In this document: positions 1-64,000 of the stretch, one piece after another | Layout: each line of letters starts with the position of its first letter | How positions within the stretch are numbered: position 1 is the first letter of the stretch | Source: Candidatus Onthovivens merdipullorum | Lineage (GTDB): Bacteria > Bacillota_I > Bacilli_A > RFN20 > CAG-826 | Assembly (NCBI GenBank): GCA_017694345.1 | Contig: JADIMY010000117.1 | Coordinates: 17,865-81,864, forward strand | DNA length: 64,000 bases | Reading direction: 5' to 3' | The notes under the pieces: model-generated | Databases searched by the model: none | The model's input: the letters and a program-made list of their open reading frames with translations, nothing else | Told to the model about the DNA's origin: nothing | Program-made: the position numbers and the translations under genes

Positions 1-257
1 ATTCCTGCTCGTATTCCTTTTACTTTATTTGCAGCAATTGAAACCCCTTCTCCACTATTACATATAATTACACCAAATTCACTTTCTTTACTTGCAACAC
101 TTTTAGCAACTTTTAAAGCAAATTCAGCGTAGTTTGCTCTTTCTATTGAAAAGCAGCCTTCATCAATAACTTCAAATCCTTTTGCTTTTAAAAATTTAAT
201 TATTTCTTCTTTATATAAAAAGCCACCATGATCGGAACCAATTGCTATCTTAATCAT
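1..257 (-). CDS. rpiB: ribose-5-phosphate isomerase B, N-terminal part only (gene continues beyond window start)
   Basis: The reverse-strand translation MIKIAIGSDHGGFLYKEEIIKFLKAKGFEVIDEGC... is a typical RpiB/LacAB N-terminus. The ATG at 257-255 overlaps the TGA stop of the next gene by 4 nt. GGAGG lies 8 nt upstream. Confidence 0.8.
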   Translation of the reverse strand, partial: MIKIAIGSDHGGFLYKEEIIKFLKAKGFEVIDEGCFSIERANYAEFALKVAKSVASKESEFGVIICNSGEGVSIAANKVKGIRAG

Positions 258-871
258 CTTATTTCCTCCATAATTTCTTTTAAAGTAATTTTGCCTTCTC
301 GAAGAACGCTAATTTTATCTCCATCAATTTTAATAACCGTAGAAGGTATATTTTCAATACTTTCTCCTTTAACTACTAAATCTACTTTATCATTAAAATA
401 ATTAATAACTTCTAAATGATTTTTTGCTGGAACTAAATTACTTGGGTTAGCGCTAGGAACAAATAAAGGATAATTAACTAAATCAATCATCTTTAAAACA
501 AAAGTATCTTTAGGTATTCTAATTCCAATAAATCCACTATTTAAATCAAGATAAGATGGTATATTTTCTTTTGCTTTTAAAATAATAGTAAGTGGACCTG
601 GTGTAAATTTAGTTATTACTTTAGTAGCTACTTCATTTATATAAACTATATCTTTTACTTGATTAATGTTAGAAATCATTAAAGTAAATGGCTTATTTGG
701 TGTCCTATTTTTAACTTTAACAAGTTTATTATAGTTATCTAAAGAACTAGCTTTAATTCCTAAACCATAAACAGTTTCAGTAGGAAAAGCAACTAGTCCA
801 TTATTATTTAAAACATTAACTATTTCACTTAAATCGTTTTTATCTACTACTTTCATTATACCCACCAGCAA
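254..871 (-). CDS. tsaC: L-threonylcarbamoyladenylate synthase, short YrdC/YwlC type
   Basis: The 205-aa ORF carries the YrdC-like signature ...AFPTETVYGLG... and sits in the conserved prfA-prmC-ywlC-rpiB arrangement. Confidence 0.8.
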   Translation of the reverse strand: MLVGIMKVVDKNDLSEIVNVLNNNGLVAFPTETVYGLGIKASSLDNYNKLVKVKNRTPNKPFTLMISNINQVKDIVYINEVATKVITKFTPGPLTIILKAKENIPSYLDLNSGFIGIRIPKDTFVLKMIDLVNYPLFVPSANPSNLVPAKNHLEVINYFNDKVDLVVKGESIENIPSTVIKIDGDKISVLREGKITLKEIMEEIR

Positions 872-1715
872 TTATTAAATATCTAGTACGATCAAAGTCA
901 TCTTTATAGAATTTATAGGTTATTTCGTTAGTATTAAAATAATTTTTAATTAAAAATGTAAGTTTTTCTTCTTGGTCATAATTAATTTCAAAAGCCATGA
1001 CAAACCTTTTATTCATTACTTCCTTATAATGCTTAAAATATGATTCATAAAATCTAGTACCGTTTTCTAAATAAATGGCATTAAGTGGTTCAAATTTTTT
1101 AACATTTTCTTCAATATCTTCCATTTTTTCTACATAAGGAGGATTAGATATTAAGATATCTAATTTAATAGATCTAGAGATAAAAGGCTCTAATCGACTT
1201 CCTTCTAAAGTAATTATATTCATGTGATATTTATTAAAATTTGAAATAGCGACATCTAAAACATCTTTATATTTATCGCTAGCATAAACTTCACTGTTAG
1301 GAAATTTCTTTTTTAAATATAAGGCAATACAACCTGAACCTGTACATACATCAGCAATAATTTTATGGTTATATTTATTTTTATTTATTTCATCAATCAA
1401 TAATTTTACAAGACCTTCAGTTTCAGGACGAGGAATTAAAACATTACGATTTACATTAATATCTAAATCAAAAAATGGAGCTTCTCCGACAACATATTGA
1501 ATTGGTTCTCCATCCTTAATTCTTTGAATATTTCTGAAAAAATAATCAGGATTTGCAAGGTTTTCATCAAAATTCTTAATTAATTCAGTAAAATTTGTGT
1601 AAGAATTTGCTTTTATTAAAAGTAAATAAATTTCACTATCATAAAATTCAATATTTTTAAATTGAGATAAAAATTTTTTTGCTTTTAAAAAAGATTCACG
1701 ATTAGATTGTTCCAT
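840..1715 (-). CDS. prmC: release factor glutamine N5-methyltransferase PrmC/HemK
   Basis: The 291-aa ORF has the NPPY motif (ISNPPYV) and a SAM-binding motif (DVCTGSG). It lies immediately downstream of prfA. Confidence 0.85.
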   Translation of the reverse strand: MEQSNRESFLKAKKFLSQFKNIEFYDSEIYLLLIKANSYTNFTELIKNFDENLANPDYFFRNIQRIKDGEPIQYVVGEAPFFDLDINVNRNVLIPRPETEGLVKLLIDEINKNKYNHKIIADVCTGSGCIALYLKKKFPNSEVYASDKYKDVLDVAISNFNKYHMNIITLEGSRLEPFISRSIKLDILISNPPYVEKMEDIEENVKKFEPLNAIYLENGTRFYESYFKHYKEVMNKRFVMAFEINYDQEEKLTFLIKNYFNTNEITYKFYKDDFDRTRYLIIAGGYNESSR

Positions 1716-2787
1716 TTGAATTACCTGCTATTTTTTGTTCTTGGTCGTAATTAATTAAAGCATCAATAATAGAATCTAAGTCCCCTTCCATGACTCTATC
1801 GAGTTGTTGAATAGTGTATCCAATACGGTGATCAGTTACCCTATTTTGTGGGTAATTATAGGTTCTAATTTTTTCATTACGATCACCAGTACCTACTTTA
1901 CTACGATATTTAGCTTCTGTTTCATTTTTCTTTTCAATTTCAAGTTGAGCTAATTTACTAGCTAACATTTGCATACAAATCTCATGATTTTGAATTTGTG
2001 ATTTTTCAGTTTGACAACTTACAACAATTCCTGTAGGAATATGCGTAATTCTAACAGCAGACTCAGTTTTATTAACATTTTGTCCTCCAGCGCCTTGAGA
2101 TCTATAACGGTCAACTCTTAAATCAGCTGGGTCGATATGAACTTCATTTGTTTCAACTTCAGGCATAACAACTACTGTTGCTGTTGAAGTATGTATTCGA
2201 CCATTTGCTTCTGTTTTTGGAACTCTTTGAACTCTATGAACTCCACTTTCATATTTGAGTCTAGAATAAGCATTACTTCCACTTACAATAAATTGAATAT
2301 AGGAATAACCACCGACTCCACAAGGAGATTCATCTATCACTTTGAGTTTAAAATTTTTCTTTTCACAATATTTAAAGTACATTCTAAATAAATCACCAGC
2401 AAAAATATTAGCTTCGTCTCCACCGACTGCACCTTTTATTTCGAAAATGATGTTTTTACCATCATTAGGATCTTGAGGAATTAACAAAACTTTAATTTCA
2501 TTTTCTATCTTTTCCATTAAAGCACTATTAGCTTTAAATTCTTCTTTTCCCATTTGAGCTATATCTTCATCTTGATCACTTGACATAATTAAGGCATCAT
2601 CTTTATTTTTCTCTGCTACTTTATACTCTTTAAACTTATCAACAATTGGTTCTAAAAAGGACCTTTCTTTTGATAAAGATTTAAATTTATTCAAGTCACT
2701 AGTTATTTCACTACTTGCCAACATTTCATCGATTTCGTTTAATCTTTTTTCACTAGTAACTAGTCTATCTAACATATTTTTATCCAT
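1702..2787 (-). CDS. prfA: peptide chain release factor 1
   Basis: The 361-aa ORF has the GGQ motif (RSQGAGGQNVNKTESAVRITH) and is RF1-like over its full length. Confidence 0.95.
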   Translation of the reverse strand: MDKNMLDRLVTSEKRLNEIDEMLASSEITSDLNKFKSLSKERSFLEPIVDKFKEYKVAEKNKDDALIMSSDQDEDIAQMGKEEFKANSALMEKIENEIKVLLIPQDPNDGKNIIFEIKGAVGGDEANIFAGDLFRMYFKYCEKKNFKLKVIDESPCGVGGYSYIQFIVSGSNAYSRLKYESGVHRVQRVPKTEANGRIHTSTATVVVMPEVETNEVHIDPADLRVDRYRSQGAGGQNVNKTESAVRITHIPTGIVVSCQTEKSQIQNHEICMQMLASKLAQLEIEKKNETEAKYRSKVGTGDRNEKIRTYNYPQNRVTDHRIGYTIQQLDRVMEGDLDSIIDALINYDQEQKIAGNSNGTI

Positions 2788-2923
2788 AACTAACCTCGAT
2801 TAGTAAGTATAACAAAATCTATATTTAAATTAAATAATAGTAAATTTTTTATGAATTAATACCTCACAATTTCTATAACTATATTTAGATTTAAAAATCG
2901 TTTTATTGTATAATTTTAAAGGT

Positions 2924-4771
2924 ATGACATATCAAGCACTTTATAGAAAATATAGATCAAAAACTTTTGATGAAATAGTTGGTCAAGAAGCAATTATTAA
3001 AACATTAAAAAATGCTTTAAAACAAAATAAAATTGCTCACGCTTATTTATTTAGCGGACCTAGAGGAACAGGAAAAACTTCTATTGCTAGACTTTTAGCT
3101 AAAGCCCTTAATTGTGAAAAGGGAATTGGTTATCAATGTAACGAATGTGAAAACTGTAAAGCAATAAATACAGGTTCTCATCCTGATGTTATAGAAATCG
3201 ATGCTGCAAGTAATAATAGTGTTGATGATGCTAGAAGTTTAATTGAAAAAGTAAAATATTCCCCAATTTTAGGTCGTTATAAAGTTTATATCATCGATGA
3301 AGTTCATATGATGTCTAGTAGTGCATTTAATGCTTTACTTAAAACACTTGAGGAACCTCCTAGCTATGTAGTATTTATTTTATGTACTACCGAGCCTCAT
3401 AAAGTTTTACCAACCATTGTCTCTAGGTGTCAAAGATATGAATTTAAAAAAATTGATGACAAAGATTTAGTAAAACTAATTCAATCAGTTTTACTAAAAG
3501 AAAATGTTAAAGCTAGTGATGAAGCAATTAATTTAATCGTCGAATTAGCTAATGGTGGTGCTAGAGATGCTTTAAGTTTACTTGATCAAATTATTGCTTA
3601 TTCATCTAATCAAATTGAAGTTAAAGATATTGAAGATATATTTGGTTTAACTTCAATGAGTGAAAAAATAACATTAATTAAATTTATCTCTAAAGGTGAC
3701 ACTTTAAATGTTTTAAATAAATTAAATCAGTTTATTTCTAGAAACATTGATATCGATAAATTAGTAAATGAATTACTTCTCATATTTAAAGATGTTTTAA
3801 TTTATCAACAAACCGAATCTTTAGATTTATTATCTTTATTAAATGAGATTAATGTTAAAGATTTAAATAAAATATTTACTAGTGAAGAACTTAATTCTTT
3901 AATTTCTTTATTTATGGAATGTCAAAAAGAATTTAAGATTACAAATAATCCTTCATTTACTTTTGAAGTTTATTTATTAAAAGCTATTGAGATTTTTAAA
4001 GATATCAACCAATTAGATTTAAAAGTTACTAAACCTAAAAATGTTGAACCAGTTTCAACACAAACTACTAAGGAAAATATCATTAGTGAACCTGAAAAAG
4101 AATCTATTGAATTGAAAAATAAACCAATAATAGAAGAAACTAAAGCTGAAAATACTACTAATAATCTGCTAAAAGATAACTTGATAGATACTAACGCTAC
4201 TCAAGCCAATGAAGAATTAAAAGATATTGATATTTTTGATCCTAATAAAGAACTTGGGATTGAAGAAACGGAAACTCCAAAAACTGTCCAAAATACTCAA
4301 AAAGTGTCTAAAACTCAATTTAATTTACCAAAATTAGTAACTACTGGAGAAAAATATGTCATTGATGAAAATAATCTTATAAATATATTAGTCACTGCTG
4401 ATAAAAATGCTAGAAAAGATTTATCAAGTTCTTGGAATAAAATTGAACTTTATACAGATGATTCAGGTTCAATGGAAATTGCTAGACTATTAAGTGACTG
4501 CACTATCTTTGCTAAAAGTGATAAATACACAATTTTAGTTTGTGACTATGAAAAAGAAGAAACAACATTAAATAATGTCGAAAATCAAGATTCTATATCT
4601 AAATTTATCGCTACAATATCTAATACTAAAAAGTCATTTATTTATACTTTAGATAGAAAAAAGTATATTTCATTAAGGACAAAATATTTAAATCTTAATC
4701 AATTAGGAAAATTACCTAATAAAGACGATATAACAAAAATTGAAATAAATAAGGAGGAAATATCACAATGA
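2924..4771 (+). CDS. dnaX: DNA polymerase III subunit tau/gamma
   Basis: It has a Walker A (GPRGTGKTS), DEVH motif, zinc module (CNECENC) and SRC motif. I prefer the ATG at 2924 (MTYQALYRKYR, AAAGG 5 nt upstream) over the track's TTG at 2906. Confidence 0.9.
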   Translation: MTYQALYRKYRSKTFDEIVGQEAIIKTLKNALKQNKIAHAYLFSGPRGTGKTSIARLLAKALNCEKGIGYQCNECENCKAINTGSHPDVIEIDAASNNSVDDARSLIEKVKYSPILGRYKVYIIDEVHMMSSSAFNALLKTLEEPPSYVVFILCTTEPHKVLPTIVSRCQRYEFKKIDDKDLVKLIQSVLLKENVKASDEAINLIVELANGGARDALSLLDQIIAYSSNQIEVKDIEDIFGLTSMSEKITLIKFISKGDTLNVLNKLNQFISRNIDIDKLVNELLLIFKDVLIYQQTESLDLLSLLNEINVKDLNKIFTSEELNSLISLFMECQKEFKITNNPSFTFEVYLLKAIEIFKDINQLDLKVTKPKNVEPVSTQTTKENIISEPEKESIELKNKPIIEETKAENTTNNLLKDNLIDTNATQANEELKDIDIFDPNKELGIEETETPKTVQNTQKVSKTQFNLPKLVTTGEKYVIDENNLINILVTADKNARKDLSSSWNKIELYTDDSGSMEIARLLSDCTIFAKSDKYTILVCDYEKEETTLNNVENQDSISKFIATISNTKKSFIYTLDRKKYISLRTKYLNLNQLGKLPNKDDITKIEINKEEISQ

Positions 4772-5076
4772 ATATTCAACAAATGATTCAATCTGCTCAA
4801 AAAATACAAAGAGAATATGAAAAAGAACATAAAAAACTTGAAGAAAAAGAATTTACTTATACTGCTAATGATGCAATTAAATTAACATTAAAAGGTGATA
4901 TGTCTTTTGTTAGTTTAGAATTTTTAGATAAAGACATTTTAGAAAAAGATAACGCCGAAATGATTAGCGATATGGTTGAAATTGCCTATACACATATTAG
5001 AGATGAGATTTTAAGCGAAGAAGACAAAATATCATCTAAATTCTCAAAAGGTATGCCTGGAGGATTTGGATTTTAA
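4768..5076 (+). CDS. ybaB: YbaB/EbfC nucleoid-associated protein
   Basis: The 102-aa ORF sits in the conserved dnaX-ybaB-recR order and has the typical PGGFGF C-terminus. Confidence 0.8.
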   Translation: MNIQQMIQSAQKIQREYEKEHKKLEEKEFTYTANDAIKLTLKGDMSFVSLEFLDKDILEKDNAEMISDMVEIAYTHIRDEILSEEDKISSKFSKGMPGGFGF

Positions 5077-5687
5077 TGGATGAATTAAAATCTATTGTAA
5101 ATTTAACCCTTGCTTTTAGTAAATTCCCTTCAATTGGCAACAAAACTGCCGAAAGAATGGCTTACGCTCTTTTAGATATGAAAAAAGAAGATATTGATAA
5201 TTTAGTTAAATCAATAGAGACTGTTGAAACTACAATTCATACTTGTCCTATTTGTGGCTCTTTAACCGAAAAAGAAACTTGTTCAATATGTTCTAATCCA
5301 AATAGAGATCACTCGATTTGTGTAGTCGTGAGCTATCCAAAAGATGTAATAACTTTTGAAAAAATGGGAGAATTTAAAGGAATTTATCATGTTTTAGGAG
5401 GCGAAATCTCAAGTTACCATGGAGTTACTCCTAAAGATTTATCAATTGATAAATTAGTTGAGCGAATAAAAAAAGATTCTATTAAAGAAATTGTTATCGC
5501 TACTAATCCAAGTGTTGAAGGTCAAACGACAGCTTTATATTTGACTGAGACTTTAAAAGATTTAAATATAAAAATCTCAAGAATCGGCTTTGGTATTCCT
5601 ATTGGTGGACAACTAGATTATGCGGATAGTTTGACTTTAAAAAGATCTTTTGAAAATCGTAAAGAAATTAAAGAGGATAAAGAATAA
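5076..5687 (+). CDS. recR: recombination protein RecR
   Basis: It has the C4 zinc finger (CPICGSLTEKETCSIC) and a Toprim domain and is 203 aa. Confidence 0.95.
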   Translation: MDELKSIVNLTLAFSKFPSIGNKTAERMAYALLDMKKEDIDNLVKSIETVETTIHTCPICGSLTEKETCSICSNPNRDHSICVVVSYPKDVITFEKMGEFKGIYHVLGGEISSYHGVTPKDLSIDKLVERIKKDSIKEIVIATNPSVEGQTTALYLTETLKDLNIKISRIGFGIPIGGQLDYADSLTLKRSFENRKEIKEDKE

Positions 5688-6313
5688 TGTTTATAAGTGC
5701 TGAAGGTGTTGAAGGTTGTGGAAAAACAACCATATTAAAAATGATTTATGAAAAACTTCTTAAAGAAGGTTATAAAGTTTTATTAGCTAGAGAACCTGGT
5801 GGAGTAAAAATTAGTGAACAAATTAGAAATATTATATTAAATAAAGAAAATACCGATTTAGATAATCGTAGCGAAGCACTTCTATTTGCAGCCAGTCGTA
5901 GACAATTGCTCGTAGAAAAAATATATCCTGCTTTAAATAATGGTTATATTGTTTTATGCGATCGTTTTGTTGATAGTTCTTTAGCTTATCAAGGTGGTGG
6001 TAAAGGCTTAGGGGTTGAAAATGTCTTAAATATTAATTTATTCGCTACTAATAACACATTACCAAATTTAACATTATTATTTGATATTGATCCTTCTTTA
6101 GGACTGGAAAGAATTAGGGAAAATAAAAATCGAGAAGTTAATAGACTAGATTTAGAAAGACTTGATTTTTATAATAAGGTAAGAAATACTTTTTTAGATT
6201 TATCTAAAAAATATAGTAATCGCTATTATGTTTTAGATGCTTCTAAATCAATTGATGAAGTATTCAATGAAGCATATAAAAAAGTAATTGAAGTAATTAA
6301 TGGAAATAATTGA
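5687..6313 (+). CDS. tmk: thymidylate kinase
   Basis: It has the P-loop EGVEGCGKTT, a DRF motif and the LID region and is 208 aa. Confidence 0.9.
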   Translation: MFISAEGVEGCGKTTILKMIYEKLLKEGYKVLLAREPGGVKISEQIRNIILNKENTDLDNRSEALLFAASRRQLLVEKIYPALNNGYIVLCDRFVDSSLAYQGGGKGLGVENVLNINLFATNNTLPNLTLLFDIDPSLGLERIRENKNREVNRLDLERLDFYNKVRNTFLDLSKKYSNRYYVLDASKSIDEVFNEAYKKVIEVINGNN

Positions 6314-7280
6314 ATATTTAGAAAAAAACCAGCAAATCCCATATAAAATTTTTGAAAATGCCTTATTAGGGCATAAATTTTTTCACGCTTATTTACTTAG
6401 TGGAAGTCAAGGAACACCTTTACTTGATATTGCTAAATTTTTGGCTAAATCAATGCTATGTGAAAATGCTCATCCTTTTGCTTGTAACACTTGTAACACT
6501 TGTAAAAGAATAGAAGAAAATATTTATGGTGATTTAATATTAATTGATGGAAAAAAAGGTAGTATCTTAAAAGATGAGATCTCTACTTTAATCGATTCTT
6601 TTTCTTTAACAGCTAGCGAGAAAAAAGGAATTAAAATTTATATCATAAATATAGTAGAAAACATGAATGTTGAAGCAACTAATGCATTACTTAAATTTTT
6701 AGAAGAACCACCTTTAGATACTTATGCAATTCTTACTACTTTTAATAAATATCGAATACTACCAACAATCTTAAGTAGATGTGAAATAATTAATTTTTCA
6801 TTGCTAAACCAAAAATATTTAATTGATGAATCACTTAAGCTTGGCGTAGCGATTGATGATTGTGAACTTCTATCTTTCTTTTATAACGATCCATCATATA
6901 TATTAAAAATAAGTCAAGACGAAGATTATCTAATATCTAAAAATGATATTTTAGAATTATTTAAAAATATCGAAAATAAAGAAAATTTGAGATTTTTTAT
7001 TGAACATAACTTACTTCCTAAACTAAAAGGAAAGGAAACAATTCGATATTTTTATGATAATACCATCGTCTTTTTTAAAGAAGCTTTAAAATATAAATCT
7101 AATAAAACAACTATTTTAAATAGTTATGTTAATATATTAAAAGAAATAATTAATAATGTATCAAATTTAGATAGATCGATATTAATATTAATTAATTCTC
7201 GTAATGAATTAAACTTTAACTTAAATACTTCATTACTAATATTAGAAAGTTTACTCGAAACTTTTGAGGTACATAAATGA
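6300..7280 (+). CDS. holB: DNA polymerase III delta-prime subunit
   Basis: It has a DnaX-like AAA+ fold with a degenerate P-loop (HAYLLSGSQGT) and a zinc module (CNTCNTC). It follows tmk as in Bacillus. Confidence 0.75.
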   Translation: MEIIEYLEKNQQIPYKIFENALLGHKFFHAYLLSGSQGTPLLDIAKFLAKSMLCENAHPFACNTCNTCKRIEENIYGDLILIDGKKGSILKDEISTLIDSFSLTASEKKGIKIYIINIVENMNVEATNALLKFLEEPPLDTYAILTTFNKYRILPTILSRCEIINFSLLNQKYLIDESLKLGVAIDDCELLSFFYNDPSYILKISQDEDYLISKNDILELFKNIENKENLRFFIEHNLLPKLKGKETIRYFYDNTIVFFKEALKYKSNKTTILNSYVNILKEIINNVSNLDRSILILINSRNELNFNLNTSLLILESLLETFEVHK

Positions 7281-8116
7281 ACGACTATTATGTAAGTGTA
7301 AAATTTGAAAACAATCCTAAATCTTATTACTTTTCATGTGATAATCCTTCTTTTAAAGTAGGTGATAACATCATTGTTGAAACTAGCATTGGAAAAGAAA
7401 TAGGAACAATTACTAAATCACCTGCTCCTATATCTAATTTAAAGTTTGATTTAGAACTTAAGCCAATTTTAAGAAAAGCATTAAAAAGTGACTTGAAAAT
7501 TAAAGAAGATAATAAAAAATTAGCATTAGAAGCTAAAGATTTATTTATTAAAGAATCTACTAAATTAAAATTAAATATGCGTTTTATTGACGCTCAATAT
7601 ACCTTAGATAGAACAAAAATTTTATTTACTTATGCAAGTGATGAAAGAGTAGATTTTAGAGAACTACTTAAGATATTAGCTTCTAATTTACATTGTAGAA
7701 TTGAATTAAAACAAATTAATTCAAGAGAAAGAGCTCAGTTAATTGGGGGAATAGGTACTTGCGGATTACCAATCTGCTGCACATTTTTCCAAACTACGGA
7801 AGGTATTTCTTTATCAAGAGCTAAAAATCAAATGTTAGCAATTAATATACCAAAATTAAGTGGCCAATGTGGAAAATTGATGTGTTGCCTTAAATACGAA
7901 GATGAACAATATACTGAATTAAAAAGGAAATTTCCTTCTATAAATTCTACCGTAACTTATGAAAAAGAAAATTATAAGGTTTTAGGTTTTAATGTCTTTT
8001 CAAAAATTCTAAAAATACAAAAAGATGATGATATTGAATTTGTTAATCTTAAAGACATTAGATATAACCCTAAGAAAGATTTAAATAAAAATGCAAAACA
8101 AACAAGTAAAGAATAA
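7277..8116 (+). CDS. yaaT: PSP1-domain protein YaaT/RicT
   Basis: The 279-aa ORF has a PSP1 C-terminal domain with the conserved Cys cluster (GTCGLPICC...CGKLMCC). It sits after holB as in B. subtilis. Confidence 0.75.
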   Translation: MNDYYVSVKFENNPKSYYFSCDNPSFKVGDNIIVETSIGKEIGTITKSPAPISNLKFDLELKPILRKALKSDLKIKEDNKKLALEAKDLFIKESTKLKLNMRFIDAQYTLDRTKILFTYASDERVDFRELLKILASNLHCRIELKQINSRERAQLIGGIGTCGLPICCTFFQTTEGISLSRAKNQMLAINIPKLSGQCGKLMCCLKYEDEQYTELKRKFPSINSTVTYEKENYKVLGFNVFSKILKIQKDDDIEFVNLKDIRYNPKKDLNKNAKQTSKE

Positions 8117-8921
8117 AGGAGTATTATACTTAGTTCCTACTCCAATTGGTAATATTAAAGATATAAGTGAAAGAGCTAAAGAAGTTTTTAGCTCAGTGAG
8201 TTATATTGCTTGTGAAGACACAAGAGTAACTTCAAAACTACTAAGTTTACTTAATATAAAAAATAAAACTTTTTCTTGTCATGAACATAACGAAATTGAA
8301 GCGAGTAATAAAATAATAAAAGATTTACTAGATGGTTTAGATGTTGCTTATTCTAGTGATGCAGGAATGCCATGTATTAGTGATCCAGGCGAAAAACTTG
8401 TAAAAGCCTGTATAAAAAATGGCATTAATGTTGTTCCTTTACCTGGTTCAAACGCTGCTCTAACGGCTTTAATTGCTAGTGGATTTAACACTTCACACTT
8501 CTATTTTTATGGCTTCTTAGATTCCAAAAATAGTAAAAAAAGTGAAGAATTGCATGGTTTAATAAAAATTAAAGACCCAATTGTTTTCTATGAATCACCA
8601 TTAAGAGTCAATGAAACCCTTAAAGAAATATATAGTGTTTTTGGAAATAGAAAAATTGTTATAGTTAGAGAACTTACTAAAATTTATGAAGAATTCATCC
8701 GAAGTGATTTAGAAGCTTTAATTAAGGAAAATAGAGTTTATAAAGGTGAAATTGTTTTAATTATTGAAGGTAATAATAAGGAAGAAAAAATAAATATAGA
8801 AGAAAAATTTGAAAAATTAAAAGCTAATAATTTTTCAAATAAAGATATAACGATTATTTTAAGTACTTTATATAAAATTAGTAAAAACGAAATTAAAAAA
8901 TATCTACTAGAAAATAACTAA
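8091..8921 (+). CDS. rsmI: 16S rRNA (cytidine1402-2'-O)-methyltransferase
   Basis: It has the tetrapyrrole-methylase-like fold (LYLVPTPIGN...) and the SDAGMPCISDPG motif. The start may lie a little downstream of the track's ATG, which overlaps yaaT by 26 nt. Confidence 0.85.
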   Translation: MQNKQVKNKGVLYLVPTPIGNIKDISERAKEVFSSVSYIACEDTRVTSKLLSLLNIKNKTFSCHEHNEIEASNKIIKDLLDGLDVAYSSDAGMPCISDPGEKLVKACIKNGINVVPLPGSNAALTALIASGFNTSHFYFYGFLDSKNSKKSEELHGLIKIKDPIVFYESPLRVNETLKEIYSVFGNRKIVIVRELTKIYEEFIRSDLEALIKENRVYKGEIVLIIEGNNKEEKINIEEKFEKLKANNFSNKDITIILSTLYKISKNEIKKYLLENN

Positions 8922-8925
8922 TTAA

Positions 8926-9282
8926 CTACTTGTCTTCTCCTTCATCTTCTTCTTTTATAGTTACTGGCGATAAACCATAAACTTTTTCAAGCGGTTGACT
9001 AAAAACAATGCCTTGTCCAGGAGTCTCTAATCCTGCAGCTTTATAAATAGAATTCATTACTTTTTCACATATTTCGTTATTAACAATAATTAAAACTATT
9101 TCTTTTTCGTTTTGAATAGGAACACCATAAAATTTTTCTAAATCAATATTCCCTGTCCCTCTAGCGTGGAGCGTCGTTCCACCTCTTGCTCCTGCATTTC
9201 TTGCTCCTTCCATTACTAAGTCAGTATTACCATTATTTACAATAGCTATAATTAAACTATATTTAATTTCTTCGTTTTCCAT
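8926..9282 (-). CDS. PII-like signal-transduction protein (DarA/DUF970-like)
   Basis: The 118-aa ORF has two PII-like beta-alpha-beta halves (IIAIVNNGN...ARGGTTLHARGTG; GQGIVFSQPLEKV) resembling the c-di-AMP receptor DarA/GlnB fold. Confidence 0.55.
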   Translation of the reverse strand: MENEEIKYSLIIAIVNNGNTDLVMEGARNAGARGGTTLHARGTGNIDLEKFYGVPIQNEKEIVLIIVNNEICEKVMNSIYKAAGLETPGQGIVFSQPLEKVYGLSPVTIKEEDEGEDK

Positions 9283-9285
9283 TAT

Positions 9286-9726
9286 CTATTTCTCCTTTTT
9301 AATATTGATCTTAGTATCAGTTAAAAATCTATACATTAAGACACTAGCAATCGAATTAAGTTTAGAAGTGAAAACTACTCCATTAGCATTTCTAGAAATC
9401 TTAAATCGATCTTCACAAACTTTAAATATAGGTTCAACAATATCTTCTTTAACTAAAGCAAAAACAATATCTTTTTTAGCTTCTCCTATTCCTAATAATT
9501 CATAAATTTCTACACTAGCAGTTCCATTTCCATTAACTAAAAAAGCAGTAGAAACATTAAAAGTATTTATTAAAGTTTTGATATAAAAATCTCCTTGTCC
9601 TTTATTTACAATAATACATAAAAGTTTTAAAGGAGTTACCTTATATTCATTATCATAAGGCGTAGTTTTTATATTTTTTTCTTTTGTTTTTGCTATTTTT
9701 TGTTCATTTATTTTCTTTTTAAACAT
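9286..9726 (-). CDS. PII-like signal-transduction protein (DarA-like), second copy
   Basis: The 146-aa ORF follows the DarA pattern (KLLCIIVNKGQGDFYIKTLINTFNVSTAFLVNGNGTAS). It lies 4 nt from the other PII-like gene. Confidence 0.5.
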   Translation of the reverse strand: MFKKKINEQKIAKTKEKNIKTTPYDNEYKVTPLKLLCIIVNKGQGDFYIKTLINTFNVSTAFLVNGNGTASVEIYELLGIGEAKKDIVFALVKEDIVEPIFKVCEDRFKISRNANGVVFTSKLNSIASVLMYRFLTDTKINIKKEK

Positions 9727-9735
9727 AATAAATAC

Positions 9736-11280
9736 CTAAAAATGAATAATTTGTGCATCATTTTCTTCCATTAAGCTTCTTCTAGCAACCATATTAAGAC
9801 GCTTAGATTTAATAATGCTTACTAAACCTAAAATCTCGATCATTAAAGTTGGTAAAATTTGAATTAAACCTAATACACCAAACCCACTTCCGTCAGCACT
9901 ATTTTGACTAGCATATATCCCTATTACAAGTGGCAAAACAAAACAACTAGACATAGGACCAGTTGCTACGCCACCACTATCAAAACCTATACCAACATAA
10001 ATATCTGGAACAAATATCGCAAGTATAATCGTTAATAAATAAATCGGGACATAATAATAAAGTATACTAAAATCATTTCCCCAAATCGCTCTAATTACCG
10101 ATAAAACAATAGCAATACTAACTCCAAGTGCTAAAGCAATATATAATGCTCTTTTACTAATGGTACCAGTTGAAACTTCTTCAACTTGATGAGCTAAAAC
10201 TTTAATTGCAGGTTCAACTAAAACAATCGAAATACCAATTACTAAAGCAATAATAATTAATATATAAGAATAATTTAAACCACCATCTATGATTCCTTTT
10301 CCTAAACCAAAACCAATTGGAATTAAGCCAATATTTGCAGCAATTAAAAACATTGCTATGCCAATATATGAACATAAAAATCCTAAAAAAATCTTTCCTA
10401 ATTCTTTAAGTTTTAATCTAATAAAAATAAGCTGATAAATTAAAAATATTAAAGCGATAGGTAAAATTGCAAATAGACATTCTTTTAATACACTCACTAA
10501 TGTTTCGACAAAACTAGGATCGGTATCGATAGAATTCTTTATATCATCAAATGCTCCACTATTTTGAATAAATAAAAACATTAATAAAATTGTAATGATA
10601 GGTCCAATCGAACAAAAACCAGAAACGCCAAAAGAATCACTATTATTATTTTTACCACCTCTAACACTAGCAACACTTGCTCCAAATGTCAGTAAAAAAG
10701 GAATAGTTATTGGTCCTGCTGTAACTCCGCTACTATCAAAAGCAATTTCAATAATTGCCCCATGACTACCGAATAAACAAGCTAATGCAAATATTATAAA
10801 GTGAAATAAAATAATCCAGAGTTTCATTGACTTTTGAAAAATAATTCTAAGTAGACCAAAAGCTAAAAATAAACCAACTCCAACTCCGACAACTATTTTA
10901 AAAATCCAGGCATTAAAAAATTTACCAACCAAATCACCTAAAACAGTTAAATCTGGCTCAGCAATTGTAATAAACATTCCTAGTAAAATTGCTAAAAAAA
11001 CAATTAAAAATATTTTCTTCTTTTTAGTAATAGATGCCCCTATATAACTTCCTACTTTAGCCATTGATGACTCACTACCTAAAGAAAATAAAGTAGTACC
11101 AAGTCCTAAAAAGACCATACATAACAAAAATATTCCAAAATTAGCTGGCTCAATAACGACACTAGGAAACATTGGAGTGTATTGTAAGCCAAATAAAATA
11201 GATATAATTACAACAATTGGAATCAAAGATAAAAATGATTCTTCTAAAGTTTTTATTAAATTTCTTGCTTTCTCTAACAT
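9736..11280 (-). CDS. polytopic membrane protein, internally duplicated (DUF1538-like)
   Basis: The 514-aa ORF has about 12 predicted TM helices, and its two halves are clearly similar (GSGFGVLGL vs SFGVSGFCS; GFDSGGVATGP vs FDSSGVTAGP). It is co-directional with the two PII-like genes. Confidence 0.55.
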   Translation of the reverse strand: MLEKARNLIKTLEESFLSLIPIVVIISILFGLQYTPMFPSVVIEPANFGIFLLCMVFLGLGTTLFSLGSESSMAKVGSYIGASITKKKKIFLIVFLAILLGMFITIAEPDLTVLGDLVGKFFNAWIFKIVVGVGVGLFLAFGLLRIIFQKSMKLWIILFHFIIFALACLFGSHGAIIEIAFDSSGVTAGPITIPFLLTFGASVASVRGGKNNNSDSFGVSGFCSIGPIITILLMFLFIQNSGAFDDIKNSIDTDPSFVETLVSVLKECLFAILPIALIFLIYQLIFIRLKLKELGKIFLGFLCSYIGIAMFLIAANIGLIPIGFGLGKGIIDGGLNYSYILIIIALVIGISIVLVEPAIKVLAHQVEEVSTGTISKRALYIALALGVSIAIVLSVIRAIWGNDFSILYYYVPIYLLTIILAIFVPDIYVGIGFDSGGVATGPMSSCFVLPLVIGIYASQNSADGSGFGVLGLIQILPTLMIEILGLVSIIKSKRLNMVARRSLMEENDAQIIHF

Positions 11281-11282
11281 AT

Positions 11283-12209
11283 TTATTTAACTAATTTGCT
11301 AAATTCTTTAGGTAAGACCTTGCAAAACCTCATTATTTTTTTAGAAATTGGATGAATAAAAGACAATTCATATGCATCTAAACACAGTCTATTAATTGGA
11401 TTAGGTGGCTCCCCATATTTATCGTCTCCTAAAACATAATGACCTAAACTTCCTAATGTTACTCTTATTTGATTTTTTCTACCTGTTTCAATATGCACAT
11501 CGACTAAACTATATTCTTTATTTTCTTTAAGAACTTTATAATTAGTAATACATTTTAATGAATTCTTTTTATCTTTAGTAACATACATTAAATTAAGGGA
11601 ATTTTGTCTTAAATAATTTTCAATACGTCCTTCTTTTTCTTTAAATACACCTTCACAAACAGCGTAGTATCCTCTAGTTTTAACTAATGTATTCCAATCT
11701 TTTTGAAGTAAATTTCTTAATTTTTCATTTTTTGCAAACATTAATATACCACTAGTTTCTTTATCGATCCTATGCACAACAAATATACGGTTATGTTTAT
11801 CTTTTTGTTGGACATAATCCATTACCATTCGATAGGCAGTACTTGATTTTTCTTTATCGCTAGCAATAGAAAGTAATCCATAAGGTTTATCTATTACAAT
11901 AAATTCATCATCTTCATAAATAATAGGTAAATTACTTCTTTCTTTCTTTTTTATAGGTCTTTTTGAGATTATTAAAGCATCACCTTTACTTAAAGAAAAA
12001 TCAAATTGAGAAATAGGAGCTCCATCAATTGAAACTAAATGATGTGATAATAAATTTTTAGCATTATTTCTACTAAAACCTAAATTATTAGTTAAGTAAT
12101 CTAATAATAATGAATTTTCTTTTACTACATATTGTTTTATATCTAATTTTTTAGGTTTTGAGTTATTTTCTTTTCTATTTTTTAAGTTTTCTTTATAGTT
12201 TTTATTCAT
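11283..12209 (-). CDS. RluA-family 23S rRNA pseudouridine synthase (RluD-like)
   Basis: It has an S4 domain plus the catalytic HRIDKETSG motif. I chose the ATG at 12209 (MNKNYKE...), giving an 8-nt overlap with the upstream gene end. Confidence 0.8.
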   Translation of the reverse strand: MNKNYKENLKNRKENNSKPKKLDIKQYVVKENSLLLDYLTNNLGFSRNNAKNLLSHHLVSIDGAPISQFDFSLSKGDALIISKRPIKKKERSNLPIIYEDDEFIVIDKPYGLLSIASDKEKSSTAYRMVMDYVQQKDKHNRIFVVHRIDKETSGILMFAKNEKLRNLLQKDWNTLVKTRGYYAVCEGVFKEKEGRIENYLRQNSLNLMYVTKDKKNSLKCITNYKVLKENKEYSLVDVHIETGRKNQIRVTLGSLGHYVLGDDKYGEPPNPINRLCLDAYELSFIHPISKKIMRFCKVLPKEFSKLVK

Positions 12210-13164
12210 CTTTATATGGTAATAAATGGGCAGCCCCAATAATTCCTGCATCATTTCCTAATGTTGCTATAACGATATCAACTTTAGGACTATTACGATA
12301 TCCATAATGTCTATCTTCACAATATTTTATAACTTTATTTAAAAGATACTCTTTTTGATTAGAAATACCTCCTCCAATTACTACAACATTAGGTCTAAAA
12401 ATATTACAAAAATTTAAGATGCCTTCGCCTAAATATTTAATATAAGTGTCAACAACAATATTAGCAGCTTTATCGCCTTTTTTAGCACATTCAAAGGAAG
12501 TTAATCCATTCACATTATCTAAAGAATTATTAGCGTATTCCCACATTAAAGATTCTTTATGTTCATACATTATTTTTTTAGTTAAATAAATCAAAGCACT
12601 AGCACTAGCATAAACTTCAAAACATCCTTTTCTACCGCAAGAACAATCTCGACCATCAACAACAATAACATGATGTCCAAGTTCAGCACCTTTTCCTTCA
12701 ATTCCTTCAAAAAGTTTATTGTCGATGACTACTCCTCCACCAACGCCTGTTCCTAAAGTTAATAAAATAACATCACTTTTTCCTTTAGCTGCACCAAATT
12801 TTTGTTCGGCAAGACAAGCAACATTAGCATCATTAGATAAATAAATCTCAACTCCTAAATCTTTTAAATATTCTTTTAAAGGAACATATTCAAATCCAAG
12901 ATTACATGCGTAATCTATAGTTCCTAACTTGTTATTTACTACTCCGGGTATACCAAAACCAACACCAGTCACTTTTAAATCGTTTTCTTTAGCGATATTT
13001 ATTAATTCAATAAGTTGTTCTTTAATAAGCTTTAAAAAAGCAAGTTGACCTTCTTTTTGATTAGTTTTTCTAGTATTTCTAAATAAAATATTTCCTTTAG
13101 AATCTACAACTCCTGCTTTTATACTCATTCCACCAACATCGACACCAATATTTACGCTTTTCAT
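12202..13164 (-). CDS. glcK: ROK-family glucokinase
   Basis: It has the ROK signature, the zinc motif CSCGRKGCFE and an N-terminal ATPase motif (GVDVGGMSIKAGVV). Confidence 0.8.
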   Translation of the reverse strand: MKSVNIGVDVGGMSIKAGVVDSKGNILFRNTRKTNQKEGQLAFLKLIKEQLIELINIAKENDLKVTGVGFGIPGVVNNKLGTIDYACNLGFEYVPLKEYLKDLGVEIYLSNDANVACLAEQKFGAAKGKSDVILLTLGTGVGGGVVIDNKLFEGIEGKGAELGHHVIVVDGRDCSCGRKGCFEVYASASALIYLTKKIMYEHKESLMWEYANNSLDNVNGLTSFECAKKGDKAANIVVDTYIKYLGEGILNFCNIFRPNVVVIGGGISNQKEYLLNKVIKYCEDRHYGYRNSPKVDIVIATLGNDAGIIGAAHLLPYKDE

Positions 13165-13261
13165 ATTCTTACCTCAAGTGCTTTAATTATAAATTAATTC
13201 AATATTTTATTTAAGATTTAAAATAAAAAATTTTACATATTTTTACTAATTTAAAGAATAT

Positions 13262-13307
13262 AAAAGCCTCTAAATCTAGAAAAATAACTGAGATCTAGAG
13301 GCTTTTT
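13262..13307. terminator. probable bidirectional rho-independent terminator
   Basis: The sequence AAAAGCCTCTA...TAGAGGCTTTTT forms a GC-containing stem flanked by an A-run and a T-run. It lies between the lipoprotein operon end and the glcK start. Confidence 0.4.
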
Positions 13308-13346
13308 AATTAAAAACTACCCTTAAATAGTTTTTAAAAGGAGGGA

Positions 13347-15479
13347 CTATCTATAAATACCGATTAATAAGTAGTAACTAGTTACATCATTATTAGTACT
13401 TTCTCCAGTTGCTCCATAATAATATGTATTTGTTGTGGTTTCTTTATAAAATTCAATACCACTAGAATTAGTACCAGCATTAGCGTAACCACTATTATTA
13501 AGAGCTTCATAATATTTATTATAAGCTTCTTCTGCTTCTTCTAAAGTATCGTAATATAAAGTTAAATTAACTCTATTATTAGTTCCATCGTAGTATTGAC
13601 TAACAGTAACAGGTTTATAATCTGTTTCACCTATTAAAGTTTCTAGTCCAGGGACTACTAGGTTTTCATTTTGTAAACGAGCTTTAATCTTATTAATAAC
13701 ATCATTATATCCCGTTGTTACATTAGTTGTAGCATTATAATAAATTTGCACTGTCATTTTTTGAGAATCACTATCGTAAATAACAATAATTGTGTAATAT
13801 CCATCAACACTATTAAATGTTGGGCAACTTGTATTTTCGAAAACTGTATCACTAACTCTTTCCCATTCATTAGTATTTACTAAAGTTTCTAAATATGCGT
13901 TATATGTTTCGGTAGTTACTTCAGTTCCAATTATATAATATGTATAAGAAATGCTTGATGACCCGTTATTTAAATAGCCACTTCCATAGCTATATGCATC
14001 AAATTTAGGAATATTAGTAATTGTTCCTCCACCAATATTTTGATTTCTAAACCAAACGGAAGCTCTATCAAAAGCTGTATCGTGATGGAAATATACTACG
14101 GTTGCTATAGATGTATTTAAATCAATGTATCTATCTTCTTCATAGTATTGAATTCTAATACCATACTCTTCAGTAGGACTATAACAAGTATAACTATAGT
14201 AATTAGATAAATCGGACATCGATATATTCCATCCCTTTTCTTCTAAATCGAGCATAATATTATCTAATTGTTTTGTAGTTAAACCAAAAATATTTAATCC
14301 AGGGCCAGTATAAGATGAATAAGTATAACCTAATATAACTCCATAAAGTTTTGCACCGTCAAATAAAGGATAAGTATCTGTAGGATATTCAAAATTTGTA
14401 TATTCGGCATAACTTTCACTAAGAGATTCTTCATCAATACTAGAAGTTGCTACACTATAAGTTGCAATATAAAGCATTTCATTAGTAACACCTTCTAAAT
14501 TTCGAAATAAAGGAACATTACTAACACTACCAATCTGTGTTACAGCACTACCGAATTGATCCACATACATATTAGTTCCAGCTAATTGGAAATTATTATT
14601 TTCTAAATAATCTCCTAAACTCGTAACAGGGTCTAAATCGCTACTTTTTGGAGTATAAAAAATTGTCTTAAAAGTAATATCGCCATTAGTAACTTCTCTA
14701 GTTAAAAACTTATTATCAATATTATCTTTATCATTTTCAGCTAACAGAAAAGAATCATCATTTATGTACAGTGAATAATCAATCCCAGCAAAATTACTAG
14801 CAAAATATTTGCTAGGAAATTTGCCTATTTCATCATTAAACCTATAAGAAACTACTAGATTTCTACTACTTTCATCACAATTTAATTCTAGTAAGTAACT
14901 TTCTGTAGTATCTAAATATGTATTATCACTTACTAAAGTATAATGATAATCATCGACTAAATTTTGCAAATAAGTATCATATGTAGATTGCGAAACATTT
15001 TCAAAAGTAAAAGAATTCAAATTTGTTTTATCTACACTAATACGATCAGTTTTAAGTAAAGGGATGGGAGAAATATCTAATGTTTCGTAAGTTCCTAAAT
15101 AAGAAGAAACTGTTTCTTTTACTTCACTAGGAAAATCTTTATAAGCAATCCCAGCATAAACTTGGATGTCTTCATTTATAGGTGTGTCATAAGAAAAAAC
15201 ATTTACATCATTTTCTCCTCTATTTAACTCATTAGCATCTTGAATTGTGTAATACCATCCTTCAAGTTCATATTTATCATCACTAATAAAATCATCTAAT
15301 TCACTTGTATCAGTAGTTACATCATAAATAGTTTCACCTTTAGGAACATTTATTTTAAAATTTTCACCAGTTTGTAAATTAGAAAATAAAACTTCATAAG
15401 TCTCACTTTCGTTATTGCAAGAGGCTAAGCCTCCAAGAAGGCTTAGTCCTAATATTGGAATTATTTTTTTAAATTGCAT
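13347..15479 (-). CDS. surface lipoprotein with Listeria-Bacteroides-type repeat, Y/N/T-rich
   Basis: It has a signal peptide with lipobox LASC (MQFKKIIPILGLSLLGGLASC) and the GWY repeat motif (YELEGWYYT). It is 710 aa, with GGAGGT 8 nt upstream. Confidence 0.7.
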   Translation of the reverse strand: MQFKKIIPILGLSLLGGLASCNNESETYEVLFSNLQTGENFKINVPKGETIYDVTTDTSELDDFISDDKYELEGWYYTIQDANELNRGENDVNVFSYDTPINEDIQVYAGIAYKDFPSEVKETVSSYLGTYETLDISPIPLLKTDRISVDKTNLNSFTFENVSQSTYDTYLQNLVDDYHYTLVSDNTYLDTTESYLLELNCDESSRNLVVSYRFNDEIGKFPSKYFASNFAGIDYSLYINDDSFLLAENDKDNIDNKFLTREVTNGDITFKTIFYTPKSSDLDPVTSLGDYLENNNFQLAGTNMYVDQFGSAVTQIGSVSNVPLFRNLEGVTNEMLYIATYSVATSSIDEESLSESYAEYTNFEYPTDTYPLFDGAKLYGVILGYTYSSYTGPGLNIFGLTTKQLDNIMLDLEEKGWNISMSDLSNYYSYTCYSPTEEYGIRIQYYEEDRYIDLNTSIATVVYFHHDTAFDRASVWFRNQNIGGGTITNIPKFDAYSYGSGYLNNGSSSISYTYYIIGTEVTTETYNAYLETLVNTNEWERVSDTVFENTSCPTFNSVDGYYTIIVIYDSDSQKMTVQIYYNATTNVTTGYNDVINKIKARLQNENLVVPGLETLIGETDYKPVTVSQYYDGTNNRVNLTLYYDTLEEAEEAYNKYYEALNNSGYANAGTNSSGIEFYKETTTNTYYYGATGESTNNDVTSYYLLIGIYR

Positions 15480-15495
15480 ATTAATTTACCTCCAG

Positions 15496-18400
15496 TTATA
15501 AGGTAAATGAACCATCTGAGCAAGTAACAGTTACATTATTTGCCGCTGGAATTCCACAATTTCTATTTGCTTCAAGTACAGCTCTAGCTTGTTCCATTGT
15601 TCCATTAAATGTAATTTCACTTAGATTTGTACAACTCGAGAAAACATAGCTTTCTATCGTAATTTCAGGATTTTCGAAAGTTAATTTAGTTAAACTTGAA
15701 CATCCAGAAAACGCATAAGTTGCAACATCTGTAACATTAGCTGGGAGTACAATTTCTGTTAAAGATTTACAATTATAGAACATCCTATTTGATATAGAAG
15801 TAAAGTTTTCATTTGTTGGCAAAGCAATAGATTGCAAAGCACTTCCTTCAAATGCACTACTTCCAATTTCTGTTACTCCACTAATATCAAAATTCAATGT
15901 TTGTAGTGATGTAGTCGATTTAAATGCAGAACTTTGTATTATTTTTAATTGTCCAACTTCAAGTCCTTCAATAGTAGTAAAGTCAGCACAAGAATCAAAT
16001 GTTTGAGTTGGGATTTCGCTAAATGTAGGATCTTCAACTTTTAATTTAACTAAGCTACTATGAGCAAATATTTGTGATCCATCAAGTTTTTGACCTGCTT
16101 TTAATGTAAATTCCGTAATTCCAGTTCCATAAAATGCGTAATTATCAAAACTAGTGATAGTTGCAGGTAATTCAGATAAATTTAAGCTTGAACAATTATA
16201 AAACATCATTCCGCTTATTACTGTTAAATTAGCTGGTAAAGTAACACTTGTTAATTTAGTACACCCATTAAATATACCTGTTCCAATATCGACTAAACTA
16301 TCAGGTAGAACTATAGAAACTAAGCCAGTATTACTGAAAACATTATTTCCTAAAGTAGTTAAAGTATTTGGTAAAGTTATACTTTCTAAAGCATTACATC
16401 CATAAAATGCATACTCTTCGATAGTGGTTAACCCATTTGGTAATCCAACAGTAGCTAAATTTGAACATTCATTGAATAAATAGCTTGGTATAACTTCTCT
16501 AGTTCCAATAAATGTTGCGCTAGTTAATTGAGAACATCCATAAAATACGCTCGTATCTAATGTAGCATTTTCAGGAATTGTAACTTCAGTTAACCCTGTA
16601 GTTCTAAATGCACTATTTCCAATTGTAGTAAGTGTCGCAGGAAGTGTCATATTTATTAAATGCGAACAACCATTAAATGCATCTTTTCCAATAACTTGTA
16701 AATTTGTTAATTTAGAAATATCAACAGTTTCTAAAGTTGTACATCTTTTAAACATTGATTCACTAATAGTTGTAAATTCAGGATTATTAAATGTAGCTTT
16801 TGTTAATCCACTACAAGAACTAAACACTGACTCATTAGTTAATCCAGTATTATAAATAACTTCATTAATATTTGAACAAGAATTAAAAGCACTAGCTCCT
16901 AAATAAGTTAAGTCACTATTTAAAGTAACTGTCCCAGTAATACCTTTACAACTACTAAAGGCACTATCACCAATATATGTTAAGCTAGAAGGAACATTCA
17001 TTGTTTCTACCTTACTCATATTTTGGAAAGCTTGATTAGCAACTTCTTTTAAAGTATCTGGCAATGTCACACTACCAGTAACTCCACTCATACCATAGAA
17101 AGCTCTTTCTCCTACTTTTTCTAAATTAGAAGATAAAACTAATGATGTAATCTTGCTTTTTCCACTTAAGAAATAAGGATTAACTTCTTTAACAGTATCT
17201 GGCATCACATAACTTGTGGCTGTATTTTTAATATCAAGCCAGAATAAAGCTTTAGTTTGATCTTTGTTATAAACAGCAAGACCATCTTCTCCAATACTAA
17301 TCTTAGTATTATTTTCACTTACTTTGATTTCAGCTAAATTACTACAACCATTAAATATATCACTACCGAAGTTTTCCATATTTGCGCCAAAGGTAAACGA
17401 AATTATTCCAGAACAGCTCTTGAAAGCTCCATCACCAATAGTAGTAACACTATCAGGCATAACTAAAGTTCTTTGCATGTCCTTTTTACTAATTGTAGAT
17501 TGAAAGGCATAATTCCCAATTTCTTCTAATTTATCATTAAATTCGAAGTGTGTACCTTCATTATCATAAATTCTACAAGTATAGAATGCATAATCATCAA
17601 TTTTTGTAACATTAGCTCCAAATACAATTGTTCTAAAACTATAAATATTTTTAAATGCATAAGGAGCGATCTCTATAACCTCATCACGAATCGTATATGA
17701 CGTATTAGGAATTACTTCACCATTTTCATCTTTTCCTAAATAAAAAGGAACTCTTACAAGTATTTTCTTTCCAGCAGTATATAAAACTCCATCTTCATCA
17801 ACTTCATAATTAGTACATCCTGGAGTTAATCCAAATGCTTTAATCATACCACTAGAATTGCTTATATTACCAAAAGCATTTCCAATTGCTTCAATAGTCA
17901 TATTTTGTCCAATATTTACATATTGAAGTGAACCACAGCCAGTAAAACAATCTTCACCAACATTAGTTAATGAGTTAGGAAATGTTACTTCTACTAATTT
18001 TGAGCAACTTTGGAAAACACTTTCACCCAAAGTAGTTAAACTTGTTTCTTTATCAGCTTGGAAATCTACGCTTACTAAATTAGTACAACTTTGGAAAGCT
18101 GAATCAGCAATTGTAACCACACTTGTTGGAATTAATAAATTTGTAAGAGCTTTACAATTTTTAAAAGCACTATCGCCAATTGAAACTAAACCTTCATTTA
18201 ATGTTAAGGTTTCCATTTTTTCATTGTAATAAAAAGCATTAGCACCAATTTCTTTAATATTTGCCCCTAAAGTTACAGAAGTAATTTTTCTACCATAACT
18301 TCCTGAAGTATTTGCATAAAAAGCCTCTTCTCCAATTGCAACAATTGGTAAACCTTGGAATGTATCAGGAATTACAAGGTCTGTATGAGGATTACCTTCT

Positions 18401-19131
18401 AGATCAGTTTCACTTGCTCCAATTACGATATAGCCAGTTCGATCACCATTTAAAGCATATGTAAATAATCCATCACTATTACTTGCTTCTCTAGCTTCAT
18501 AATGAGCTACTAAAGTTGTATCTTCACTAAAAGTAAAAGTAGCTAAATCGATTAAAGTTTCAGTTTCATCTCCTTCTAGATACCATCCATCAAAAACATA
18601 ATAATATTCTTCATCAGGAGCTCTACTAGGAGTAACACCATCATAAGTAGTTGTCGAATTTTCTAAAATATTGGCATCAGTTTCTAAAACTGTTCCATCA
18701 TAATTTAAAAAAGTAACAGTAACCTTTTCTTTATCTCTAACAGTAATATTAAAACTTACACTTTTATAATCAGGGTCACTTGCTAAACTTACAGTAACTT
18801 CTATCGAATCACTAACTTCATTAAGTAAAGTTCCACTTGGTATAGATAAAATTAAGTCACTATCACTTACTGTTACTGGACTAGATTTAACTCCATCTAC
18901 TACCTCATATCTTTGAACTGAAATTCCAGCACTAGAAAAATATTCACCAACTACATAATTAAGTTTAGTAGGAGCACTAACTAAGACCAAATATTTTCCA
19001 TCTTCTTCAGTTTCTCCTCCAACTGGATCTTCTTGTGTGTTTTGATTATCTCTACATCCACTTAATAATCCACTACCTAAAACAAGTAAAGAACTTAACC
19101 CTAAAACGACTAATTTTTTATTTCTTTTCAT
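15496..19131 (-). CDS. large surface lipoprotein with BspA-type leucine-rich repeats
   Basis: The 1211-aa ORF has lipobox LLSGC, an N-terminal Ig-like region, a List-Bact repeat (YVFDGWY) and more than 20 tandem ~23-aa LRR_5-like units (xLxxVxIPxxVTxIGxxAFxxC). Confidence 0.75.
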   Translation of the reverse strand: MKRNKKLVVLGLSSLLVLGSGLLSGCRDNQNTQEDPVGGETEEDGKYLVLVSAPTKLNYVVGEYFSSAGISVQRYEVVDGVKSSPVTVSDSDLILSIPSGTLLNEVSDSIEVTVSLASDPDYKSVSFNITVRDKEKVTVTFLNYDGTVLETDANILENSTTTYDGVTPSRAPDEEYYYVFDGWYLEGDETETLIDLATFTFSEDTTLVAHYEAREASNSDGLFTYALNGDRTGYIVIGASETDLEGNPHTDLVIPDTFQGLPIVAIGEEAFYANTSGSYGRKITSVTLGANIKEIGANAFYYNEKMETLTLNEGLVSIGDSAFKNCKALTNLLIPTSVVTIADSAFQSCTNLVSVDFQADKETSLTTLGESVFQSCSKLVEVTFPNSLTNVGEDCFTGCGSLQYVNIGQNMTIEAIGNAFGNISNSSGMIKAFGLTPGCTNYEVDEDGVLYTAGKKILVRVPFYLGKDENGEVIPNTSYTIRDEVIEIAPYAFKNIYSFRTIVFGANVTKIDDYAFYTCRIYDNEGTHFEFNDKLEEIGNYAFQSTISKKDMQRTLVMPDSVTTIGDGAFKSCSGIISFTFGANMENFGSDIFNGCSNLAEIKVSENNTKISIGEDGLAVYNKDQTKALFWLDIKNTATSYVMPDTVKEVNPYFLSGKSKITSLVLSSNLEKVGERAFYGMSGVTGSVTLPDTLKEVANQAFQNMSKVETMNVPSSLTYIGDSAFSSCKGITGTVTLNSDLTYLGASAFNSCSNINEVIYNTGLTNESVFSSCSGLTKATFNNPEFTTISESMFKRCTTLETVDISKLTNLQVIGKDAFNGCSHLINMTLPATLTTIGNSAFRTTGLTEVTIPENATLDTSVFYGCSQLTSATFIGTREVIPSYLFNECSNLATVGLPNGLTTIEEYAFYGCNALESITLPNTLTTLGNNVFSNTGLVSIVLPDSLVDIGTGIFNGCTKLTSVTLPANLTVISGMMFYNCSSLNLSELPATITSFDNYAFYGTGITEFTLKAGQKLDGSQIFAHSSLVKLKVEDPTFSEIPTQTFDSCADFTTIEGLEVGQLKIIQSSAFKSTTSLQTLNFDISGVTEIGSSAFEGSALQSIALPTNENFTSISNRMFYNCKSLTEIVLPANVTDVATYAFSGCSSLTKLTFENPEITIESYVFSSCTNLSEITFNGTMEQARAVLEANRNCGIPAANNVTVTCSDGSFTL

Positions 19132-19144
19132 AATTATTACCTCA

Positions 19145-20911
19145 TTAAATACTTATTGTTGTTTGATTAATATCATCTATTACGAAATTTAAATGATAAT
19201 AAAAACTTTCACCATCAATTAACCTAAAGTAAATATCACCACTAATAGGATCTGTGATATTACTTCCCATATTTAAAGTCATATATGAATAATTTCTATA
19301 AAAATATAAAGGACCATCGCTAGTATACATCTTAGGAGAACTTACTCCTTCTAAGGTATGGTATAAAAGTACTAACGCTAATGAATCATTATAAGAAGTC
19401 ACTCGATATTCATTTTCACCAATTACTTCATATACTGGATATCTCCAAGTAGAAGGATTAAACAAAGCATTTGGTCGATAAGTTGCACCTAAATATGTCG
19501 AATTTTGCCAATTGCTAATCACATTTCCACTTTCATAATCTGTATCGTATTGGTCTATCAATGTATAAGTACCACTATCACCATTATAGATATTTGGTCT
19601 AGACCCAGGTTGATCTAAAATAATTGCATTATCAAAATCATATCGATCATCAATAAAGCTAAAGTTATTACTCATAAAGCCATCACTTGTCACTTTTATC
19701 ACCATATTATCTAAAGTAGGGACATAACCTAAATAAAGCTCATCAGGAGTAATCTCTTCTCCACTTAAATCTTCATATCTGCCGTTTGTGGTAATTGTAT
19801 AGCTATTAATACCAGTAATTCTATTTTCTAAACTAGATGTACTAGTTAATGTTTCTACTGGTGCGTTATTAACAAAATTTTCAACTGGATCGATACTTGT
19901 TTGATTTACATCAGCTAATTTATAAGGTCCTTCTAAAATCGAATTACCACCTGAAACTTGACTAATAACATAAATATTTAATCCATCATTTTCAACGACA
20001 GGAGATAAATAAACACTAAAGAAAGTAGTGTCGTTTACAGTATGTTGATAAGTTAAACCAAGAGCATTAAGTGTAGCTCTAAAGATACTACTAGTTTCAG
20101 TAATATAAGGAATTCCATAAGCGTATTCATCTCCAAAAACTTCAGCGATTGAAGAATCATAAAGCATTGTTTCACTATTAAAACAATCATTTAAATCAGG
20201 GTAGCTACTATTAAAACTAGCTTGATCAAGCTCTGCACCGCTTTCATTCATAAAAGGAATAAAAGAATCAGGATCTTCTACACTATTTAATTGATAGTAA
20301 TACCCTTCTTTATTAGTACCATTAATTGCTACGCCCATTAAATTAGTAGGACTATAAAAATAATTATCACCTCGATAAAAAATAGGAGTTTCTTCGCTTA
20401 CGTGATTAATAAAATTTTCATCCATCGTAAAGCTTTGATTAACGGTATAATTACTTATATCGTGTGTTTCAAAATACTTATTAACACTACTTGTTACATC
20501 GTTATCTTTAACTTCTAAAAGGAAATAATTAGTTACTCCATTACTAGTAATTTTTAATACTAAAGTACCAGCTCTAGTAAAAGTTATCTCATGAGGTTTT
20601 TCAATTGTTACTCCACTAGGAATAGTATATTGACTTAAAACATCAGGATTAGAATAAACTTCATAGGTAAAATCTAAATCTTCTTTTTCTATACTGGTTT
20701 CATTACTTCCAGGAACAATTTTTACTACTTCATCTAGCTTTAAAGTATCGCCAACTTTTAAATCATCGATTCCCTCTAAAGAAATAGTTCTAGTTTGATT
20801 ATTGATAACGGGTGTTTCACCTTGGTTTTTATTATCTTCACTACAAGAATATAATCCTATACTTAAAGTTGATAAGGCTAAAACAATTAAGCTTTTTCTT
20901 TTAATTTTCAT
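19145..20911 (-). CDS. surface lipoprotein (Ig-like N-domain, Y/N/S/T-rich body)
   Basis: The lipobox is GLYSC. I chose the third in-frame ATG (MKIKRK), which has a perfect GAGGAGG 9 nt upstream. The start overlaps the upstream gene end by 11 nt. Confidence 0.65.
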   Translation of the reverse strand: MKIKRKSLIVLALSTLSIGLYSCSEDNKNQGETPVINNQTRTISLEGIDDLKVGDTLKLDEVVKIVPGSNETSIEKEDLDFTYEVYSNPDVLSQYTIPSGVTIEKPHEITFTRAGTLVLKITSNGVTNYFLLEVKDNDVTSSVNKYFETHDISNYTVNQSFTMDENFINHVSEETPIFYRGDNYFYSPTNLMGVAINGTNKEGYYYQLNSVEDPDSFIPFMNESGAELDQASFNSSYPDLNDCFNSETMLYDSSIAEVFGDEYAYGIPYITETSSIFRATLNALGLTYQHTVNDTTFFSVYLSPVVENDGLNIYVISQVSGGNSILEGPYKLADVNQTSIDPVENFVNNAPVETLTSTSSLENRITGINSYTITTNGRYEDLSGEEITPDELYLGYVPTLDNMVIKVTSDGFMSNNFSFIDDRYDFDNAIILDQPGSRPNIYNGDSGTYTLIDQYDTDYESGNVISNWQNSTYLGATYRPNALFNPSTWRYPVYEVIGENEYRVTSYNDSLALVLLYHTLEGVSSPKMYTSDGPLYFYRNYSYMTLNMGSNITDPISGDIYFRLIDGESFYYHLNFVIDDINQTTISI

Positions 20912-22709
20912 TTCCATATACCTCCTCATATTGAGTAAGTAAACTTTCTTTTATTTCACTTAAATCAGTTACTCCGATGTCACTAACAGTCGTTTCTAAA
21001 GTTAACCAATAATTTTTGCTTAACATATCATCGATACTAGGAGTAAATAAATATCCTGTTCTAATTATTAATTCTTCTAAAATTCCACTATCATCGTAAT
21101 GACTTTCAAATTCGACGTAAGCATCACCTGAATTGTCAGCAATCGTAGTTAAAGGTACTTGTGATCCATATTGAAAGTGAAAACCAAATCCAACACTTCC
21201 ACTAATAATTGAATTGTTATTACTAATATTATTAGTTAAGTGATAAGTGACAACTTTTCCATCGCTACTCACTGTTTTACTAGGATAAGAATTATTTAAA
21301 TAGCTGACATTAAAAGCTAAAGTAGGTAAATAGCAACCCATATTGTCATAACTCCACCAATTAGCAAATGAATAGTCGTATGGATATTGAACATATTCTT
21401 CAAGTAATTCATAATTTCCATCATTTAATGGTGAATTATAACGATATGTTTTATTATCAATATTGATAAGTCCACCAGGAATTATATTATCTGTTCCAGG
21501 AGTACCACTAAAGTTATCGTTAAAAACTATATCTTTATTAATCTTTTTAACTTTACTTCTTCTATATCTAGATCCAAAGACAACATTATATTCGGCACTG
21601 CCTTTAGATAATTCAACTCCTTCTTCATCAATAACTCTAGGTACACAGGTTACAGTGTAATTCATAACTTCTGTTAAATACCTGAGATCTTCTTGTAAGG
21701 AAGTTGTATCTTCTTTTGGCGGAGCTATAAAACTTGCTACATAATTATCTAAAGTTTCTACTTTAGTTTCATTAACTCCACTTAATCTAATTTCATTAGT
21801 ATATGCGTAATAACTTAAATCACTTGTCGTATAGATTGGTAAAAAATATAGATAATCTCCGACTAAACTTACCATTATAGAATAAGGAATATAAGTGTAA
21901 CCACCCATCGAAAACTGGGCGTATTGAGCACCAACATCGTTAAATAATGCTGGGGTGTAAGTTGAATATACTGCCATATAATGGTATTTACTAAATTGAG
22001 GTAAGTTAGGGTCATTACTAAATAAAGTCGTAAATGACCATAAATCACCTTTAGCATAAAAATTTAAATCCGTATAAGTTTCTTTAAAAGTTGCTTTATC
22101 AGTTACTGGAGGAACAGTGACTTCTAATTCATCATTATCTAAAGTAAAGTTATAAACATTATCATCTAAACTCGATAAGATATAACCTAATCCATTAGTT
22201 TCATCATAAACATAATTGCTAGATCTATAGACAGTTTGAGCTACTATTTGATTACCTTGACTATCTCTATCTAGAACTTCTAGTTTATAGTTATCAGTTA
22301 TTGATGCTAATTTATCTTGAATATTGCTAAATTCTTTTGATTCACCAACTTCTAAAGTTAAAGTAGTTTTATCACCATTACTCGCTTCTAAAAGCAAAAC
22401 AACATTGCCAACATTTGCTAATACAAGTGTATTTGAGTTCCCATTACCTCCTTCAATGTAACTTGTAACACCAGATTCATCACCACTTAATACATACGAT
22501 TTAAATGTTAATTCTTCTTGTGTTTCATCTTTATATCCGATGTATTCATCTAATTTAATATCCATTCCTCGTTCTAGATTATCTAATGAATTTTTCATAT
22601 AGAATCCAGTTTCAACTTGGTTTTCTACTATTGCTTCATTAGAATCACAACTAGAAACTAAGAATGTAGATAATGCAATAAATGACAAAAACAATTTTCC
22701 TTTTTTCAT
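20901..22709 (-). CDS. surface lipoprotein, paralogue-like of 19145..20911
   Basis: The lipobox is LVSSC (MKKGKLFLSFIALSTFLVSSC), with GGGGGAA upstream. It has an Ig-like N-domain and a composition similar to the neighbouring lipoprotein. Confidence 0.65.
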   Translation of the reverse strand: MKKGKLFLSFIALSTFLVSSCDSNEAIVENQVETGFYMKNSLDNLERGMDIKLDEYIGYKDETQEELTFKSYVLSGDESGVTSYIEGGNGNSNTLVLANVGNVVLLLEASNGDKTTLTLEVGESKEFSNIQDKLASITDNYKLEVLDRDSQGNQIVAQTVYRSSNYVYDETNGLGYILSSLDDNVYNFTLDNDELEVTVPPVTDKATFKETYTDLNFYAKGDLWSFTTLFSNDPNLPQFSKYHYMAVYSTYTPALFNDVGAQYAQFSMGGYTYIPYSIMVSLVGDYLYFLPIYTTSDLSYYAYTNEIRLSGVNETKVETLDNYVASFIAPPKEDTTSLQEDLRYLTEVMNYTVTCVPRVIDEEGVELSKGSAEYNVVFGSRYRRSKVKKINKDIVFNDNFSGTPGTDNIIPGGLINIDNKTYRYNSPLNDGNYELLEEYVQYPYDYSFANWWSYDNMGCYLPTLAFNVSYLNNSYPSKTVSSDGKVVTYHLTNNISNNNSIISGSVGFGFHFQYGSQVPLTTIADNSGDAYVEFESHYDDSGILEELIIRTGYLFTPSIDDMLSKNYWLTLETTVSDIGVTDLSEIKESLLTQYEEVYGNEN

Positions 22710-22959
22710 CTACTTTTCCCCCATCGCCAAAATTATTTTATTAATTGTCTTTCTTAAATTAAATTTAAAAATTGCATTAATTTTTCATTAATAAAAAAAA
22801 TAAAAAACGGATGTAATCATAATATTTACAAAAAGTAAAATTTGATTTTTAATTAAAATAAAAGCTTATCAATTGACTTTAATAACTAAATATATACTAG
22901 AAATCGACTAGTCTAGTACCATCTTTTAATTCAAAGTCAACTTATTTTAATAATCTTAA

Positions 22960-22979
22960 AAATATTGAATGCAATATTT
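22960..22979. promoter_or_regulatory. 8-bp inverted repeat AAATATTG-aatg-CAATATTT upstream of rnj
   Basis: This is a perfect dyad 25 bp upstream of the predicted -35 box and could be an operator. Confidence 0.25.
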
Positions 22980-23003
22980 TTAAGTTCCTATCTAAAAAAT
23001 TTG

Positions 23004-23032
23004 TTGTTTAAGTATTTCTTTTTTTATATAAT
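23004..23032 (+). promoter_or_regulatory. putative sigma-70-type promoter of rnj
   Basis: A TTGTTT box lies 17 bp upstream of TATAAT, followed by GGAGGTG and the ATG at 23080. Confidence 0.35.
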
Positions 23033-23079
23033 CTAGTTGCTTTTAAAAACATATGTTATGGAGGTGATTTTTATTAATT

Positions 23080-24762
23080 ATGAAAATAGCAAATAATCCT
23101 ATTCGAGTTTATGCCCTAGGAGGTCTAGGTGAAGTTGGTAAAAACACCTACTGCATTGAAAGCGAAAAAAATTTAATTATCATTGATGCCGGCGTTAAAT
23201 TTCCAGAAGATGATTTAGTTGGCGTTGATTATGTTATCCCTAATTATCAACATTTAAAAAATAATCAAAATAAAATTAGAGGATTATTTATAACTCATGG
23301 TCACGAGGATCATATTGGAGCTATTCCTTTTTTAGTTAAAGCTGTAAAAATTCCTGTAATTTATGCTCCAAAACTTGCCTGTGCTTTAATAAGACAAAAA
23401 TTAGAAGAAAAAAGAGTTAAAGAAAAAATAAACCTAGTTGAATACGATGAAAACAGTGTAATCACTGCTGGTGAATTCAAGGTAAGTTTTTTTAGAGTAA
23501 CTCATTCAATTCCTGATTCATTTGGAATTTGTATTGACACAAGTGAAGGTCGAATCGTAACAACTGGTGATTTTAAAATTGATTTAACTCCTGTTGGACC
23601 TGATATTCAACTTGCAAAAATTGCCGATATTGGAGAAAGTGGCGTAGATTTATTACTTGCAGATTCAACTAATGCTGAAAAACCTGGTTGGACACCTAGT
23701 GAAAAAAATGTCATTCACTCAATAAATGAAATCTTTGATAAAGCACCTGGTAGATTAATCATTTCGACATTTAGTTCAAATATTTCGCGTATTCAACAAA
23801 TTATTCAAGCTACTATTTCTCATCATAAAAAAATAGTAATTGTTGGTCGAAGTATGGTTAATACTATCGAATATGCTAGAAAATTTGGTTATATAAAAAT
23901 TCCTTCAAGCATATTAAAAACTGTTGATAACATCGAAGATCTTAGAGAAAGCGAAACAGTAATTTTGTGTACCGGAAGTCAAGGTGAACCAATGGCTGCT
24001 TTAAGTAGAATTGCTAATGGAACATTTAAAAATTTACATATTATCCCTGGTGACACTGTTGTCTTCTCTAGTTCACAAATTCCTGGAAATGGCGGAAGCA
24101 TTAATAGAGTTGTTAACTTATTAACGAGAATGGGAGCTGATGTTATAACTAATAGTGTTTTTAGAGAAATTCACTCTTCAGGTCACCCTTCGCAAAAAGA
24201 ACTTCAATTAAATTTAAAATTATTTAATCCAAAATATTTTATGCCAGTCCATGGTGAATACCATATGCTTAAACTTCATGGCGATATTGCTAAAAGTATT
24301 GGTATCCCTCAGGAAAATATCTTTATCTGTGCAAATGGTGATACTTTAGTCTTAGAAAATCATCACATTCACGACGGAGAAAGAATTCAAGCAGATGATG
24401 TTTATATTGATGGTAACGATATAAATGGAGTTAGTACTGCTGTTATTAGAGACCGTAAAATCTTACAAGAAGATGGAATGGTTAGCGTACTTGTTTGTTT
24501 AGATAGTAAGACTAATGATTTAAAAATTTACCCTAAAGTTATAACTGCTGGATTTGTTAATTATGGTAGTGGGGAAGAACATCTAACTCGTCACGCTTCA
24601 ATTCAAGTTTATGATGCTATCAATGAAGCACTAAGAAATGGAAGAGTTACTTTTGGAGATATCAAAAATATTATTCGAAGTGTCGTAGGTAAATATTTCT
24701 ATCGTAAGACACAACGTAATCCAATGATTATTCCTTTAGTGATGAATGTTAATAAAATATGA
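23080..24762 (+). CDS. rnj: ribonuclease J
   Basis: It has a metallo-beta-lactamase domain (HGHEDHIGAIPF) plus a beta-CASP domain and is 560 aa. Confidence 0.9.
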   Translation: MKIANNPIRVYALGGLGEVGKNTYCIESEKNLIIIDAGVKFPEDDLVGVDYVIPNYQHLKNNQNKIRGLFITHGHEDHIGAIPFLVKAVKIPVIYAPKLACALIRQKLEEKRVKEKINLVEYDENSVITAGEFKVSFFRVTHSIPDSFGICIDTSEGRIVTTGDFKIDLTPVGPDIQLAKIADIGESGVDLLLADSTNAEKPGWTPSEKNVIHSINEIFDKAPGRLIISTFSSNISRIQQIIQATISHHKKIVIVGRSMVNTIEYARKFGYIKIPSSILKTVDNIEDLRESETVILCTGSQGEPMAALSRIANGTFKNLHIIPGDTVVFSSSQIPGNGGSINRVVNLLTRMGADVITNSVFREIHSSGHPSQKELQLNLKLFNPKYFMPVHGEYHMLKLHGDIAKSIGIPQENIFICANGDTLVLENHHIHDGERIQADDVYIDGNDINGVSTAVIRDRKILQEDGMVSVLVCLDSKTNDLKIYPKVITAGFVNYGSGEEHLTRHASIQVYDAINEALRNGRVTFGDIKNIIRSVVGKYFYRKTQRNPMIIPLVMNVNKI

Positions 24763-25319
24763 TTATTTTAGCTAGTTCATCACCACGAAGAATTGAGTTA
24801 TTAAAATCTTTAAATGTTGATTTTCAAATAGTTAAACCAACATTTAACGAATCTTTAATTTCTAAAAATAAAAAACATTACGCTTTGCTTGAAGCTAAAA
24901 ATAAGATCTTTTCTATCAAAAACCCTGCAAATCTCAAAGATTTTATCATTTCTTCTGATACAATAGTTGTCTATAAGAATAAGATCTATGGTAAACCAAA
25001 AGATTTAAATGAGGCATTCAGTTATTTAAAAACTTTAACAGGTCGCACTCATAAAGTTATAACTGGAGTTGTAATTTACTACAAAAATAAACTTTATCTT
25101 AAGGAAATAAAATCTAAAGTTAAATTTAATAAATTAAGTGATAACGAAATAAATACTTACTTAAAAGAAGTAAATGTTTTAGATAAAGCTGGAGCATATG
25201 CTGTTCAAAATAAATCTAGTATAAGTCTAATTAAAAAAATAAAGGGAAGTTACACCAATGTTATGGGCTTCCCTTTAGAATATATAAAAGAGATGTTAAA
25301 AGAATTTAATTTTCTCTAA
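24759..25319 (+). CDS. maf: Maf-family nucleoside triphosphate pyrophosphatase
   Basis: The 186-aa ORF has the N-terminal ILASSSPRR signature and overlaps the rnj stop by 4 nt. Confidence 0.85.
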   Translation: MIILASSSPRRIELLKSLNVDFQIVKPTFNESLISKNKKHYALLEAKNKIFSIKNPANLKDFIISSDTIVVYKNKIYGKPKDLNEAFSYLKTLTGRTHKVITGVVIYYKNKLYLKEIKSKVKFNKLSDNEINTYLKEVNVLDKAGAYAVQNKSSISLIKKIKGSYTNVMGFPLEYIKEMLKEFNFL

Positions 25320-26085
25320 TAAAACTATCATTTAATCTATTGATATAAGAAGTTTCTTCATTTTTTAAAATTCTAATTGTTTTATTACTTAAAGTTATTT
25401 CAATTTCACCATTAAAATTATTCACTAAATAATAGTAATTATCATAAAAAATATTAAAGGTTGAAGAAGAAAAATCATCTAATAAAATAACACTATCTTT
25501 ATCTAAAATTAGAGGACTATTTAACGATGAATAAATTCGATTATTAATTGGAGTTTTTTCACACATTTCAATGATTTCTAAGTTACTTGAAACTAAAGCA
25601 CCTCTTAGACCCCTAGTTATACCACTACTTCCTAAACTAGTTGAAAAACAAATGCCATCCGCATTTGGTTTTTCTAAATAATCGTCATTTATTGAAACAT
25701 TAAAATTTAAAGAATTACCATTTATTGCTTCAATTCTAATTTCATTAAGAGCATAAAAAGATTTATCACTAAATCTACACCTTAAAAGTCTTACTTCTTT
25801 TTCTAAATAATTTTGATTTATTAATTTTTCTATTACATCTTTAAAATTATCTAAAGTAAATTCACACAAAAAACCAAGTTTTCCTTCATTAAATCCAATA
25901 AATAATGGATTAACATTACCATAAGAATGGATGGTTCTTAAAAAAGTGCCATCTCCCCCTAAAGAAAAAACAATTTCTGGATTATCTTCGTCGATTTCAA
26001 ATCCATTTTCCATTAATATATCAATTAATTCATCTTTTAACTTAAGACATTTAGGAGTACTTTTACTCGTTATATAAAATCTCAT
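25306..26085 (-). CDS. nadK: NAD kinase
   Basis: It has the GGDGTFL and NEGKLGFL motifs and is 259 aa. Confidence 0.85.
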   Translation of the reverse strand: MRFYITSKSTPKCLKLKDELIDILMENGFEIDEDNPEIVFSLGGDGTFLRTIHSYGNVNPLFIGFNEGKLGFLCEFTLDNFKDVIEKLINQNYLEKEVRLLRCRFSDKSFYALNEIRIEAINGNSLNFNVSINDDYLEKPNADGICFSTSLGSSGITRGLRGALVSSNLEIIEMCEKTPINNRIYSSLNSPLILDKDSVILLDDFSSSTFNIFYDNYYYLVNNFNGEIEITLSNKTIRILKNEETSYINRLNDSFIREN

Positions 26086-26149
26086 TTTGCTTAACCTTTA
26101 AAAAACTACTTAATTATTGTATCATAATAAAAACGAGGAATTAATAAAA

Positions 26150-26731
26150 ATGGCAACAAATATTGAAATTGAAGCAAAAGTATTAATTAGTGAACAAGAT
26201 TATAAAAGAGTAATCAAGTTTTATTCAAAAGAGAACGCAAATAAAATTAAACAAGTTAATTACTATATCGATACCGATAGTCTATATTTAAAAAAATATG
26301 GCATAGGTTTAAGAATAAGAGAAAAAGGTTATTATGTTTTAACTTTAAAAGCTCCAATGGGTGAAGGATTACTAGAGAAAAAAGAATCTATTACTGAAAA
26401 ACAATTTTTAGACTTTAAAGATAAAAATATTTTCCCTAATGGTGATGTTAAAAATTTCTTAATGATGCTTGGCGTTGATATTTCTAAATTAAAAATTCAA
26501 ACAAAATTAGTAACTGATCGTATTGAAATCGATAATTATGCTAGTGGTGAAGTTTTTTCAATCGATAAAAATACATATAATGGCATTGTAGATTACGAGC
26601 TTGAAATGGAAGGTGAATCCTTAGAAAGAGCTAAAGCTGCTTTAAAAGCTAGATGCGAAGAATTAAATATCGAATATAAAGATAATGAAAAATCTAAACA
26701 AGTTCGCGCAATGAATACTATTAAAAAATAG
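26150..26731 (+). CDS. CYTH-domain protein (YjbK-like triphosphatase)
   Basis: It has an EIEAK start motif. The ATG at 26150 has ACGAGGAA upstream, whereas the track's TTG at 26117 lacks an RBS. It neighbours nadK as in B. subtilis. Confidence 0.7.
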   Translation: MATNIEIEAKVLISEQDYKRVIKFYSKENANKIKQVNYYIDTDSLYLKKYGIGLRIREKGYYVLTLKAPMGEGLLEKKESITEKQFLDFKDKNIFPNGDVKNFLMMLGVDISKLKIQTKLVTDRIEIDNYASGEVFSIDKNTYNGIVDYELEMEGESLERAKAALKARCEELNIEYKDNEKSKQVRAMNTIKK

Positions 26732-26756
26732 TTTAAATTAGTCTTTAATTAGTAAC

Positions 26757-26790
26757 AAAAAAGCGCCTAGAATAATCTGAGAGGCGTTTT
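26757..26790. terminator. probable bidirectional terminator between convergent genes
   Basis: The sequence AAAAAGCGCCT...AGGCGTTTTTATTTTT forms a GC stem with a T-run. Confidence 0.45.
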
Positions 26791-26827
26791 TATTTTTAAA
26801 AATATATGATTTTTAAAGGCTTTTTAA

Positions 26828-27295
26828 CTATTTAGAAGAGTTTTCTTTTAAAAAATCTTCATAATCTTTTTTACATTCAGGACAATTTTCACAGCTTTCA
26901 TTATCTAAAGAATGACGTAAACAAGCACTTCTAGCTACTCTTCTTGCTGCTGGGATAAACGATCTTATTTCCTCTTCATTATAACCTACTTGAATTTTTG
27001 TATCGTCAACCATAATTGGTCTTTTTAAGCAAGATGGATTTTGTTGAATAAACCTAATAAGTTCATTTACACTCATCGAATCGATATCAATTTTCCCTTC
27101 TTTTATGATATTACTTCTAGTTGAAATAATATCATCGGTTCCATTTTCGCTTTTAGCGAGAATTTCTTTTAATTCAGTTGGATTTAATACTGAAGAAAAT
27201 ATATTTTTTTCAACATAAGGTATATGTTGTTCATCAAACCATTTTTTTACTTTTTTACAGCTACTACAACTTGGAGAAGTATATATTTTTACCAT
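26828..27295 (-). CDS. spx: Spx/MgsR-family global regulator (ArsC fold) with Cys-rich C-terminal extension
   Basis: The N-terminal 115 aa align with B. subtilis Spx (MVKIYTSPSCSSCKK...GTDDIISTRS...RPIMVDDTKIQVGYNEEEIRSF). About 40 extra residues carry the pattern C-x9-C-x2-C-x2-C. Confidence 0.8.
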   Translation of the reverse strand: MVKIYTSPSCSSCKKVKKWFDEQHIPYVEKNIFSSVLNPTELKEILAKSENGTDDIISTRSNIIKEGKIDIDSMSVNELIRFIQQNPSCLKRPIMVDDTKIQVGYNEEEIRSFIPAARRVARSACLRHSLDNESCENCPECKKDYEDFLKENSSK

Positions 27296-27349
27296 AAGTC
27301 ACCTCCTAAATCATTATATTATAAATTAAATTTAAAAAAATAATAGTCG

Positions 27350-27994
27350 TTATTTAATATAGTTTAGTATCTCAGCAAAGTTAGTAATATGATTGCATAT
27401 TATCTTATCTAAATCTTCTTTTTTAGCATAACCATACTCACAAAAACACATATCCATTTTTATATTAATACTTGTTAAAAAATCGGTATAACTATCTCCC
27501 ACATATAGTCCATTAATTGGGACTAATTCAAGTTTATTTAAAATTAGTTTTAATAATTGGACATCAGGTTTAGGAGGATAGTTGTCATCTTGCCCTTGAA
27601 TATAATCAAAATTAATCATTGATAATTTACTTGATATTAATTTTTGTAAGATGTGATTTGGTTTATTTGAATAAATTATTAATTTTTTATCCTGTGACTT
27701 TAATCTTTTTAAAGTTTCAATAACATTTAAGAATGGTTCGCTATTATATTGGTCTTTTTCATATAATTTTAAAAAATCCTGATATTCTTTTTCACTATTT
27801 TCATCAAATTCTGTTTTCTTAATTATTGATAAAAAAAGTTTCTTAGCACCATTTCCAATAAAATTTTTGACTTCTTCTTTAGTATAGTGATATGGATAAT
27901 TGAATTTAAGTAAAAAATCATTACTAGTTTTAGTAAGTCCATTTAATGTATCAATAAGAGTTCCATCAAGATCAAATACAACAAAATGTTTCAT
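27350..27994 (-). CDS. HAD-superfamily hydrolase (phosphatase)
   Basis: It has motif I (VVFDLDGTLIDT) and motif IV (GDSYTD) and is 214 aa. Confidence 0.7.
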   Translation of the reverse strand: MKHFVVFDLDGTLIDTLNGLTKTSNDFLLKFNYPYHYTKEEVKNFIGNGAKKLFLSIIKKTEFDENSEKEYQDFLKLYEKDQYNSEPFLNVIETLKRLKSQDKKLIIYSNKPNHILQKLISSKLSMINFDYIQGQDDNYPPKPDVQLLKLILNKLELVPINGLYVGDSYTDFLTSINIKMDMCFCEYGYAKKEDLDKIICNHITNFAEILNYIK

Positions 27995-28071
27995 AAATTT
28001 ATTTTAATTCAATCTAATGTTTTAATAAATAGTGACTTTATATTGATTTCTAAATATTCTAATATTTTTCT

Positions 28072-28099
28072 AACAACCTTGCAAAACTCAATTATTTTT
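28072..28099 (+). repeat. copy a of the ~30-bp intergenic motif
   Basis: The sequence AACAACCTTGCAAAACTCAATTATTTTT ends at the stop codon of the gene at 28098. Confidence 0.55.
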
Positions 28100-28808
28100 A
28101 CATTTTTCCGAGTTCGTTACATCGATTTAATAGTATTTTTGCTATTTCATCTTTGTCTTCACTAAGTTTTATTAGTTCACTATATTTAATAGGTTTATCA
28201 AAAATATACTTTCTTTTTCTTCTATTTAAATAAGCAACATAAATATCTAAATCTAATCCTCTTTTATAACAATATTCAGCTAAAACTAAAAAACCATTAT
28301 AAAAATGAGTTAGCTTAGTAAAATAACCTTTTGAAGAATCTTCAGGAAAAATAACTAAGTTTTCCTTATGGATTGTTAGAGCTTCATAACTTTCTTTAAT
28401 AGTTTTAACAAAACCAATGCCTTGATATGTTGATATTAAATTTAATCCTTTATAAAAAGAATGCACTAAAGGTGCGGCGATTAAACAAAATGCTTTAGCT
28501 AAATATTTATTCCAGTGTTTCTTTTGATAATAATAGGTTGTACTTAAATATTTATAAACATCTTTTAAAGAACCATTCATCTCATAAGTTCCAAGTAATC
28601 TAACCTGGATTGGACTATATAACTCTAACCTTAATGGACCACTAGATCCCGAATGATTAGACAAAATTAAACTAGATTCTTTAAATGGTTCACCTAAAAA
28701 TATAAATTCTGGTTTTTTAATGGCAATTTTTGTAATCCATTTCAAAAATTTATATGTTTTAGTAGGCTTTATTTCTTTTCTACTTTTTATTAAATTTTCG
28801 TTTTCCAT
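28098..28808 (-). CDS. putative lysophospholipid acyltransferase-like protein
   Basis: The 236-aa ORF has an LPLAT-like motif I remnant (SNHSGSSGP) and a motif III-like FPEDSSKG. The assignment is tentative. Confidence 0.4.
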   Translation of the reverse strand: MENENLIKSRKEIKPTKTYKFLKWITKIAIKKPEFIFLGEPFKESSLILSNHSGSSGPLRLELYSPIQVRLLGTYEMNGSLKDVYKYLSTTYYYQKKHWNKYLAKAFCLIAAPLVHSFYKGLNLISTYQGIGFVKTIKESYEALTIHKENLVIFPEDSSKGYFTKLTHFYNGFLVLAEYCYKRGLDLDIYVAYLNRRKRKYIFDKPIKYSELIKLSEDKDEIAKILLNRCNELGKM

Positions 28809-28846
28809 CGATAGAATTATATAGAACTAATCGTGTAAAATAAACA

Positions 28847-30070
28847 TTATTCGTGATAGTTTGGTAAAAAGAGTTGCCAATAAATAGGTTTTTCTTTATT
28901 AACTAAAGTAATTATAATCATGTTAATGTTGTCTAAAACGATTATTACTCCTAAAGTTACCGTAATCCAAAAAGCAACATTATAGCTTACTGATTTTTCA
29001 AATATCTTGATTAAAGGGGTAAACAAAAACGCCATTAAAGCATATGCTCCAAAGCCATATCCTAAAGCAGGAATTAAACCTGTATATTTAGTAAAATGTA
29101 ATGGAATATTTGAATAATCCCATAAATGTAACCTTGTAGTTGCTTCGTAAAACCATCCAATAGCCAGCTCACCTGCAAAAACAAAAACTGCAGTTGTTAA
29201 AAAATAAGCAATGTGTGAAATTAATTTTGTATTTATAGTTTCAACTTTAAAAACTTTATAACCAAAAAATCTAAAATTGTTTGGTGTTCCTAAAGCTAGA
29301 TACATCGCAAATACCGCTAAACCATAAGGTGCAATAAATGGTAAAAATTGATATCGATTATCTATTACTCCTAAACTTATCGCTCGAACAATATTTTCTG
29401 CAATCCAGCCTAAAAAGCTAGCAACAATCATCACTAATGCAACATAAACAAAATATGTGGTGTGCATTTTAAAATGTTTATTTTCTAAAGTTATTATTCT
29501 TCTTCTAAAATTTAAAGCATCTTTAAAATATTCGCTCATCTTTATATATCCATCCATATTTGGATGAATTGTGTCACCTAAAAATTGATTAACATTTTCT
29601 TTAAAATATTTATCATGATAAAAATCTAGAATAAGAAACTTTTTCCTTTTACGCAGTGTATTAAGTTTTAAAATCATATCTTCATAAATTGGATTATCAA
29701 AACATAGTGATGTAAAAAAGATAATCTTTGCTTTTGTTTTTTCTTTTATTAAGTCGATTATGTTATTAATTGCTCCAAAAGTTGTTTCAGGATTAGTATC
29801 TTCGCAATTTCCAATTTCAATATTATTTTCTTTATTTAAATCATTGGTCGATAATTGAATAACAAAATAATTGTAATCTTTAAAATTATTGATGTTTTTA
29901 CTTAATCTTTCGAAATAAGAATTCTCTTTTTTTGTAGATAAAGTTGTTCCACTTATTGCATCTTTATAAACTAAAGCTCTTTTATCTTTTTTTATAATAT
30001 CACAAAAAGAAATACCATTAGTTAAATAGCCTTCAGTAATACTACTACCTAAAAAGTAAATCTTTTTCAT
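28847..30070 (-). CDS. SGNH/GDSL hydrolase fused to a C-terminal polytopic membrane domain
   Basis: The N-terminus has SGNH blocks (IYFLGSSITEGY; GDTIHPN) and the C-terminal ~200 aa has 6-7 TM helices. The ATG at 30070 (MKKIYF) and the track's TTG at 30091 both lack an obvious RBS, so the start is uncertain. Confidence 0.55.
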   Translation of the reverse strand: MKKIYFLGSSITEGYLTNGISFCDIIKKDKRALVYKDAISGTTLSTKKENSYFERLSKNINNFKDYNYFVIQLSTNDLNKENNIEIGNCEDTNPETTFGAINNIIDLIKEKTKAKIIFFTSLCFDNPIYEDMILKLNTLRKRKKFLILDFYHDKYFKENVNQFLGDTIHPNMDGYIKMSEYFKDALNFRRRIITLENKHFKMHTTYFVYVALVMIVASFLGWIAENIVRAISLGVIDNRYQFLPFIAPYGLAVFAMYLALGTPNNFRFFGYKVFKVETINTKLISHIAYFLTTAVFVFAGELAIGWFYEATTRLHLWDYSNIPLHFTKYTGLIPALGYGFGAYALMAFLFTPLIKIFEKSVSYNVAFWITVTLGVIIVLDNINMIIITLVNKEKPIYWQLFLPNYHE

Positions 30071-30074
30071 ATTT

Positions 30075-31505
30075 TTAATAAGCTCTAGCAAATAATACTA
30101 CATATTTAGCTTTTTTACCACAAACAGGGCAAGTATCATCAAAAGGTAATTCATCAAAAGGGATACATCTAGCAGTTGCTTGATAAAGTTCTTTAATTTT
30201 ATCTTCGCAAGATTGATCACCACACCACATCATCTTAGCGTAACCACCTTTATCTAAAGCTTCTTTCAGTTCATCTAAAGAATGAACTTCTCTTATATTT
30301 TCTAGTAAATTAATAAGGGCTTTTTTATACATTAAAGAATGAATATTAGCTAATTCTTTAGTAATATTTGTTACAAAATTATCGTCAATTCCTAAAAATT
30401 CTTTATTGTGATCGACTCTTCTAACAATAACAGCATGGTTTTTCTCAACATCTTTAGGACCGATTTCAATTCTTAAAGGTACACCTTTCATTTCATATTC
30501 ATTGAATTTCCATCCTGGTGTCTTATCCGATTTATCTAGTTTTGCCCTAAACCCAGCTTTTGTTAAAATTTCTAATACTTCATTGCATTTATCCATTACT
30601 CCTGATTTAGCCATTTGAATTGGAATAATTACAATTTGTGTAGGAGCGACATAAGGTGGCAAAACTAAGCCATTATCATCGCCATGAACCATTATAATTG
30701 CTCCAATTAATCTAGTCGAAACACCAAAAGATGTTTGATATGGAACTTTTATCTTCCCATCACTATCTAAATAGTTAACACCAAAAGCTTTAGCAAAGCC
30801 ATCGCCAAAGTAATGACTTGTCCCACTTTGAAGAGCTTTACCATCGTGCATTAAAGCTTCAATTGAATAAGTCTCTAAAGCCCCAGCAAACTTTTCTTTA
30901 TCGGTTTTTCTACCTTTAACAAAAGGAATAGCTAATAAATCCCTTCCCATCTTGTCATAAACTTCGAGCATTTTTAAAGCTTCTTCTTTTGCTTCATCGC
31001 TTGTTCTATGCATTGTGTGACCTTCTTGCCACAAAAATTCACTCCCTCTAAGAAATGGTCTAGTTGTTTTTTCCCATCTAACTACATTGCACCATTGATT
31101 ATAGAGTTTTGGTAAATCACGATAACTTTTAATAATTTTCGCATAGTGATTTGTAAATAAACATTCACTTGTTGGTCTAATAATTAAGCGATCTTGAATT
31201 TCTTGATTTCCACCGATTGTAGCAATTAATGTTTCAGGAGCAAAACCTTCGACATGTTCTTTTTCTTTATTAAATAAAGATTCGTTAATTACTAAAGGTA
31301 AATAGACATTTTCGTGTCCAGTCTTCTTAAATTCTTTATCTAAATAATTTTGTATTTCTTCCCAAATAGCATAGCCGTATGGACGATAAATAATAAATCC
31401 CTTAACATCGCTATAATCCATTAATTCAGCTTTCTTACATACATCTGTATACCACTGAGCAAAATCGACATCTCTACTAGTAATTTCTTTATTTTTTGTT
31501 TCCAT
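30075..31505 (-). CDS. proS: proline--tRNA ligase, archaeal/eukaryotic type (no editing insertion)
   Basis: The 476-aa class II core has a C-terminal zinc-binding tail (CPVCGKKA...Y) and no bacterial INS editing domain. Confidence 0.9.
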   Translation of the reverse strand: METKNKEITSRDVDFAQWYTDVCKKAELMDYSDVKGFIIYRPYGYAIWEEIQNYLDKEFKKTGHENVYLPLVINESLFNKEKEHVEGFAPETLIATIGGNQEIQDRLIIRPTSECLFTNHYAKIIKSYRDLPKLYNQWCNVVRWEKTTRPFLRGSEFLWQEGHTMHRTSDEAKEEALKMLEVYDKMGRDLLAIPFVKGRKTDKEKFAGALETYSIEALMHDGKALQSGTSHYFGDGFAKAFGVNYLDSDGKIKVPYQTSFGVSTRLIGAIIMVHGDDNGLVLPPYVAPTQIVIIPIQMAKSGVMDKCNEVLEILTKAGFRAKLDKSDKTPGWKFNEYEMKGVPLRIEIGPKDVEKNHAVIVRRVDHNKEFLGIDDNFVTNITKELANIHSLMYKKALINLLENIREVHSLDELKEALDKGGYAKMMWCGDQSCEDKIKELYQATARCIPFDELPFDDTCPVCGKKAKYVVLFARAY

Positions 31506-33279
31506 TGTTATCTCCTTTATACATATTCAGTAACTTTTTAATAATTTTTTTATCTACAGGTGTCGGCATTGGTTTTTTAGGTGCGATTGCATCGCTAGAA
31601 AAATACTCAATTCCACTTTTAACTAGCATTTCAACAGCAGGTAAAGATTTAGAATCATACGACACCATCTTAGAAGTACTAAATTTAGAAAGTCTTCCTA
31701 AATCCATCGTTGCTTTAATAAAATTAGGCGAACTAACTTTAACATTGTCTCCAAATTCACAATCAAAAAAGAAATAATCAAATAAACGATATGTTTTATC
31801 TTTTAAGTTATAAGCATCCGTATACAAAAATAAAGCAATTTCAAAACCTTTTTCTTTTAAATTTTTAAGACTTTTAATAAGTGTTTCATTATTTTCATTA
31901 TCAATCAATTCACTAACATTAAATCCTAAAATTAAATTATTTGAAAAATCATTATAATGACTTAAATTTTTAGAAGCGATATCGATTAAATCTACACCAA
32001 CATTTAATAAAAGTTTAGAACTTCCTTCTTTTTCTTCTTTAAATACCGTGATAACTTTTTGAATCATAATCGAAAAAACTTCTTTTTTCTTATCATACTT
32101 AATCGCATATTTTTTAAATTGATCAAAAGATGTAAAAATCGAATTATTTAGCTCTAAAAAAGACATGTATCCAAGAGTTATAACTCTAGTATTAGCAATA
32201 TGGACGATTGGTCTAAATAAAGCCGTGATTTTTTGACTTCTTATGACATTTAAAACTTCTAATCGATAATTATCGATATTTAAATTATTCTTTTGTTTTC
32301 GATCATAAATTGTGTATTTCTTTTTCTCATTTTTATCTAAATTAGTAACTTTATACATAGTATTTAAGCAATTTTCAAAAGTTAAACTATCGAGATCTTT
32401 AGTTAAACTTGCGTAAATATAGTAGTCAAAATTTTCAGTTAACCCATATATCTCCAAACTTTTTTCAATCTTATTTTTAAGTAACTCAAGATTAGAACAT
32501 AACCCATACGATTCATTAGGTAAATTACTTCTATTATCGACAAAAATAATTTCATCTTGTTTACTTTCTGGTAGATAAAATAAAGTTTTTGTAATATTTT
32601 TTTCCTCAGCGATAATATTTAAAACTAAATAACGAAGTTCATCAAAATTTGTTAAACAAGGTATATTAGTCTTTTTGTTAAATTTAATGATATAAAAAGC
32701 GGCTTTAGAATAGTTACCAGTTTTAAAAGCTTCTTTTATTTCGGTAAGATTATAAATTATTTTTTTAGATATCGTTCTTTTTTCAGTTATTACACTAAAA
32801 GGAATATTTGAAAGAGATTTTTCTTCGATAGTAATACCTCTATTTTTATAGTCAACATTGGAACAAACAAAAAGTTTAGAAACTAAATATATCGATTTAT
32901 TCTTTTTTACTTTATAAAGGACTCTTCTCACTGAATTAGTTAAATTTTTATTTTCTTCAATTGGCTCATCGACAAATTTAACAAGCCATTTATATAATTT
33001 TTTAGTTTCGTCAAATTCATCTAAATAACTATCTAAGCTCTTTTTTGTTTTCTTCTTTAAGTTTTTAATATTAAAAACAACTGCTGTATCATTTTTAAAA
33101 TTAATTAAAACTTTTCTTTCAAAATCTTGTTTTTTTAAAGTTACATTTTTAAATTTTTTAGCTTTTAGATAAAGCGACAAAAAATATAAACCAAACAAAG
33201 CAATTATCACTATTGCTAGGATGATGAATATATAAATTGCAATTATTTCATTAGTGTCTAAAAAAATAGTTAAATGCAT
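31489..33279 (-). CDS. membrane-anchored protein with degenerate EAL-like domain
   Basis: It has an N-terminal TM helix. The C-terminal ~250 aa follow the EAL topology (FRPIV...GYMSFLEL; LLNVGV; FLYTDAYN; GIEYFSSD) with several catalytic positions substituted. It is 596 aa. Confidence 0.45.
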   Translation of the reverse strand: MHLTIFLDTNEIIAIYIFIILAIVIIALFGLYFLSLYLKAKKFKNVTLKKQDFERKVLINFKNDTAVVFNIKNLKKKTKKSLDSYLDEFDETKKLYKWLVKFVDEPIEENKNLTNSVRRVLYKVKKNKSIYLVSKLFVCSNVDYKNRGITIEEKSLSNIPFSVITEKRTISKKIIYNLTEIKEAFKTGNYSKAAFYIIKFNKKTNIPCLTNFDELRYLVLNIIAEEKNITKTLFYLPESKQDEIIFVDNRSNLPNESYGLCSNLELLKNKIEKSLEIYGLTENFDYYIYASLTKDLDSLTFENCLNTMYKVTNLDKNEKKKYTIYDRKQKNNLNIDNYRLEVLNVIRSQKITALFRPIVHIANTRVITLGYMSFLELNNSIFTSFDQFKKYAIKYDKKKEVFSIMIQKVITVFKEEKEGSSKLLLNVGVDLIDIASKNLSHYNDFSNNLILGFNVSELIDNENNETLIKSLKNLKEKGFEIALFLYTDAYNLKDKTYRLFDYFFFDCEFGDNVKVSSPNFIKATMDLGRLSKFSTSKMVSYDSKSLPAVEMLVKSGIEYFSSDAIAPKKPMPTPVDKKIIKKLLNMYKGDNNGNKK

Positions 33280-33283
33280 AACT

Positions 33284-33313
33284 AAAAGTATACACTAAAA
33301 GTGTATGCTTTTA
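33284..33313. terminator. terminator-like hairpin abutting the EAL-like gene start
   Basis: The sequence AAAAGTATACACT-AAAA-AGTGTATGCTTTT forms a 10-bp stem (one G-U) with flanking A and T runs. It lies 5 nt from the ATG at 33279, leaving no room for an RBS. Confidence 0.35.
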
Positions 33314-33375
33314 TAGTTGAAAGATAAAACTTGATATATCAAAATCGAATATTTTTTATTAAAATAAGTGTTACT

Positions 33376-33465
33376 GGAGAAATACCCAAGTGGTTTAAGG
33401 GGACGGTCTCGAAAACCGTTAGGAGTGAATAGCTCGCAGGGGTTCAAATCCCCTTTTCTCCGCCA
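33376..33465 (+). tRNA. tRNA-Ser (anticodon CGA)
   Basis: It has a GGAGAAA/TTTCTCC acceptor stem, a CTCGAAA anticodon loop, a long variable arm, the TTCAAAT T-loop and an encoded CCA. Confidence 0.9.
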
Positions 33466-33537
33466 AAGAGTCGGAATTAAGTATTCAAAATTATTATTTT
33501 ATACGAGTCCATTTTAAATAAAAGTGTTTATAAATTA

Positions 33538-33568
33538 TTAAAAAGCCTGCAAAACTCAATTATTTTAT
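33538..33568 (+). repeat. copy b of the ~30-bp intergenic motif
   Basis: The sequence TTAAAAAGCCTGCAAAACTCAATTATTTTAT overlaps the last 3 codons and stop of the YitT-like gene. Confidence 0.6.
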
Positions 33569-34639
33569 AGGTTTTCTAAAGAATTTACCATAAACTTGAG
33601 CCATTGGGAAAACATTTATAAAAGCTTTATTATCAATTTCTTTAACTATTTTTATAACTTTTTTAACTTCACTTTTTCTAACTGAAACATGAATAACAAA
33701 TAAATCGTTTCCACTATAACCGCCTTTACCATTTATAATAGTACATCCATGAGGAATAGCAGCAATTATAGATTGAGATAAATTATAGTTAGGAGTAATT
33801 ATTTGAATTTCAAATTTCTTATTGGTTGTATTAATTTGATCAACAACAAAAGAAATAACAATCATATACATAACTGTAAATAAGAAAATAATGATTGCCG
33901 TTGCTGGTTCTACGCTTTGTAAATCTGGATTAGGAAACAATTCGGTATTTACTGGAATTACAGATAATATCGAATAAATACCAACTACAAATAAGTTAAA
34001 TAAAGCACTATATTTTCCTATTTGAACAGACTTTCTTTCGCTTATATAAAAAGCAATAATATCTGTTCCACCGGCGGTAGAATCTATTAAATAAGCTAAA
34101 GCACTAGCAATACCTGTACATGAAGCAGCAAAAATAACTCTAGCAACTGTCTCTGTCGCCATTTGAGTAGCAATTAAATTTAAAATATTATTTGGATCAG
34201 TGCTTTTAAGCAAAATACCAAATCCTGAAGCACAAGCAACATTAAGTAAAGAATAAATCGCAAATTTTTTACCTACTTTAAAAAATCCCAAGAAAAATAA
34301 AGGAACATTTACAACAAAATAAAATATCCAATACATCAAATTAAACTAAAAGTCGTTTGCAACAAAACCAGCCCCACATAATTTTAAAATAGCGACCAAA
34401 GATTGAGAGATTCCACTAGCTCCACAACTTGCTAAATGATAAATAGTTACCTCGTTAGCTACTTCAGCTGGAATTACATCAAAATTAGGTTGAATAAAAC
34501 AATTAAATCCAAAAGCGAAGATAAAACCACTTAAAATAGTGACTAATATCATCCAAGTATTATTGAGTATTGAGTTTTGAACTGGGTGATCGTAGAAGTA
34601 ATTTTTAACTTTCTTTTTTAATCTAATAAAAGCATACAT
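33560..34639 (-). pseudogene. YitT-family (DUF161+DUF2179) membrane protein interrupted by one in-frame TAG
   Basis: The ORFs at 34346..34639 and 33560..34339 are in the same frame (...VANDF-TAG-FNL-MMYWIF...). Together they give the full YitT architecture, and no RBS precedes the downstream ATG. Confidence 0.6.
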
Positions 34640-34804
34640 AAGATTAGCAATATTATGTATTTTTTGAAATTCATTCTCAATAATTTTTTTAGATAAATTT
34701 TGTATGTTTATATATTTATAATATATAAAGATAAAATTTTTTCTTGTCTAGACTTCTTTTAAGTGGTATATTTTTTATTGATTATGAAAAATGAGGTATT
34801 TTAA

Positions 34805-35701
34805 ATGAAGTTTTTACAAATAATTGCTAGTCCTTTCATTAAATTATGGACATGGATTAAAGAAACCGCTTGGGTACAACCATTACTTATCGTTGGGTGT
34901 ATATTTGCAGTTATCTTCTCAATTCCTTATATCGTTCGTGGTATACAAAATATTTCTACTGATGAAGAAAATAATATGCAATATTATGAAGATCACAGTC
35001 TTTCAATGATGGGTGCTTACCATAGAGAAGGCGATGCTTATAATTTCTTAACTGCATATCAAGATGTTCAAAATAGCTTTGAAACATATAAAAATACTGA
35101 AAGCTCAGAAGAAGAAAAAACAACTGCTAAAACAGAAATTGATGAATTTGTCGATACTTATGGTGATAAATTTTTCTTTACATTAAGTAAAGACGATTGT
35201 GAAGCTTGTGACCAAATGGGTGAAGCATTCGAATATTTGCAAAATAATGCAAGTGATTTAAATGTTGAAGGATTTGATTTAAAAACTATCATTGTTGATC
35301 AAGACATGGGTGATGAAAGCGATAGATATGAAGAAATAAGTGCTTTCGAATCTCTATATAATTCTACATCAGGTGCATTTGATGAATTTTATTTAGCTGG
35401 ACTTCGTGGTTCTTATTATAGTGCTTCTAGTAGCATTGATTACGATACATTAAAAACAAATTGTAATACTTTAGTTGCATCAGATGTTAGTTCAATGCAA
35501 GTACCTCTAGTTGTATTAATCGATTTATCTACTAACGAAAGTGGAGAATTTAACAATTTATCTCCTTATGTAGCTAGCCAAGTATTCTTTTCAGTTGATG
35601 GAGATACCGCTTCTAATAGAGCTTTACAACTAGCTGATGCTTGGAATTATAATGGTAAAATCTTTGGTTATAATCAAAGTAACAATAACTATACCGCTTA
35701 A
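34805..35701 (+). CDS. membrane-anchored acidic protein with a thioredoxin-like CxxC (CEAC) motif
   Basis: The 298-aa ORF has an N-terminal TM helix followed by a D/E/Y-rich extracytoplasmic region with FFFTLSKDDCEACDQ. Confidence 0.5.
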   Translation: MKFLQIIASPFIKLWTWIKETAWVQPLLIVGCIFAVIFSIPYIVRGIQNISTDEENNMQYYEDHSLSMMGAYHREGDAYNFLTAYQDVQNSFETYKNTESSEEEKTTAKTEIDEFVDTYGDKFFFTLSKDDCEACDQMGEAFEYLQNNASDLNVEGFDLKTIIVDQDMGDESDRYEEISAFESLYNSTSGAFDEFYLAGLRGSYYSASSSIDYDTLKTNCNTLVASDVSSMQVPLVVLIDLSTNESGEFNNLSPYVASQVFFSVDGDTASNRALQLADAWNYNGKIFGYNQSNNNYTA

Positions 35702-35734
35702 TTAAATAGTAATTATCATTTTGATATGCTTCCT

Positions 35735-35762
35735 AAAAAGCTTCCCTCCCGGGAAGTTTTTT
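35735..35762. terminator. bidirectional rho-independent terminator
   Basis: The sequence AAAAAG-CTTCCC-tccc-GGGAAG-TTTTTT is a perfect 6-bp GC stem between convergent genes. Confidence 0.6.
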
Positions 35763-35769
35763 ATAAGTT

Positions 35770-36249
35770 TTATTTATTTTTCTTTTTATAAAAATCTAAT
35801 ACTATTTTAGGTACTAAAGGAGTTATATCTACTCCACTAAAATAAAGTTCATCAATAGTTGAACTAGAAATAAAAGTGTTAGCACGATGAGACATCAAAA
35901 AAACCATTTCGATATCTCGATCAATATATTCATTAGCAGCAGCAAGTTGCCATTCATATTCAAAATCACTAACAACTCTTATACCTCTAATTAAAGCAAT
36001 CGCCCCTTTTGCTTTAGCATATTCTACGGTTATTCCTTCATAACTATCTACTTTAACATTTTTATAACCTTTAATAGCTTCTTTAATCATCTCTACTCTT
36101 TCATTAACACTAAATCGAGATACTTTGCTTTTATTCTGAGCAACCAAAATAATTACTTCATCAAATAATTTACTAGCTCTATTAATTATATCTAAGTGTC
36201 CGTTAGTAATAGGATCAAAACTTCCAGGATAAATACCAATTCTACTCAT
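35770..36249 (-). CDS. coaD: phosphopantetheine adenylyltransferase
   Basis: It has the GIYPGSFDPITNGHLDII (HxGH) motif and is 159 aa. Confidence 0.9.
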   Translation of the reverse strand: MSRIGIYPGSFDPITNGHLDIINRASKLFDEVIILVAQNKSKVSRFSVNERVEMIKEAIKGYKNVKVDSYEGITVEYAKAKGAIALIRGIRVVSDFEYEWQLAAANEYIDRDIEMVFLMSHRANTFISSSTIDELYFSGVDITPLVPKIVLDFYKKKNK

Positions 36250-36250
36250 A

Positions 36251-36793
36251 TTATTTACTCCTTAAAATGTACATTAAAGTTTTACTATATTTTAAAAGCT
36301 TAAAGTTAAATTTATCTAATAACTCTTTATCTAATTCTTTATCTCTTTCGATAATTATCACTGAATCTAAATTAATTATATTTAATTTATATAAATTATT
36401 AACAAATTCTAAATCGATATTATAAATATATGGAGGATCAATAAATACATAATTAAAACTATTGTTTATTTTATTTATAACTTTATAAAAATCATCAAAA
36501 TGTGTGCAAATCTCAGTTATTTTTAAAGAATTTAAATTATTTTTAATAGTTTTTATAGCTTCTAAATTATTCTCTATTAAAGTAACTTTGGCGCCTCTAC
36601 TATATGCTTCAATCGCAATAGCTCCACTTCCACTAAAACAATCTAAGAATGTTTTATTTTTAATATCGCCTAAAGAATTAAATAAACCTTCTTTAGCGAT
36701 ATCTTTAGTTGCTCTAGTAATATTTAAAGGAGGTTGTTCTAATTTTCTTCTTTTATAAATTCCACCAACAACTCTAAGCATCAATATCTCCAA
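36251..36793 (-). CDS. rsmD: 16S rRNA (guanine966-N2)-methyltransferase
   Basis: It has the DPPY motif and a SAM motif (LDCFSGSGA). It lies 1 nt upstream of coaD as in Bacillus (ylbH). Confidence 0.85.
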   Translation of the reverse strand: MEILMLRVVGGIYKRRKLEQPPLNITRATKDIAKEGLFNSLGDIKNKTFLDCFSGSGAIAIEAYSRGAKVTLIENNLEAIKTIKNNLNSLKITEICTHFDDFYKVINKINNSFNYVFIDPPYIYNIDLEFVNNLYKLNIINLDSVIIIERDKELDKELLDKFNFKLLKYSKTLMYILRSK

Positions 36794-37115
36794 ATAATTC
36801 TTTATCTATTTCGTTATAGATTTTATTAAGTTTATCAAGTTTTTCTTTATAATCTTTTACTAAAGGATGATTATTTAATTCATAAATTCTATTAGATAAA
36901 ACTTTAGAAGATTCCAAAACTTCTTTAGAATTTTTACTAAAATGTTTTAAATTATCCTCATAATCCATAATCGCTAAATCTTTATAATAAGAAAGAAGTT
37001 TAACTTCATCATCGTTTTCCATTTTTAGTTCGCTATCAATAGCATCTTTATATTCTTTCAAATTATGTATTAAATCTTTAAGCTCAAAACATTTATTAAT
37101 TAATTCAATATCCAT
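36774..37115 (-). CDS. YlbF/YmcA-family (RicA/RicF-like) small helical protein
   Basis: The 113-aa ORF has a C-terminal pattern (NHPLVKDYKEKLDKLNKIYNEI) resembling the YlbF/YmcA family, and it sits upstream of rsmD as ylbF/ylbG do. Confidence 0.4.
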   Translation of the reverse strand: MDIELINKCFELKDLIHNLKEYKDAIDSELKMENDDEVKLLSYYKDLAIMDYEDNLKHFSKNSKEVLESSKVLSNRIYELNNHPLVKDYKEKLDKLNKIYNEIDKELFGDIDA

Positions 37116-37171
37116 ATTTTAATGATAGCATAGACCTACATTTTTTTAATAAATAAAGATATAATATTTTT

Positions 37172-37717
37172 ATGAAAATTTTTAAAATTGTAAAAGATAA
37201 CAAAAAAAGTTTAAGAGAAAAATCATTAGAAATAACATTCCCTTTAGATAAAGAATTAGAAGATACTTTACTTGATATGGTTGAATATTTAAAAATTAGT
37301 CAAAATGACGAATTAGCTAAAAAGTATCATCTTCGAGGTGGTGTAGGATTAGCTGCTCCACAAATTGGAATAAATAAAAGAATGTTAGCAATTTATGTGG
37401 AAATGGACGAAAAAGTATACGAATATGCTTTAATAAACCCTAAAATAATCTCTGAATCAGCAAAACTTACTTATTTACAAGGTGGAGAAGGCTGTTTATC
37501 AGTAGATTCCGAACATAATGGTTATGTTTATCGTCACTACAAAATAAAAGTTCAAGCTTTTAATTTATTAACTAATAAAGAAGAAATTTTAGAATTTAAA
37601 GGATATTTAGCAATTATTGCTCAACACGAAATAGATCATCTAGATGGTGTTTTGTTCTATGATCGCATCAATAAATTAAATCCTTTTGAAGTTAGAAAAA
37701 ATAGCATTGCTATTTAA
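37172..37717 (+). CDS. def: peptide deformylase
   Basis: It has all three deformylase motifs: GVGLAAPQIG, EGCLS and HEIDHLDG. Confidence 0.9.
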   Translation: MKIFKIVKDNKKSLREKSLEITFPLDKELEDTLLDMVEYLKISQNDELAKKYHLRGGVGLAAPQIGINKRMLAIYVEMDEKVYEYALINPKIISESAKLTYLQGGEGCLSVDSEHNGYVYRHYKIKVQAFNLLTNKEEILEFKGYLAIIAQHEIDHLDGVLFYDRINKLNPFEVRKNSIAI

Positions 37718-38279
37718 TAGAGCTATTATATTGATATATTTTATTTAGTTTATAAATATAGTCGGATAGTTCAGTTGTCGAAGTATCACATTTTTGATTT
37801 ATCCGCATTTTAATAACACTAAAGCAACCTTCCATTAAAAATACATTAGTGTAATTAACAAACTTTTTATCATTTCCAGAAGTAGCATAATTATTATAAA
37901 AAATTTCTTCGATTATAGAATTCGTAAAAAGTTTCTTTGGAAAATTAGGATCAACATTGTTATTAATTAAAAGTTTAGCAAACTTATAATTATCTTTAAT
38001 ATAATCTAAAACTTTTTTTAATCTCTTCTTTAATGGAATATTAATATTCTTAGATTCATTAATATAGCTCATAATGTCTTCAATGAAACGGTCTTCCATG
38101 AACTGGAGTAATTCTATTTGAGAATTAAAATGTTTATAGAAAGTACTTCTATTTATACCTGCAACATCACATAATTCTTTAATTGAAACATTATAAATAC
38201 TCTTTTCTTCTAATAAAGAAATTAAAGCATCTTCTAATAATTTTATCGTTAATCTTGCTCTTTGATTTAACTCTACCAT
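37710..38279 (-). CDS. TetR-family transcriptional regulator
   Basis: It has an N-terminal HTH (VSIKELCDVAGINRSTFYKHF) and is 189 aa. It is divergent from the ABC transporter genes. Confidence 0.75.
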   Translation of the reverse strand: MVELNQRARLTIKLLEDALISLLEEKSIYNVSIKELCDVAGINRSTFYKHFNSQIELLQFMEDRFIEDIMSYINESKNINIPLKKRLKKVLDYIKDNYKFAKLLINNNVDPNFPKKLFTNSIIEEIFYNNYATSGNDKKFVNYTNVFLMEGCFSVIKMRINQKCDTSTTELSDYIYKLNKIYQYNSSIK

Positions 38280-38317
38280 ACTCCACTCCTATAAATGCAA
38301 CACTATAAAAAAATATG

Positions 38318-38364
38318 TTGATTTTATAACAAAATTATAGTCGTTATGTTGTTGTTAAATCAAC
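38318..38364. promoter_or_regulatory. inverted repeats in the TetR/ABC divergent intergenic region (candidate operator)
   Basis: One repeat is GTTGATTT...AAATCAAC and another is an internal TATAAcaaaaTTATA dyad. Confidence 0.25.
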
Positions 38365-38407
38365 ACTTGTCTACTAAAATTATTATATAAATCAGGAGGT
38401 GAATTTC

Positions 38408-39115
38408 ATGAGTGAATATATTGTTGAATTTATAGATGTAACTAAAGAATTTCACGTCGGAGATACGATTATTAAAGCTAGTGATAAATTAAATTTTAAA
38501 ATAAAAAGAGGTGAGTTTTGTATCATCGTCGGACCTAGTGGTGCAGGTAAAACTACTTTATTAAATTTACTTGGTGGTATGGATAGTTTGACTAGTGGAA
38601 AAATTATTGTTGATGGAGAAGATATATCTACTTATAACGATAAAAAGTTAACAATGTTTCGAAGAGAATCTATCGGATTTGTCTTTCAATTTTATAATTT
38701 GATACCTAATTTAACCGCTATAGATAATGTTGAAATTGCAGGAGAAATATCGAAAAACCCTCTAAACTCAGCTGAAACTTTAAAATTAGTAGGACTTGAA
38801 GGAAGAATGGAAAATTTTCCAAGTCAACTTAGTGGAGGCGAACAACAAAGAGTTTCCATTGCTAGAGCTTTAACTAAAAATCCTAAATTACTTTTGTGTG
38901 ATGAACCTACAGGAGCACTTGATTATCAAACCGGAAAAATGATTTTAAAACTTCTTCATGATTTATGTAAAAATAATCAAAAAACAATTATTATCATCAC
39001 TCACAATAGCGCTTTAACAGCCATGGCAGATCATGTTTTACATCTTAAAAATGGTCAAATTGTTGGTGAAGAATATAATGAATTCCCTAAAGATATTTCG
39101 GAGATTGAATGGTAA
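38408..39115 (+). CDS. ABC transporter ATP-binding protein (MacB/FtsE-like)
   Basis: It has Walker A (GPSGAGKTT), the signature LSGGEQQR and Walker B ([12 protein letters not shown]). The ATG at 38408 has AGGAGG 8 nt upstream. Confidence 0.85.
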
Positions 39116-41706
39116 TGAAAAAGACTTATTTTAAGTATTTATTTCGTTCTATTGAACAAGATTTCTCAAGACTTCTTGCTATCTTTCTTATTGTTTTACT
39201 AGGTATTGGATTTTTAGTCGGTTTAATGTCAACCTCTCCAGATTTATATGCTACTGCCGATAAATATTATGATGATACTAATTTTACCGATATTTATCTT
39301 CAATCAACCATTGGTTTCGACAAAAAAGATAAGGATTTTATAAAAGAAAATTTAGATGATGTCTATTTAATCGAAGATTCTTATCAAATCGATGAATTTG
39401 CTTATTTAAATGAAGAAGAAAATAGAATCTTATCTAGAGTTATGACTAAAGACTTTTCTTCAAATAACTCGATTGATGAATTAACTTTAGTAAGTGGAGG
39501 GTTTCCAACTAATCTAAATGAATGTGTTGTTTTAGAAACTTATCCAAGTATGACAAAAGTAAACATAAATGATTATGTTTATATTCCTGACCCAAATAAT
39601 GAAGATAATTATATAGAATATCAAGTTAGTGGTATCGTTAAAGATCCTAACTATTTATCTAAACAAGATATCACTACAACTATTGGAAATGGTAATATCG
39701 ATGCTGTTATTTATATCGATAAAGATAGTTTAAAAGATGCACCAATTACAATGATTAAAATGACTTTTAATGATACTAAAAAAATGGATAGTTTTAGTGA
39801 TAGTTATGATGATTATATTAATAAAAAAGTTGAAGATTTGCAGGGTTTTCGAGAAAATTTGATCGATAATCGAGTTAATGGATTAATAGATTCTACAGTG
39901 ACTAGTTCAATTAATTTTATATTTAATCAATCTTTTAATTCAATGAGTGAAATAGAATCTTTTATTAATAACTTGGAAGATTCAATAGCAAAAAATATTT
40001 ATCAATCAGCATATTCTTTAATAAAAAATACTGTATCTAATCAAATAAACGAACAGCTTAATCCTAGCGAAGCAGTCATTTATGTTTTAAGTAGAAAACA
40101 AATTCAAAGTAATGTGATTTTTGATACAGATGCTAATAAAGTTAATGCTGTCGCTGTAGTTTTCCCAATCTTCTTTTTCATAATTGCTCTTCTAGTTTCA
40201 ATTACTTCGATTACTAGAATTGTCAATAAAGATAGACAAATGATGGGAACTCTTAAGTCATTAGGTTATTCAAAAGGATTAATTTATTTAAAATATTTCT
40301 TATATTCAGCATTAGCTTCAATTTTAGGAGCAATTGTTGGTTCAACTATTGGTATCTTTGTTTTACCTTATATTATTTGGTCGATTTATACATCTTTATA
40401 TAATTTACCTTCTTTAGTTTTCACATATCAATACGCTATTATCATTATATTTTCCTTAATAATGGTTCTACTTATAGTATTAGCTGCAACTATCATCTCA
40501 TTTACTTGCTTAAAAGAACATGTTTCTAATTTAATCACTGGAAAAGCACCTTTGCCTGGCAAAAAGATTTTACTAGAAAGAATTACATTTTTGTGGAAGA
40601 GATTGCCATTTTCTATAAAATCAATGTTTAGAAATGTCTTTAGATTTAAAAAGAATTTAGTAATGATAATTATAGGTATAGGTGGTTGTACAGCTTTACT
40701 TTTAACAGGTTTTGGAATTAGTGACTCATTAGGTGTTTTACAAAATGATCAATTTAATACAGTTTTAAAATATGATGTAATGCTTAAAATGTCTAATCCT
40801 AGCTATGATATAAATCCAGTAAATGACTATGAAAATACTTTAATATACACTTATGAAGCTAATGTAGAAGGTTATAAAGAAGATATTCCAATTACAATTA
40901 TAGGAGGTAGTAGCGACTTAATAAATTATGTCGATTTACCAAGTGATTTTAATGAAAATTCTGTAATAATTACTTCACAAATTAGTGATTTATTAGATGT
41001 AAAAATAGGAGACTCAATCGATTTAACTTTAGATGATTATAATCAAGATTTACCATTTAATTTAAAAGTTAGTGGAATTACTACTAACTATATAAATAAC
41101 TATGTATATCTAGGAAGTGAAGCTTTTAAATCGTATTTTCCTAATTTAATAGAAAATGGATATTTAGTTAAACTTGATATGAGTGATGATGAAATTAAAG
41201 ATTTATTAGATGATATATTAACTAATGATGAATATTCATCATTAGGATTAAGTGCGACTTCAACTACTTCTATTAAAAATATGTATTCAAGTGTCTTAGA
41301 TAATTTAGGATATGTTGTTTTAATAATAGTATTAGTGTCTGGTGCTTTAGTAGCTATTGTTACTTATAACTTAACAGATATTATTATTAATGAAAGAGTT
41401 AAAGAAATAGCTACTTTAAGAGTTAATGGTTATACATTAGGTCAATCTCTATTTTATATTTATAAAGAAATTATCTTTATGAGCGTTGTCGCAATATTAA
41501 TAGGATTAGGAGCTGGTGTCTTATTACATTTATATGTAATAAGTAGTATTAGTAGTATTGGATTAACTTTTGGAACTAGTCTAGCTTGGCAAAGTTATAT
41601 TTACTCTATTTTATTATCTCAAGCTTTTGTTGGTATTACTGCAATAATCTTTTATCCAAATGTTAAAAAGATTAGTATGACCGAAGCTTTAAAATCAGTT
41701 GATTAA
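39109..41706 (+). CDS. ABC transporter permease with two FtsX-like domains
   Basis: The 865-aa ORF has two 4-TM FtsX-type modules, each preceded by a large extracytoplasmic domain. It overlaps the ATPase gene by 7 nt. Confidence 0.8.
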   Translation: MVMKKTYFKYLFRSIEQDFSRLLAIFLIVLLGIGFLVGLMSTSPDLYATADKYYDDTNFTDIYLQSTIGFDKKDKDFIKENLDDVYLIEDSYQIDEFAYLNEEENRILSRVMTKDFSSNNSIDELTLVSGGFPTNLNECVVLETYPSMTKVNINDYVYIPDPNNEDNYIEYQVSGIVKDPNYLSKQDITTTIGNGNIDAVIYIDKDSLKDAPITMIKMTFNDTKKMDSFSDSYDDYINKKVEDLQGFRENLIDNRVNGLIDSTVTSSINFIFNQSFNSMSEIESFINNLEDSIAKNIYQSAYSLIKNTVSNQINEQLNPSEAVIYVLSRKQIQSNVIFDTDANKVNAVAVVFPIFFFIIALLVSITSITRIVNKDRQMMGTLKSLGYSKGLIYLKYFLYSALASILGAIVGSTIGIFVLPYIIWSIYTSLYNLPSLVFTYQYAIIIIFSLIMVLLIVLAATIISFTCLKEHVSNLITGKAPLPGKKILLERITFLWKRLPFSIKSMFRNVFRFKKNLVMIIIGIGGCTALLLTGFGISDSLGVLQNDQFNTVLKYDVMLKMSNPSYDINPVNDYENTLIYTYEANVEGYKEDIPITIIGGSSDLINYVDLPSDFNENSVIITSQISDLLDVKIGDSIDLTLDDYNQDLPFNLKVSGITTNYINNYVYLGSEAFKSYFPNLIENGYLVKLDMSDDEIKDLLDDILTNDEYSSLGLSATSTTSIKNMYSSVLDNLGYVVLIIVLVSGALVAIVTYNLTDIIINERVKEIATLRVNGYTLGQSLFYIYKEIIFMSVVAILIGLGAGVLLHLYVISSISSIGLTFGTSLAWQSYIYSILLSQAFVGITAIIFYPNVKKISMTEALKSVD

Positions 41707-43013
41707 TCTTCAATTTTATTTTGTTTAACTAATAATTTATCAATAGTTCCGTTTTTATCAATAGCTAAAACTTTAATCGTTAAATTTTTGTAGTGAATTA
41801 TTTCCCCGACTTTAGCAAATTTATCGTCGAGTAATTCTAAGCAGAATCCACCAATAGTAACATATTCTGTTTCGATTTCATTAAAATCTAAGTCAAATAA
41901 ATCACAAAAATCTTCCAAATTTAGTTGCCCATCGATGATATAGGATCCATCGTTTCTTTTAGAAACAATGGTTTCAGGATCATCTTTTTCATCCCAAATT
42001 TCACCTACTAACTCTTCTAAAATATCTTCCATTGTAAGAATTCCTTCAACACCACCATATTCATCCATAATTAAGGCAAAGTGTTGTTTTTCTTTCTTAA
42101 AAGTCTTTAAAATATCGTTAATTTCAGTAGATCTAGGAAATCTTAAAGGCTTATTTAACATTTCTTTAAGATTAATATTTTCATGATTAATTTTAGCCAT
42201 CATTAAATTTCTAGTTTTTACATAGCCAATAATATTGTCGATAGTATCTTCATAAACTGGTACTCTTGTATATTTATATAGCTTTGGATCATCAATAATC
42301 TCGTTAATATCATCTTCAATATCAATTGCATAAATATCGACTCTAGGAGTCATTATTTCATAAGCTTCACTATGGGTATAAATTATTGCATCATGAAGTA
42401 AATTAGCTTTGTCTTCATCAACGGCTCCTTGAGCTTCAATATCATCGACCATTTCATGTAGATCATCTTCGTTAATTTTTATATCTTTTACTCCTTTTCT
42501 AATAGGTAAAGTAAGTAACGAACCAAAATTACTAACTAAAAAAGTAATAGGTAAACAAATATAATTTAAAATTCTAATAACCTTTGAATATAATATAGAT
42601 AACTTAAAGTTATAGATTTTACCAATAGATTTAGCAATTATTTCACCAAACAAAATCTTAATAATTAAACAAATAATACTTGCAATAAATCCCCAGTTTT
42701 CACTTGTCGCTTCACTAGGATTAGTTAAAACTAAAAAGCAAAGATTTACACCAACTAAAGTCGAAATAGAATCAAGTCCAGCATTAACAGTATCATTTAA
42801 TAATAAAATAGTAGAAATCGTTTTATCGTAATTTTTAGTTAATCCATAAGCATAACGAACACTCTTTTTATTATTAATTTTCATCTCTTTTTCTAGATGT
42901 AAAATATCGACACTACCATAGACCATATCACTACTAGAGAAGAAAAAGCTTAGTAAAAAGAAGATAATAACAATAGCGATATAGATAGTTATTAAAAGTT
43001 CTCTATCGTCCAT
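41703..43013 (-). CDS. HlyC/CorC-family (CNNM) transporter: DUF21 + CBS pair + CorC_HlyC
   Basis: It has a 4-TM DUF21 domain, tandem CBS domains and a C-terminal transporter-associated domain. I chose the ATG at 43013 (MDDRELL, AGAGGT 8 nt upstream) over the track's 43058. Confidence 0.8.
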   Translation of the reverse strand: MDDRELLITIYIAIVIIFFLLSFFFSSSDMVYGSVDILHLEKEMKINNKKSVRYAYGLTKNYDKTISTILLLNDTVNAGLDSISTLVGVNLCFLVLTNPSEATSENWGFIASIICLIIKILFGEIIAKSIGKIYNFKLSILYSKVIRILNYICLPITFLVSNFGSLLTLPIRKGVKDIKINEDDLHEMVDDIEAQGAVDEDKANLLHDAIIYTHSEAYEIMTPRVDIYAIDIEDDINEIIDDPKLYKYTRVPVYEDTIDNIIGYVKTRNLMMAKINHENINLKEMLNKPLRFPRSTEINDILKTFKKEKQHFALIMDEYGGVEGILTMEDILEELVGEIWDEKDDPETIVSKRNDGSYIIDGQLNLEDFCDLFDLDFNEIETEYVTIGGFCLELLDDKFAKVGEIIHYKNLTIKVLAIDKNGTIDKLLVKQNKIED

Positions 43014-44130
43014 TTGGAATACCTCTTCTTTTAATAGGTATTTCATCGATATCTTCAACTAATTCTTCTAAAATATCTTCCATCGTAATAATACCTATTA
43101 CTTTATTATCTTTAGTTACAATACCTAAATGTGTTTTTTCTTTATTTAATTCTTTAAAAACATCATCTATATTATCATTAATATCGACATAAATAGGTTT
43201 AAGTAAAATAGATCTAATATCTAAATGTGGATCTAAAACATATTCTTCAAAATAAGTTTTAATAACTAATATTCCAATAATATTATCTTCATCATTATCA
43301 TATATTGGAATTCTAGAATAAGGAACATTAGAAATAACTTTATTTAGTTTATCTATCGTTAAATTATCAATATTTAGTGAAAGAACTTTATCTTTAGGAG
43401 TATAAACATTTTTAACTTTTAAAGTATCAAAATTAAAGATATTATCGACTATTTCTTTTTCATCATTTTCAAATAAATGTTCTTCTTTATCTTCGGTTCC
43501 ATTTTCATCATTAATTGCAACGCTAACAGATTGCATTAAATCTTCTTTAGAAAGTAAATTATTATCTTTAACTTTAAAAACTTTATGAACACACCATAAT
43601 ATTCCTTTAAATAACATTATAATTGGATAAAGTAAACAAAATACAAAGCTTACTGGATAAGCTAAAATTTTAGCCATTCTATTAGGAATTGCTTTCGATA
43701 ATATTTTAGGAACAGTATCGCTAACGATATATACTAAAAATGCCATTACTACAGTTGAAAGCAAAGCTTCAACACCATCACCTAAATTATATTTAAGACA
43801 TAAATTGTAAAATAATAAAGCGCTTAAAAAAGACATAAAAGTCTGTACAATATTATTTCCGACTAAAACCGTAATTAAAGTATTATCAAACTTATCAATT
43901 AATCTAGAAACAAGTTTAGCTGTAAAATTACCTTTATTTGCTAAAGATTTAAAATGATATTTATTACAATTAGAGTAAGCATTTTCACTGGCACTAAAAA
44001 GACCACTTACTAATAGTAAGATAGCAATAATTAGCCAACACACCCAAGTTGGCATTCCTAGCACTATATCATAATTACTCGGTAAGGGGTCACTTGCTGT
44101 ATCTAATAAAATCTGAAAATACGGGTCCAC
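43003..44130 (-). CDS. HlyC/CorC-family paralogue (DUF21 + CBS pair)
   Basis: The 375-aa ORF has a GTG start with GAGGAAG upstream, and its stop overlaps the downstream paralogue start by 11 nt. Confidence 0.7.
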   Translation of the reverse strand: MDPYFQILLDTASDPLPSNYDIVLGMPTWVCWLIIAILLLVSGLFSASENAYSNCNKYHFKSLANKGNFTAKLVSRLIDKFDNTLITVLVGNNIVQTFMSFLSALLFYNLCLKYNLGDGVEALLSTVVMAFLVYIVSDTVPKILSKAIPNRMAKILAYPVSFVFCLLYPIIMLFKGILWCVHKVFKVKDNNLLSKEDLMQSVSVAINDENGTEDKEEHLFENDEKEIVDNIFNFDTLKVKNVYTPKDKVLSLNIDNLTIDKLNKVISNVPYSRIPIYDNDEDNIIGILVIKTYFEEYVLDPHLDIRSILLKPIYVDINDNIDDVFKELNKEKTHLGIVTKDNKVIGIITMEDILEELVEDIDEIPIKRRGIPNGR

Positions 44131-44209
44131 TTAACTTCTTCCTCAATAATTAATATTATAAATAATTTTTTAGTATATTCAATATATAATTAACACTAGC
44201 ATATTTCTA

Positions 44210-44241
44210 TTAAAATAGTTGAGATTTGCAAGGTTTTTTAA
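44210..44241 (-). repeat. copy g of the ~30-bp intergenic motif (reverse orientation)
   Basis: The reverse complement is TTAAAAAACCTTGCAAATCTCAACTATTTTAA. It lies 20 bp from the ZIP gene stop. Confidence 0.6.
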
Positions 44242-44260
44242 AAATTAAAATGAGTTTTCA

Positions 44261-45085
44261 TTATAATAATAACAAAAATGAAACTATAACAATACCTAAT
44301 AAAATGAATAAAAATGAATATCTACTTTTATATTCATTTAATGTTTGAGGTATTAATTCTATAAAAATAACAAATAATAAACTACCAGCACTAATACTAA
44401 TTAGCACTCCAACAAATAAATCATTTATTGAAATAGTTGAGATAAAATAACTAATAATTCCAAGTATTAAAGCAGGTAAACTACTTATTAAAGTCATTAA
44501 GATACTAAACTTAGTAGACTTACCACTACTTAAAAAGGATGAACACATTGAAAATCCAATAATCAAATTATGAATTAATAACACTATACTAAAAATAATT
44601 CCTTCTAAAGGAACTTTAGAATCACTAATAAAACTTAATCCTAAAGTAATGCCTTCAGGAACATTATGTACAAAAATAGCTCCTAAATATATAAAACTAG
44701 TTATTAATAAAGAATTAGAATTATTAAATAATTCAATAGAATGAGCATGATCTTCGCAAGGTTCTTCATCGTTATGATCTTCCTTATGATGATGAGAAAA
44801 TTTATGAATTAATTCATGTAATAAAAAGAATAAAACTCCACTAATTAAAATAATACCTAAAGATAATAAGCTACCATATAAATCATTATTAAAATATAAA
44901 TTTAAGTGTTCAAAAGAATGTGAAAATAATTCAACAAATAAAAATGCTAAAATAGCCCCTAAAGAAAAATTTTGTAAGAAAATAAATATTATTTTAGGTA
45001 ATTTCTTACTTAATAAAGATAAAACACTACCAATCAATGTAGCTATAAATGTACCTAAGAAAGTAAATAAAAACATGTAAACCAT
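44261..45085 (-). CDS. ZIP-family metal (zinc) transporter
   Basis: It has the ZIP signature HNVPEGITLG, a His-rich loop (HHHKEDHNDEEPCEDHAHS) and 8 TM helices. Confidence 0.8.
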   Translation of the reverse strand: MVYMFLFTFLGTFIATLIGSVLSLLSKKLPKIIFIFLQNFSLGAILAFLFVELFSHSFEHLNLYFNNDLYGSLLSLGIILISGVLFFLLHELIHKFSHHHKEDHNDEEPCEDHAHSIELFNNSNSLLITSFIYLGAIFVHNVPEGITLGLSFISDSKVPLEGIIFSIVLLIHNLIIGFSMCSSFLSSGKSTKFSILMTLISSLPALILGIISYFISTISINDLFVGVLISISAGSLLFVIFIELIPQTLNEYKSRYSFLFILLGIVIVSFLLLL

Positions 45086-45253
45086 AATTAATATATTAGT
45101 TCAAAATTTAATAGATAAAAAGAATTAGAGTAATATTTATTAAGATATAAAAGAATTTAATTAATTTAGTTTAAATTTGAGGTGTCATAAAAACTTTATA
45201 AATTAAATAAGATACATTTATAGTTCATATTTTTAAAAATACATCTATAAAAC

Positions 45254-45286
45254 AAAAAAGCTCGCGGTGAACCACGAGCCTTTTTG
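45254..45286. terminator. rho-independent terminator downstream of the small minus-strand ORF
   Basis: The sequence AAAAAAGCTCGCGGTG-AA-CCACGAGCCTTTTT forms a GC-rich stem. Confidence 0.5.
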
Positions 45287-45310
45287 TTCGGATTTATAAA
45301 TATGTCAATT

Positions 45311-45454
45311 TTACTTTCTACTGCTTCCTAAATAATTTTTAAAATCAGGATAGAATAAATGTTCATATTCTCCTTCAACATTTCTTTCTTTGCTACTATT
45401 TTCATTTAATCCATATTTTCTTTTTAATTCTTGTTCATACTTTCTTAAATTCAT
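45311..45454 (-). CDS. small hypothetical protein (47 aa), not in the ORF track
   Basis: It encodes MNLRKYEQELKRKYGLNENSSKERNVEGEYEHLFYPDFKNYLGSSRK. It has AGGAGG 10 nt upstream and its own terminator. Confidence 0.45.
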   Translation of the reverse strand: MNLRKYEQELKRKYGLNENSSKERNVEGEYEHLFYPDFKNYLGSSRK

Positions 45455-45629
45455 ATCTTTTTTGCCTCCTAGCGACTATAAATATAGTATCTTTTTCATA
45501 TTAATCAATTAAAAAGAGACGATTAAATCGAAGAAAAAAGCGCTTACATAAACTTTTACATTTTAAAATAATAAGAATAAATCGATATTTTATTAATTAA
45601 TAAAATAAATTTATGAAAGTGTTTACAAT

Positions 45630-46787
45630 TTAACTAGTTTTAAAATAATCAAACCTTGATTCACCTTTAATATTAATAACTTCTCTACTTTCTTTTTCTT
45701 CTTTAAAGTTTTTACTTTCTTCAATAAGTAATTTAATTATTAATCTTAAACATTTTTTAATAGTGGTTTTTTCTATTTCATTAAGCTTATTATATGTCTT
45801 TATTAAGCCTATTAAAGTCTTAACAAGATTAGACCTAAATTCAATGATATCTTTTGCTTTAGTTCCTTTGATTAATAAATAACATAAATTAATGAATTCT
45901 TTTCTTTCTTCTTTAGGTAAATCTTTAACATATTTACTAATTGCAATATTTAATGTTTTACTAGTAGAAGATAAATAAGTTGCAAATATAAAGTGATTAT
46001 TTTTATCTATTATCCAGCTAAATAAATCGTGTTGTAATAAACCTTTAGTACTACTACTTATTATATAAGTATCTAAAGGATTATTAAAAACCATTCCAAA
46101 AATTGACATCGATGGAACAATAGTTATTATTTTATTTTTTGTAATTTCATCATTTACTTTTATATTTAATCCAGGTCCATCAAAATTAAAGACATTTACT
46201 ATTTTATTTTTTACTCTTTTATATGAAAAATAACTAGCATATAAAGCTAAGTTTCCGCCTTTAGAATGACCGCCTAAATATAAGTTTTTAATTCCTTTAA
46301 GTTTCAATTTATTTACATAGTTTTTTGCACTAATTTGTGAAGGAATTGTATCTAAATAACTTAAATTAAAATCTTCTTTCCACCCAATTATAGATAAATC
46401 AGTCCCACTAAAAGAAACATAAATAGTATTGTGACTAATTTTTACACTTAAAGAACAAAATTGCTTTTCAGATTTTTTAGAAATCTCACGCTCAAAATTA
46501 AATATTTTAAGATCTTTAAATCGTTTTGTTCTTACTAAAACTTTTAAAAATCTATTTCTAGGAGTTTCAATATCTGCTTTTTTAACTAATTCAGGATAAA
46601 GAAAATATATATGTGTAGCTTCCTTTATTGTTAACTCATAATTTTCTTTATCTAGCATAAAATAAAAATGATAATAAGATAAATTAGCAAATATTAAAGC
46701 ATCGATAATATTAAAATTTAGTTCATTAAAATCATAATTTCCAACTCTTTCTAAATAACTAAATAGGTAAGAAACATTGTATTTCAT
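45630..46787 (-). CDS. Mbeg1-like/DUF2974 alpha/beta-hydrolase (lipase class 3-like)
   Basis: It has the GHSKGG nucleophile elbow (LYLGGHSKGGNLALYASYF) and is 385 aa. Confidence 0.6.
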   Translation of the reverse strand: MKYNVSYLFSYLERVGNYDFNELNFNIIDALIFANLSYYHFYFMLDKENYELTIKEATHIYFLYPELVKKADIETPRNRFLKVLVRTKRFKDLKIFNFEREISKKSEKQFCSLSVKISHNTIYVSFSGTDLSIIGWKEDFNLSYLDTIPSQISAKNYVNKLKLKGIKNLYLGGHSKGGNLALYASYFSYKRVKNKIVNVFNFDGPGLNIKVNDEITKNKIITIVPSMSIFGMVFNNPLDTYIISSSTKGLLQHDLFSWIIDKNNHFIFATYLSSTSKTLNIAISKYVKDLPKEERKEFINLCYLLIKGTKAKDIIEFRSNLVKTLIGLIKTYNKLNEIEKTTIKKCLRLIIKLLIEESKNFKEEKESREVINIKGESRFDYFKTS

Positions 46788-46813
46788 ATGATTATTTTAG
46801 TTTATTTCAAAGT

Positions 46814-46839
46814 AAAAGTCCAAAAAATATTGGACTTTT
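46814..46839. terminator. hairpin terminator after the EF-G paralogue
   Basis: The sequence AAAAGTCCA-aaaaatat-TGGACTTTT forms a perfect 9-bp stem and overlaps motif copy h. Confidence 0.5.
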
Positions 46840-46852
46840 ACAAGGTTTTTAA
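46820..46852 (-). repeat. copy h (degenerate) of the ~30-bp motif, reverse orientation
   Basis: The reverse complement is TTAAAAACCTTGTAAAAGTCCAATATTTTTTGG, about 80 percent identical to the consensus. Confidence 0.45.
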
Positions 46853-46863
46853 TGAAAAACAAA

Positions 46864-48921
46864 TTATTTTTTAAGTAAACTACAATTCTCTATAACCTTT
46901 GCTTTTAAAGATTCTGGAACTTCTTCATATTCGTAAAATTCACGATTAAAGAACCCACTACCTTGAGTTAAAGCTTTAAGTTTTGTAACATAATCCATCG
47001 TTTCACTTTCAGGAATTGTAGCAATAATTACACTAGTATCATCTTCTTTATCGTTAACTTCTTGAACTTTAGCTCTTCTACTATTTAAGTCACTTAAGAC
47101 ATCACCTAAATATTGATTACTGATATTAATAGAGATTTTAAGAATTGGCTCTAAAATAGTAGGTATACAGTGCATATAAGCTTCTTTAAAAGCTAATATT
47201 GAAGCCATTTTAAAAGCTAATTCATTGCTATCAACTGGATGATATTTTCCATCAAGTAGTGTTGCTTTAACGCCAATTACTGGGAAACCTGCAAGTAAAC
47301 CACTTTGTAAAGCTTCATAGAAACCTTTTTCTACTGCAGGGAAATAGTTTTTAGGAACACTTCCACCAAATATTTCTTCAGTGAATATACTTTCTTTTGC
47401 TGGTGAAAATTCCATTTCAACAACTCCATAAAATCCACTTCCACCACTTTGTTTAATATATTTTCCAGTGGCTTTTGCTGTTCCTTTAATTGTTTCTCGA
47501 TAACAAATCTTTGGATCTTCTGTTAATAAATTTAAAATATAAGTATTTTTAACTTTATCAATTACATATTGAAGATGTGATTCACTAAGACCACCAAGTA
47601 ATAATTGTTTAGTTTCAACATTTCGTTTGATTTCTAATGTTGGATCTTCTTTTTTAAGTTTAGCTAAAACAGGATTTAGTTTTTCTTCATCTTTTTTATC
47701 TTTTAAACTAATCGCTTTAAAGCAAACGGCAGTTGGGAATTTAATTTCTTTATAACAAATATAATTATTTTTATCGCATAAAGTAAAAGCGGTATTAATT
47801 TCATCTTGTTTAGAAGTTGCAACAATATCTCCAGCTATTGCTTCCGTGATATTTGTTTGTTCTTTACCTTTTAAAGTAAATAAAGAAGATATTTTAATAG
47901 ATTTACTAAGTTCAGGACAATATACTTCATCTCCTAAATGTAAAACACCGCTATCTATTTTAAGAATATTAATTGTTCCTAAATAAGGATCAACCATCGT
48001 TTTAATAACATAAGCACTAAAAGGTTCAGTAACATCAGTTTTTCTTTCGATTTCTTCACCTTTTTCATTAACGCCAACATAAGGTTTTAAATCTACAGGA
48101 CTTGGCATATAGTCAATAAACATCGATAAGATTGTATGAATACCGATATTATTTAATGCACTACCAAAGATAACCGGAACAAGTTCGCCTTTTAAAACAC
48201 CACTTCTTAAACCAATTCTAATTTCTTCATTGGTTAAAGGTTCACCGCTAAAGAATTTTTCAAGTAAGCTATCATCAGTTAAAGCAACTGCTTCACAAAT
48301 CGTATTATGTAATTCAAAAACTTTCATCTTTTTATCTTCATGAATTACATCATCAACACATTCCTTACCATTATATTTTCTAGCTTTAAGTGTTACTACA
48401 TTAACAAATCCATCAAAGTTATCGTTATGTCCTAAAGGATAAGAAAAAGGAACACAAATTTTGCCTAATTTTGTAGTAATATCGTTCATTATATCTTCAA
48501 AATTTGGATTGCCTTTATCCATCTTGTTAACAAAAATTAAAGTAGGAATACCTCTTTTTCTTAACATTTTAAAATGTTTAATTGTTCCAACTTGAACTTT
48601 ACTACTAGCATCAATTACTAAAACTGCTCCTTTAACACTTCTAGTTACGCTTAAAACTTCCCAAATAAAATCATCATTTCCAGGAATATCTAATAAATTT
48701 ATTTTGTGATTTTCATAAATTACAGGAACAATACTAGTAGAAACACTACTAAGCCTATTTTTTTCTTCTTTTAAATAATCACTTATTGTATTTTTCTTCT
48801 CGATACTACCTTTTTCAGTACCGTTAGCTATCGAGTATATAGATTCAACAAGACTAGTTTTACCACTGCCTTGATGACCAAGTATAGCAACATTTCTGAT
48901 ATTACTTGATTTTAAATCCAT
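46864..48921 (-). CDS. EF-G-family translational GTPase paralogue with atypical G1 motif
   Basis: It has G1 (GHQGSGKTS), G3 (DIPGNDDF), G4 (NKMD) and EF-G domains II-V. The ATG at 48921 has AGGAGGAA 6 nt upstream. Confidence 0.75.
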   Translation of the reverse strand: MDLKSSNIRNVAILGHQGSGKTSLVESIYSIANGTEKGSIEKKNTISDYLKEEKNRLSSVSTSIVPVIYENHKINLLDIPGNDDFIWEVLSVTRSVKGAVLVIDASSKVQVGTIKHFKMLRKRGIPTLIFVNKMDKGNPNFEDIMNDITTKLGKICVPFSYPLGHNDNFDGFVNVVTLKARKYNGKECVDDVIHEDKKMKVFELHNTICEAVALTDDSLLEKFFSGEPLTNEEIRIGLRSGVLKGELVPVIFGSALNNIGIHTILSMFIDYMPSPVDLKPYVGVNEKGEEIERKTDVTEPFSAYVIKTMVDPYLGTINILKIDSGVLHLGDEVYCPELSKSIKISSLFTLKGKEQTNITEAIAGDIVATSKQDEINTAFTLCDKNNYICYKEIKFPTAVCFKAISLKDKKDEEKLNPVLAKLKKEDPTLEIKRNVETKQLLLGGLSESHLQYVIDKVKNTYILNLLTEDPKICYRETIKGTAKATGKYIKQSGGSGFYGVVEMEFSPAKESIFTEEIFGGSVPKNYFPAVEKGFYEALQSGLLAGFPVIGVKATLLDGKYHPVDSNELAFKMASILAFKEAYMHCIPTILEPILKISINISNQYLGDVLSDLNSRRAKVQEVNDKEDDTSVIIATIPESETMDYVTKLKALTQGSGFFNREFYEYEEVPESLKAKVIENCSLLKK

Positions 48922-48936
48922 CAATGATTCCTCCTA

Positions 48937-48950
48937 TGTAAGCGCTTACA
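48937..48950. promoter_or_regulatory. catabolite-responsive element (cre) consensus
   Basis: The sequence TGTAAGCGCTTACA is a perfect 14-bp palindrome matching TGWAANCGNTNWCA. It directly abuts the RBS of the EF-G paralogue, and a half-site AGCGCTTACAT occurs at 45539..45549. Confidence 0.5.
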
Positions 48951-49031
48951 TTTTGCTTTAAATAAAGTATAAAGAAGATTTTCTCTTTTTTAAATAGTTA
49001 ATTATAATTTTTAAAAAATTAAGTTATATTC

Positions 49032-49508
49032 TTACTTATTTTTAATAGTTAAATCGAAATATGTTCCATTAATTAAATTAATTAAGTCACTTGGATTAAG
49101 TTCAACTTGATAACCAATCTTTCCACCAGAAATAATTATTGTATTTAATTCTTTTGCGCTACTATCGATAAAAGTTTGAAATAACTTTTTCATACCTATA
49201 GGTGAACATCCACCATGCACATAACCAGTTAAAGGAAGTAATTCTTTTTGATGAATCATTTCAATATTTTTTTCTTTTGCCGCTAAAGCTGCTTTTTTTA
49301 AGTCGAGTTCACCACTTGCTGGAATAACAAAAACATAGTGTTTTTTACTTTTACCAACAGTTACTAAAGTTTTAAAAACACAATTAACATCTTCGTTTAG
49401 ACTTTTAGCTACGCTAATTGCATCAATTCCATCATCTTTATTATAAGTATGCTCAAGATACTTAATTTTCTTACTATCTAAAATTTTCATTACTAAAGTT
49501 TTTTCCAT
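49032..49508 (-). CDS. ybaK: YbaK/EbsC-type Cys-tRNA(Pro) deacylase
   Basis: It has the YbaK fold signature (VKTLV...GxxxxHGGC...) and is 158 aa. Confidence 0.75.
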   Translation of the reverse strand: MEKTLVMKILDSKKIKYLEHTYNKDDGIDAISVAKSLNEDVNCVFKTLVTVGKSKKHYVFVIPASGELDLKKAALAAKEKNIEMIHQKELLPLTGYVHGGCSPIGMKKLFQTFIDSSAKELNTIIISGGKIGYQVELNPSDLINLINGTYFDLTIKNK

Positions 49509-49603
49509 AATATTTACCTAAAGTTAATTATAGATATTTTTAATAAACTAATAACAAAAACTTTGATTATTTTTTACTTTCCTATTTTTAAAAATCTGAA
49601 ACT

Positions 49604-49612
49604 TGATATAAT
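49604..49612 (+). promoter_or_regulatory. extended -10 promoter element (TGaTATAAT) for the PfkB-family kinase gene
   Basis: The TGnTATAAT box lies 22 nt upstream of AAAGGAG and the ATG at 49635. Confidence 0.35.
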
Positions 49613-49634
49613 AAGAATAACAAAGGAGATTCCT

Positions 49635-50576
49635 ATGAAGAAGAAAACAATTTATGTTTCTGGTCTTTTGAATTTTGAGACTATATTGGATGTAAAATCT
49701 TTTCCAATCAATTATTTTCCAATAGATTACCCATTCTTTGGAATTAGTTCATCTGTCTCAGGAACTGCATATAATATTTCAAAAGCCTTAACTACTTTAG
49801 GAGACAAGATACTCTTGTCTAGTCATGTCGGAGATGACTTATTAGGTCAAACAATTATTAACGAAGTCAAAAAAGCTAAAATTGATGTCTCTAATATCAA
49901 AAAAGATCTAGAAGCCACTCCAAATACTGTCGTCTTAGTTGATGCATATAAAAATGCCCAAACTTATTGTGATTTAAAAAATGTACAAGATATCGAATCT
50001 AAATTTGAAGAAGAAAAAGATAAAATTGAAGCTAGTGATTTGGTAGTATTATGTAATTCTAATTTCAATAGACCATTATTAGAAAAAGCCAAAGAACTTA
50101 ATAAAATAATTGCTACAGATGTCCATATCATAGGTGATGTTGAAGATCCATTTAACAGTGACTTTATGAAATATAGTGACATCTTATTTTTAAGTAAAAG
50201 AGGAATCGAGAACTATAATTATGAGGATTTCTTAATCTCTTTATACGAAAGATATCATAATAAACTTATCGTTTTAGGTGAAGGTAGAGATGGGGCAATG
50301 ATTTTAGATTCAACTAAACGAATTATTTACCATATCGATGCTATTACTTTAAGAGAAATTGTAAATACTGTTGGAAGTAGAGACGCTTTATTTAGTTCAT
50401 TCATACACTTCTATTTAAAAGGTATCGACTCACTTGAAGCTTTAAAACTTGCTGAAATCTTTACAAGTTATAAATTAGGATCAAATGGTAGCGCCGAAGG
50501 TTTCTTAAAAGAAGCTAATGTTAAAACTTTAAGAAAAACCACGAGTTTTGCTACTTACGAAATTAAAAAATTCTAA
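49635..50576 (+). CDS. PfkB-family carbohydrate kinase (divergent)
   Basis: It has a ribokinase-like fold. The C-terminal motif reads NTVGSRDA where the canonical DTxGAGD would be. I chose the ATG at 49635 over the track's upstream TTG. Confidence 0.7.
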   Translation: MKKKTIYVSGLLNFETILDVKSFPINYFPIDYPFFGISSSVSGTAYNISKALTTLGDKILLSSHVGDDLLGQTIINEVKKAKIDVSNIKKDLEATPNTVVLVDAYKNAQTYCDLKNVQDIESKFEEEKDKIEASDLVVLCNSNFNRPLLEKAKELNKIIATDVHIIGDVEDPFNSDFMKYSDILFLSKRGIENYNYEDFLISLYERYHNKLIVLGEGRDGAMILDSTKRIIYHIDAITLREIVNTVGSRDALFSSFIHFYLKGIDSLEALKLAEIFTSYKLGSNGSAEGFLKEANVKTLRKTTSFATYEIKKF

Positions 50577-50634
50577 TTTTTAAAATATTTATTAACTAAT
50601 TTACTAAAATACTTATTTTTAGTGTATATTAATT

Positions 50635-50706
50635 AAACTTTGGAACTTGCTTCTTTATATAATAGCTGCAACTACTATTTCTAAGGAGTAATTCCAAAGT
50701 TTTTTT
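50635..50706. terminator. long-loop hairpin between convergent genes
   Basis: The 11-bp arms AAACTTTGGAA and TTCCAAAGTTT flank a 46-nt loop and are followed by TTTTTTT. Confidence 0.3.
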
Positions 50707-51655
50707 AATTTAAGTAAGATTCTTTGATCTTATCTAATGTTAATTGAACTTTTAAGATTTCTTTATGAGGATATTTTGGACTTTCAACCTTTTTATTTTT
50801 AATTAAATCGATAAGTTCAATGAATTCATATTCATAACCACTATATTGATGAGTTAATTTAATTGTACTCAATAATTTTCCATCAGTTTCATATACTTCA
50901 ATTAAACTAGGATTATTAACATCTTTTACTTTAATATATCCTTTATCGCCATAAATATAACCAGTATTGTTAGTATCTCCTTCAATAGTAGAATAAATTA
51001 GACCAATTAAACCATTAGGGTAATTAAATGTTGTAACTTCACTTCTTTCGACCTCATCTACTATTTTTGCAGTTGATTTTAAATTTGTATAATCACTACC
51101 GACTAAAGAAAATATAAAATTTAAAGGATAAACTCCTAAATCAAGTAAACTTCCTCCACCTAATTCTTTTTTTGTTACTCTATCTGCGCTTAATAAACTA
51201 TATCCTAAATTAGCACTTATCATGTAGACATTCCCGATTTGATTAGAATTAATGATTTTTTTAAGTACATCTATATAAGGCATATATCTAGTCCAAGTTG
51301 CATCCATTAATAAAATATTTTTTGCTTTAGCTAAAGAAATAACTTCTTTAGCTTCTTTATAAGTCATAGTAAATGGTTTTTCACATATTACCGCTTTACC
51401 TTTTTCAATACATCTTTTTATATATTGATAATGAAGTGTATTAATTAAAGTAATATAAATAAAGTCAACTTCTTTTTCGTTAATTAAATCTTCATAATTT
51501 AAATAAGTTTTTTTAAAACTGAACTCTTTTTTAAATAAGTCTAATTTTTCTTTTTCCCTACTGGCACATGCAAATAAATTAATTTCATCAAGGTTTTGCA
51601 GGGTTTTTAATACTTTAGCAGCGATTTTACTACAACCAATTAATCCTAAATTCAT
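50705..51655 (-). CDS. Gfo/Idh/MocA-family NAD(P)-dependent oxidoreductase
   Basis: It has an N-terminal Rossmann motif (GLIGCSKIA) and the EKP motif. Confidence 0.8.
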   Translation of the reverse strand: MNLGLIGCSKIAAKVLKTLQNLDEINLFACASREKEKLDLFKKEFSFKKTYLNYEDLINEKEVDFIYITLINTLHYQYIKRCIEKGKAVICEKPFTMTYKEAKEVISLAKAKNILLMDATWTRYMPYIDVLKKIINSNQIGNVYMISANLGYSLLSADRVTKKELGGGSLLDLGVYPLNFIFSLVGSDYTNLKSTAKIVDEVERSEVTTFNYPNGLIGLIYSTIEGDTNNTGYIYGDKGYIKVKDVNNPSLIEVYETDGKLLSTIKLTHQYSGYEYEFIELIDLIKNKKVESPKYPHKEILKVQLTLDKIKESYLN

Positions 51656-52761
51656 TTTTGTTCCTCTAACTTTTCTTTAACTTTTACTAATAAATCGGTG
51701 ATTGGCAAATGTTGTGGACAGTTTCTCTCACATTTTCTACATTTAATACAATCACTAGCCTTTCCATTAGTTTTTGCTAGGTTATTATAATACATTCTTT
51801 GATGCCAATTATCTTCGCTTTTTATTGCTTCATTATATAGAGCAAAATAATTAGGAATAGGAATGTGCTTTGGACATCCTTCAACGCAATATTTACAACT
51901 GGTACAACCTATTTCTTTATTAGAAGTTAATAACATTTGAGCTCGATTAATAATTTCTTTTTCTTCTTTATTTAACGGAACAAAGTTTTCCATATAAGAT
52001 GTGTTATCGTTTAATTGTTCTAATGTACTCATTCCACTTAAAACAACCATTATTCCTTCTAAACTTGCAGCAAATCTTATAGCCCAAGAAGCATTACTAG
52101 CTTCTTTATTAAATTTATGAAATAAAATATCAACATTTTCAGGTAAATTTACTAAATTACCACCTTTAACAGGTTCCATAACAATAACTTTTTTATTATA
52201 TTTTCTAGCTACTTCATAGCATAGTCTACTTTGAATAGCTGGTGAATCCCAATCTAGATAATTTATTTGTAATTGTACAAGCTCAAATTCAGGATGTTTT
52301 GATAAAATTTCTTCAAGTAAATCAGCTTTATCATGAAAAGAAAAGCCAAGATGCTTTATCTTTCCTTCTTTTTGCTTTTTTAAAACAAAACTAAAAGCAT
52401 CAAGTTTATTAGCAGTAACTAAAGTGTTTGTATTTAAATTGTGTAGTAAGTAATAGTCGAAATAATTAACACCAACTTTATTTAATTGCTCATTAAAGAT
52501 TCTTTCCATATCTTCTACTTTTTTAAGTTGCATTGTAGGTAGTTTACTAGCAATAGTAAAAGAATCACGAGGATATCTATTCACTAAGCATTCTTTAGCG
52601 ATACATTCACTTTTATAATTCATGTACATATAAGCTGTATCAAAATAAGTAAAACCTCTTTTAATAAATAGATCTACCATCTCATTTACTTGTTTGACAT
52701 CAATTTCTTCGCTACCTTTAAGTAAAGGTAGTCTCATTAAACCAAATCCTAATTTTTTCAT
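51652..52761 (-). CDS. aldo/keto reductase with C-terminal double 4Fe-4S ferredoxin domain
   Basis: It has an AKR TIM-barrel core plus CTSCKYCVEGCP and CIKCRKCERNCP clusters and is 369 aa. Confidence 0.8.
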   Translation of the reverse strand: MKKLGFGLMRLPLLKGSEEIDVKQVNEMVDLFIKRGFTYFDTAYMYMNYKSECIAKECLVNRYPRDSFTIASKLPTMQLKKVEDMERIFNEQLNKVGVNYFDYYLLHNLNTNTLVTANKLDAFSFVLKKQKEGKIKHLGFSFHDKADLLEEILSKHPEFELVQLQINYLDWDSPAIQSRLCYEVARKYNKKVIVMEPVKGGNLVNLPENVDILFHKFNKEASNASWAIRFAASLEGIMVVLSGMSTLEQLNDNTSYMENFVPLNKEEKEIINRAQMLLTSNKEIGCTSCKYCVEGCPKHIPIPNYFALYNEAIKSEDNWHQRMYYNNLAKTNGKASDCIKCRKCERNCPQHLPITDLLVKVKEKLEEQK

Positions 52762-52777
52762 ATTTGCCCCTTTATCT

Positions 52778-52808
52778 TAAAAATAATTGAGTTTTGCTTG
52801 GTTTTTAA
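52778..52808 (-). repeat. copy c of the ~30-bp motif, reverse orientation
   Basis: The reverse complement is TTAAAAACCAAGCAAAACTCAATTATTTTTA. Its TTA is the stop codon of the gene at 52805. Confidence 0.6.
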
Positions 52809-53284
52809 TCAAATAAACCTTTATATTCACTTTTTAATTCTTTAATTAAATTCTCTTTTTGAAGATCATTTAATTTATCATCTTCATTAGCATATTTATT
52901 TGAAGTTAGTTCGTGATAAATAAGAAAAATAACATTGATAAGTGTTATTAAACAAATAAAGGAAAGATTAAAAATAGAAAATAAATTAAATAAATGTTCG
53001 TTAGTAAAATTAAAAACACAACTAAAAACAATTAATATCAATAATATGAATGAACACATAATATCAAAAACAAAAACTTTACTTAAATATTTTATATGAA
53101 TGCAAGTATTGATATTATTATCTTTTTTATATAGTTTATTTAATCTACTTTCTTTCTTTAATAAGAATTTTCTCAAATAAACTAAAGAAACTTTGCTACC
53201 TTTAGGTAAACCACTATTAATAAAATATTTATATGTTAACCATAAGAAGAATATAATAAATAAAATCCAAATTAAATTAATCAT
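52805..53284 (-). CDS. small 4-TM membrane protein, hypothetical
   Basis: The 159-aa ORF has its 3' 135 nt duplicated at 59310..59444. Confidence 0.5.
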   Translation of the reverse strand: MINLIWILFIIFFLWLTYKYFINSGLPKGSKVSLVYLRKFLLKKESRLNKLYKKDNNINTCIHIKYLSKVFVFDIMCSFILLILIVFSCVFNFTNEHLFNLFSIFNLSFICLITLINVIFLIYHELTSNKYANEDDKLNDLQKENLIKELKSEYKGLFD

Positions 53285-53372
53285 AAAATAATTTTACAAT
53301 ATCTTTTTAAAGGAGTTAAGAAAATAGATTTTGCTTGTATCAATTATAAGGTGTTTTTCTTATAATTTAATT

Positions 53373-54566
53373 ATGAAAGAAATATTAGGAAATGTTATTT
53401 ATGGTCAAAGCGGAGGACCTACATCAATAATAAATACCAGTGCTTACTACTTATTTAAAGAATGTTTTAATAAATTAGAAAATAAAATAAAAATTTATGC
53501 AATGAAATATGGTATTGAAGGCCTATTAGAAGAAAATATTATTGAAGTTAAAGATAATGATAATTTAAATAAACTTTTAGTCTCACCTGGCGCTTACTTT
53601 GGTAGTAATCGATATAAACTAAAAGATGACGATCTTAATGTTTTTAATAAAATATTAGAAACATTTAAAAAATATAACATTAGATATTTCTTTTATAATG
53701 GTGGAAATGATTCCATGGATACCATTAATAAAATTTCAACCTATTTTAAAAAGGTTAATTACGAATGTTATTGTATTGGAATAAATAAAACTATCGATAA
53801 CGATCTTTTACATACTGATTTTTCTTTAGGCTATGCTAGTGCTTCAAAATTTATAATTAACACTATATTAGAAATTTATGCAGATGATAAAAGTTATAAG
53901 GTAGGTAGAATAAACATTATCGAGACAATGGGAAGAAACGCAGGTTGGCTTGCTGCTAGTTCTAAGTTATGTTCTTTAAAGGGAGATATTGTTGATTTTA
54001 TCTTAATTCCTGAAAAATATGTTGATTTAGAAGACTTTTTAATAAAAATCAGCGAAGTTTACAAAAGAAAGAAACACTGTATTATCTGTGTAAGTGAAGG
54101 AATTAAAAATCTTAAAGGTGAATTTATTTTTGAAAACGATTTAATGCTAGATAAATTTGGTCATAATCAACTTGGTGGTGTTTCTATTAAACTTTGTGAA
54201 CTTATTAAAAATAGATTTAATATAAAAACTAGATATTATGAACTTAGTTTATTACAAAGAGCTAATTCAATGTATTTATCTAAAATAGAGGAGCAAGTAG
54301 CCAAAGATTTATCAATTTACGCTCTTAATGCTGCTTTAAATAAAGAGAATAACAAAATGGTTGTAATTAATAGATTACCTAATACTAATAGAAATAATTA
54401 TAAATATGATTTTTCATTAGTTCCTATTAAAGAGGTATCGAATAAAGAAAGATATCTCGATGAAAAGTTTATTTTAAAAAATAAATACGATGTCGATGAA
54501 AGTTTTATCGATTATTTATTACCACTAGTTGATGGAGAAGGTGGTTTGCTTGATATCTTAAAGTAA
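53373..54566 (+). CDS. 6-phosphofructokinase, probably pyrophosphate-dependent type
   Basis: It has the PFK fold. GGNDS replaces the GGDGS of ATP-type enzymes (Asp at the Gly104-equivalent position). The start MKEILGNVIYGQSGGPTS is typical of the PPi-PFK group. Confidence 0.75.
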   Translation: MKEILGNVIYGQSGGPTSIINTSAYYLFKECFNKLENKIKIYAMKYGIEGLLEENIIEVKDNDNLNKLLVSPGAYFGSNRYKLKDDDLNVFNKILETFKKYNIRYFFYNGGNDSMDTINKISTYFKKVNYECYCIGINKTIDNDLLHTDFSLGYASASKFIINTILEIYADDKSYKVGRINIIETMGRNAGWLAASSKLCSLKGDIVDFILIPEKYVDLEDFLIKISEVYKRKKHCIICVSEGIKNLKGEFIFENDLMLDKFGHNQLGGVSIKLCELIKNRFNIKTRYYELSLLQRANSMYLSKIEEQVAKDLSIYALNAALNKENNKMVVINRLPNTNRNNYKYDFSLVPIKEVSNKERYLDEKFILKNKYDVDESFIDYLLPLVDGEGGLLDILK

Positions 54567-55562
54567 AGTTATCCCTTTTTCTTTATAAAAATTTATTGTT
54601 TCTTCTTTCCAGATTGAAGATTGCACTTCTCCAATATGTAATTTTTTAAGCATAAACATACAAATACGAGATTGACCGATACCTCCTCCTAAAGTAAAAG
54701 GTAATCCTTCATTTAATATTAACTTATGAAATTTATAATTTAATATCTCTTCTTTATTCAAAAATTTAGCTTGTTTAATTAAAGAAGGACTATCTACTCT
54801 AATTCCCATACTTGATAGCTCAAGAGCGTCATCTAAAATAGGATTATAAACATAAATATCACCATTTAATTTCCAATCATCATAATCAGGTGCACGATGA
54901 TCTTGAGGAATACCATCGCTTAAAGGATAGCCAATTCCTATAACAAAACAGGCTTTTACTTCTTTAATAAATGTATCTACTCTTTCTTTAGGTGATAAAT
55001 CAGGATATTTTTTAAGCAATTCTTCGCTTGTAATAAAAGTTATTTTATTAGGTAATATCTTTTCGATATTAAATTTTTTAAAAGCAAAATCTTCAGTCTT
55101 CTTTATAACACTATAAATTCTTTTAACATAATCTTTTAAAGTTTTGATTGTCCTTTCTTTTTTGTTAATAATGAGTTCATAGTCCCATTGATCAACATAA
55201 ATAGAATGATAATTATCTCTTATTTCATCTTTTCTAATCGCATTCATGTCGGTATAGATACCTTCATGAACCTCTAAGCCATATTTAGCAATATTTAATC
55301 TTTTCCATTTAGCTAAAGAGTGAACTATTTCTATATTATTTTCAAAATCATTAATCTTAAAAGAAACCGGAACTTCAACACCATTAAGATCATCATTGAT
55401 TCCTGTTTTACTTAGAACAAATAAAGGAGCGGTTACTCTTAACAAATTAAGTTTTTTAGCTAAATGAGATTCAAAATATTCCCTTATTTTTTTAATAGCT
55501 ATTTCGTTTTCTTTTAAATTCAGATTAGATTTATAACCTTCCTTATATCGATTTATTTCCAT
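54558..55562 (-). CDS. asnA: aspartate--ammonia ligase (asparagine synthetase A)
   Basis: It aligns with E. coli AsnA at the VHSLAKWKR, SSMGIRVD and GGGIGQSR blocks. AAGGAG lies 7 nt upstream. Confidence 0.9.
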   Translation of the reverse strand: MEINRYKEGYKSNLNLKENEIAIKKIREYFESHLAKKLNLLRVTAPLFVLSKTGINDDLNGVEVPVSFKINDFENNIEIVHSLAKWKRLNIAKYGLEVHEGIYTDMNAIRKDEIRDNYHSIYVDQWDYELIINKKERTIKTLKDYVKRIYSVIKKTEDFAFKKFNIEKILPNKITFITSEELLKKYPDLSPKERVDTFIKEVKACFVIGIGYPLSDGIPQDHRAPDYDDWKLNGDIYVYNPILDDALELSSMGIRVDSPSLIKQAKFLNKEEILNYKFHKLILNEGLPFTLGGGIGQSRICMFMLKKLHIGEVQSSIWKEETINFYKEKGITLL

Positions 55563-55589
55563 AATTTACTCCTTCTTAATTCATTTAAA

Positions 55590-55620
55590 AAGCCTTTAAT
55601 TCGAATAAAATTAAAGGCTT
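55590..55620. terminator. rho-independent terminator
   Basis: The sequence AAGCCTTTAATT-cgaataa-AATTAAAGGCTT forms a perfect 12-bp stem followed by ATTTTATT. Confidence 0.55.
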
Positions 55621-55626
55621 ATTTTA

Positions 55627-55658
55627 TTAAAAACCTTCTAAAACTCAACTATTTATTT
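55627..55658 (+). repeat. copy d of the ~30-bp motif
   Basis: The sequence TTAAAAACCTTCTAAAACTCAACTATTTATTT overlaps the stop of the gene at 55653. Confidence 0.55.
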
Positions 55659-57728
55659 AATTTTTTTGCAAACATCCCAGACACCCCAAATAACAGTTCT
55701 TAGATTTCCAACCTTTAAGGCATCTCCAATTATATGAACTTTTCTTTTCTTTTTAAAAGTATTAAGTGGGGTATATCCAATTGAAGAAATAACACTATCA
55801 ACAGCTACTTTTTCTTCTTTTCCATCTTTATTTATATATATGATATAACTATCATTATATCCTTTAACTTTACTTTCTAAATGAACTTCAACCTTTTTAT
55901 ACTTAAAATAATCCCTTAAATACGAGGAATTTGCTAAACAAACACTATTAGAAACAATTAAGTCATTTAAAGCTTCAAAGATAATTGGAGTTTTACCTTT
56001 TCTTTCTAAATCATAGGCAATCTCACAACCAGTTAATCCTCCACCAATAATAGCGACTCTATCTCCAACTGTTTCACCACTTAAATAGTTTACAGCATCA
56101 ATGAATTTCTCATTTCCAGGAATTCTAAGTTTTTTAGCTTTTGCTCCAATTGCTACAATTATTTCATCAAAAGATTTAAGTTCATCAAGAGATTTAATTT
56201 CGGTATTAAATTTAACTTCAATATTTAATTTATTAATTTGTCTAATAAACCAAGTAATTAACATTTTATCTTTTTCTTTAAAATCAAAATTACTGGCTGG
56301 AATAAATACACCACCAAGTTTATCGCTTTTTTCAAAGATTGTAACTTTATGTCCTTTCAAAGTTAAAACTCTAGCAGCTTCCATTCCACCAATTCCACCA
56401 CCAATAACAGCAATCTTTTTTGGATGTTTAGTCTTTTTGATATCATATTTATGACCAACCATTGTTTGAGGGTTTAATGCACATCTAGACATATGAATAG
56501 CATCACTCATTGGAGAAGCGTTAGCGCTTCCTTTATAGTGACTCATATTAAAACAGCCATTATGGCAACAAATACAAGGCATAATATCTTCTAAATCATC
56601 ATTCATTACCTTAGTAACCCATTTACCATCAACTAAAAATTGTCTAGCAAAGCCAGCTGCATCTATTTCGTTATTTTTAATAGCTTCACTAGCTTTATCT
56701 AAAGTCATTCTCCCAGCACAAACAACAGGGATATTTACATATTTTTTAATATGAGCAACATCTTCTAAATTACAGTTATTTGGCATATACGCTGGTGGGT
56801 GAGCCCAATACCATGCATCATAAGTCCCATTATCACAATTGAGCATATCATACCCGGCTTCTTCTAGATATTTAACAGCTTTTTCACTTTCTATCATATC
56901 ACGTCCGATTTCTTTATAGTCTTCGCCAGGCATAGCACCACTACCAAAATCTTTAGTTTTACTTAAAACACTATATCTTAAAGAGACAGGATAGTCTTTC
57001 CCACAAACTTTTTTAATTTCTTTAACAACTTCAGTTGCAAATCTATATCTATTTTCAAAACTTCCGCCATAATCATCTGTTCTTTTATTAGTATATCCAT
57101 AAGTAAATTGATCTAATAAATATCCTTCATGAACAGCGTGAATTTCGACTCCATCTACACCAGCTTCTTTGCATAACTTAGCAGTTTTAGCAAAAGCTTC
57201 AATCATCTCTTTAATCTCTTTAATTGTAAGTGCTCTACAATTAACATCTTCTTTCCATCTTAAAGGTAAAACACTTGGTGAAGCTGTTAAGTAACTAGGA
57301 TTGACAATTGGACTAACAATTTTTCCAATAAGTTTATGCTTTAATAACATCACTAAAGGACTAGTAACAGCAAAACTTCTACCAAATCCAGCAGTTAATT
57401 GAACAAATAATTTAGCACCAGTCTTATGAATCTCAACCATATAATCTTTAAGTTCTCTAAACATCTTTTTATTTTTATATAGCCAGCGATTCATTATCGT
57501 ATCTCTTAAAGGAGCAATACCAGGAATAATAAGTCCAACATTATTACGAGCCTTTTCTAAGAAAAATTCAGCAGCAACTTTATCAAAATGATTAGGCTCC
57601 ATCCAACCAAATAAACTAGTTCCACCCATTGGACACATTACTATACGATTTTTTATTTCAACATTTCCTATTTTCCAAGGCGTAAATAGCGATTTATATT
57701 CTTCTTTCATAAGTTCCCCTTTTTTCAA
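55653..57728 (-). CDS. Old Yellow Enzyme-family NADH:flavin oxidoreductase fused to an FAD/NAD(P)-binding reductase domain
   Basis: The 691-aa ORF has an OYE TIM barrel with a Cys cluster (CICCHNGC) followed by a GGGIGG Rossmann domain. Confidence 0.8.
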   Translation of the reverse strand: MKKGELMKEEYKSLFTPWKIGNVEIKNRIVMCPMGGTSLFGWMEPNHFDKVAAEFFLEKARNNVGLIIPGIAPLRDTIMNRWLYKNKKMFRELKDYMVEIHKTGAKLFVQLTAGFGRSFAVTSPLVMLLKHKLIGKIVSPIVNPSYLTASPSVLPLRWKEDVNCRALTIKEIKEMIEAFAKTAKLCKEAGVDGVEIHAVHEGYLLDQFTYGYTNKRTDDYGGSFENRYRFATEVVKEIKKVCGKDYPVSLRYSVLSKTKDFGSGAMPGEDYKEIGRDMIESEKAVKYLEEAGYDMLNCDNGTYDAWYWAHPPAYMPNNCNLEDVAHIKKYVNIPVVCAGRMTLDKASEAIKNNEIDAAGFARQFLVDGKWVTKVMNDDLEDIMPCICCHNGCFNMSHYKGSANASPMSDAIHMSRCALNPQTMVGHKYDIKKTKHPKKIAVIGGGIGGMEAARVLTLKGHKVTIFEKSDKLGGVFIPASNFDFKEKDKMLITWFIRQINKLNIEVKFNTEIKSLDELKSFDEIIVAIGAKAKKLRIPGNEKFIDAVNYLSGETVGDRVAIIGGGLTGCEIAYDLERKGKTPIIFEALNDLIVSNSVCLANSSYLRDYFKYKKVEVHLESKVKGYNDSYIIYINKDGKEEKVAVDSVISSIGYTPLNTFKKKRKVHIIGDALKVGNLRTVIWGVWDVCKKIK

Positions 57729-57808
57729 TTATTTTAAACGATTGATAGCAATACTTCACTAAAAAATTAGTGTTGAGTATAAAAATAAAAATAAATAGAA
57801 TTATAAAC

Positions 57809-58414
57809 ATGCCTTATCTAACGATTATTTTAATTAGTCTATCACTTGCTATGGATGCTCTAACTGTAGCAATAATTGACGGACTTACAATGAAAAACTT
57901 AACTAAACCAAAAATGATTTTTATTTGTTTGATGTTTAGTTTATTTCAAGGTTTATTTCCTTTTGCTGCTCATTTCATAGGCACTACTTTTATGTCTTAC
58001 ATCGAAGATTATGATCATTGGATTAGCTTTGCTTTACTTTTACTAATTGGTGGAAAAATGATTTTCGATGGAATAAAAGAAGTTATTAATAAGAAAAAAG
58101 GTGTTGTTGAAGAAAATAATGCTAATACTTTTACATATAGAAAAATATTTATTCAAGCAATTGCTACTGCAATCGATGCTTTTGCAATCGGAATAACTTT
58201 AGAAAGTAGTACTCAACCTATTAATATTTATTACGATGTTTTATTTATTATTGGAATAACTTTTTTATGTTGCTTAATTGGTATTTTCTTAGGCAAACAA
58301 ATTACAAAAGTTATTAAAGGACACTATGAAATTGGTGATTTTATTGGTGGAATCGTTTTAATTTTAATTGGAGTAAAAATTGTTTTATCTCATTTAGGAT
58401 ATTTACCATTTTAA
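57809..58414 (+). CDS. mntP: MntP-family (DUF204) putative manganese efflux pump
   Basis: It has a duplicated 3-TM module with DA motifs (SLAMDALTVA; ATAIDAFAIG). I chose the ATG at 57809. Confidence 0.65.
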   Translation: MPYLTIILISLSLAMDALTVAIIDGLTMKNLTKPKMIFICLMFSLFQGLFPFAAHFIGTTFMSYIEDYDHWISFALLLLIGGKMIFDGIKEVINKKKGVVEENNANTFTYRKIFIQAIATAIDAFAIGITLESSTQPINIYYDVLFIIGITFLCCLIGIFLGKQITKVIKGHYEIGDFIGGIVLILIGVKIVLSHLGYLPF

Positions 58415-58445
58415 ATATATTATTTAAGGAGGATGTTTATTTTAT

Positions 58446-58874
58446 ATGAAAAAATTTATTATACCTTCAATTATTTATGCAATACTTGGTGCTTTAGGTG
58501 GAGTATTTTATAGAGAATTTACCAAAGCGATAGGATTTACTAACGAAACCTCTTTAAGCGTAGTTCATACACATTATTTAATATTAGGTATGATTATGTT
58601 TTTAATACTTTTGCTATTTGAAAAATCATTTTCTTTTAGTGATAAGAAAACAAATATTACATTAATCTTTTATCATATTGGATTAAATATAACCGGTGTA
58701 ATGCTATTTGTTAGAGGAATTTTAGAAGTACTAAATACTAATTTATCAAGTGGAATAAATGCAATGATTTCAGGAATAGCTGGAATAGGACACTTAATTC
58801 TAGGTGTTTCTTTAGTTTTAATTTTAATTTTCTTAGCAATAAAACTTTTTAAAAACAGTAAAGCAAGTAACTAA
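58446..58874 (+). CDS. small 4-TM membrane protein, hypothetical
   Basis: The 142-aa ORF has AAGGAGG upstream. Confidence 0.5.
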   Translation: MKKFIIPSIIYAILGALGGVFYREFTKAIGFTNETSLSVVHTHYLILGMIMFLILLLFEKSFSFSDKKTNITLIFYHIGLNITGVMLFVRGILEVLNTNLSSGINAMISGIAGIGHLILGVSLVLILIFLAIKLFKNSKASN

Positions 58875-58911
58875 AATTAATAAAAATAATTAGGATTTTG
58901 TCGTTATCTAA

Positions 58912-59294
58912 AGCAATTTATCCTGTTTTGCACAGGTTGCTTCATAAATATTATGTCGTGTTTTGAAGTTTTTGTAAGCTTCATAAATTATTTTTTTCAC
59001 AAATACATATTTTCTAGTTTTTCACGAATGTTTTCTTCGCTTATTTTTTTGTTTTTAAAAAATAAATCACGTATAACATTTGCAAGATCATTTATCGAAG
59101 AATAATCAATCATTAAATAATATTCATAAACTAGAGAACAAAGATGCTCAAAAATTTAATCATTTCTCTCTTTTACATACTCTCTAATTAAAATATCCAC
59201 TTCATTTGCTATAAATAGTTTAGTTATATTTAATTCTTGTTTCTTTGCAACATTTAGTAATTCTAAATATTTCTTTTTCTATTATTCCTTTCAT
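58912..59294 (-). pseudogene. degraded ORF remnant with frameshifts
   Basis: About 125 codons of helical-protein-like sequence (MKGIIEKE / KKYLELLNVAKKQELNITKLFIANEVDILIREYVKERND / IFEHLCSLVYEYYLMIDYSSINDLANVIRDLFFKNKKISEENIREKLENMYL / KKIIYEAYKNFKTRHNIYEATCAKQDKLL) are spread over three frames. The frame breaks fall at A/T homopolymers. Confidence 0.3.
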
Positions 59295-59309
59295 TGTTGC
59301 TTTTACACA

Positions 59310-59444
59310 ATCAATGTTATTTTTCTTATTTATCACGAACTAACTTCAAATAAATATGCTAACGAAGACGATAAATTAAATGATCTTCAAAAAGAGAATT
59401 TAATTAAAGAATTAAAAAGTGAATATAAAGGTTTATTTGATTAA
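59310..59444 (+). pseudogene. orphan 3' fragment duplicating the last 44 codons of gene 52805..53284
   Basis: There are 133/135 nt identical and both differences are synonymous. The encoded peptide INVIFLIYHELTSNKYANEDDKLNDLQKENLIKELKSEYKGLFD is identical, with no start or N-terminal part. Confidence 0.6.
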
Positions 59445-59471
59445 AAAGCCTGCAAAACTAAAATATTTTTT
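59441..59471 (+). repeat. copy e of the ~30-bp motif
   Basis: The sequence TTAAAAAGCCTGCAAAACTAAAATATTTTTT spans from the stop of the orphan fragment to the stop of the DUF2075 gene. Confidence 0.6.
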
Positions 59472-61330
59472 TAATTTTTGTTTAATTTTTCTTTTAAATA
59501 ATTTCTTAATGCTTCATCTTCACAATAAATGTAGCAACCTTTAATTCCTCTAGTTAAAAGTACTTTGTAAGTTCTTCTAATTAGTTTATCAGCTTCTTCA
59601 TTTGAAGTACTTTTTAATCTAATTCCACTTGTCTTATCATCTTTTGATATTGCATTACGGTTTGTTTGTACATGTCCATCTTTATAATAGAGATCTTTAC
59701 CAATAATAATGCCGACATAATCAAATTCCATTCCTTGACATGTATGAATACAACCAACTTCTTCAAAAGAATTAGGATTTACTGCCCAATGGTCATCGTT
59801 AGCTAAATTCCATTTTGCTTTAAAACCATTTGGAAGTATGATATCCCATTCGCCTTTTTTATTTTTTACATTCCAATCATAACAATAACCTGCAATCATT
59901 CTAGTTTTGTTATTTATTTTATTTAATTCTCTTAATTCATCTCTCATTTTGATAGGATCATCAAAAACCTTAACTTTAAGATTATTAAATTCAAAATTTG
60001 TATTAGCTGTTTGCTTAATTTCTAATAAATTATTTAAAAAAGAAATATAACCATCACTTCCATCACATCTAAATTGAGAAGTTAATTCATAAGGTTTATG
60101 AATAATTGCATTTTCATTTTTAGCATACATAATAATTGAATTTACATCATATTTATCATTAATAGTAATTCTTTGGTCATCATCAACAAAAAATATTGAA
60201 ACTTTACTTGCTTTAATAGCGTCTTCAAGCATATCATTACCTAAATATCTATAAGGTTTCTTTTGCATACGATGTGCTTCATCAAAAATACCTACATCAA
60301 GTCCGTTATATATCGTATTAGGTAAACACCATGGAGATTGAATTGCTTTTTGAAGGTTAACCATCTTTTTAGCATTACCTTTTGCTAATAAGTTAGCATA
60401 ACACTTTCTTGGAGCCATATTTTTTGTTATATAAGAGGTATTTAGTTTTAAATCTATAATACATCTAGCTAATATATTAATTGCTAAAACTGATTTCCCA
60501 GTTCCTGGCCCCCCAGTAATTATAAGAACATGCTTCCTAGTGTCATTTTGAGATTCTTTGATTGCTTTCATAATTTTATCATAAGCAACTACTTGTTCAT
60601 CAATCATATGAAATTCTTCATTTCCACAAAGCATTGAATCTAAGGCATCTTGAAGAGATTTAGTAGGTTTTAATCTTCCTTCTTCAATTTTATAAAGTAA
60701 AGAACCATCATTTGCTTTTAACTTTATATAATTTTTAACAAAGTTTCTTAATTTTAAAACATCACTTTGTAAAAATACTGGCGCTTCTTCTATCCATTCA
60801 TGATATAAATTATCTTCGATTATAGGACGATATTCTTCACTTAAATTGTGCAAATATGCACATGGTTTTAATGTCTTATTATTAATTGAAACTGAATCAT
60901 TAGAATAATCTAATATTAATTGTTTATAAGAATAAGCTTGATAAGAAGGATGAGCAACAGGTTCATGACTTCTTAAATCAGACATTATTGAATGATCACA
61001 ATTATCATCAACTTTATTAACTCTAGCCCATTGTTTTAATTCAATAATAACGACATGGTCTTCTGTATTATTATTGCCCATAATCATAAAATCAACACGT
61101 TTAGAAGTTTGAGGAATATTATATTCAATAGCAACTTGACATTCGTTATCAAAATAAGAATCATCTAAAACATCTTTCATAAAGTGTAAAGAATTATTCC
61201 GTGAATTTATTTCACTGGCTGATCCTCCACTTAAACCTTTCTCTCTAAGTGTTTTTAAAAGAATGCTTTGCATCGTATTAAAAGTAACATCAGTTCTAAA
61301 ATCTTTTAATGACTTATTATAAATAATCAT
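59471..61330 (-). CDS. DUF2075-type protein: N-terminal PD-(D/E)xK-like nuclease motif + P-loop SF1-like helicase/ATPase domain
   Basis: The 619-aa ORF has the nuclease-like motif VDFMIMG...IIELKQW. It also has Walker A (ITGGPGTGKS), Walker B (IFDEAH) and further helicase-like motifs. Confidence 0.7.
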   Translation of the reverse strand: MIIYNKSLKDFRTDVTFNTMQSILLKTLREKGLSGGSASEINSRNNSLHFMKDVLDDSYFDNECQVAIEYNIPQTSKRVDFMIMGNNNTEDHVVIIELKQWARVNKVDDNCDHSIMSDLRSHEPVAHPSYQAYSYKQLILDYSNDSVSINNKTLKPCAYLHNLSEEYRPIIEDNLYHEWIEEAPVFLQSDVLKLRNFVKNYIKLKANDGSLLYKIEEGRLKPTKSLQDALDSMLCGNEEFHMIDEQVVAYDKIMKAIKESQNDTRKHVLIITGGPGTGKSVLAINILARCIIDLKLNTSYITKNMAPRKCYANLLAKGNAKKMVNLQKAIQSPWCLPNTIYNGLDVGIFDEAHRMQKKPYRYLGNDMLEDAIKASKVSIFFVDDDQRITINDKYDVNSIIMYAKNENAIIHKPYELTSQFRCDGSDGYISFLNNLLEIKQTANTNFEFNNLKVKVFDDPIKMRDELRELNKINNKTRMIAGYCYDWNVKNKKGEWDIILPNGFKAKWNLANDDHWAVNPNSFEEVGCIHTCQGMEFDYVGIIIGKDLYYKDGHVQTNRNAISKDDKTSGIRLKSTSNEEADKLIRRTYKVLLTRGIKGCYIYCEDEALRNYLKEKLNKN

Positions 61331-61647
61331 AATTTAGTATATTTATTTGCTTTTCCTTTACACTTCTCTATTGGATATTTTAATTCGTTTTTATCTAATT
61401 TATTATTAATAATTTCATCTTCATCTAAATTAAGAACATCTAACATATTTTGACAATAAATTAATACATCCGCTAACTCATCTTTAACTTCATTTACATC
61501 AAAATCATTTTCATTCCATTGAAAACATTCTAATAATTCATTAGCCTCAATACTAATTGATTTTGCTAAATTTGCAGGATTATGAAATTTATCCCGATCT
61601 CTTTCTTTGGAAAATTTTCTAATTCTATCTTTTGAATTTTTGTTCAT
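61327..61647 (-). CDS. MazG-like nucleotide pyrophosphohydrolase (small all-alpha NTP-PPase)
   Basis: The 106-aa ORF has the pattern SIEANELLECFQW...ELADVLIYCQNMLDVLNLDEDEII typical of the YpjD/MazG-like family. It overlaps the DUF2075 gene by 4 nt. Confidence 0.6.
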   Translation of the reverse strand: MNKNSKDRIRKFSKERDRDKFHNPANLAKSISIEANELLECFQWNENDFDVNEVKDELADVLIYCQNMLDVLNLDEDEIINNKLDKNELKYPIEKCKGKANKYTKL

Positions 61648-61785
61648 ATGAAAATTGTAATCTTTTTAGGCAAAAAAATCATTAATTGAGTTTCAGTTTA
61701 CATTTTCAAACAAAATTAAGTAAAAAGTTATTATTGATTTTTACATTAAAAATTAAATTATTTTTCAAAAAAGTCATGTTTTTTT

Positions 61786-61817
61786 ATAAAAAGCTTGCAA
61801 AACTCAACTATTATTTT
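61786..61817 (+). repeat. copy f of the ~30-bp motif
   Basis: The sequence TATAAAAAGCTTGCAAAACTCAACTATTATTTT has a partial inverted copy (AATTGAGTTTCAG) at 61688..61702. Confidence 0.55.
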
Positions 61818-62064
61818 CTATAAATCTAATGGTGCTTTTATAACAAATTTATATATCAATTTAATTTAAGAAATATTAGCAAATCCGATTTCAGTATTTT
61901 CTCTTTCATCTTTTATCACAAAAAAATAGTGAAATAAACAAGTTTTATCACATTTTATGAGCGAATAAATTAACAATAGTCACATTATATGAGCCAATCA
62001 TAAAATTAAAAATATGTTTTTAATTAAGCAAGTTCTATAAACTTTCATATATCTAATTAATATT

Positions 62065-64000
62065 TTATTCTTCAAATAAACTCATTTGTTCAAATGCTTC
62101 ATCTAAATTGTGTATTTTCCCAATTGTAAATTCAAATAAACCAATAATTGATTCATAATCTTTAACTGCACTATTAGGTATTCTAATTAGTTTAATATTA
62201 TATTTAGCACAGATTTCTTCTTTTTTTCTATCTCTAAGAGCAGTTTCTTTACTACCAACATGCTCACCACCATCAATTTCAAAAACAACTATTGTTTTAT
62301 ATTGACGATTAAACAGGCCTCCACTAACTTGAACTATAACATCAAATTCTTTCATACCTATTTCTTTATGGTCAAAATAATTTACATTTTTAATAGCTTT
62401 TTCTACAAGGACGTTTCTTTCAATTCTAAATTTAGAACCTCGACGATTAAAATAAGGTTTAATAGTTTCAAAAAACTCCCTTTCGCTTTTTGAATCATTT
62501 GAAAAATCATAATTAATAACTGCTTCACTTTGAGTAACACTAATTTCTCCGTTACTAAAAACATAATCTGAAAGAGCTTTAATATCATTAGTGTCGTTTT
62601 TACTTAAGGCATCTATTGCTTCTTTATCTCCAACAAAAATAAATCTATTTTTTGCTCTAGTAACCGCAACATTAATTAATTCATAATTATTTTTAATCCA
62701 ACCCATTGTTCTTTTTGCAGTTTTTAAAGATAAAGCTGAAGACATAATAATTACTGATTTTTCTGAACCTTGTAAGGTATGAACTGTACCGGCTTTAACA
62801 TCTTCAATCCCAAATTGTTCTAAATATTCATTAATTAAAGCTGCTTGATTAACAAATGGGGTTATTATTCCAACATCCTTATAATTATTTTCTTTAATAA
62901 TTTTTGCTATTTCATAAGCCTCTTCATTATAGGAATTTCTTAATTTAGCCTTAGAAGTATTTTGAACATTTACATAAACTAAATCACCTAAATTTTCATT
63001 AAGTAACTTAAGTTGTTTCTCATAAAATCTTTGATTAACAAAACTTGCAATTCTTTTACCGCATCGATAATGGTATCTTAATAAGATACATTTCGAATTA
63101 TTATCTTTCCTTAACATTAAAGAAAGAATTGAATTTCTAACATAGTTATATTCTTTACTAATGTTATATTTATTCATTAAATCAAGGTTAACATCATTTT
63201 CAATTACCGTAACTGGTTGAAGCTGATTTGTATCTCCTACTAATAATAAATTTTCTCCTCTAACAATAGGAATTAATGAAAATGCAATATTGCATTGTCC
63301 TGCTTCATCCATTATTACTAAATCAAAATGATTAGTTGCGCTTCCTAGCTTTTCTGAAGATAAATTAGTAGATAAAATAATAGGAAAAATAGACAAAAAA
63401 CGTCTTAAATTCAAGTTATTTTTTAAAAATTTATTAAATTTAGAAACTGCAATATTCTCATCTTCAAGTACAATAATTTCCCTTAATTCCTTAAAAGTTG
63501 GACCTAATAGTTTTTTATATCTTAAAATTGATGAGTAATATAAAAAGTTATGAAAATCTAAATCATCAAAGACTGATTTTGTACATTTAAATATATCTTT
63601 ATCAGTAATATTTTTACTTGTGTTTAGTTTATATTTATAAAGTTTAAGTTCAGATTCTAATTTCTCATTAATTTGATTAATCGATATAAAATCTTTTAAT
63701 TTTCCAAGAGTATTGATACGCTCTTCTAAATCTAATTTATTTTCATATTCTATTAGTAACTTTTTAAGTTCATTAAAGTTTGATAATGATTTATTTTTAT
63801 TATCTTCAATTAGATTATCATATGTCTTTACATCTTGATTTTTTGATATATAAGTAAGTAATTCTTTTAACTTTTTAATCGTGTCAAGCATTTCAATATT
63901 ATTTCCAATACGAATCATTGGAAAAATAATTTCTTGACTACTATTTTTAAATTTAAAAGACTCAATCATCTTTTTATAAATATCAATGACAGGATGATTG
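62065..64000 (-). CDS. SF1B (Upf1-like) helicase with C-terminal DUF559/Vsr-like endonuclease domain, N-terminus outside the window
   Basis: It has helicase motifs DEAGQ, GDTNQLQP, a Q-motif region, TVHTLQGSEK and VAVTRAK. The C-terminal ~120 aa are DUF559-like (VVFEIDGGEH). The reading frame stays open to position 64000 and no Walker A lies in the window. Confidence 0.7.
   Translation of the reverse strand, partial: NHPVIDIYKKMIESFKFKNSSQEIIFPMIRIGNNIEMLDTIKKLKELLTYISKNQDVKTYDNLIEDNKNKSLSNFNELKKLLIEYENKLDLEERINTLGKLKDFISINQINEKLESELKLYKYKLNTSKNITDKDIFKCTKSVFDDLDFHNFLYYSSILRYKKLLGPTFKELREIIVLEDENIAVSKFNKFLKNNLNLRRFLSIFPIILSTNLSSEKLGSATNHFDLVIMDEAGQCNIAFSLIPIVRGENLLLVGDTNQLQPVTVIENDVNLDLMNKYNISKEYNYVRNSILSLMLRKDNNSKCILLRYHYRCGKRIASFVNQRFYEKQLKLLNENLGDLVYVNVQNTSKAKLRNSYNEEAYEIAKIIKENNYKDVGIITPFVNQAALINEYLEQFGIEDVKAGTVHTLQGSEKSVIIMSSALSLKTAKRTMGWIKNNYELINVAVTRAKNRFIFVGDKEAIDALSKNDTNDIKALSDYVFSNGEISVTQSEAVINYDFSNDSKSEREFFETIKPYFNRRGSKFRIERNVLVEKAIKNVNYFDHKEIGMKEFDVIVQVSGGLFNRQYKTIVVFEIDGGEHVGSKETALRDRKKEEICAKYNIKLIRIPNSAVKDYESIIGLFEFTIGKIHNLDEAFEQMSLFEE

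Follow-up and report, generated by a model that had tools for sequence, protein, structure and literature searches.

Dead remnant of an anti-phage module, abutting an inverted copy of a nearby gene end, at the edge of a strain-variable defense island of Candidatus Onthovivens merdipullorum

Turnover at defense islands and hot spots is the closest described parallel to the locus analyzed here, which shares with them variable occupancy, a cargo of recognized or candidate defense systems, and a truncated earlier system at the edge. The edge of the present island differs, however, in being a conserved noncoding element of ~230 nt with a precise end, and to our knowledge a conserved element that ends precisely to the nucleotide is not a described feature of defense hot spots. 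A second parallel is templated insertion (by synthesis-dependent MMEJ or by MMBIR/FoSTeS), given the deletion junction, the inverted insert of nearby origin, the (micro)homologies of 10 and 17 nt, and the intact template; the best evidence for such processes comes from eukaryotes and E. coli rather than from this uncultured lineage. The presence of an orphan gene 3' end where foreign DNA begins also recalls the att duplication left by site-specific integration, as with islands that target tRNA or tmRNA genes, and insertion 10–11 nt past a conserved methyltransferase stop codon in two distant Bacilli, with unit ends of TGT... and ...ACA, resembles Tn7-like elements and integrons. In its intact form, the earlier system at the edge begins with a gene that matches PDC-S05, a single-gene candidate of the ORF6N/RhuM type, a representative of which is reported to protect E. 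coli from T7, T5, and T4 (bioRxiv 10.1101/2024.09.26.614923).

The region under study, positions 58875–59472 of the window (the whole 64,000-nt stretch of DNA that was analyzed), is the edge of a strain-variable defense island that has DUF2871 on one side and a methyltransferase gene of the tRNA_U5-meth_tr type on the other. Window positions 52000–58898 were collinear with the island-free strains L016, L017, L018, and L020 (98.6%), and because homology to these strains breaks exactly at 58898/58899, the island edge is placed there. The last bases common to the island-free strains form the core-genome spacer past the DUF2871 stop codon (58874), at 58875–58898. In the empty site of the same four strains, the DUF2871 stop codon lies 34 nt from that of the methyltransferase gene. 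The collinearity up to 58898 and the divergence thereafter agree with the proposal of a first-pass annotation that an insertion or a replacement produced the junction in this region. Occupancy varied among strains, the site being empty in L016-type strains and holding cargo in L019 and L023 that differs from that in the window; a PADLOC defense cluster was thus accompanied by presence/absence polymorphism between conserved flanks. The cargo comprises ThsB-like TIR proteins, PDC-M50A, a Mokosh-like helicase, a MazG-like protein, and a DUF2075 protein. The island extends past the window, with ThsB-like TIR, PDC-M50A, and MkoA/C-like genes and a second copy of the terminal element (designated E), and the contig ends inside it. 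No integrase or transposase was detected in the available island DNA (window 50–64 kb and L107). The region adjoins the stop codon of the DUF2075/Schlafen-group-3 helicase gene (59471–61330, minus strand; identified with Pfam and PADLOC, and AbiO/Nhi/PDC-S41-like), as its annotated position on the flank of a DUF2075/MazG module had implied. This gene is the first of the current cargo and is preceded by the MazG-like gene (61327–61647).

Positions 58875–59472 contained no intact gene, as had been annotated, and no ORF of >50 amino acids. The minus-strand sequence described earlier as a frameshifted gene remnant of ~125 codons in three frames was found instead to consist of a pseudogene, the tail of the neighboring gene, and a noncoding element. 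The pseudogene (58997–59275, minus strand, with its stop codon at 58997–58999), recognized from its homologs and lesions, corresponds to a 92-amino acid five-helix protein encoded by the third gene of an ORF6N module. Its 92 codons lie in a single frame and showed 84–93% identity to homologs over all 92 codons (E = 1.5e-47 to 2.7e-44). The family has 73 homologs, mostly of exactly 92 amino acids, with identities of 54–93%. A 1-nt deletion (AAAAATGAAATAT > AAAAAGAAATAT) has removed the start codon, with ATGA now reading AGA and the would-be start at 59273–59275 reading AAG; codon 40 has changed from AAA to TAA (59156–59158); and the conserved Cys69 is replaced by Arg. Given the lost ATG, the TAA at codon 40, and Arg at position 69, the window copy is a pseudogene of the family rather than a working member. 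Use of genetic code 4 was rejected as the source of the apparent frameshifts, given that table 11 already provides near-complete coding coverage and that the internal stop codon is TAA, not TGA. Public gene calls for some of the 92-amino acid homologs (P0001, P0010) read through TGA.

A structure model of the 92-amino acid family obtained with AF2 (pLDDT of 92) showed five helices. A Foldseek search of the PDB with this model gave no match at E < 1, a PDB profile search with the protein returned only AcrIF14 (E = 0.08), and Pfam and NCBIfam yielded nothing significant for the repaired pseudogene. This protein without a known fold relative is one of three by-products of the analysis, together with a three-gene context for PDC-S05 and a widespread noncoding element with a precise end that brackets defense cargo.

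The intact module, in which an ORF6N gene is followed by an HTH_3 plus hexapeptide-repeat transferase gene and the 92-amino acid gene, was observed in 11 loci of other gut Bacilli; one intact example is at L004 3156–5279 (GCA_051872425.1). The ORF6N protein matched PADLOC PDC-S05 with an E value of 1.5e-97, and the intact transferase genes, of 290 amino acids, overlap the 92-amino acid gene by ATGA. That ORF6N in these gut Bacilli is always followed by the transferase and 92-amino acid genes in overlapping frames suggests that PDC-S05 is part of a three-gene unit there. The module thus differs from the single-gene candidate in having two further genes, of which the window keeps only the last, as a pseudogene. 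ORF6N is absent from the window, and the transferase is reduced to its final ~14 codons (IDCVKATMKGIIEK; 59272–59319, minus strand), as determined by alignment with L004, L010, and L019; because of the ATGA overlap, this tail reads in a frame other than that of the pseudogene. The window matched the module only from 59319 down to 58948, and the match to the second L004 copy continued down to 58899. An apparent extension of module homology to 59345 in BLAST was dismissed as over-extension through AT-rich sequence, with base-level alignment placing the true junction at 59310–59319. Upstream of ORF6N in L005, a large noncoding RNA or tRNA-like gene was considered for a GC-richer stretch of 700 nt and rejected (z = 0.3, no tRNA). 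A large serine recombinase was present only in L005, an unrelated locus. Positions 58875–59472 are the dead remnant of an earlier anti-phage module at a swappable defense-island edge, and the scar is probably without present function.

The scar recurred in three other assemblies. L003 (sample ERZ27234715) was identical to the window apart from two substitutions, both away from the lesions, and its sequence runs uninterrupted across 59310–59470; L022 (ERZ24773537), which is ~1.1% diverged overall, has the same scar and the same lesions. L002 (ERZ8896685) stops at window position 59144 and covers neither lesion, and L001, 100% identical to the window, may be the window's own contig. Given this recurrence, sequencing error does not account for the scar. 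Repeats can mis-join in a metagenome-assembled contig such as this source, but an artifact, whether frameshift and stop errors or a chimeric contig at a repeat, is scarcely credible in the face of identical junctions and lesions in L003 and L022 and of an independent, differently decayed remnant that the module has left at this edge in L019 and L023. That remnant keeps 225 nt of the transferase gene, and its start codon has changed from ATG to ACG, with the ORF still open. Both annotated features, the decayed gene and, beside it, the orphan 3' gene fragment, proved real.

On the plus strand, 59310–59444 is, as annotated, a copy of the last 44 codons and TAA stop codon of a gene located at 52805–53284 (minus strand), which encodes a predicted membrane protein of 159 amino acids. 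A repeat search and an alignment delimited inverted arms of 161 nt (52779–52939 and 59310–59470) that are 96% complementary and 6370 nt apart and that include the 26 nt downstream of the gene. A 225-nt homology between gene and fragment in BLAST was again rejected as over-extension through AT-rich sequence, the junction lying at 59310–59319 at base level. The fragment has no start codon or upstream ORF, and an ORF scan revealed no ORF that covers it in its frame, so that the fragment is not part of a longer intact ORF. These two arms were the only copies of the 159-amino acid gene sequence in the window's contig. The coding parts differ at 2 of 135 positions (59363 and 59369; AAT>AAC and GAT>GAC, both synonymous), and the 26 nt after the stop codon differ at 5 (2/135 versus 5/26, Fisher P = 0.0013). 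The intact gene is conserved and single-copy and always lies between PFK and aldo-keto-reductase genes; its conservation and pN/pS were examined. Database searches with the 159-amino acid protein recovered only its own 90% cluster and, among 1.84 billion representatives, a single relative (48% identity), which marks the protein as lineage-restricted.

The two synonymous changes had been taken to imply a once-selected paralog, that is, a full second copy of the 159-amino acid gene that stood here under purifying selection and lost its 5' two-thirds upon insertion or replacement of the 92-amino acid region. The fragment does keep its frame and stop codon, and its coding differences from the intact gene are all synonymous. 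Comparison with sister strains nevertheless reversed the direction of change. At the first site, the single-copy gene has AAC, the state of the fragment, in 11 sister-strain loci, and at the second it has GAC in 8 of 11. The coding part of the fragment is identical to the allele of L016, L017, L020, and L021 and contains no private changes. Given that the single-copy gene of the sister strains has the bases of the fragment, both synonymous differences arose in the intact gene of this strain, and nothing points to independent evolution of the fragment under selection. Synonymous-only differences between a gene and a fragment thus need polarization with an outgroup before selection is invoked. 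The template arm of this strain (52779–52939, minus strand), made up of the 3' end of the intact gene and motif copy c (52779–52804), has five derived changes relative to sister strains and shows a local excess of changes, with 7 differences from L022 in 161 nt compared with the 1.1% average. Beyond the stop codon, the sister-strain gene carries the state of the fragment at three of the five differing sites. The marked difference described between motif copies e and c accordingly holds in this strain, but only here, three of the five differences having been derived in copy c. No second copy of the gene was found in any strain examined (11 related loci), and the fragment ends exactly at a 10-nt microhomology on one side and at the motif on the other, as predicted for a short templated patch. 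With the protein also lineage-restricted, a decayed paralog is improbable, although a longer inverted duplication with subsequent truncation may, formally, have given rise to the fragment.

Both ends of the fragment were resolved to short shared sequences. At the left junction (59310–59319), the 10-nt microhomology ATCAATGTTA is common to the 159-amino acid gene and, as its reverse complement TAACATTGAT, to the transferase tail; in a three-way alignment, identity to the gene began at 59310 and identity to the module (L004) reached 59319. The right junction (59454–59470) is a 17-nt core of a dispersed 25-nt intergenic motif (AAAAAGCYTGCAAAACTCAAYTATT), and this core is also present past the DUF2075 gene in L027. 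The sequence AAAAATAATTGAGTTTT is found alike in the window, in L027, and in motif c in its ancestral state. Motif copy e (59445–59470, plus strand), which adjoins the DUF2075 stop codon, is not a separate copy joined to the fragment, as had been supposed, but the gene's own downstream motif, copied together with the gene end and overlapping the native motif of DUF2075. The motif was rejected as a sigma-70 promoter, its spacing to –10-like hexamers being inconsistent among copies by eye, and as a terminator, given that it has no hairpin. Promoter and terminator signals in 58700–59700 were no more frequent than in shuffled sequences, and Rfam identified only a tRNA at 33376–33462 in the window, with no match at the scar, the motif, or E.

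These junctions are probably best explained by an island scar in which a deletion was closed by a 161-nt inverted patch templated 6.4 kb away; we infer both the sequence in which the events took place and the mechanism of templated copying. The DUF2871-proximal end of the island would first have held the ORF6N (PDC-S05), transferase, and 92-amino acid module, followed by E. The present cargo would then have come to adjoin the module, with deletion of ORF6N and of all but 14 codons of the transferase, and the 92-amino acid gene, without its operon, would have decayed through the 1-nt loss of its start and one nonsense codon. A break or stalled fork may have occurred beside the motif that natively lies past DUF2075. 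The broken end would have paired with the homologous motif behind the 159-amino acid gene (at least 17 nt identical), ~135 nt of the gene end would have been copied, and the new strand would then have annealed again, through the 10-nt ATCAATGTTA in the transferase tail, with the opposite broken end. Such a join would amount to a synthesis-dependent, microhomology-mediated templated insertion or, equivalently, to a replicative template switch, with the template gene remaining unchanged. (Micro)homology was indeed present at both flanks, and the template lies 6.4 kb away in the same genome, unaltered. In comparison with MMEJ and MMBIR, the process is deduced here from its product alone, and the "microhomology" on the right is no chance match but a motif dispersed in the genome, which indicates that the 25-nt motif can act as recombination homology. 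The private changes in motif copy e (59460 and 59463) fall inside the presumed crossover stretch and could stem from error-prone synthesis or from a different donor motif. Comparison with related genomes provided the empty site and the intact module but not the full pre-deletion state, a genome of this lineage with the complete module beside DUF2075 being absent among the loci examined; other genera therefore served to reconstruct the deleted content. The scar illustrates, at good resolution, defense-island turnover in an uncultured, AT-rich gut Bacillus: an old anti-phage module eroded from one side, its last gene dead, and the join probably patched from a nearby gene, all of which is ordinary genome turnover, traced here to the nucleotide.

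The same junction would also result from a history of two steps, or from import of the fragment and DUF2075 together out of a donor strain with a different arrangement. In the import scenario, a homology-facilitated illegitimate recombination, the DUF2075 cargo would have arrived on DNA of a related strain in which it was convergent to the 159-amino acid gene, and the 3' end of the donor gene, carried along, would have been joined to the resident module at the microhomology of 10 nt. Only one illegitimate junction is needed, and the DUF2075 module is clearly mobile: it is 96% identical in L027, where its own motif lies directly past the stop codon and is followed by unrelated DNA, and 74–85% identical in metagenome-assembled genomes assigned to several phyla. 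Given that the 159-amino acid gene is genus-restricted, the donor would have been a close relative, which fits the common allele of the fragment. The gene was followed by the aldo-keto-reductase gene in 11 of 11 related loci, however, and never by DUF2075; none of 80 DUF2075 loci in GTDB genomes contained the 159-amino acid gene, E, the module, or the methyltransferase/DUF2871 locus; and a motif-level join would still be needed in the donor. We therefore regard an imported junction as unlikely and prefer the templated patch.

Inverted repeats of 161 nt at 96% identity can support RecA-dependent inversion, and the arms might be thought to form a switch by which the intervening 6.4-kb segment is inverted. 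After inversion, however, the 159-amino acid gene would be restored as it was, with no evident change to an expression unit; all assemblies showed one orientation, no invertase is encoded nearby, and we attach almost no weight to such a switch. Duplication of an att site is likewise at odds with the arrangement. The copy is inverted, and the 6.4 kb that separate it from the intact gene hold core genes (PFK, AsnA, oxidoreductase, MntP, and DUF2871), so that the arms are not direct repeats flanking the island, and with no integrase found the fragment is not an att duplication.

The island boundary itself is formed by E, of which the window contains the 3' ~89 nt, of the A-arm type (58899–58987, minus strand), ending exactly in ...TTTAGATAACGACA at 58899. 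The element is ~230 nt long, conserved, and noncoding, and its end is precise to the nucleotide: the same end base, followed by unrelated DNA, was found in L019 (twice), L004, L107, and L110–L118. A second, direct copy lies beyond the window on its own contig (L107, ~385–529). A single-copy fold of E gave a z of only –3.1. E was rejected as a structured RNA, with energy z values of –0.08 on one strand and –1.0 on the other, and a small hairpin in the window copy was not accompanied, by eye, by compensatory changes in other copies. Rfam contained no match to the E copies of the window, L004, and L019 or to a full-length copy, and none was found in IMG/VR viral contigs, plasmids, or phage records. 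In a search of the window's contig for an inverted-repeat left partner, the best score was below the shuffled-query null.

Each cargo unit is closed by a related element, and these elements are in direct orientation. With respect to Tn7-like elements, no tnsABC or tniQ was found in the available island DNA, and the flanks of the units do not match as a 5-bp target duplication; the unit ends read TGTAGT... and ...GACA, L004 has subterminal TTAGACAAT repeats, and the contigs end inside the islands. Integron arrays require intI and attC cores. No intI integrase was found, and of the attC R''/R' consensus (RYYYAAC...GTTRRRY), one B-arm has GTTAGAC and the A-arms do not, with no inverse core by eye. 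A tentative reading, and on balance a doubtful one, is that E may serve as the working end of mobile units that carry cargo in Bacilli of the gut and rumen and that form a family not yet described, with the right end (the end of the 92-amino acid gene plus E) kept for mobilization while the upstream cargo was replaced. The units to which this reading would apply end in ...TTTAGATAACGACA, form direct E–cargo–E arrays, carry mainly defense genes, lie 10–11 nt past a uracil-5 methyltransferase gene, and have no recombinase nearby. Three independent truncations (in the window, in L019, and in a third L004 copy) support this retention of the right end, and if the reading holds, the scar would not be random debris.

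A repeat search and alignment revealed an inverted repeat with arms of 161 nt (52779-52939 and 59310-59470) that are 96% complementary and spaced 6370 nt apart. The first-pass annotation had described an orphan duplicated 3' gene end, and positions 59310..59444 of the plus strand were found to be exactly the last 44 codons and TAA of the gene for a 159-aa membrane protein (52805..53284, minus strand). Alignment of the two arms likewise reproduced the two coding differences (59363 and 59369), both synonymous. The 26-nt motif after the stop codon is also similar, with 5 differences (2/135 for the coding part versus 5/26 for the motif, Fisher p=0.0013). An ORF scan of 58875-59472 detected no ORF of >50 aa, consistent with the stated absence of an intact gene, and none covering the fragment in its frame, and the fragment is therefore not part of a longer intact ORF. 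Contig L003 was identical to the scar except for two substitutions, both away from the lesions, and in L022, which derives from another study and is ~1.1% diverged, junctions and lesions were both unchanged. Given that the lesions recur in both contigs, sequencing error was ruled out as their source. The original observation was thus essentially correct.

To assign polarity, the fragment was aligned with the 159-aa gene from 11 related loci. The fragment's base was present in 11/11 sister strains at the first synonymous site and in 8/11 at the second, and at three of the five motif sites the sister strains match the fragment or depart from it at a single position. Because the sister strains share the fragment's bases, those changes are derived in the intact gene of this strain; the fragment has only two private bases, both inside the motif (59460 and 59463), and no private coding change. 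The 159-aa gene is conserved (pN/pS about 0.2-0.4, calculated from very few changes) and single-copy in every strain compared. Its product is lineage-restricted: one search matched only its own 90% cluster, and a search of 1.84 billion representatives added one relative with 48% identity. Given this polarity, single copy number, and restricted lineage, nothing points to the once-selected paralogue that had been proposed as the source. As judged from the aligned sequences, the fragment was copied from the end of the resident gene before the lineages of the window and L022 separated. The 3' end of the intact gene (52779-52939) differs from that of L022 at 7 of 161 positions (4.3%), compared with 1.1% over the surrounding 11.6 kb, and three adjacent motif bases are among the seven (GCCTG>CCAAG); the excess may reflect a small imported or converted patch.

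The minus-strand remnant had been read as a frameshifted gene spread over three frames. The remnant is real, but alignment with homologues placed its 92 codons in a single frame (58997..59275, minus strand), and the reading as a frameshifted gene is wrong. The repaired translation yielded 73 homologues, nearly all of exactly 92 aa and 54-93% identical, and no Pfam domain. The first supposed frame (MKGIIEKE...) belongs to the upstream gene, whose COOH-terminal tail it encodes and which overlaps the 92-aa gene by ATGA wherever the locus is intact. The third lies past the conserved stop and is non-coding; where public proteins run on into it, TGA is read as Trp or the frames are different. The start ATG was lost through deletion of one T (AAAAATGAAATAT to AAAAAGAAATAT), codon 40 is changed from AAA to TAA (59156-59158), and a nearly invariant Cys of the family is replaced by Arg. 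An AlphaFold model of the 92-aa family was confident (pLDDT 92) and contained five helices; no fold relative was found in the PDB, and the sole match in a profile search, AcrIF14, was insignificant (E=0.08).

A tight three-gene module is present in 11 loci of other gut and rumen Bacilli: genes for an ORF6N protein (314-320 aa) and an HTH_3 plus hexapeptide-repeat transferase (290 aa) are followed, in that order, by the 92-aa gene. The ORF6N protein matched the PADLOC candidate PDC-S05 (E=1.5e-97), for a representative of which reduced plating of T7, T5, and T4 on E. coli B has been reported (bioRxiv 10.1101/2024.09.26.614923). Homology between the window and the module is confined to the part that begins with the final ~14 codons of the transferase gene. 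In some predicted metagenome proteins (P0071-P0073), an ORF6N NH2-terminal domain is fused directly to the COOH-terminal half of the 92-aa protein (...LKGE|YEYYLMIDYSS...), which points to further recombination inside the module in other genomes. The three-gene PDC-S05 module merits a separate look.

The window has a G+C content of 26.5% and is read well with table 11. An 86-kb ENA contig (L001) was 100% identical to positions 52446-64000, and its proteins are those of a chicken-gut MAG, Candidatus Onthovivens merdipullorum (Bacilli). Ordinary core genes surround the scar (GFO/IDH/MocA oxidoreductase, aldo-keto reductase, the 159-aa membrane protein, PFK, AsnA, an Oxidored_FMN/Pyr_redox enzyme, MntP, and DUF2871), and genes for DUF2075 (a Schlafen-group-3 helicase), a MazG-like protein, and a large SF1 helicase lie to its right. 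Positions 52000-58898 are collinear with sister strains L016-L018 and L020 at 98.6% and diverge thereafter; given that these strains are island-free, all DNA from 58899 rightwards is island. In these strains DUF2871 and a tRNA_U5-meth_tr-type methyltransferase gene have their stops 34 nt apart, and homology breaks 10 nt past the methyltransferase stop. The island of the intact-module loci L004/L005 starts 11 nt past the orthologous methyltransferase stop, so that islands begin 10-11 nt past orthologous genes with 49% amino acid identity in two distant Bacilli (L016 4375-4388, empty site; L004 2095-2109). This shared start suggests a targeted insertion site, with the short intergenic spacers leaving room for coincidence. 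In L016 (4412-4843), L017, L018, and L020, DUF2871 (orthologous to window 58446-58874) starts with AAG rather than ATG, and gene callers therefore give 87-92 aa instead of 142 aa; decay of this hot-spot neighbour seems to be under way in some lineages.

The island cargo (window 59471-63969, and 736-6410 of L107, the same contig beyond the window) comprises DUF2075 (AbiO/Nhi/PDC-S41-like), the MazG-like protein, and, with the part beyond the window, a full 1029-aa MkoA/MkoC-like SF1 helicase, a PDC-M50A protein, and three ThsB-like TIR proteins; the contig stops within the island, beside an HTH gene. Loci L019/L023 carry a 94%-identical module remnant at the same island edge, with 225 nt of the transferase gene kept, the start ATG changed to ACG, and the ORF still open; other cargo (DUF4886) lies upstream, and DUF2871 is absent. 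The remnant therefore predates the present cargo, and comparison with that of the window indicates that the module was truncated from its 5' side independently in two lineages. Among 80 loci from GTDB genomes (L027-L106), DUF2075 homologues with 74-85% identity occur in MAGs labelled Bacilli, Erysipelotrichaceae, Spirochaetales, Bacteroidales, Elusimicrobiaceae, and Sphaerochaetaceae, reflecting either cross-phylum module transfer or bin contamination; in L046, L064, and L029 the MazG-like gene is downstream of DUF2075, not upstream.

At the left junction of the fragment, identity with the 159-aa gene starts at 59310 and identity with the module reaches 59319, with 10 nt in common (ATCAATGTTA). 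A human-gut relative, L027, has a 96%-identical DUF2075 module; there a motif copy of its own comes directly after the DUF2075 stop, and an unrelated NERD gene after that. The sequence AAAAATAATTGAGTTTT is common to the window, L027, and the ancestral motif after the 159-aa gene; the window tracks L027 to its left and the 159-aa gene to its right. These alignments define a patch that has 10-nt microhomology at its left border and 17-nt homology at its right, with an inverted template 6.4 kb off. The simplest history would be one repair or replication event, in which a DNA end at the motif of DUF2075 would have paired with the motif of the 159-aa gene, about 135 nt would have been copied from that gene's end, and the new strand would have re-annealed in the transferase gene tail, with removal of ORF6N and most of the transferase gene. 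We infer this copy-and-reanneal history from its product. It is possible that the fragment was instead imported with the cargo from a donor having another arrangement, but no such arrangement was seen in related 159-aa loci or the 80 DUF2075 loci. The interpretation as a recombination scar on the flank of the DUF2075/MazG module is correct. The scar is a non-functional remnant left when cargo was exchanged in a defence island; it belongs to a known kind and is resolved here to the nucleotide.

The scar ends in ~89 nt (58899-58987, minus strand) of a conserved non-coding element, E. Full-length E is ~230 nt and always ends, nucleotide-precisely, in ...TTTAGATAACGACA; the DNA past this end is unrelated in at least 14 contexts, mostly defence-type cargo, and in nine JGI metagenome contigs is RM, Fic, PDC-S01-type, or helicase/AAA cargo. 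Further copies are in L107 (~385-529), L019 (1353-1445 and 4328-4420), L004 (5289-5377, 6975-7063, and 8450-8538), and L110-L118. The L107 copy is a second direct copy in the window's contig, on the far side of the present cargo, and the E-cargo-E pattern recurs in L019, L116, and L004, with tandem copies sometimes 267-288 nt apart. No recombinase or target duplication was found near E, no inverted partner in the window's contig, and no Rfam or structure signal; viral, plasmid, and phage collections (IMG/VR, PLSDB, phage records) contained no match. In L004/L005, ~45-nt inverted repeats, TGTAGT... and ...GACAATGACA, are made up of a 60-nt repeat and a second arm type, the B-arm (60-nt repeat from TGTAGT at L004 2109-2168, 3008-3067, and 5383-5442 and L005 2106-2168; inverted B-arm at L004 5330-5377 and 7016-7063). 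There are subterminal TTAGACAAT repeats as well, and copies that abut give an imperfect palindrome of ~130 nt (ssDNA fold z=-5.3). A 4.1-kb unit shared at 99% identity by L004 and L005 is preceded by a methyltransferase gene in the former and by a large serine recombinase gene in the latter; the point at which the two loci switch falls within the 60-nt repeat. The arrangement of E and of these repeats tentatively suggests site-specific mobile units, against which stand the negative results above; E merits a separate look.

The dispersed 25-nt motif (AAAAAGCYTGCAAAACTCAAYTATT) has seven copies in the window versus 0 expected: 28072-28096, 33540-33564, 55629-55653, 59443-59467, and 61788-61812 on the plus strand and 44214-44238 and 52780-52804 on the minus strand. 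Both orientations occur, and a copy typically sits 0-25 nt from a stop codon with an A-run and a T-run flanking it; the motif is conserved at the orthologous L016 and L019 sites, and L027 has two copies of its own. Hairpins, a consistent promoter geometry or spacing, and Rfam matches were all absent for the motif, which is relevant at the scar only as recombination homology. A perfect 12-bp hairpin (AAGCCTTTAATT...AATTAAAGGCTT) lies beside the copy at 55629-55653 (within 55585-55665), and the 22 nt preceding this copy are similar to the final codons of the 159-aa gene (TAAAGGYTTATTTKATTAAAAA), so that at some sites the repeated unit may extend 5' beyond the 25-nt core. A tRNA gene is located at 33376-33462 (Rfam, 59.8 bits), and the motif copy 78 nt downstream overlaps the stop of a convergent gene (33560..34339).

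Follow-up and report, generated by a model that had tools for sequence, protein, structure and literature searches.

The window, a 64,000-nucleotide stretch of a contig from an uncultured, low-GC gut member of the Bacilli, carries two overlapping genes on its minus strand. The first (positions 61,327 to 61,647) encodes a MazG-like protein of 106 amino acids, and the second (59,471 to 61,330) encodes a 619-amino-acid protein of the DUF2075 family with an Nhi-like arrangement of domains. Both ORFs lie where the initial annotation placed them, and its claim of a 4-nucleotide overlap was confirmed by reading the sequence directly: start and stop codons share an ATGA at 61,327 to 61,330 (minus strand), and the two genes therefore form one operon. 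This overlap is consistent with translational coupling of the two genes. The same 4-nucleotide overlap is present in related copies of the pair in two other contigs, L168 and L170, and a gap of -3 is found in many loci. Genetic code 4 was considered in view of the 26% GC content and rejected, because table 11 gives unbroken ORFs and TGG encodes tryptophan. A scan of positions 58,800 to 62,200 for promoter and terminator consensus sequences was uninformative, with fewer promoter-like matches than in shuffled sequence.

The DUF2075 gene product joins an N-terminal PD-(D/E)xK nuclease to a helicase of class SF1B and of the RecD2/Dda/Dna2/Schlafen type. The helicase/ATPase domain (residues 266 to 605, encoded at 59,516 to 60,535, minus strand) corresponds to the Schlafen group-III (SLFN-g3) helicase-like domain that had been proposed for this gene: it matches the DUF2075 family PF09848 over profile positions 1 to 354 of 354 (E = 4.7e-89; 299.6 bits against a 24-bit cut-off). 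Among 59 homologues with 26 to 49% identity, invariant positions include G276 to K279 of the Walker A motif (GGPGTGKS, residues 273 to 280), the Walker B residues D350 and E351, and Q386, R421, Q532 and R594, which bears out the ATPase motifs of the initial annotation. An AF2 model of the protein (pLDDT 90.7, pTM 0.90) matched the helicases RecD2, RecD, SLFN11, Dna2 and Dda in Foldseek comparisons, with E-values of 1e-8 to 2e-11 for RecD2, Dda, Dna2 and SLFN11. The PADLOC models that matched the protein were PDC-S41, AbiO and Nhi, and the AbiO match is limited to the helicase part. The longer homologues have a Peptidase_S24 domain at the C-terminus, or PIF1.

Sequence searches with the N-terminal domain (residues 1 to 238, encoded at 60,617 to 61,330, minus strand) against Pfam and the PDB gave sub-threshold matches or none, so its assignment required a comparison of folds, which found matches to Can2, NgoMIV, NucC, Shedu and McrC. 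The VDF...ELK signature previously noted in this region corresponds to D80 and to E97-x-K99. These three residues and E69, all of catalytic type, are invariant in the same 59 homologues, and the nuclease residues are thus conserved on alignment rather than lost.

The identity of the partner as a MazG-like NTP pyrophosphohydrolase is supported by a match to Pfam family PF12643 (E = 3.8e-14; 53.1 bits against a 27-bit cut-off). More specifically, the gene encodes an all-alpha enzyme of the DCTPP1/RS21-C6 type with an intact metal-binding site. A search of PDB sequences with the window protein retrieved the archaeal protein 4qgp (3.5e-17) and DCTPP1 (3.4e-12), and a profile search with its family retrieved the same two proteins at 4e-32 and 6e-30, the next family following at 1.5e-8. 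The dCTP pyrophosphatases are therefore the closest characterised relatives by approximately 22 orders of magnitude in E-value, and classical MazG families fall behind this group by 20 orders of magnitude or more. The window protein shares with eukaryotic DCTPP1/RS21-C6 and with 4qgp the all-alpha fold of PF12643, the ExxE(xxE)...ExxD metal site and the FH..., FQW and KYP motifs; unlike DCTPP1, it is a minimal prokaryotic form of about 106 amino acids encoded in a defence-island operon. The substrates of DCTPP1 include dCTP itself (PMC4491611) as well as 5-methyl-dCTP and similar analogues (PMC4491611, PMC10742078). No PADLOC family matched the MazG-like protein at E <= 0.01.

The metal-binding residues E34, E37, E40, E57 and D60 are all present in the window protein and are conserved in 96 to 100% of 53 partner proteins. 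The aromatic pocket is less complete: H22 and W44 are present, but residue 18, which is tryptophan in 96% of the partner proteins and corresponds to mouse W47 (our numbering from the alignment), is arginine (codon CGG) in the window copy. A relative with 94% identity (P0121) retains W18. Judging from this conservation, the W18R substitution may impair the window pyrophosphatase.

A comparison by blastn revealed that a 2.25-kb block comprising both genes (59,436 to 61,684, minus strand) recurs at 95.8% identity in contig L168, where the genes on both flanks are different and include McrB_N-NOV_C, DUF4238 and NERD genes. This block defines the extent of a portable two-gene module. The gene next to the module in the window (62,065 to 64,000, minus strand) is the 3' two-thirds of an SF1 helicase gene with AAA_11/AAA_12 domains that runs past the window end and encodes 1029 amino acids in the full contig. 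It had been described as a second helicase-nuclease; the helicase assignment holds, and its product is MkoC/MkoA-like, but the nuclease part corresponds only to a weak, sub-threshold DUF2726 C-terminus. Three genes stand between the pair and this helicase gene in L168, and we therefore regard it as a separate unit. The contig also encodes three ThsB-like TIR proteins and PDC-M50A, which supports the earlier view of the locus as a defence island. The whole island, from the DUF2075 gene through the TIR genes, is enclosed by direct 63-nucleotide repeats, one at 58,898 to 58,960 (plus strand) and the other, 93.7% identical, approximately 9 kb away beyond the window end. An exact-protein look-up of the flanking DUF2871 gene for an empty site returned the same contig and short fragments only.

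The pair is also bracketed by two direct copies of an intergenic motif, as the initial annotation reported. Copy e (AAAAAGCCTGCAAAACTAAAATATTTT; 59,441 to 59,470, plus strand) lies directly 3' of the DUF2075 stop codon, and copy f (61,787 to 61,815, plus strand) lies 140 nucleotides upstream of the MazG-like start codon. The significance attached to these copies as cassette boundaries was not borne out. At least 7 copies of the strict form and about 11 to 13 of a looser form occur across the 64 kb, and a degenerate pattern was observed 6 times where 0.05 would be expected by chance. The motif is found genome-wide in both orientations, in intergenic gaps adjoining housekeeping genes. Copies e and f are 87% alike, which is within the range of 82 to 92% for either of them compared with distant copies, and only copy e travels with the module in L168. 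The copies thus do not correspond to integron- or transposon-like end repeats, as the motif is not cassette-specific and the upstream copy is absent from L168. The bracket is incidental; it says nothing about the cassette and is not evidence of its mobility. The gene-remnant scar described at the same place is real: positions 59,270 to 59,470 (plus strand) are an inverted 203-nucleotide duplicate, at 89.7% identity, of the 3' end of the ORF at 52,805 to 53,284 (159 amino acids) together with the motif. To look for an RNA behind the motif or the 63-nucleotide repeat, the window and the far end of the island were scanned with Rfam, which detected only a tRNA (33,376 to 33,462).

The association of the two genes extends far beyond this contig. 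Database searches scored approximately 8,000 close homologues of each protein, and the pair was found in many bacterial phyla, in CPR lineages and in archaea. A MazG-like gene is adjacent to the DUF2075 gene on the same strand in 53 of 80 genome loci, upstream in 39 and downstream in 14, so homologues of the two genes are neighbors in most of these loci. Where at least 500 nucleotides are available on both flanks, 43 of 63 loci have the adjacent gene, and the 20 that lack a pyrophosphatase show that it is dispensable for many DUF2075 homologues. The reciprocal count is similar, with an adjacent DUF2075-type gene in about 46 of 80 metagenome loci anchored on MazG-like genes. Other neighbors, such as a Y-family polymerase operon, accompany about 40% of close MazG-like homologues, so that this gene can also stand alone in a housekeeping role. 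The pair is carried on a Halalkalicoccus megaplasmid and in the record of Microcystis phage Mwe-JY31; among the viral contigs examined as candidates only 5 distant relatives were found, which indicates that the family is mainly cellular. We detected no third conserved gene in the neighborhoods, which are heterogeneous, and no fused MazG-DUF2075 protein among the homologues. Taken together, the pair is a conserved, horizontally mobile operon.

This pairing is not itself a new observation. The initial annotation was correct that it has no name as a system, but Millman et al. (2022) had already selected it as a candidate for defence, and their Table S2 (bioRxiv 10.1101/2022.05.11.491447) lists a "Pyrophosphatase" candidate, neither named nor described in the main text, in two versions: SG192 from Bacillus firmus LK28 and SG193 from B. 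thuringiensis Lr3/2. Gene content and gene order are those of the window pair. The SG192 pyrophosphatase (98 amino acids) is 45% identical to the window MazG-like protein (E = 9e-25), and its DUF2075 protein (643 amino acids) shows 43% identity across the available 397 residues, nuclease domain included (E = 2e-97). With both proteins homologous, adjacent and co-oriented, the window pair belongs to this two-gene type, although it derives from a gut Bacilli MAG rather than from Bacillus and carries W18R. SG192 gave no defence against a panel of 26 phages, and cloning of SG193 failed (Millman et al. 2022). The lack of restriction upon expression weighs only weakly against a defensive role, having been observed once, for an orthologue, under heterologous conditions. 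Our literature search found no paper with both "DUF2075" and "MazG", and prior art for the pair was confined to the Millman supplement. DefensePredictor includes MazG among unvalidated predicted defence domains, there without a DUF2075 partner.

Two validated defence proteins resemble the nuclease-helicase: Nhi itself (SERP2475 of S. epidermidis), an anti-phage protein (Bari et al.), and the Nhi-like SG141 of Bacillus cereus FSL H8-0482, a single-gene defence (Millman et al. 2022). Both have the architecture of the window protein, an N-terminal PD-(D/E)xK nuclease followed by a DUF2075 SF1B helicase. An hhalign comparison with SG141 spans nuclease and helicase (probability 99%, E = 9.5e-18) at an identity of only about 21%, and the PADLOC Nhi model matches the window protein (1.6e-16) at profile positions 181 to 433 of 470, which represent the helicase part and not the N-terminal domain. 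Because the model covers only the helicase and the similarity to SG141 is remote, the window protein, by sequence, shares the architecture and superfamily of Nhi yet belongs to a distinct family. Moreover, Nhi and Nhi-like proteins act as single genes, whereas the window family usually has a pyrophosphatase partner. The mutations by which phages escape Nhi map to the phage SSB.

Other loci place the pair near enzymes that recognize modified DNA. In L170, an SRA-NUDIX-NOV_C fusion is encoded beside the pair, SRA being a reader of modified cytosine. A NUDIX enzyme unrelated to the MazG-like protein lies within 5 kb of the pair in 8 loci; among NCBIfam models it scores best with the pyrimidine (d)NTP diphosphatase NudG (1.3e-29). 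This recurrent NUDIX usually accompanies a DUF3427 Type IV methyl-directed restriction enzyme with PLD-helicase-DUF3427 architecture (PADLOC mREase_IV, 2.6e-249); in about 8 of 80 loci both lie no more than 5 kb from the pair. DUF2075 NTPase genes were previously noted beside DUF3427 enzymes in a paper on the McaZI group (PMC6765204). Such an association with modified-cytosine readers or NUDIX enzymes is limited to about 10% of loci. The window locus lacks a reader gene of this kind, and the DUF2075 protein, unlike DUF3427 and SRA enzymes, has no recognizable domain for binding modified bases. At other loci the pair is flanked, among others, by genes for Type IV and Type I restriction, HNH, Fic, Cas3 and AbiEi.

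We consider, with moderate confidence, that this mobile operon is most likely a module for defence against phages or other MGEs. The architecture of the nuclease-helicase, the linkage of the two genes, the island context, the homology to SG141 and the selection of the pair by Millman et al. all favor this interpretation; the inactivity of SG192, the loci that lack a pyrophosphatase, the MazG-like homologues with other neighbors, the rarity of the reader and NUDIX association and the W18R substitution count against it. In such a module the nuclease-helicase would be the effector, loading onto replication intermediates of phage or other foreign DNA and degrading them with ATP, as Nhi does. The pyrophosphatase would have an accessory part, policing the dNTP pool: it would hydrolyse non-canonical dNTPs, probably with 5-modified cytosine, to monophosphates. 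This might deprive DNA-hypermodifying phages of their precursor. Alternatively, it might keep modified nucleotides from degraded phage DNA out of host DNA, and so prevent self-attack by the modification-dependent nucleases that are often encoded nearby. The specificity for such nucleotides is hypothetical, as is the direction in which the pool policing would act.

A more specific form of this proposal is possible, although we hold it only tentatively: the DCTPP1-like enzyme would destroy modified dNTPs made by the phage, such as 5-hm-dCTP, 5-me-dCTP or hm-dUTP, and the Nhi-like nuclease-helicase would degrade phage DNA thereby left vulnerable or distinguishable. Invading DNA would be stripped of its protective hypermodification, or such bases would be barred from host DNA. 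Some lineages might combine the module with SRA or DUF3427 readers and a NudG-like NUDIX enzyme, and others might place it under RecA*-sensitive control through fusion to an S24 peptidase.

That same fusion also fits a role outside immunity. S24 peptidase domains of the LexA/UmuD type are a hallmark of RecA*-controlled SOS proteins, and about 20% of DUF2075 homologues carry one at the C-terminus. The operon could therefore be a module for DNA repair or replication stress, in which Dna2/RecD2-like processing of forks and ends is joined to DCTPP1/MutT-like sanitising of the dNTP pool. The Y-family polymerase genes adjoining some close MazG-like homologues, the repair helicase-nucleases RecD2, RecBCD RecD and Dna2 among the structural neighbors, and the absence of phage defence by SG192 agree with this proposal. 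We nonetheless find it unlikely, since the distribution of the pair is patchy and crosses domains of life, plasmids and a phage record carry it, and the 96%-identical module of L168 sits between different, defence-rich neighbors. The homology to a validated Nhi-like protein and the choice of the pair for defence testing by Millman et al. also argue for immunity.

Immunity by nucleotide depletion is the less probable of these alternatives and seems doubtful to us. Here the pyrophosphatase, unleashed on infection, would drain canonical dCTP or other dNTPs and starve phage replication; the helicase would perhaps sense phage DNA, making the nuclease-helicase a sensor, a co-effector or both. Defence systems based on dCTP deaminase and dGTPase offer a precedent for acting on the dNTP pool during infection, although their chemistry is deamination or triphosphohydrolysis, as opposed to the predicted pyrophosphohydrolysis coupled to a nuclease-helicase. 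The ability of DCTPP1 to hydrolyse dCTP (PMC4491611) and the active site that is intact across partner proteins are compatible with depletion, and the tight translational coupling suggests a stoichiometric complex. However, the MazG-like protein has no homology to these systems, as judged by PADLOC, and it resembles a constitutive house-cleaning enzyme of about 100 amino acids with no obvious regulatory domain. Furthermore, the pyrophosphatase is missing from about a third of homologous loci, and the co-occurrence with NUDIX, SRA and DUF3427 proteins favors non-canonical nucleotides over canonical ones.

Alarmone cleavage was suggested in the initial annotation. A link to (p)ppGpp exists for the MazG of E. 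coli, but no result of our analysis supports such a role in the present family. It is very improbable that the MazG-like protein controls the nuclease-helicase by cleaving (p)ppGpp or another signalling nucleotide, given that its closest characterised relatives are dCTP pyrophosphatases and that the neighborhoods examined share no conserved gene for a nucleotide cyclase or synthetase. Finally, each gene also occurs without the other, but a fortuitous adjacency of functionally unrelated genes is effectively refuted by their co-orientation in both gene orders across many phyla and archaea, by the frequent start/stop overlaps and by the movement of the pair as a block.

The module is very widespread, and a single heterologous test, that of SG192, has so far been negative. 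Both active sites are clearly defined, and its function is therefore directly testable. If the pair is a working system, nuclease-helicase defences of the Nhi type would gain a partner that polices the nucleotide pool and is homologous to human DCTPP1, and bacterial immunity would be tied to the biology of phage DNA hypermodification. Destruction of modified dNTPs, if true, would be a form of immunity that has yet to be demonstrated in bacteria.

A 106-aa MazG-like protein (61327-61647, minus strand; Pfam PF12643, 3.8e-14) and a 619-aa DUF2075, or Schlafen group-3 helicase, protein (59471-61330, minus strand; Pfam PF09848, 4.7e-89, residues 266-605) are encoded by ORFs that share an ATGA start/stop overlap; the initial annotation had the coordinates, overlap and domains right. 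Such genes constitute a widely conserved, mobile and translationally coupled two-gene module. We examined 80 loci anchored on the large protein, on contigs from one genome per species, that span Firmicutes, Bacteroidota, Proteobacteria, Verrucomicrobiota, Planctomycetota, Chloroflexota, Spirochaetes, candidate-phyla-radiation (CPR) lineages and archaea. An iterative HMM search over every ORF detected an adjacent, same-strand MazG-like gene in 53 of them, with intergenic gaps of -40 to 471 nt; when at least 500 nt were available on both sides, 43 of 63 loci were paired. The small gene lies upstream of the large gene in 39 cases and downstream in 14, and the retention of adjacency while gene order changes argues strongly for a functional link, so that chance juxtaposition, the alternative on which the proposed co-occurrence check bears, is unlikely. 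No third conserved gene is present in the neighbourhoods of the 80 loci. In the reverse direction, a DUF2075-type gene resides beside the MazG-like anchor in approximately 46 of 80 metagenomic loci, some of which match in the helicase part only and so presumably carry other N-terminal domains. The remaining anchors have unrelated neighbours, such as a Y-family polymerase operon. A Halalkalicoccus megaplasmid and the record of Microcystis phage Mwe-JY31 also contain the pair, which is rare among viral contigs.

Another contig (L168) encodes a large protein 97% identical to that of the window. The block in common is exactly 59436-61684 (95.8% identity), and because in L168 it stands alone between other neighbours (DUF4238 and NERD genes), the two genes behave as a discrete 2.25-kb unit. 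The SF1 helicase gene beside the pair is likewise common to L168, where three additional genes set it apart as a block of its own.

The pair was originally described as bracketed by direct repeats of a 30-bp motif. This motif (consensus AAAAAsCYTGCAAAWCTCAAnTATTTT, ~27-30 nt) is real and far more frequent than expected by chance, with ~11 copies in 64 kb (approximate starts 24915, 26798(-), 28063, 33517, 44214(-), 46823(-), 52779(-), 55612, 59441 and 61787). Copies are intergenic, usually within ~45 nt of a stop codon, occur between tandem or convergent genes in either orientation, and adjoin housekeeping genes throughout the window. Those around the pair (59441 and 61787) are not specially alike, and only the downstream copy accompanies the module in L168. 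Given this distribution, the motif is rejected as evidence of a cassette boundary, and its presence on both sides of the pair is incidental. It forms no obvious hairpin and matches no Rfam family; the only such match within the window is a tRNA gene (33376-33462).

Two other repeats are present. The gene-remnant scar reported beside the pair is indeed a duplicate, inverted and 203 nt long, of the end of the ORF at 52805-53284: the copy at 52779-52980 is the intact 3' end of this 159-aa ORF, and that at 59270-59470 is the remnant (89.7% identity). These copies bracket a 6.3-kb housekeeping block (PFK, AsnA, OYE-type reductase, MntP and DUF2871), and may mark a past inversion or serve as the substrate for one. 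Direct repeats of 63 nt (93.7% identity) occur at 58898-58960 and at 468-530 of L001, the 86-kb ENA gut-metagenome contig of which the window, with a GC content of ~26%, is part (100% identity over 14.5 kb). The far copy lies ~9 kb from the near copy and ~3.9 kb past the window end, so that the two flank a whole ~9-kb island, and they are more suggestive of an insertion boundary than is the motif. The far copy abuts a gene, located at the contig end, whose appearance suggests the HTH N-terminus of a transposase. A locally GC-rich stretch by this copy has no Rfam match.

The source-contig locus is a defence island. Adjoining the pair is a gene for a 1029-aa SF1 helicase (AAA_11/AAA_12; 62065-64000, continuing in L001 3321-6410), whose top PADLOC matches, Mokosh MkoC (2.5e-57) and MkoA, cover the helicase core only; it probably represents a single-gene defence candidate in its own right. 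Its earlier designation as a helicase-nuclease holds for the helicase, but the nuclease part amounts to a weak, sub-threshold C-terminal DUF2726 match. Beyond the window (L001 736-3230), three ThsB-like TIR genes surround a gene whose product, a small membrane protein, matches PADLOC candidate PDC-M50A; together they make up a candidate Thoeris-like system at the island's far end. Elsewhere, genes flanking the pair include Type I and Type IV restriction, HNH, Fic, Cas3 and AbiEi genes.

The 619-aa protein is a nuclease-helicase of Nhi architecture with intact catalytic motifs. In an alignment with 58 representatives (26-49% identity), the invariant residues include, within the N-terminal third, E69, R78, D80, E97, K99, W101, H127, P128 and Y135, and also G276-T-G-K279 (Walker A), D350-E351 (Walker B), Q386, R421, Q532 and R594 in the helicase part. 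The E...D...ExK arrangement is the PD-(D/E)xK catalytic pattern, which bears out the signature first read from VDF...ELK as well as the predicted ATPase motifs. Sequence searches did not identify the N-terminal domain: Pfam gave only NERD, HSDR_N_2 and PDDEXK_9, each at E ~0.1, and a PDB profile search gave no match. AlphaFold2 modelled both the full length (pLDDT 90.7, pTM 0.90) and residues 1-238 (pLDDT 91.7) with confidence. The same nuclease-helicase architecture defines Nhi and Nhi-like, and profile comparison with SG141, a validated Nhi-like protein, spans both domains (99% probability, E 9.5e-18), although sequence identity is only 21%. PADLOC models PDC-S41, AbiO and Nhi match in the helicase region only. 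The protein thus has superfamily and architecture in common with Nhi-like, yet belongs to a distinct family. Approximately 20% of homologues (including P0242, P0244, P0246 and P0251; loci L029, L032, L046, L048, L049, L056, L057, L060, L062, L063, L066, L068, L069, L073, L080 and L084) carry a C-terminal LexA/UmuD-type Peptidase_S24 domain of ~180 aa, which points to control by RecA*/ssDNA-triggered autocleavage where this domain is present.

The 106-aa protein is a pyrophosphatase of DCTPP1 type whose metal site is intact. Its nearest solved relatives are the archaeal 'pyrophosphatase' 4qgp and mouse and human dCTP pyrophosphatase 1 (RS21-C6/DCTPP1). A profile built from 37 partner proteins, the MazG-like proteins encoded beside DUF2075 homologues, matches 4qgp at 4e-32 and DCTPP1 at 6e-30, followed by dimeric dUTPases at 1.5e-8 and classical MazG-type proteins at 1e-5 or worse; nothing favours alarmone cleavage, an activity originally considered for this protein and now unlikely. 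The acidic metal ligands E34, E37, E40, E57 and D60 are 96-100% conserved among 53 partner proteins. Codon 18 (61594-61596) is CGG (R), one T>C change from the TGG (W) found in 96% of partners and kept in a 94%-identical relative. Alignment to RS21-C6 places the residue in the predicted substrate pocket, and the enzyme of this strain may be weakened or retuned by R18.

DCTPP1 hydrolyses dCTP and, above all, 5-modified dCTPs such as 5-methyl-dCTP (PMC4491611, PMC10742078). A modified-cytosine theme recurs in a minority of loci. In ~8 of 80, a PLD-helicase-DUF3427 protein (PADLOC 'Type IV methyl-directed restriction enzyme', 2.6e-249) is encoded within 5 kb of the pair, accompanied by a 130-aa NUDIX hydrolase that NCBIfam matches best to NudG, a pyrimidine (d)NTP diphosphatase, with MutT a close second; DUF2075 genes beside DUF3427 modification-dependent enzymes were noted previously (PMC6765204). 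Contig L170 carries a copy of the pair with 84% identity, and directly upstream of it encodes a 458-aa fusion (8252-9628) of an SRA domain (ScoMcrA-type modified-cytosine reader), a NudG/MutT-like NUDIX and NOV_C, an architecture that we do not know from the literature. In L168, a McrB_N-NOV_C protein is encoded two genes from the pair. A second ~105-aa protein without a Pfam match (family F10; L006 200-511 and L023) occurs near the pair with NUDIX and DUF3427 genes, and by eye looks like another all-alpha NTP pyrophosphatase, COG4997-like.

Our literature search found no paper naming DUF2075 together with MazG. The pairing indeed has no system name and is uncharacterised, yet it had been noticed before: a candidate system named 'Pyrophosphatase' is listed in Table S2 of Millman et al. 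2022 (bioRxiv 10.1101/2022.05.11.491447). Of its constructs, SG192 (Bacillus firmus LK28; a pyrophosphatase of 98 aa and a DUF2075 protein of 643 aa) has observed defence entered as 'x', and cloning of SG193 (B. thuringiensis) failed. Compared with the SG192 proteins, the small protein of the window shows 45% identity (E 9e-25) and the large one 43% (E 2e-97). That study picked 45 candidates by defence-island enrichment, challenged them with 26 phages and validated 21, and its authors remark that unverified candidates may still defend under other conditions. The pair was thus shortlisted for defence in 2022 and not validated then.

A role as a defence module is plausible, though unproven. The effector would be the nuclease-helicase, with foreign DNA as its target. 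The pyrophosphatase would hydrolyse non-canonical, probably modified-cytosine, dNTPs, a reading drawn from DCTPP1 homology, the recurring unrelated NudG/MutT-type NUDIX and the nearby SRA, DUF3427 and McrB_N readers; either phages would be deprived of precursors for modification, or such bases would be prevented from entering host DNA. The leading alternative is that the pair acts in repair or SOS, to which three things point: the fusions to S24, the Y-family polymerase genes found beside MazG-like genes that stand alone, and the negative result with SG192. Depletion of canonical dNTPs by the pair ranks second. Whichever role applies, the initial annotation was a correct, well-described observation of a real conserved operon.
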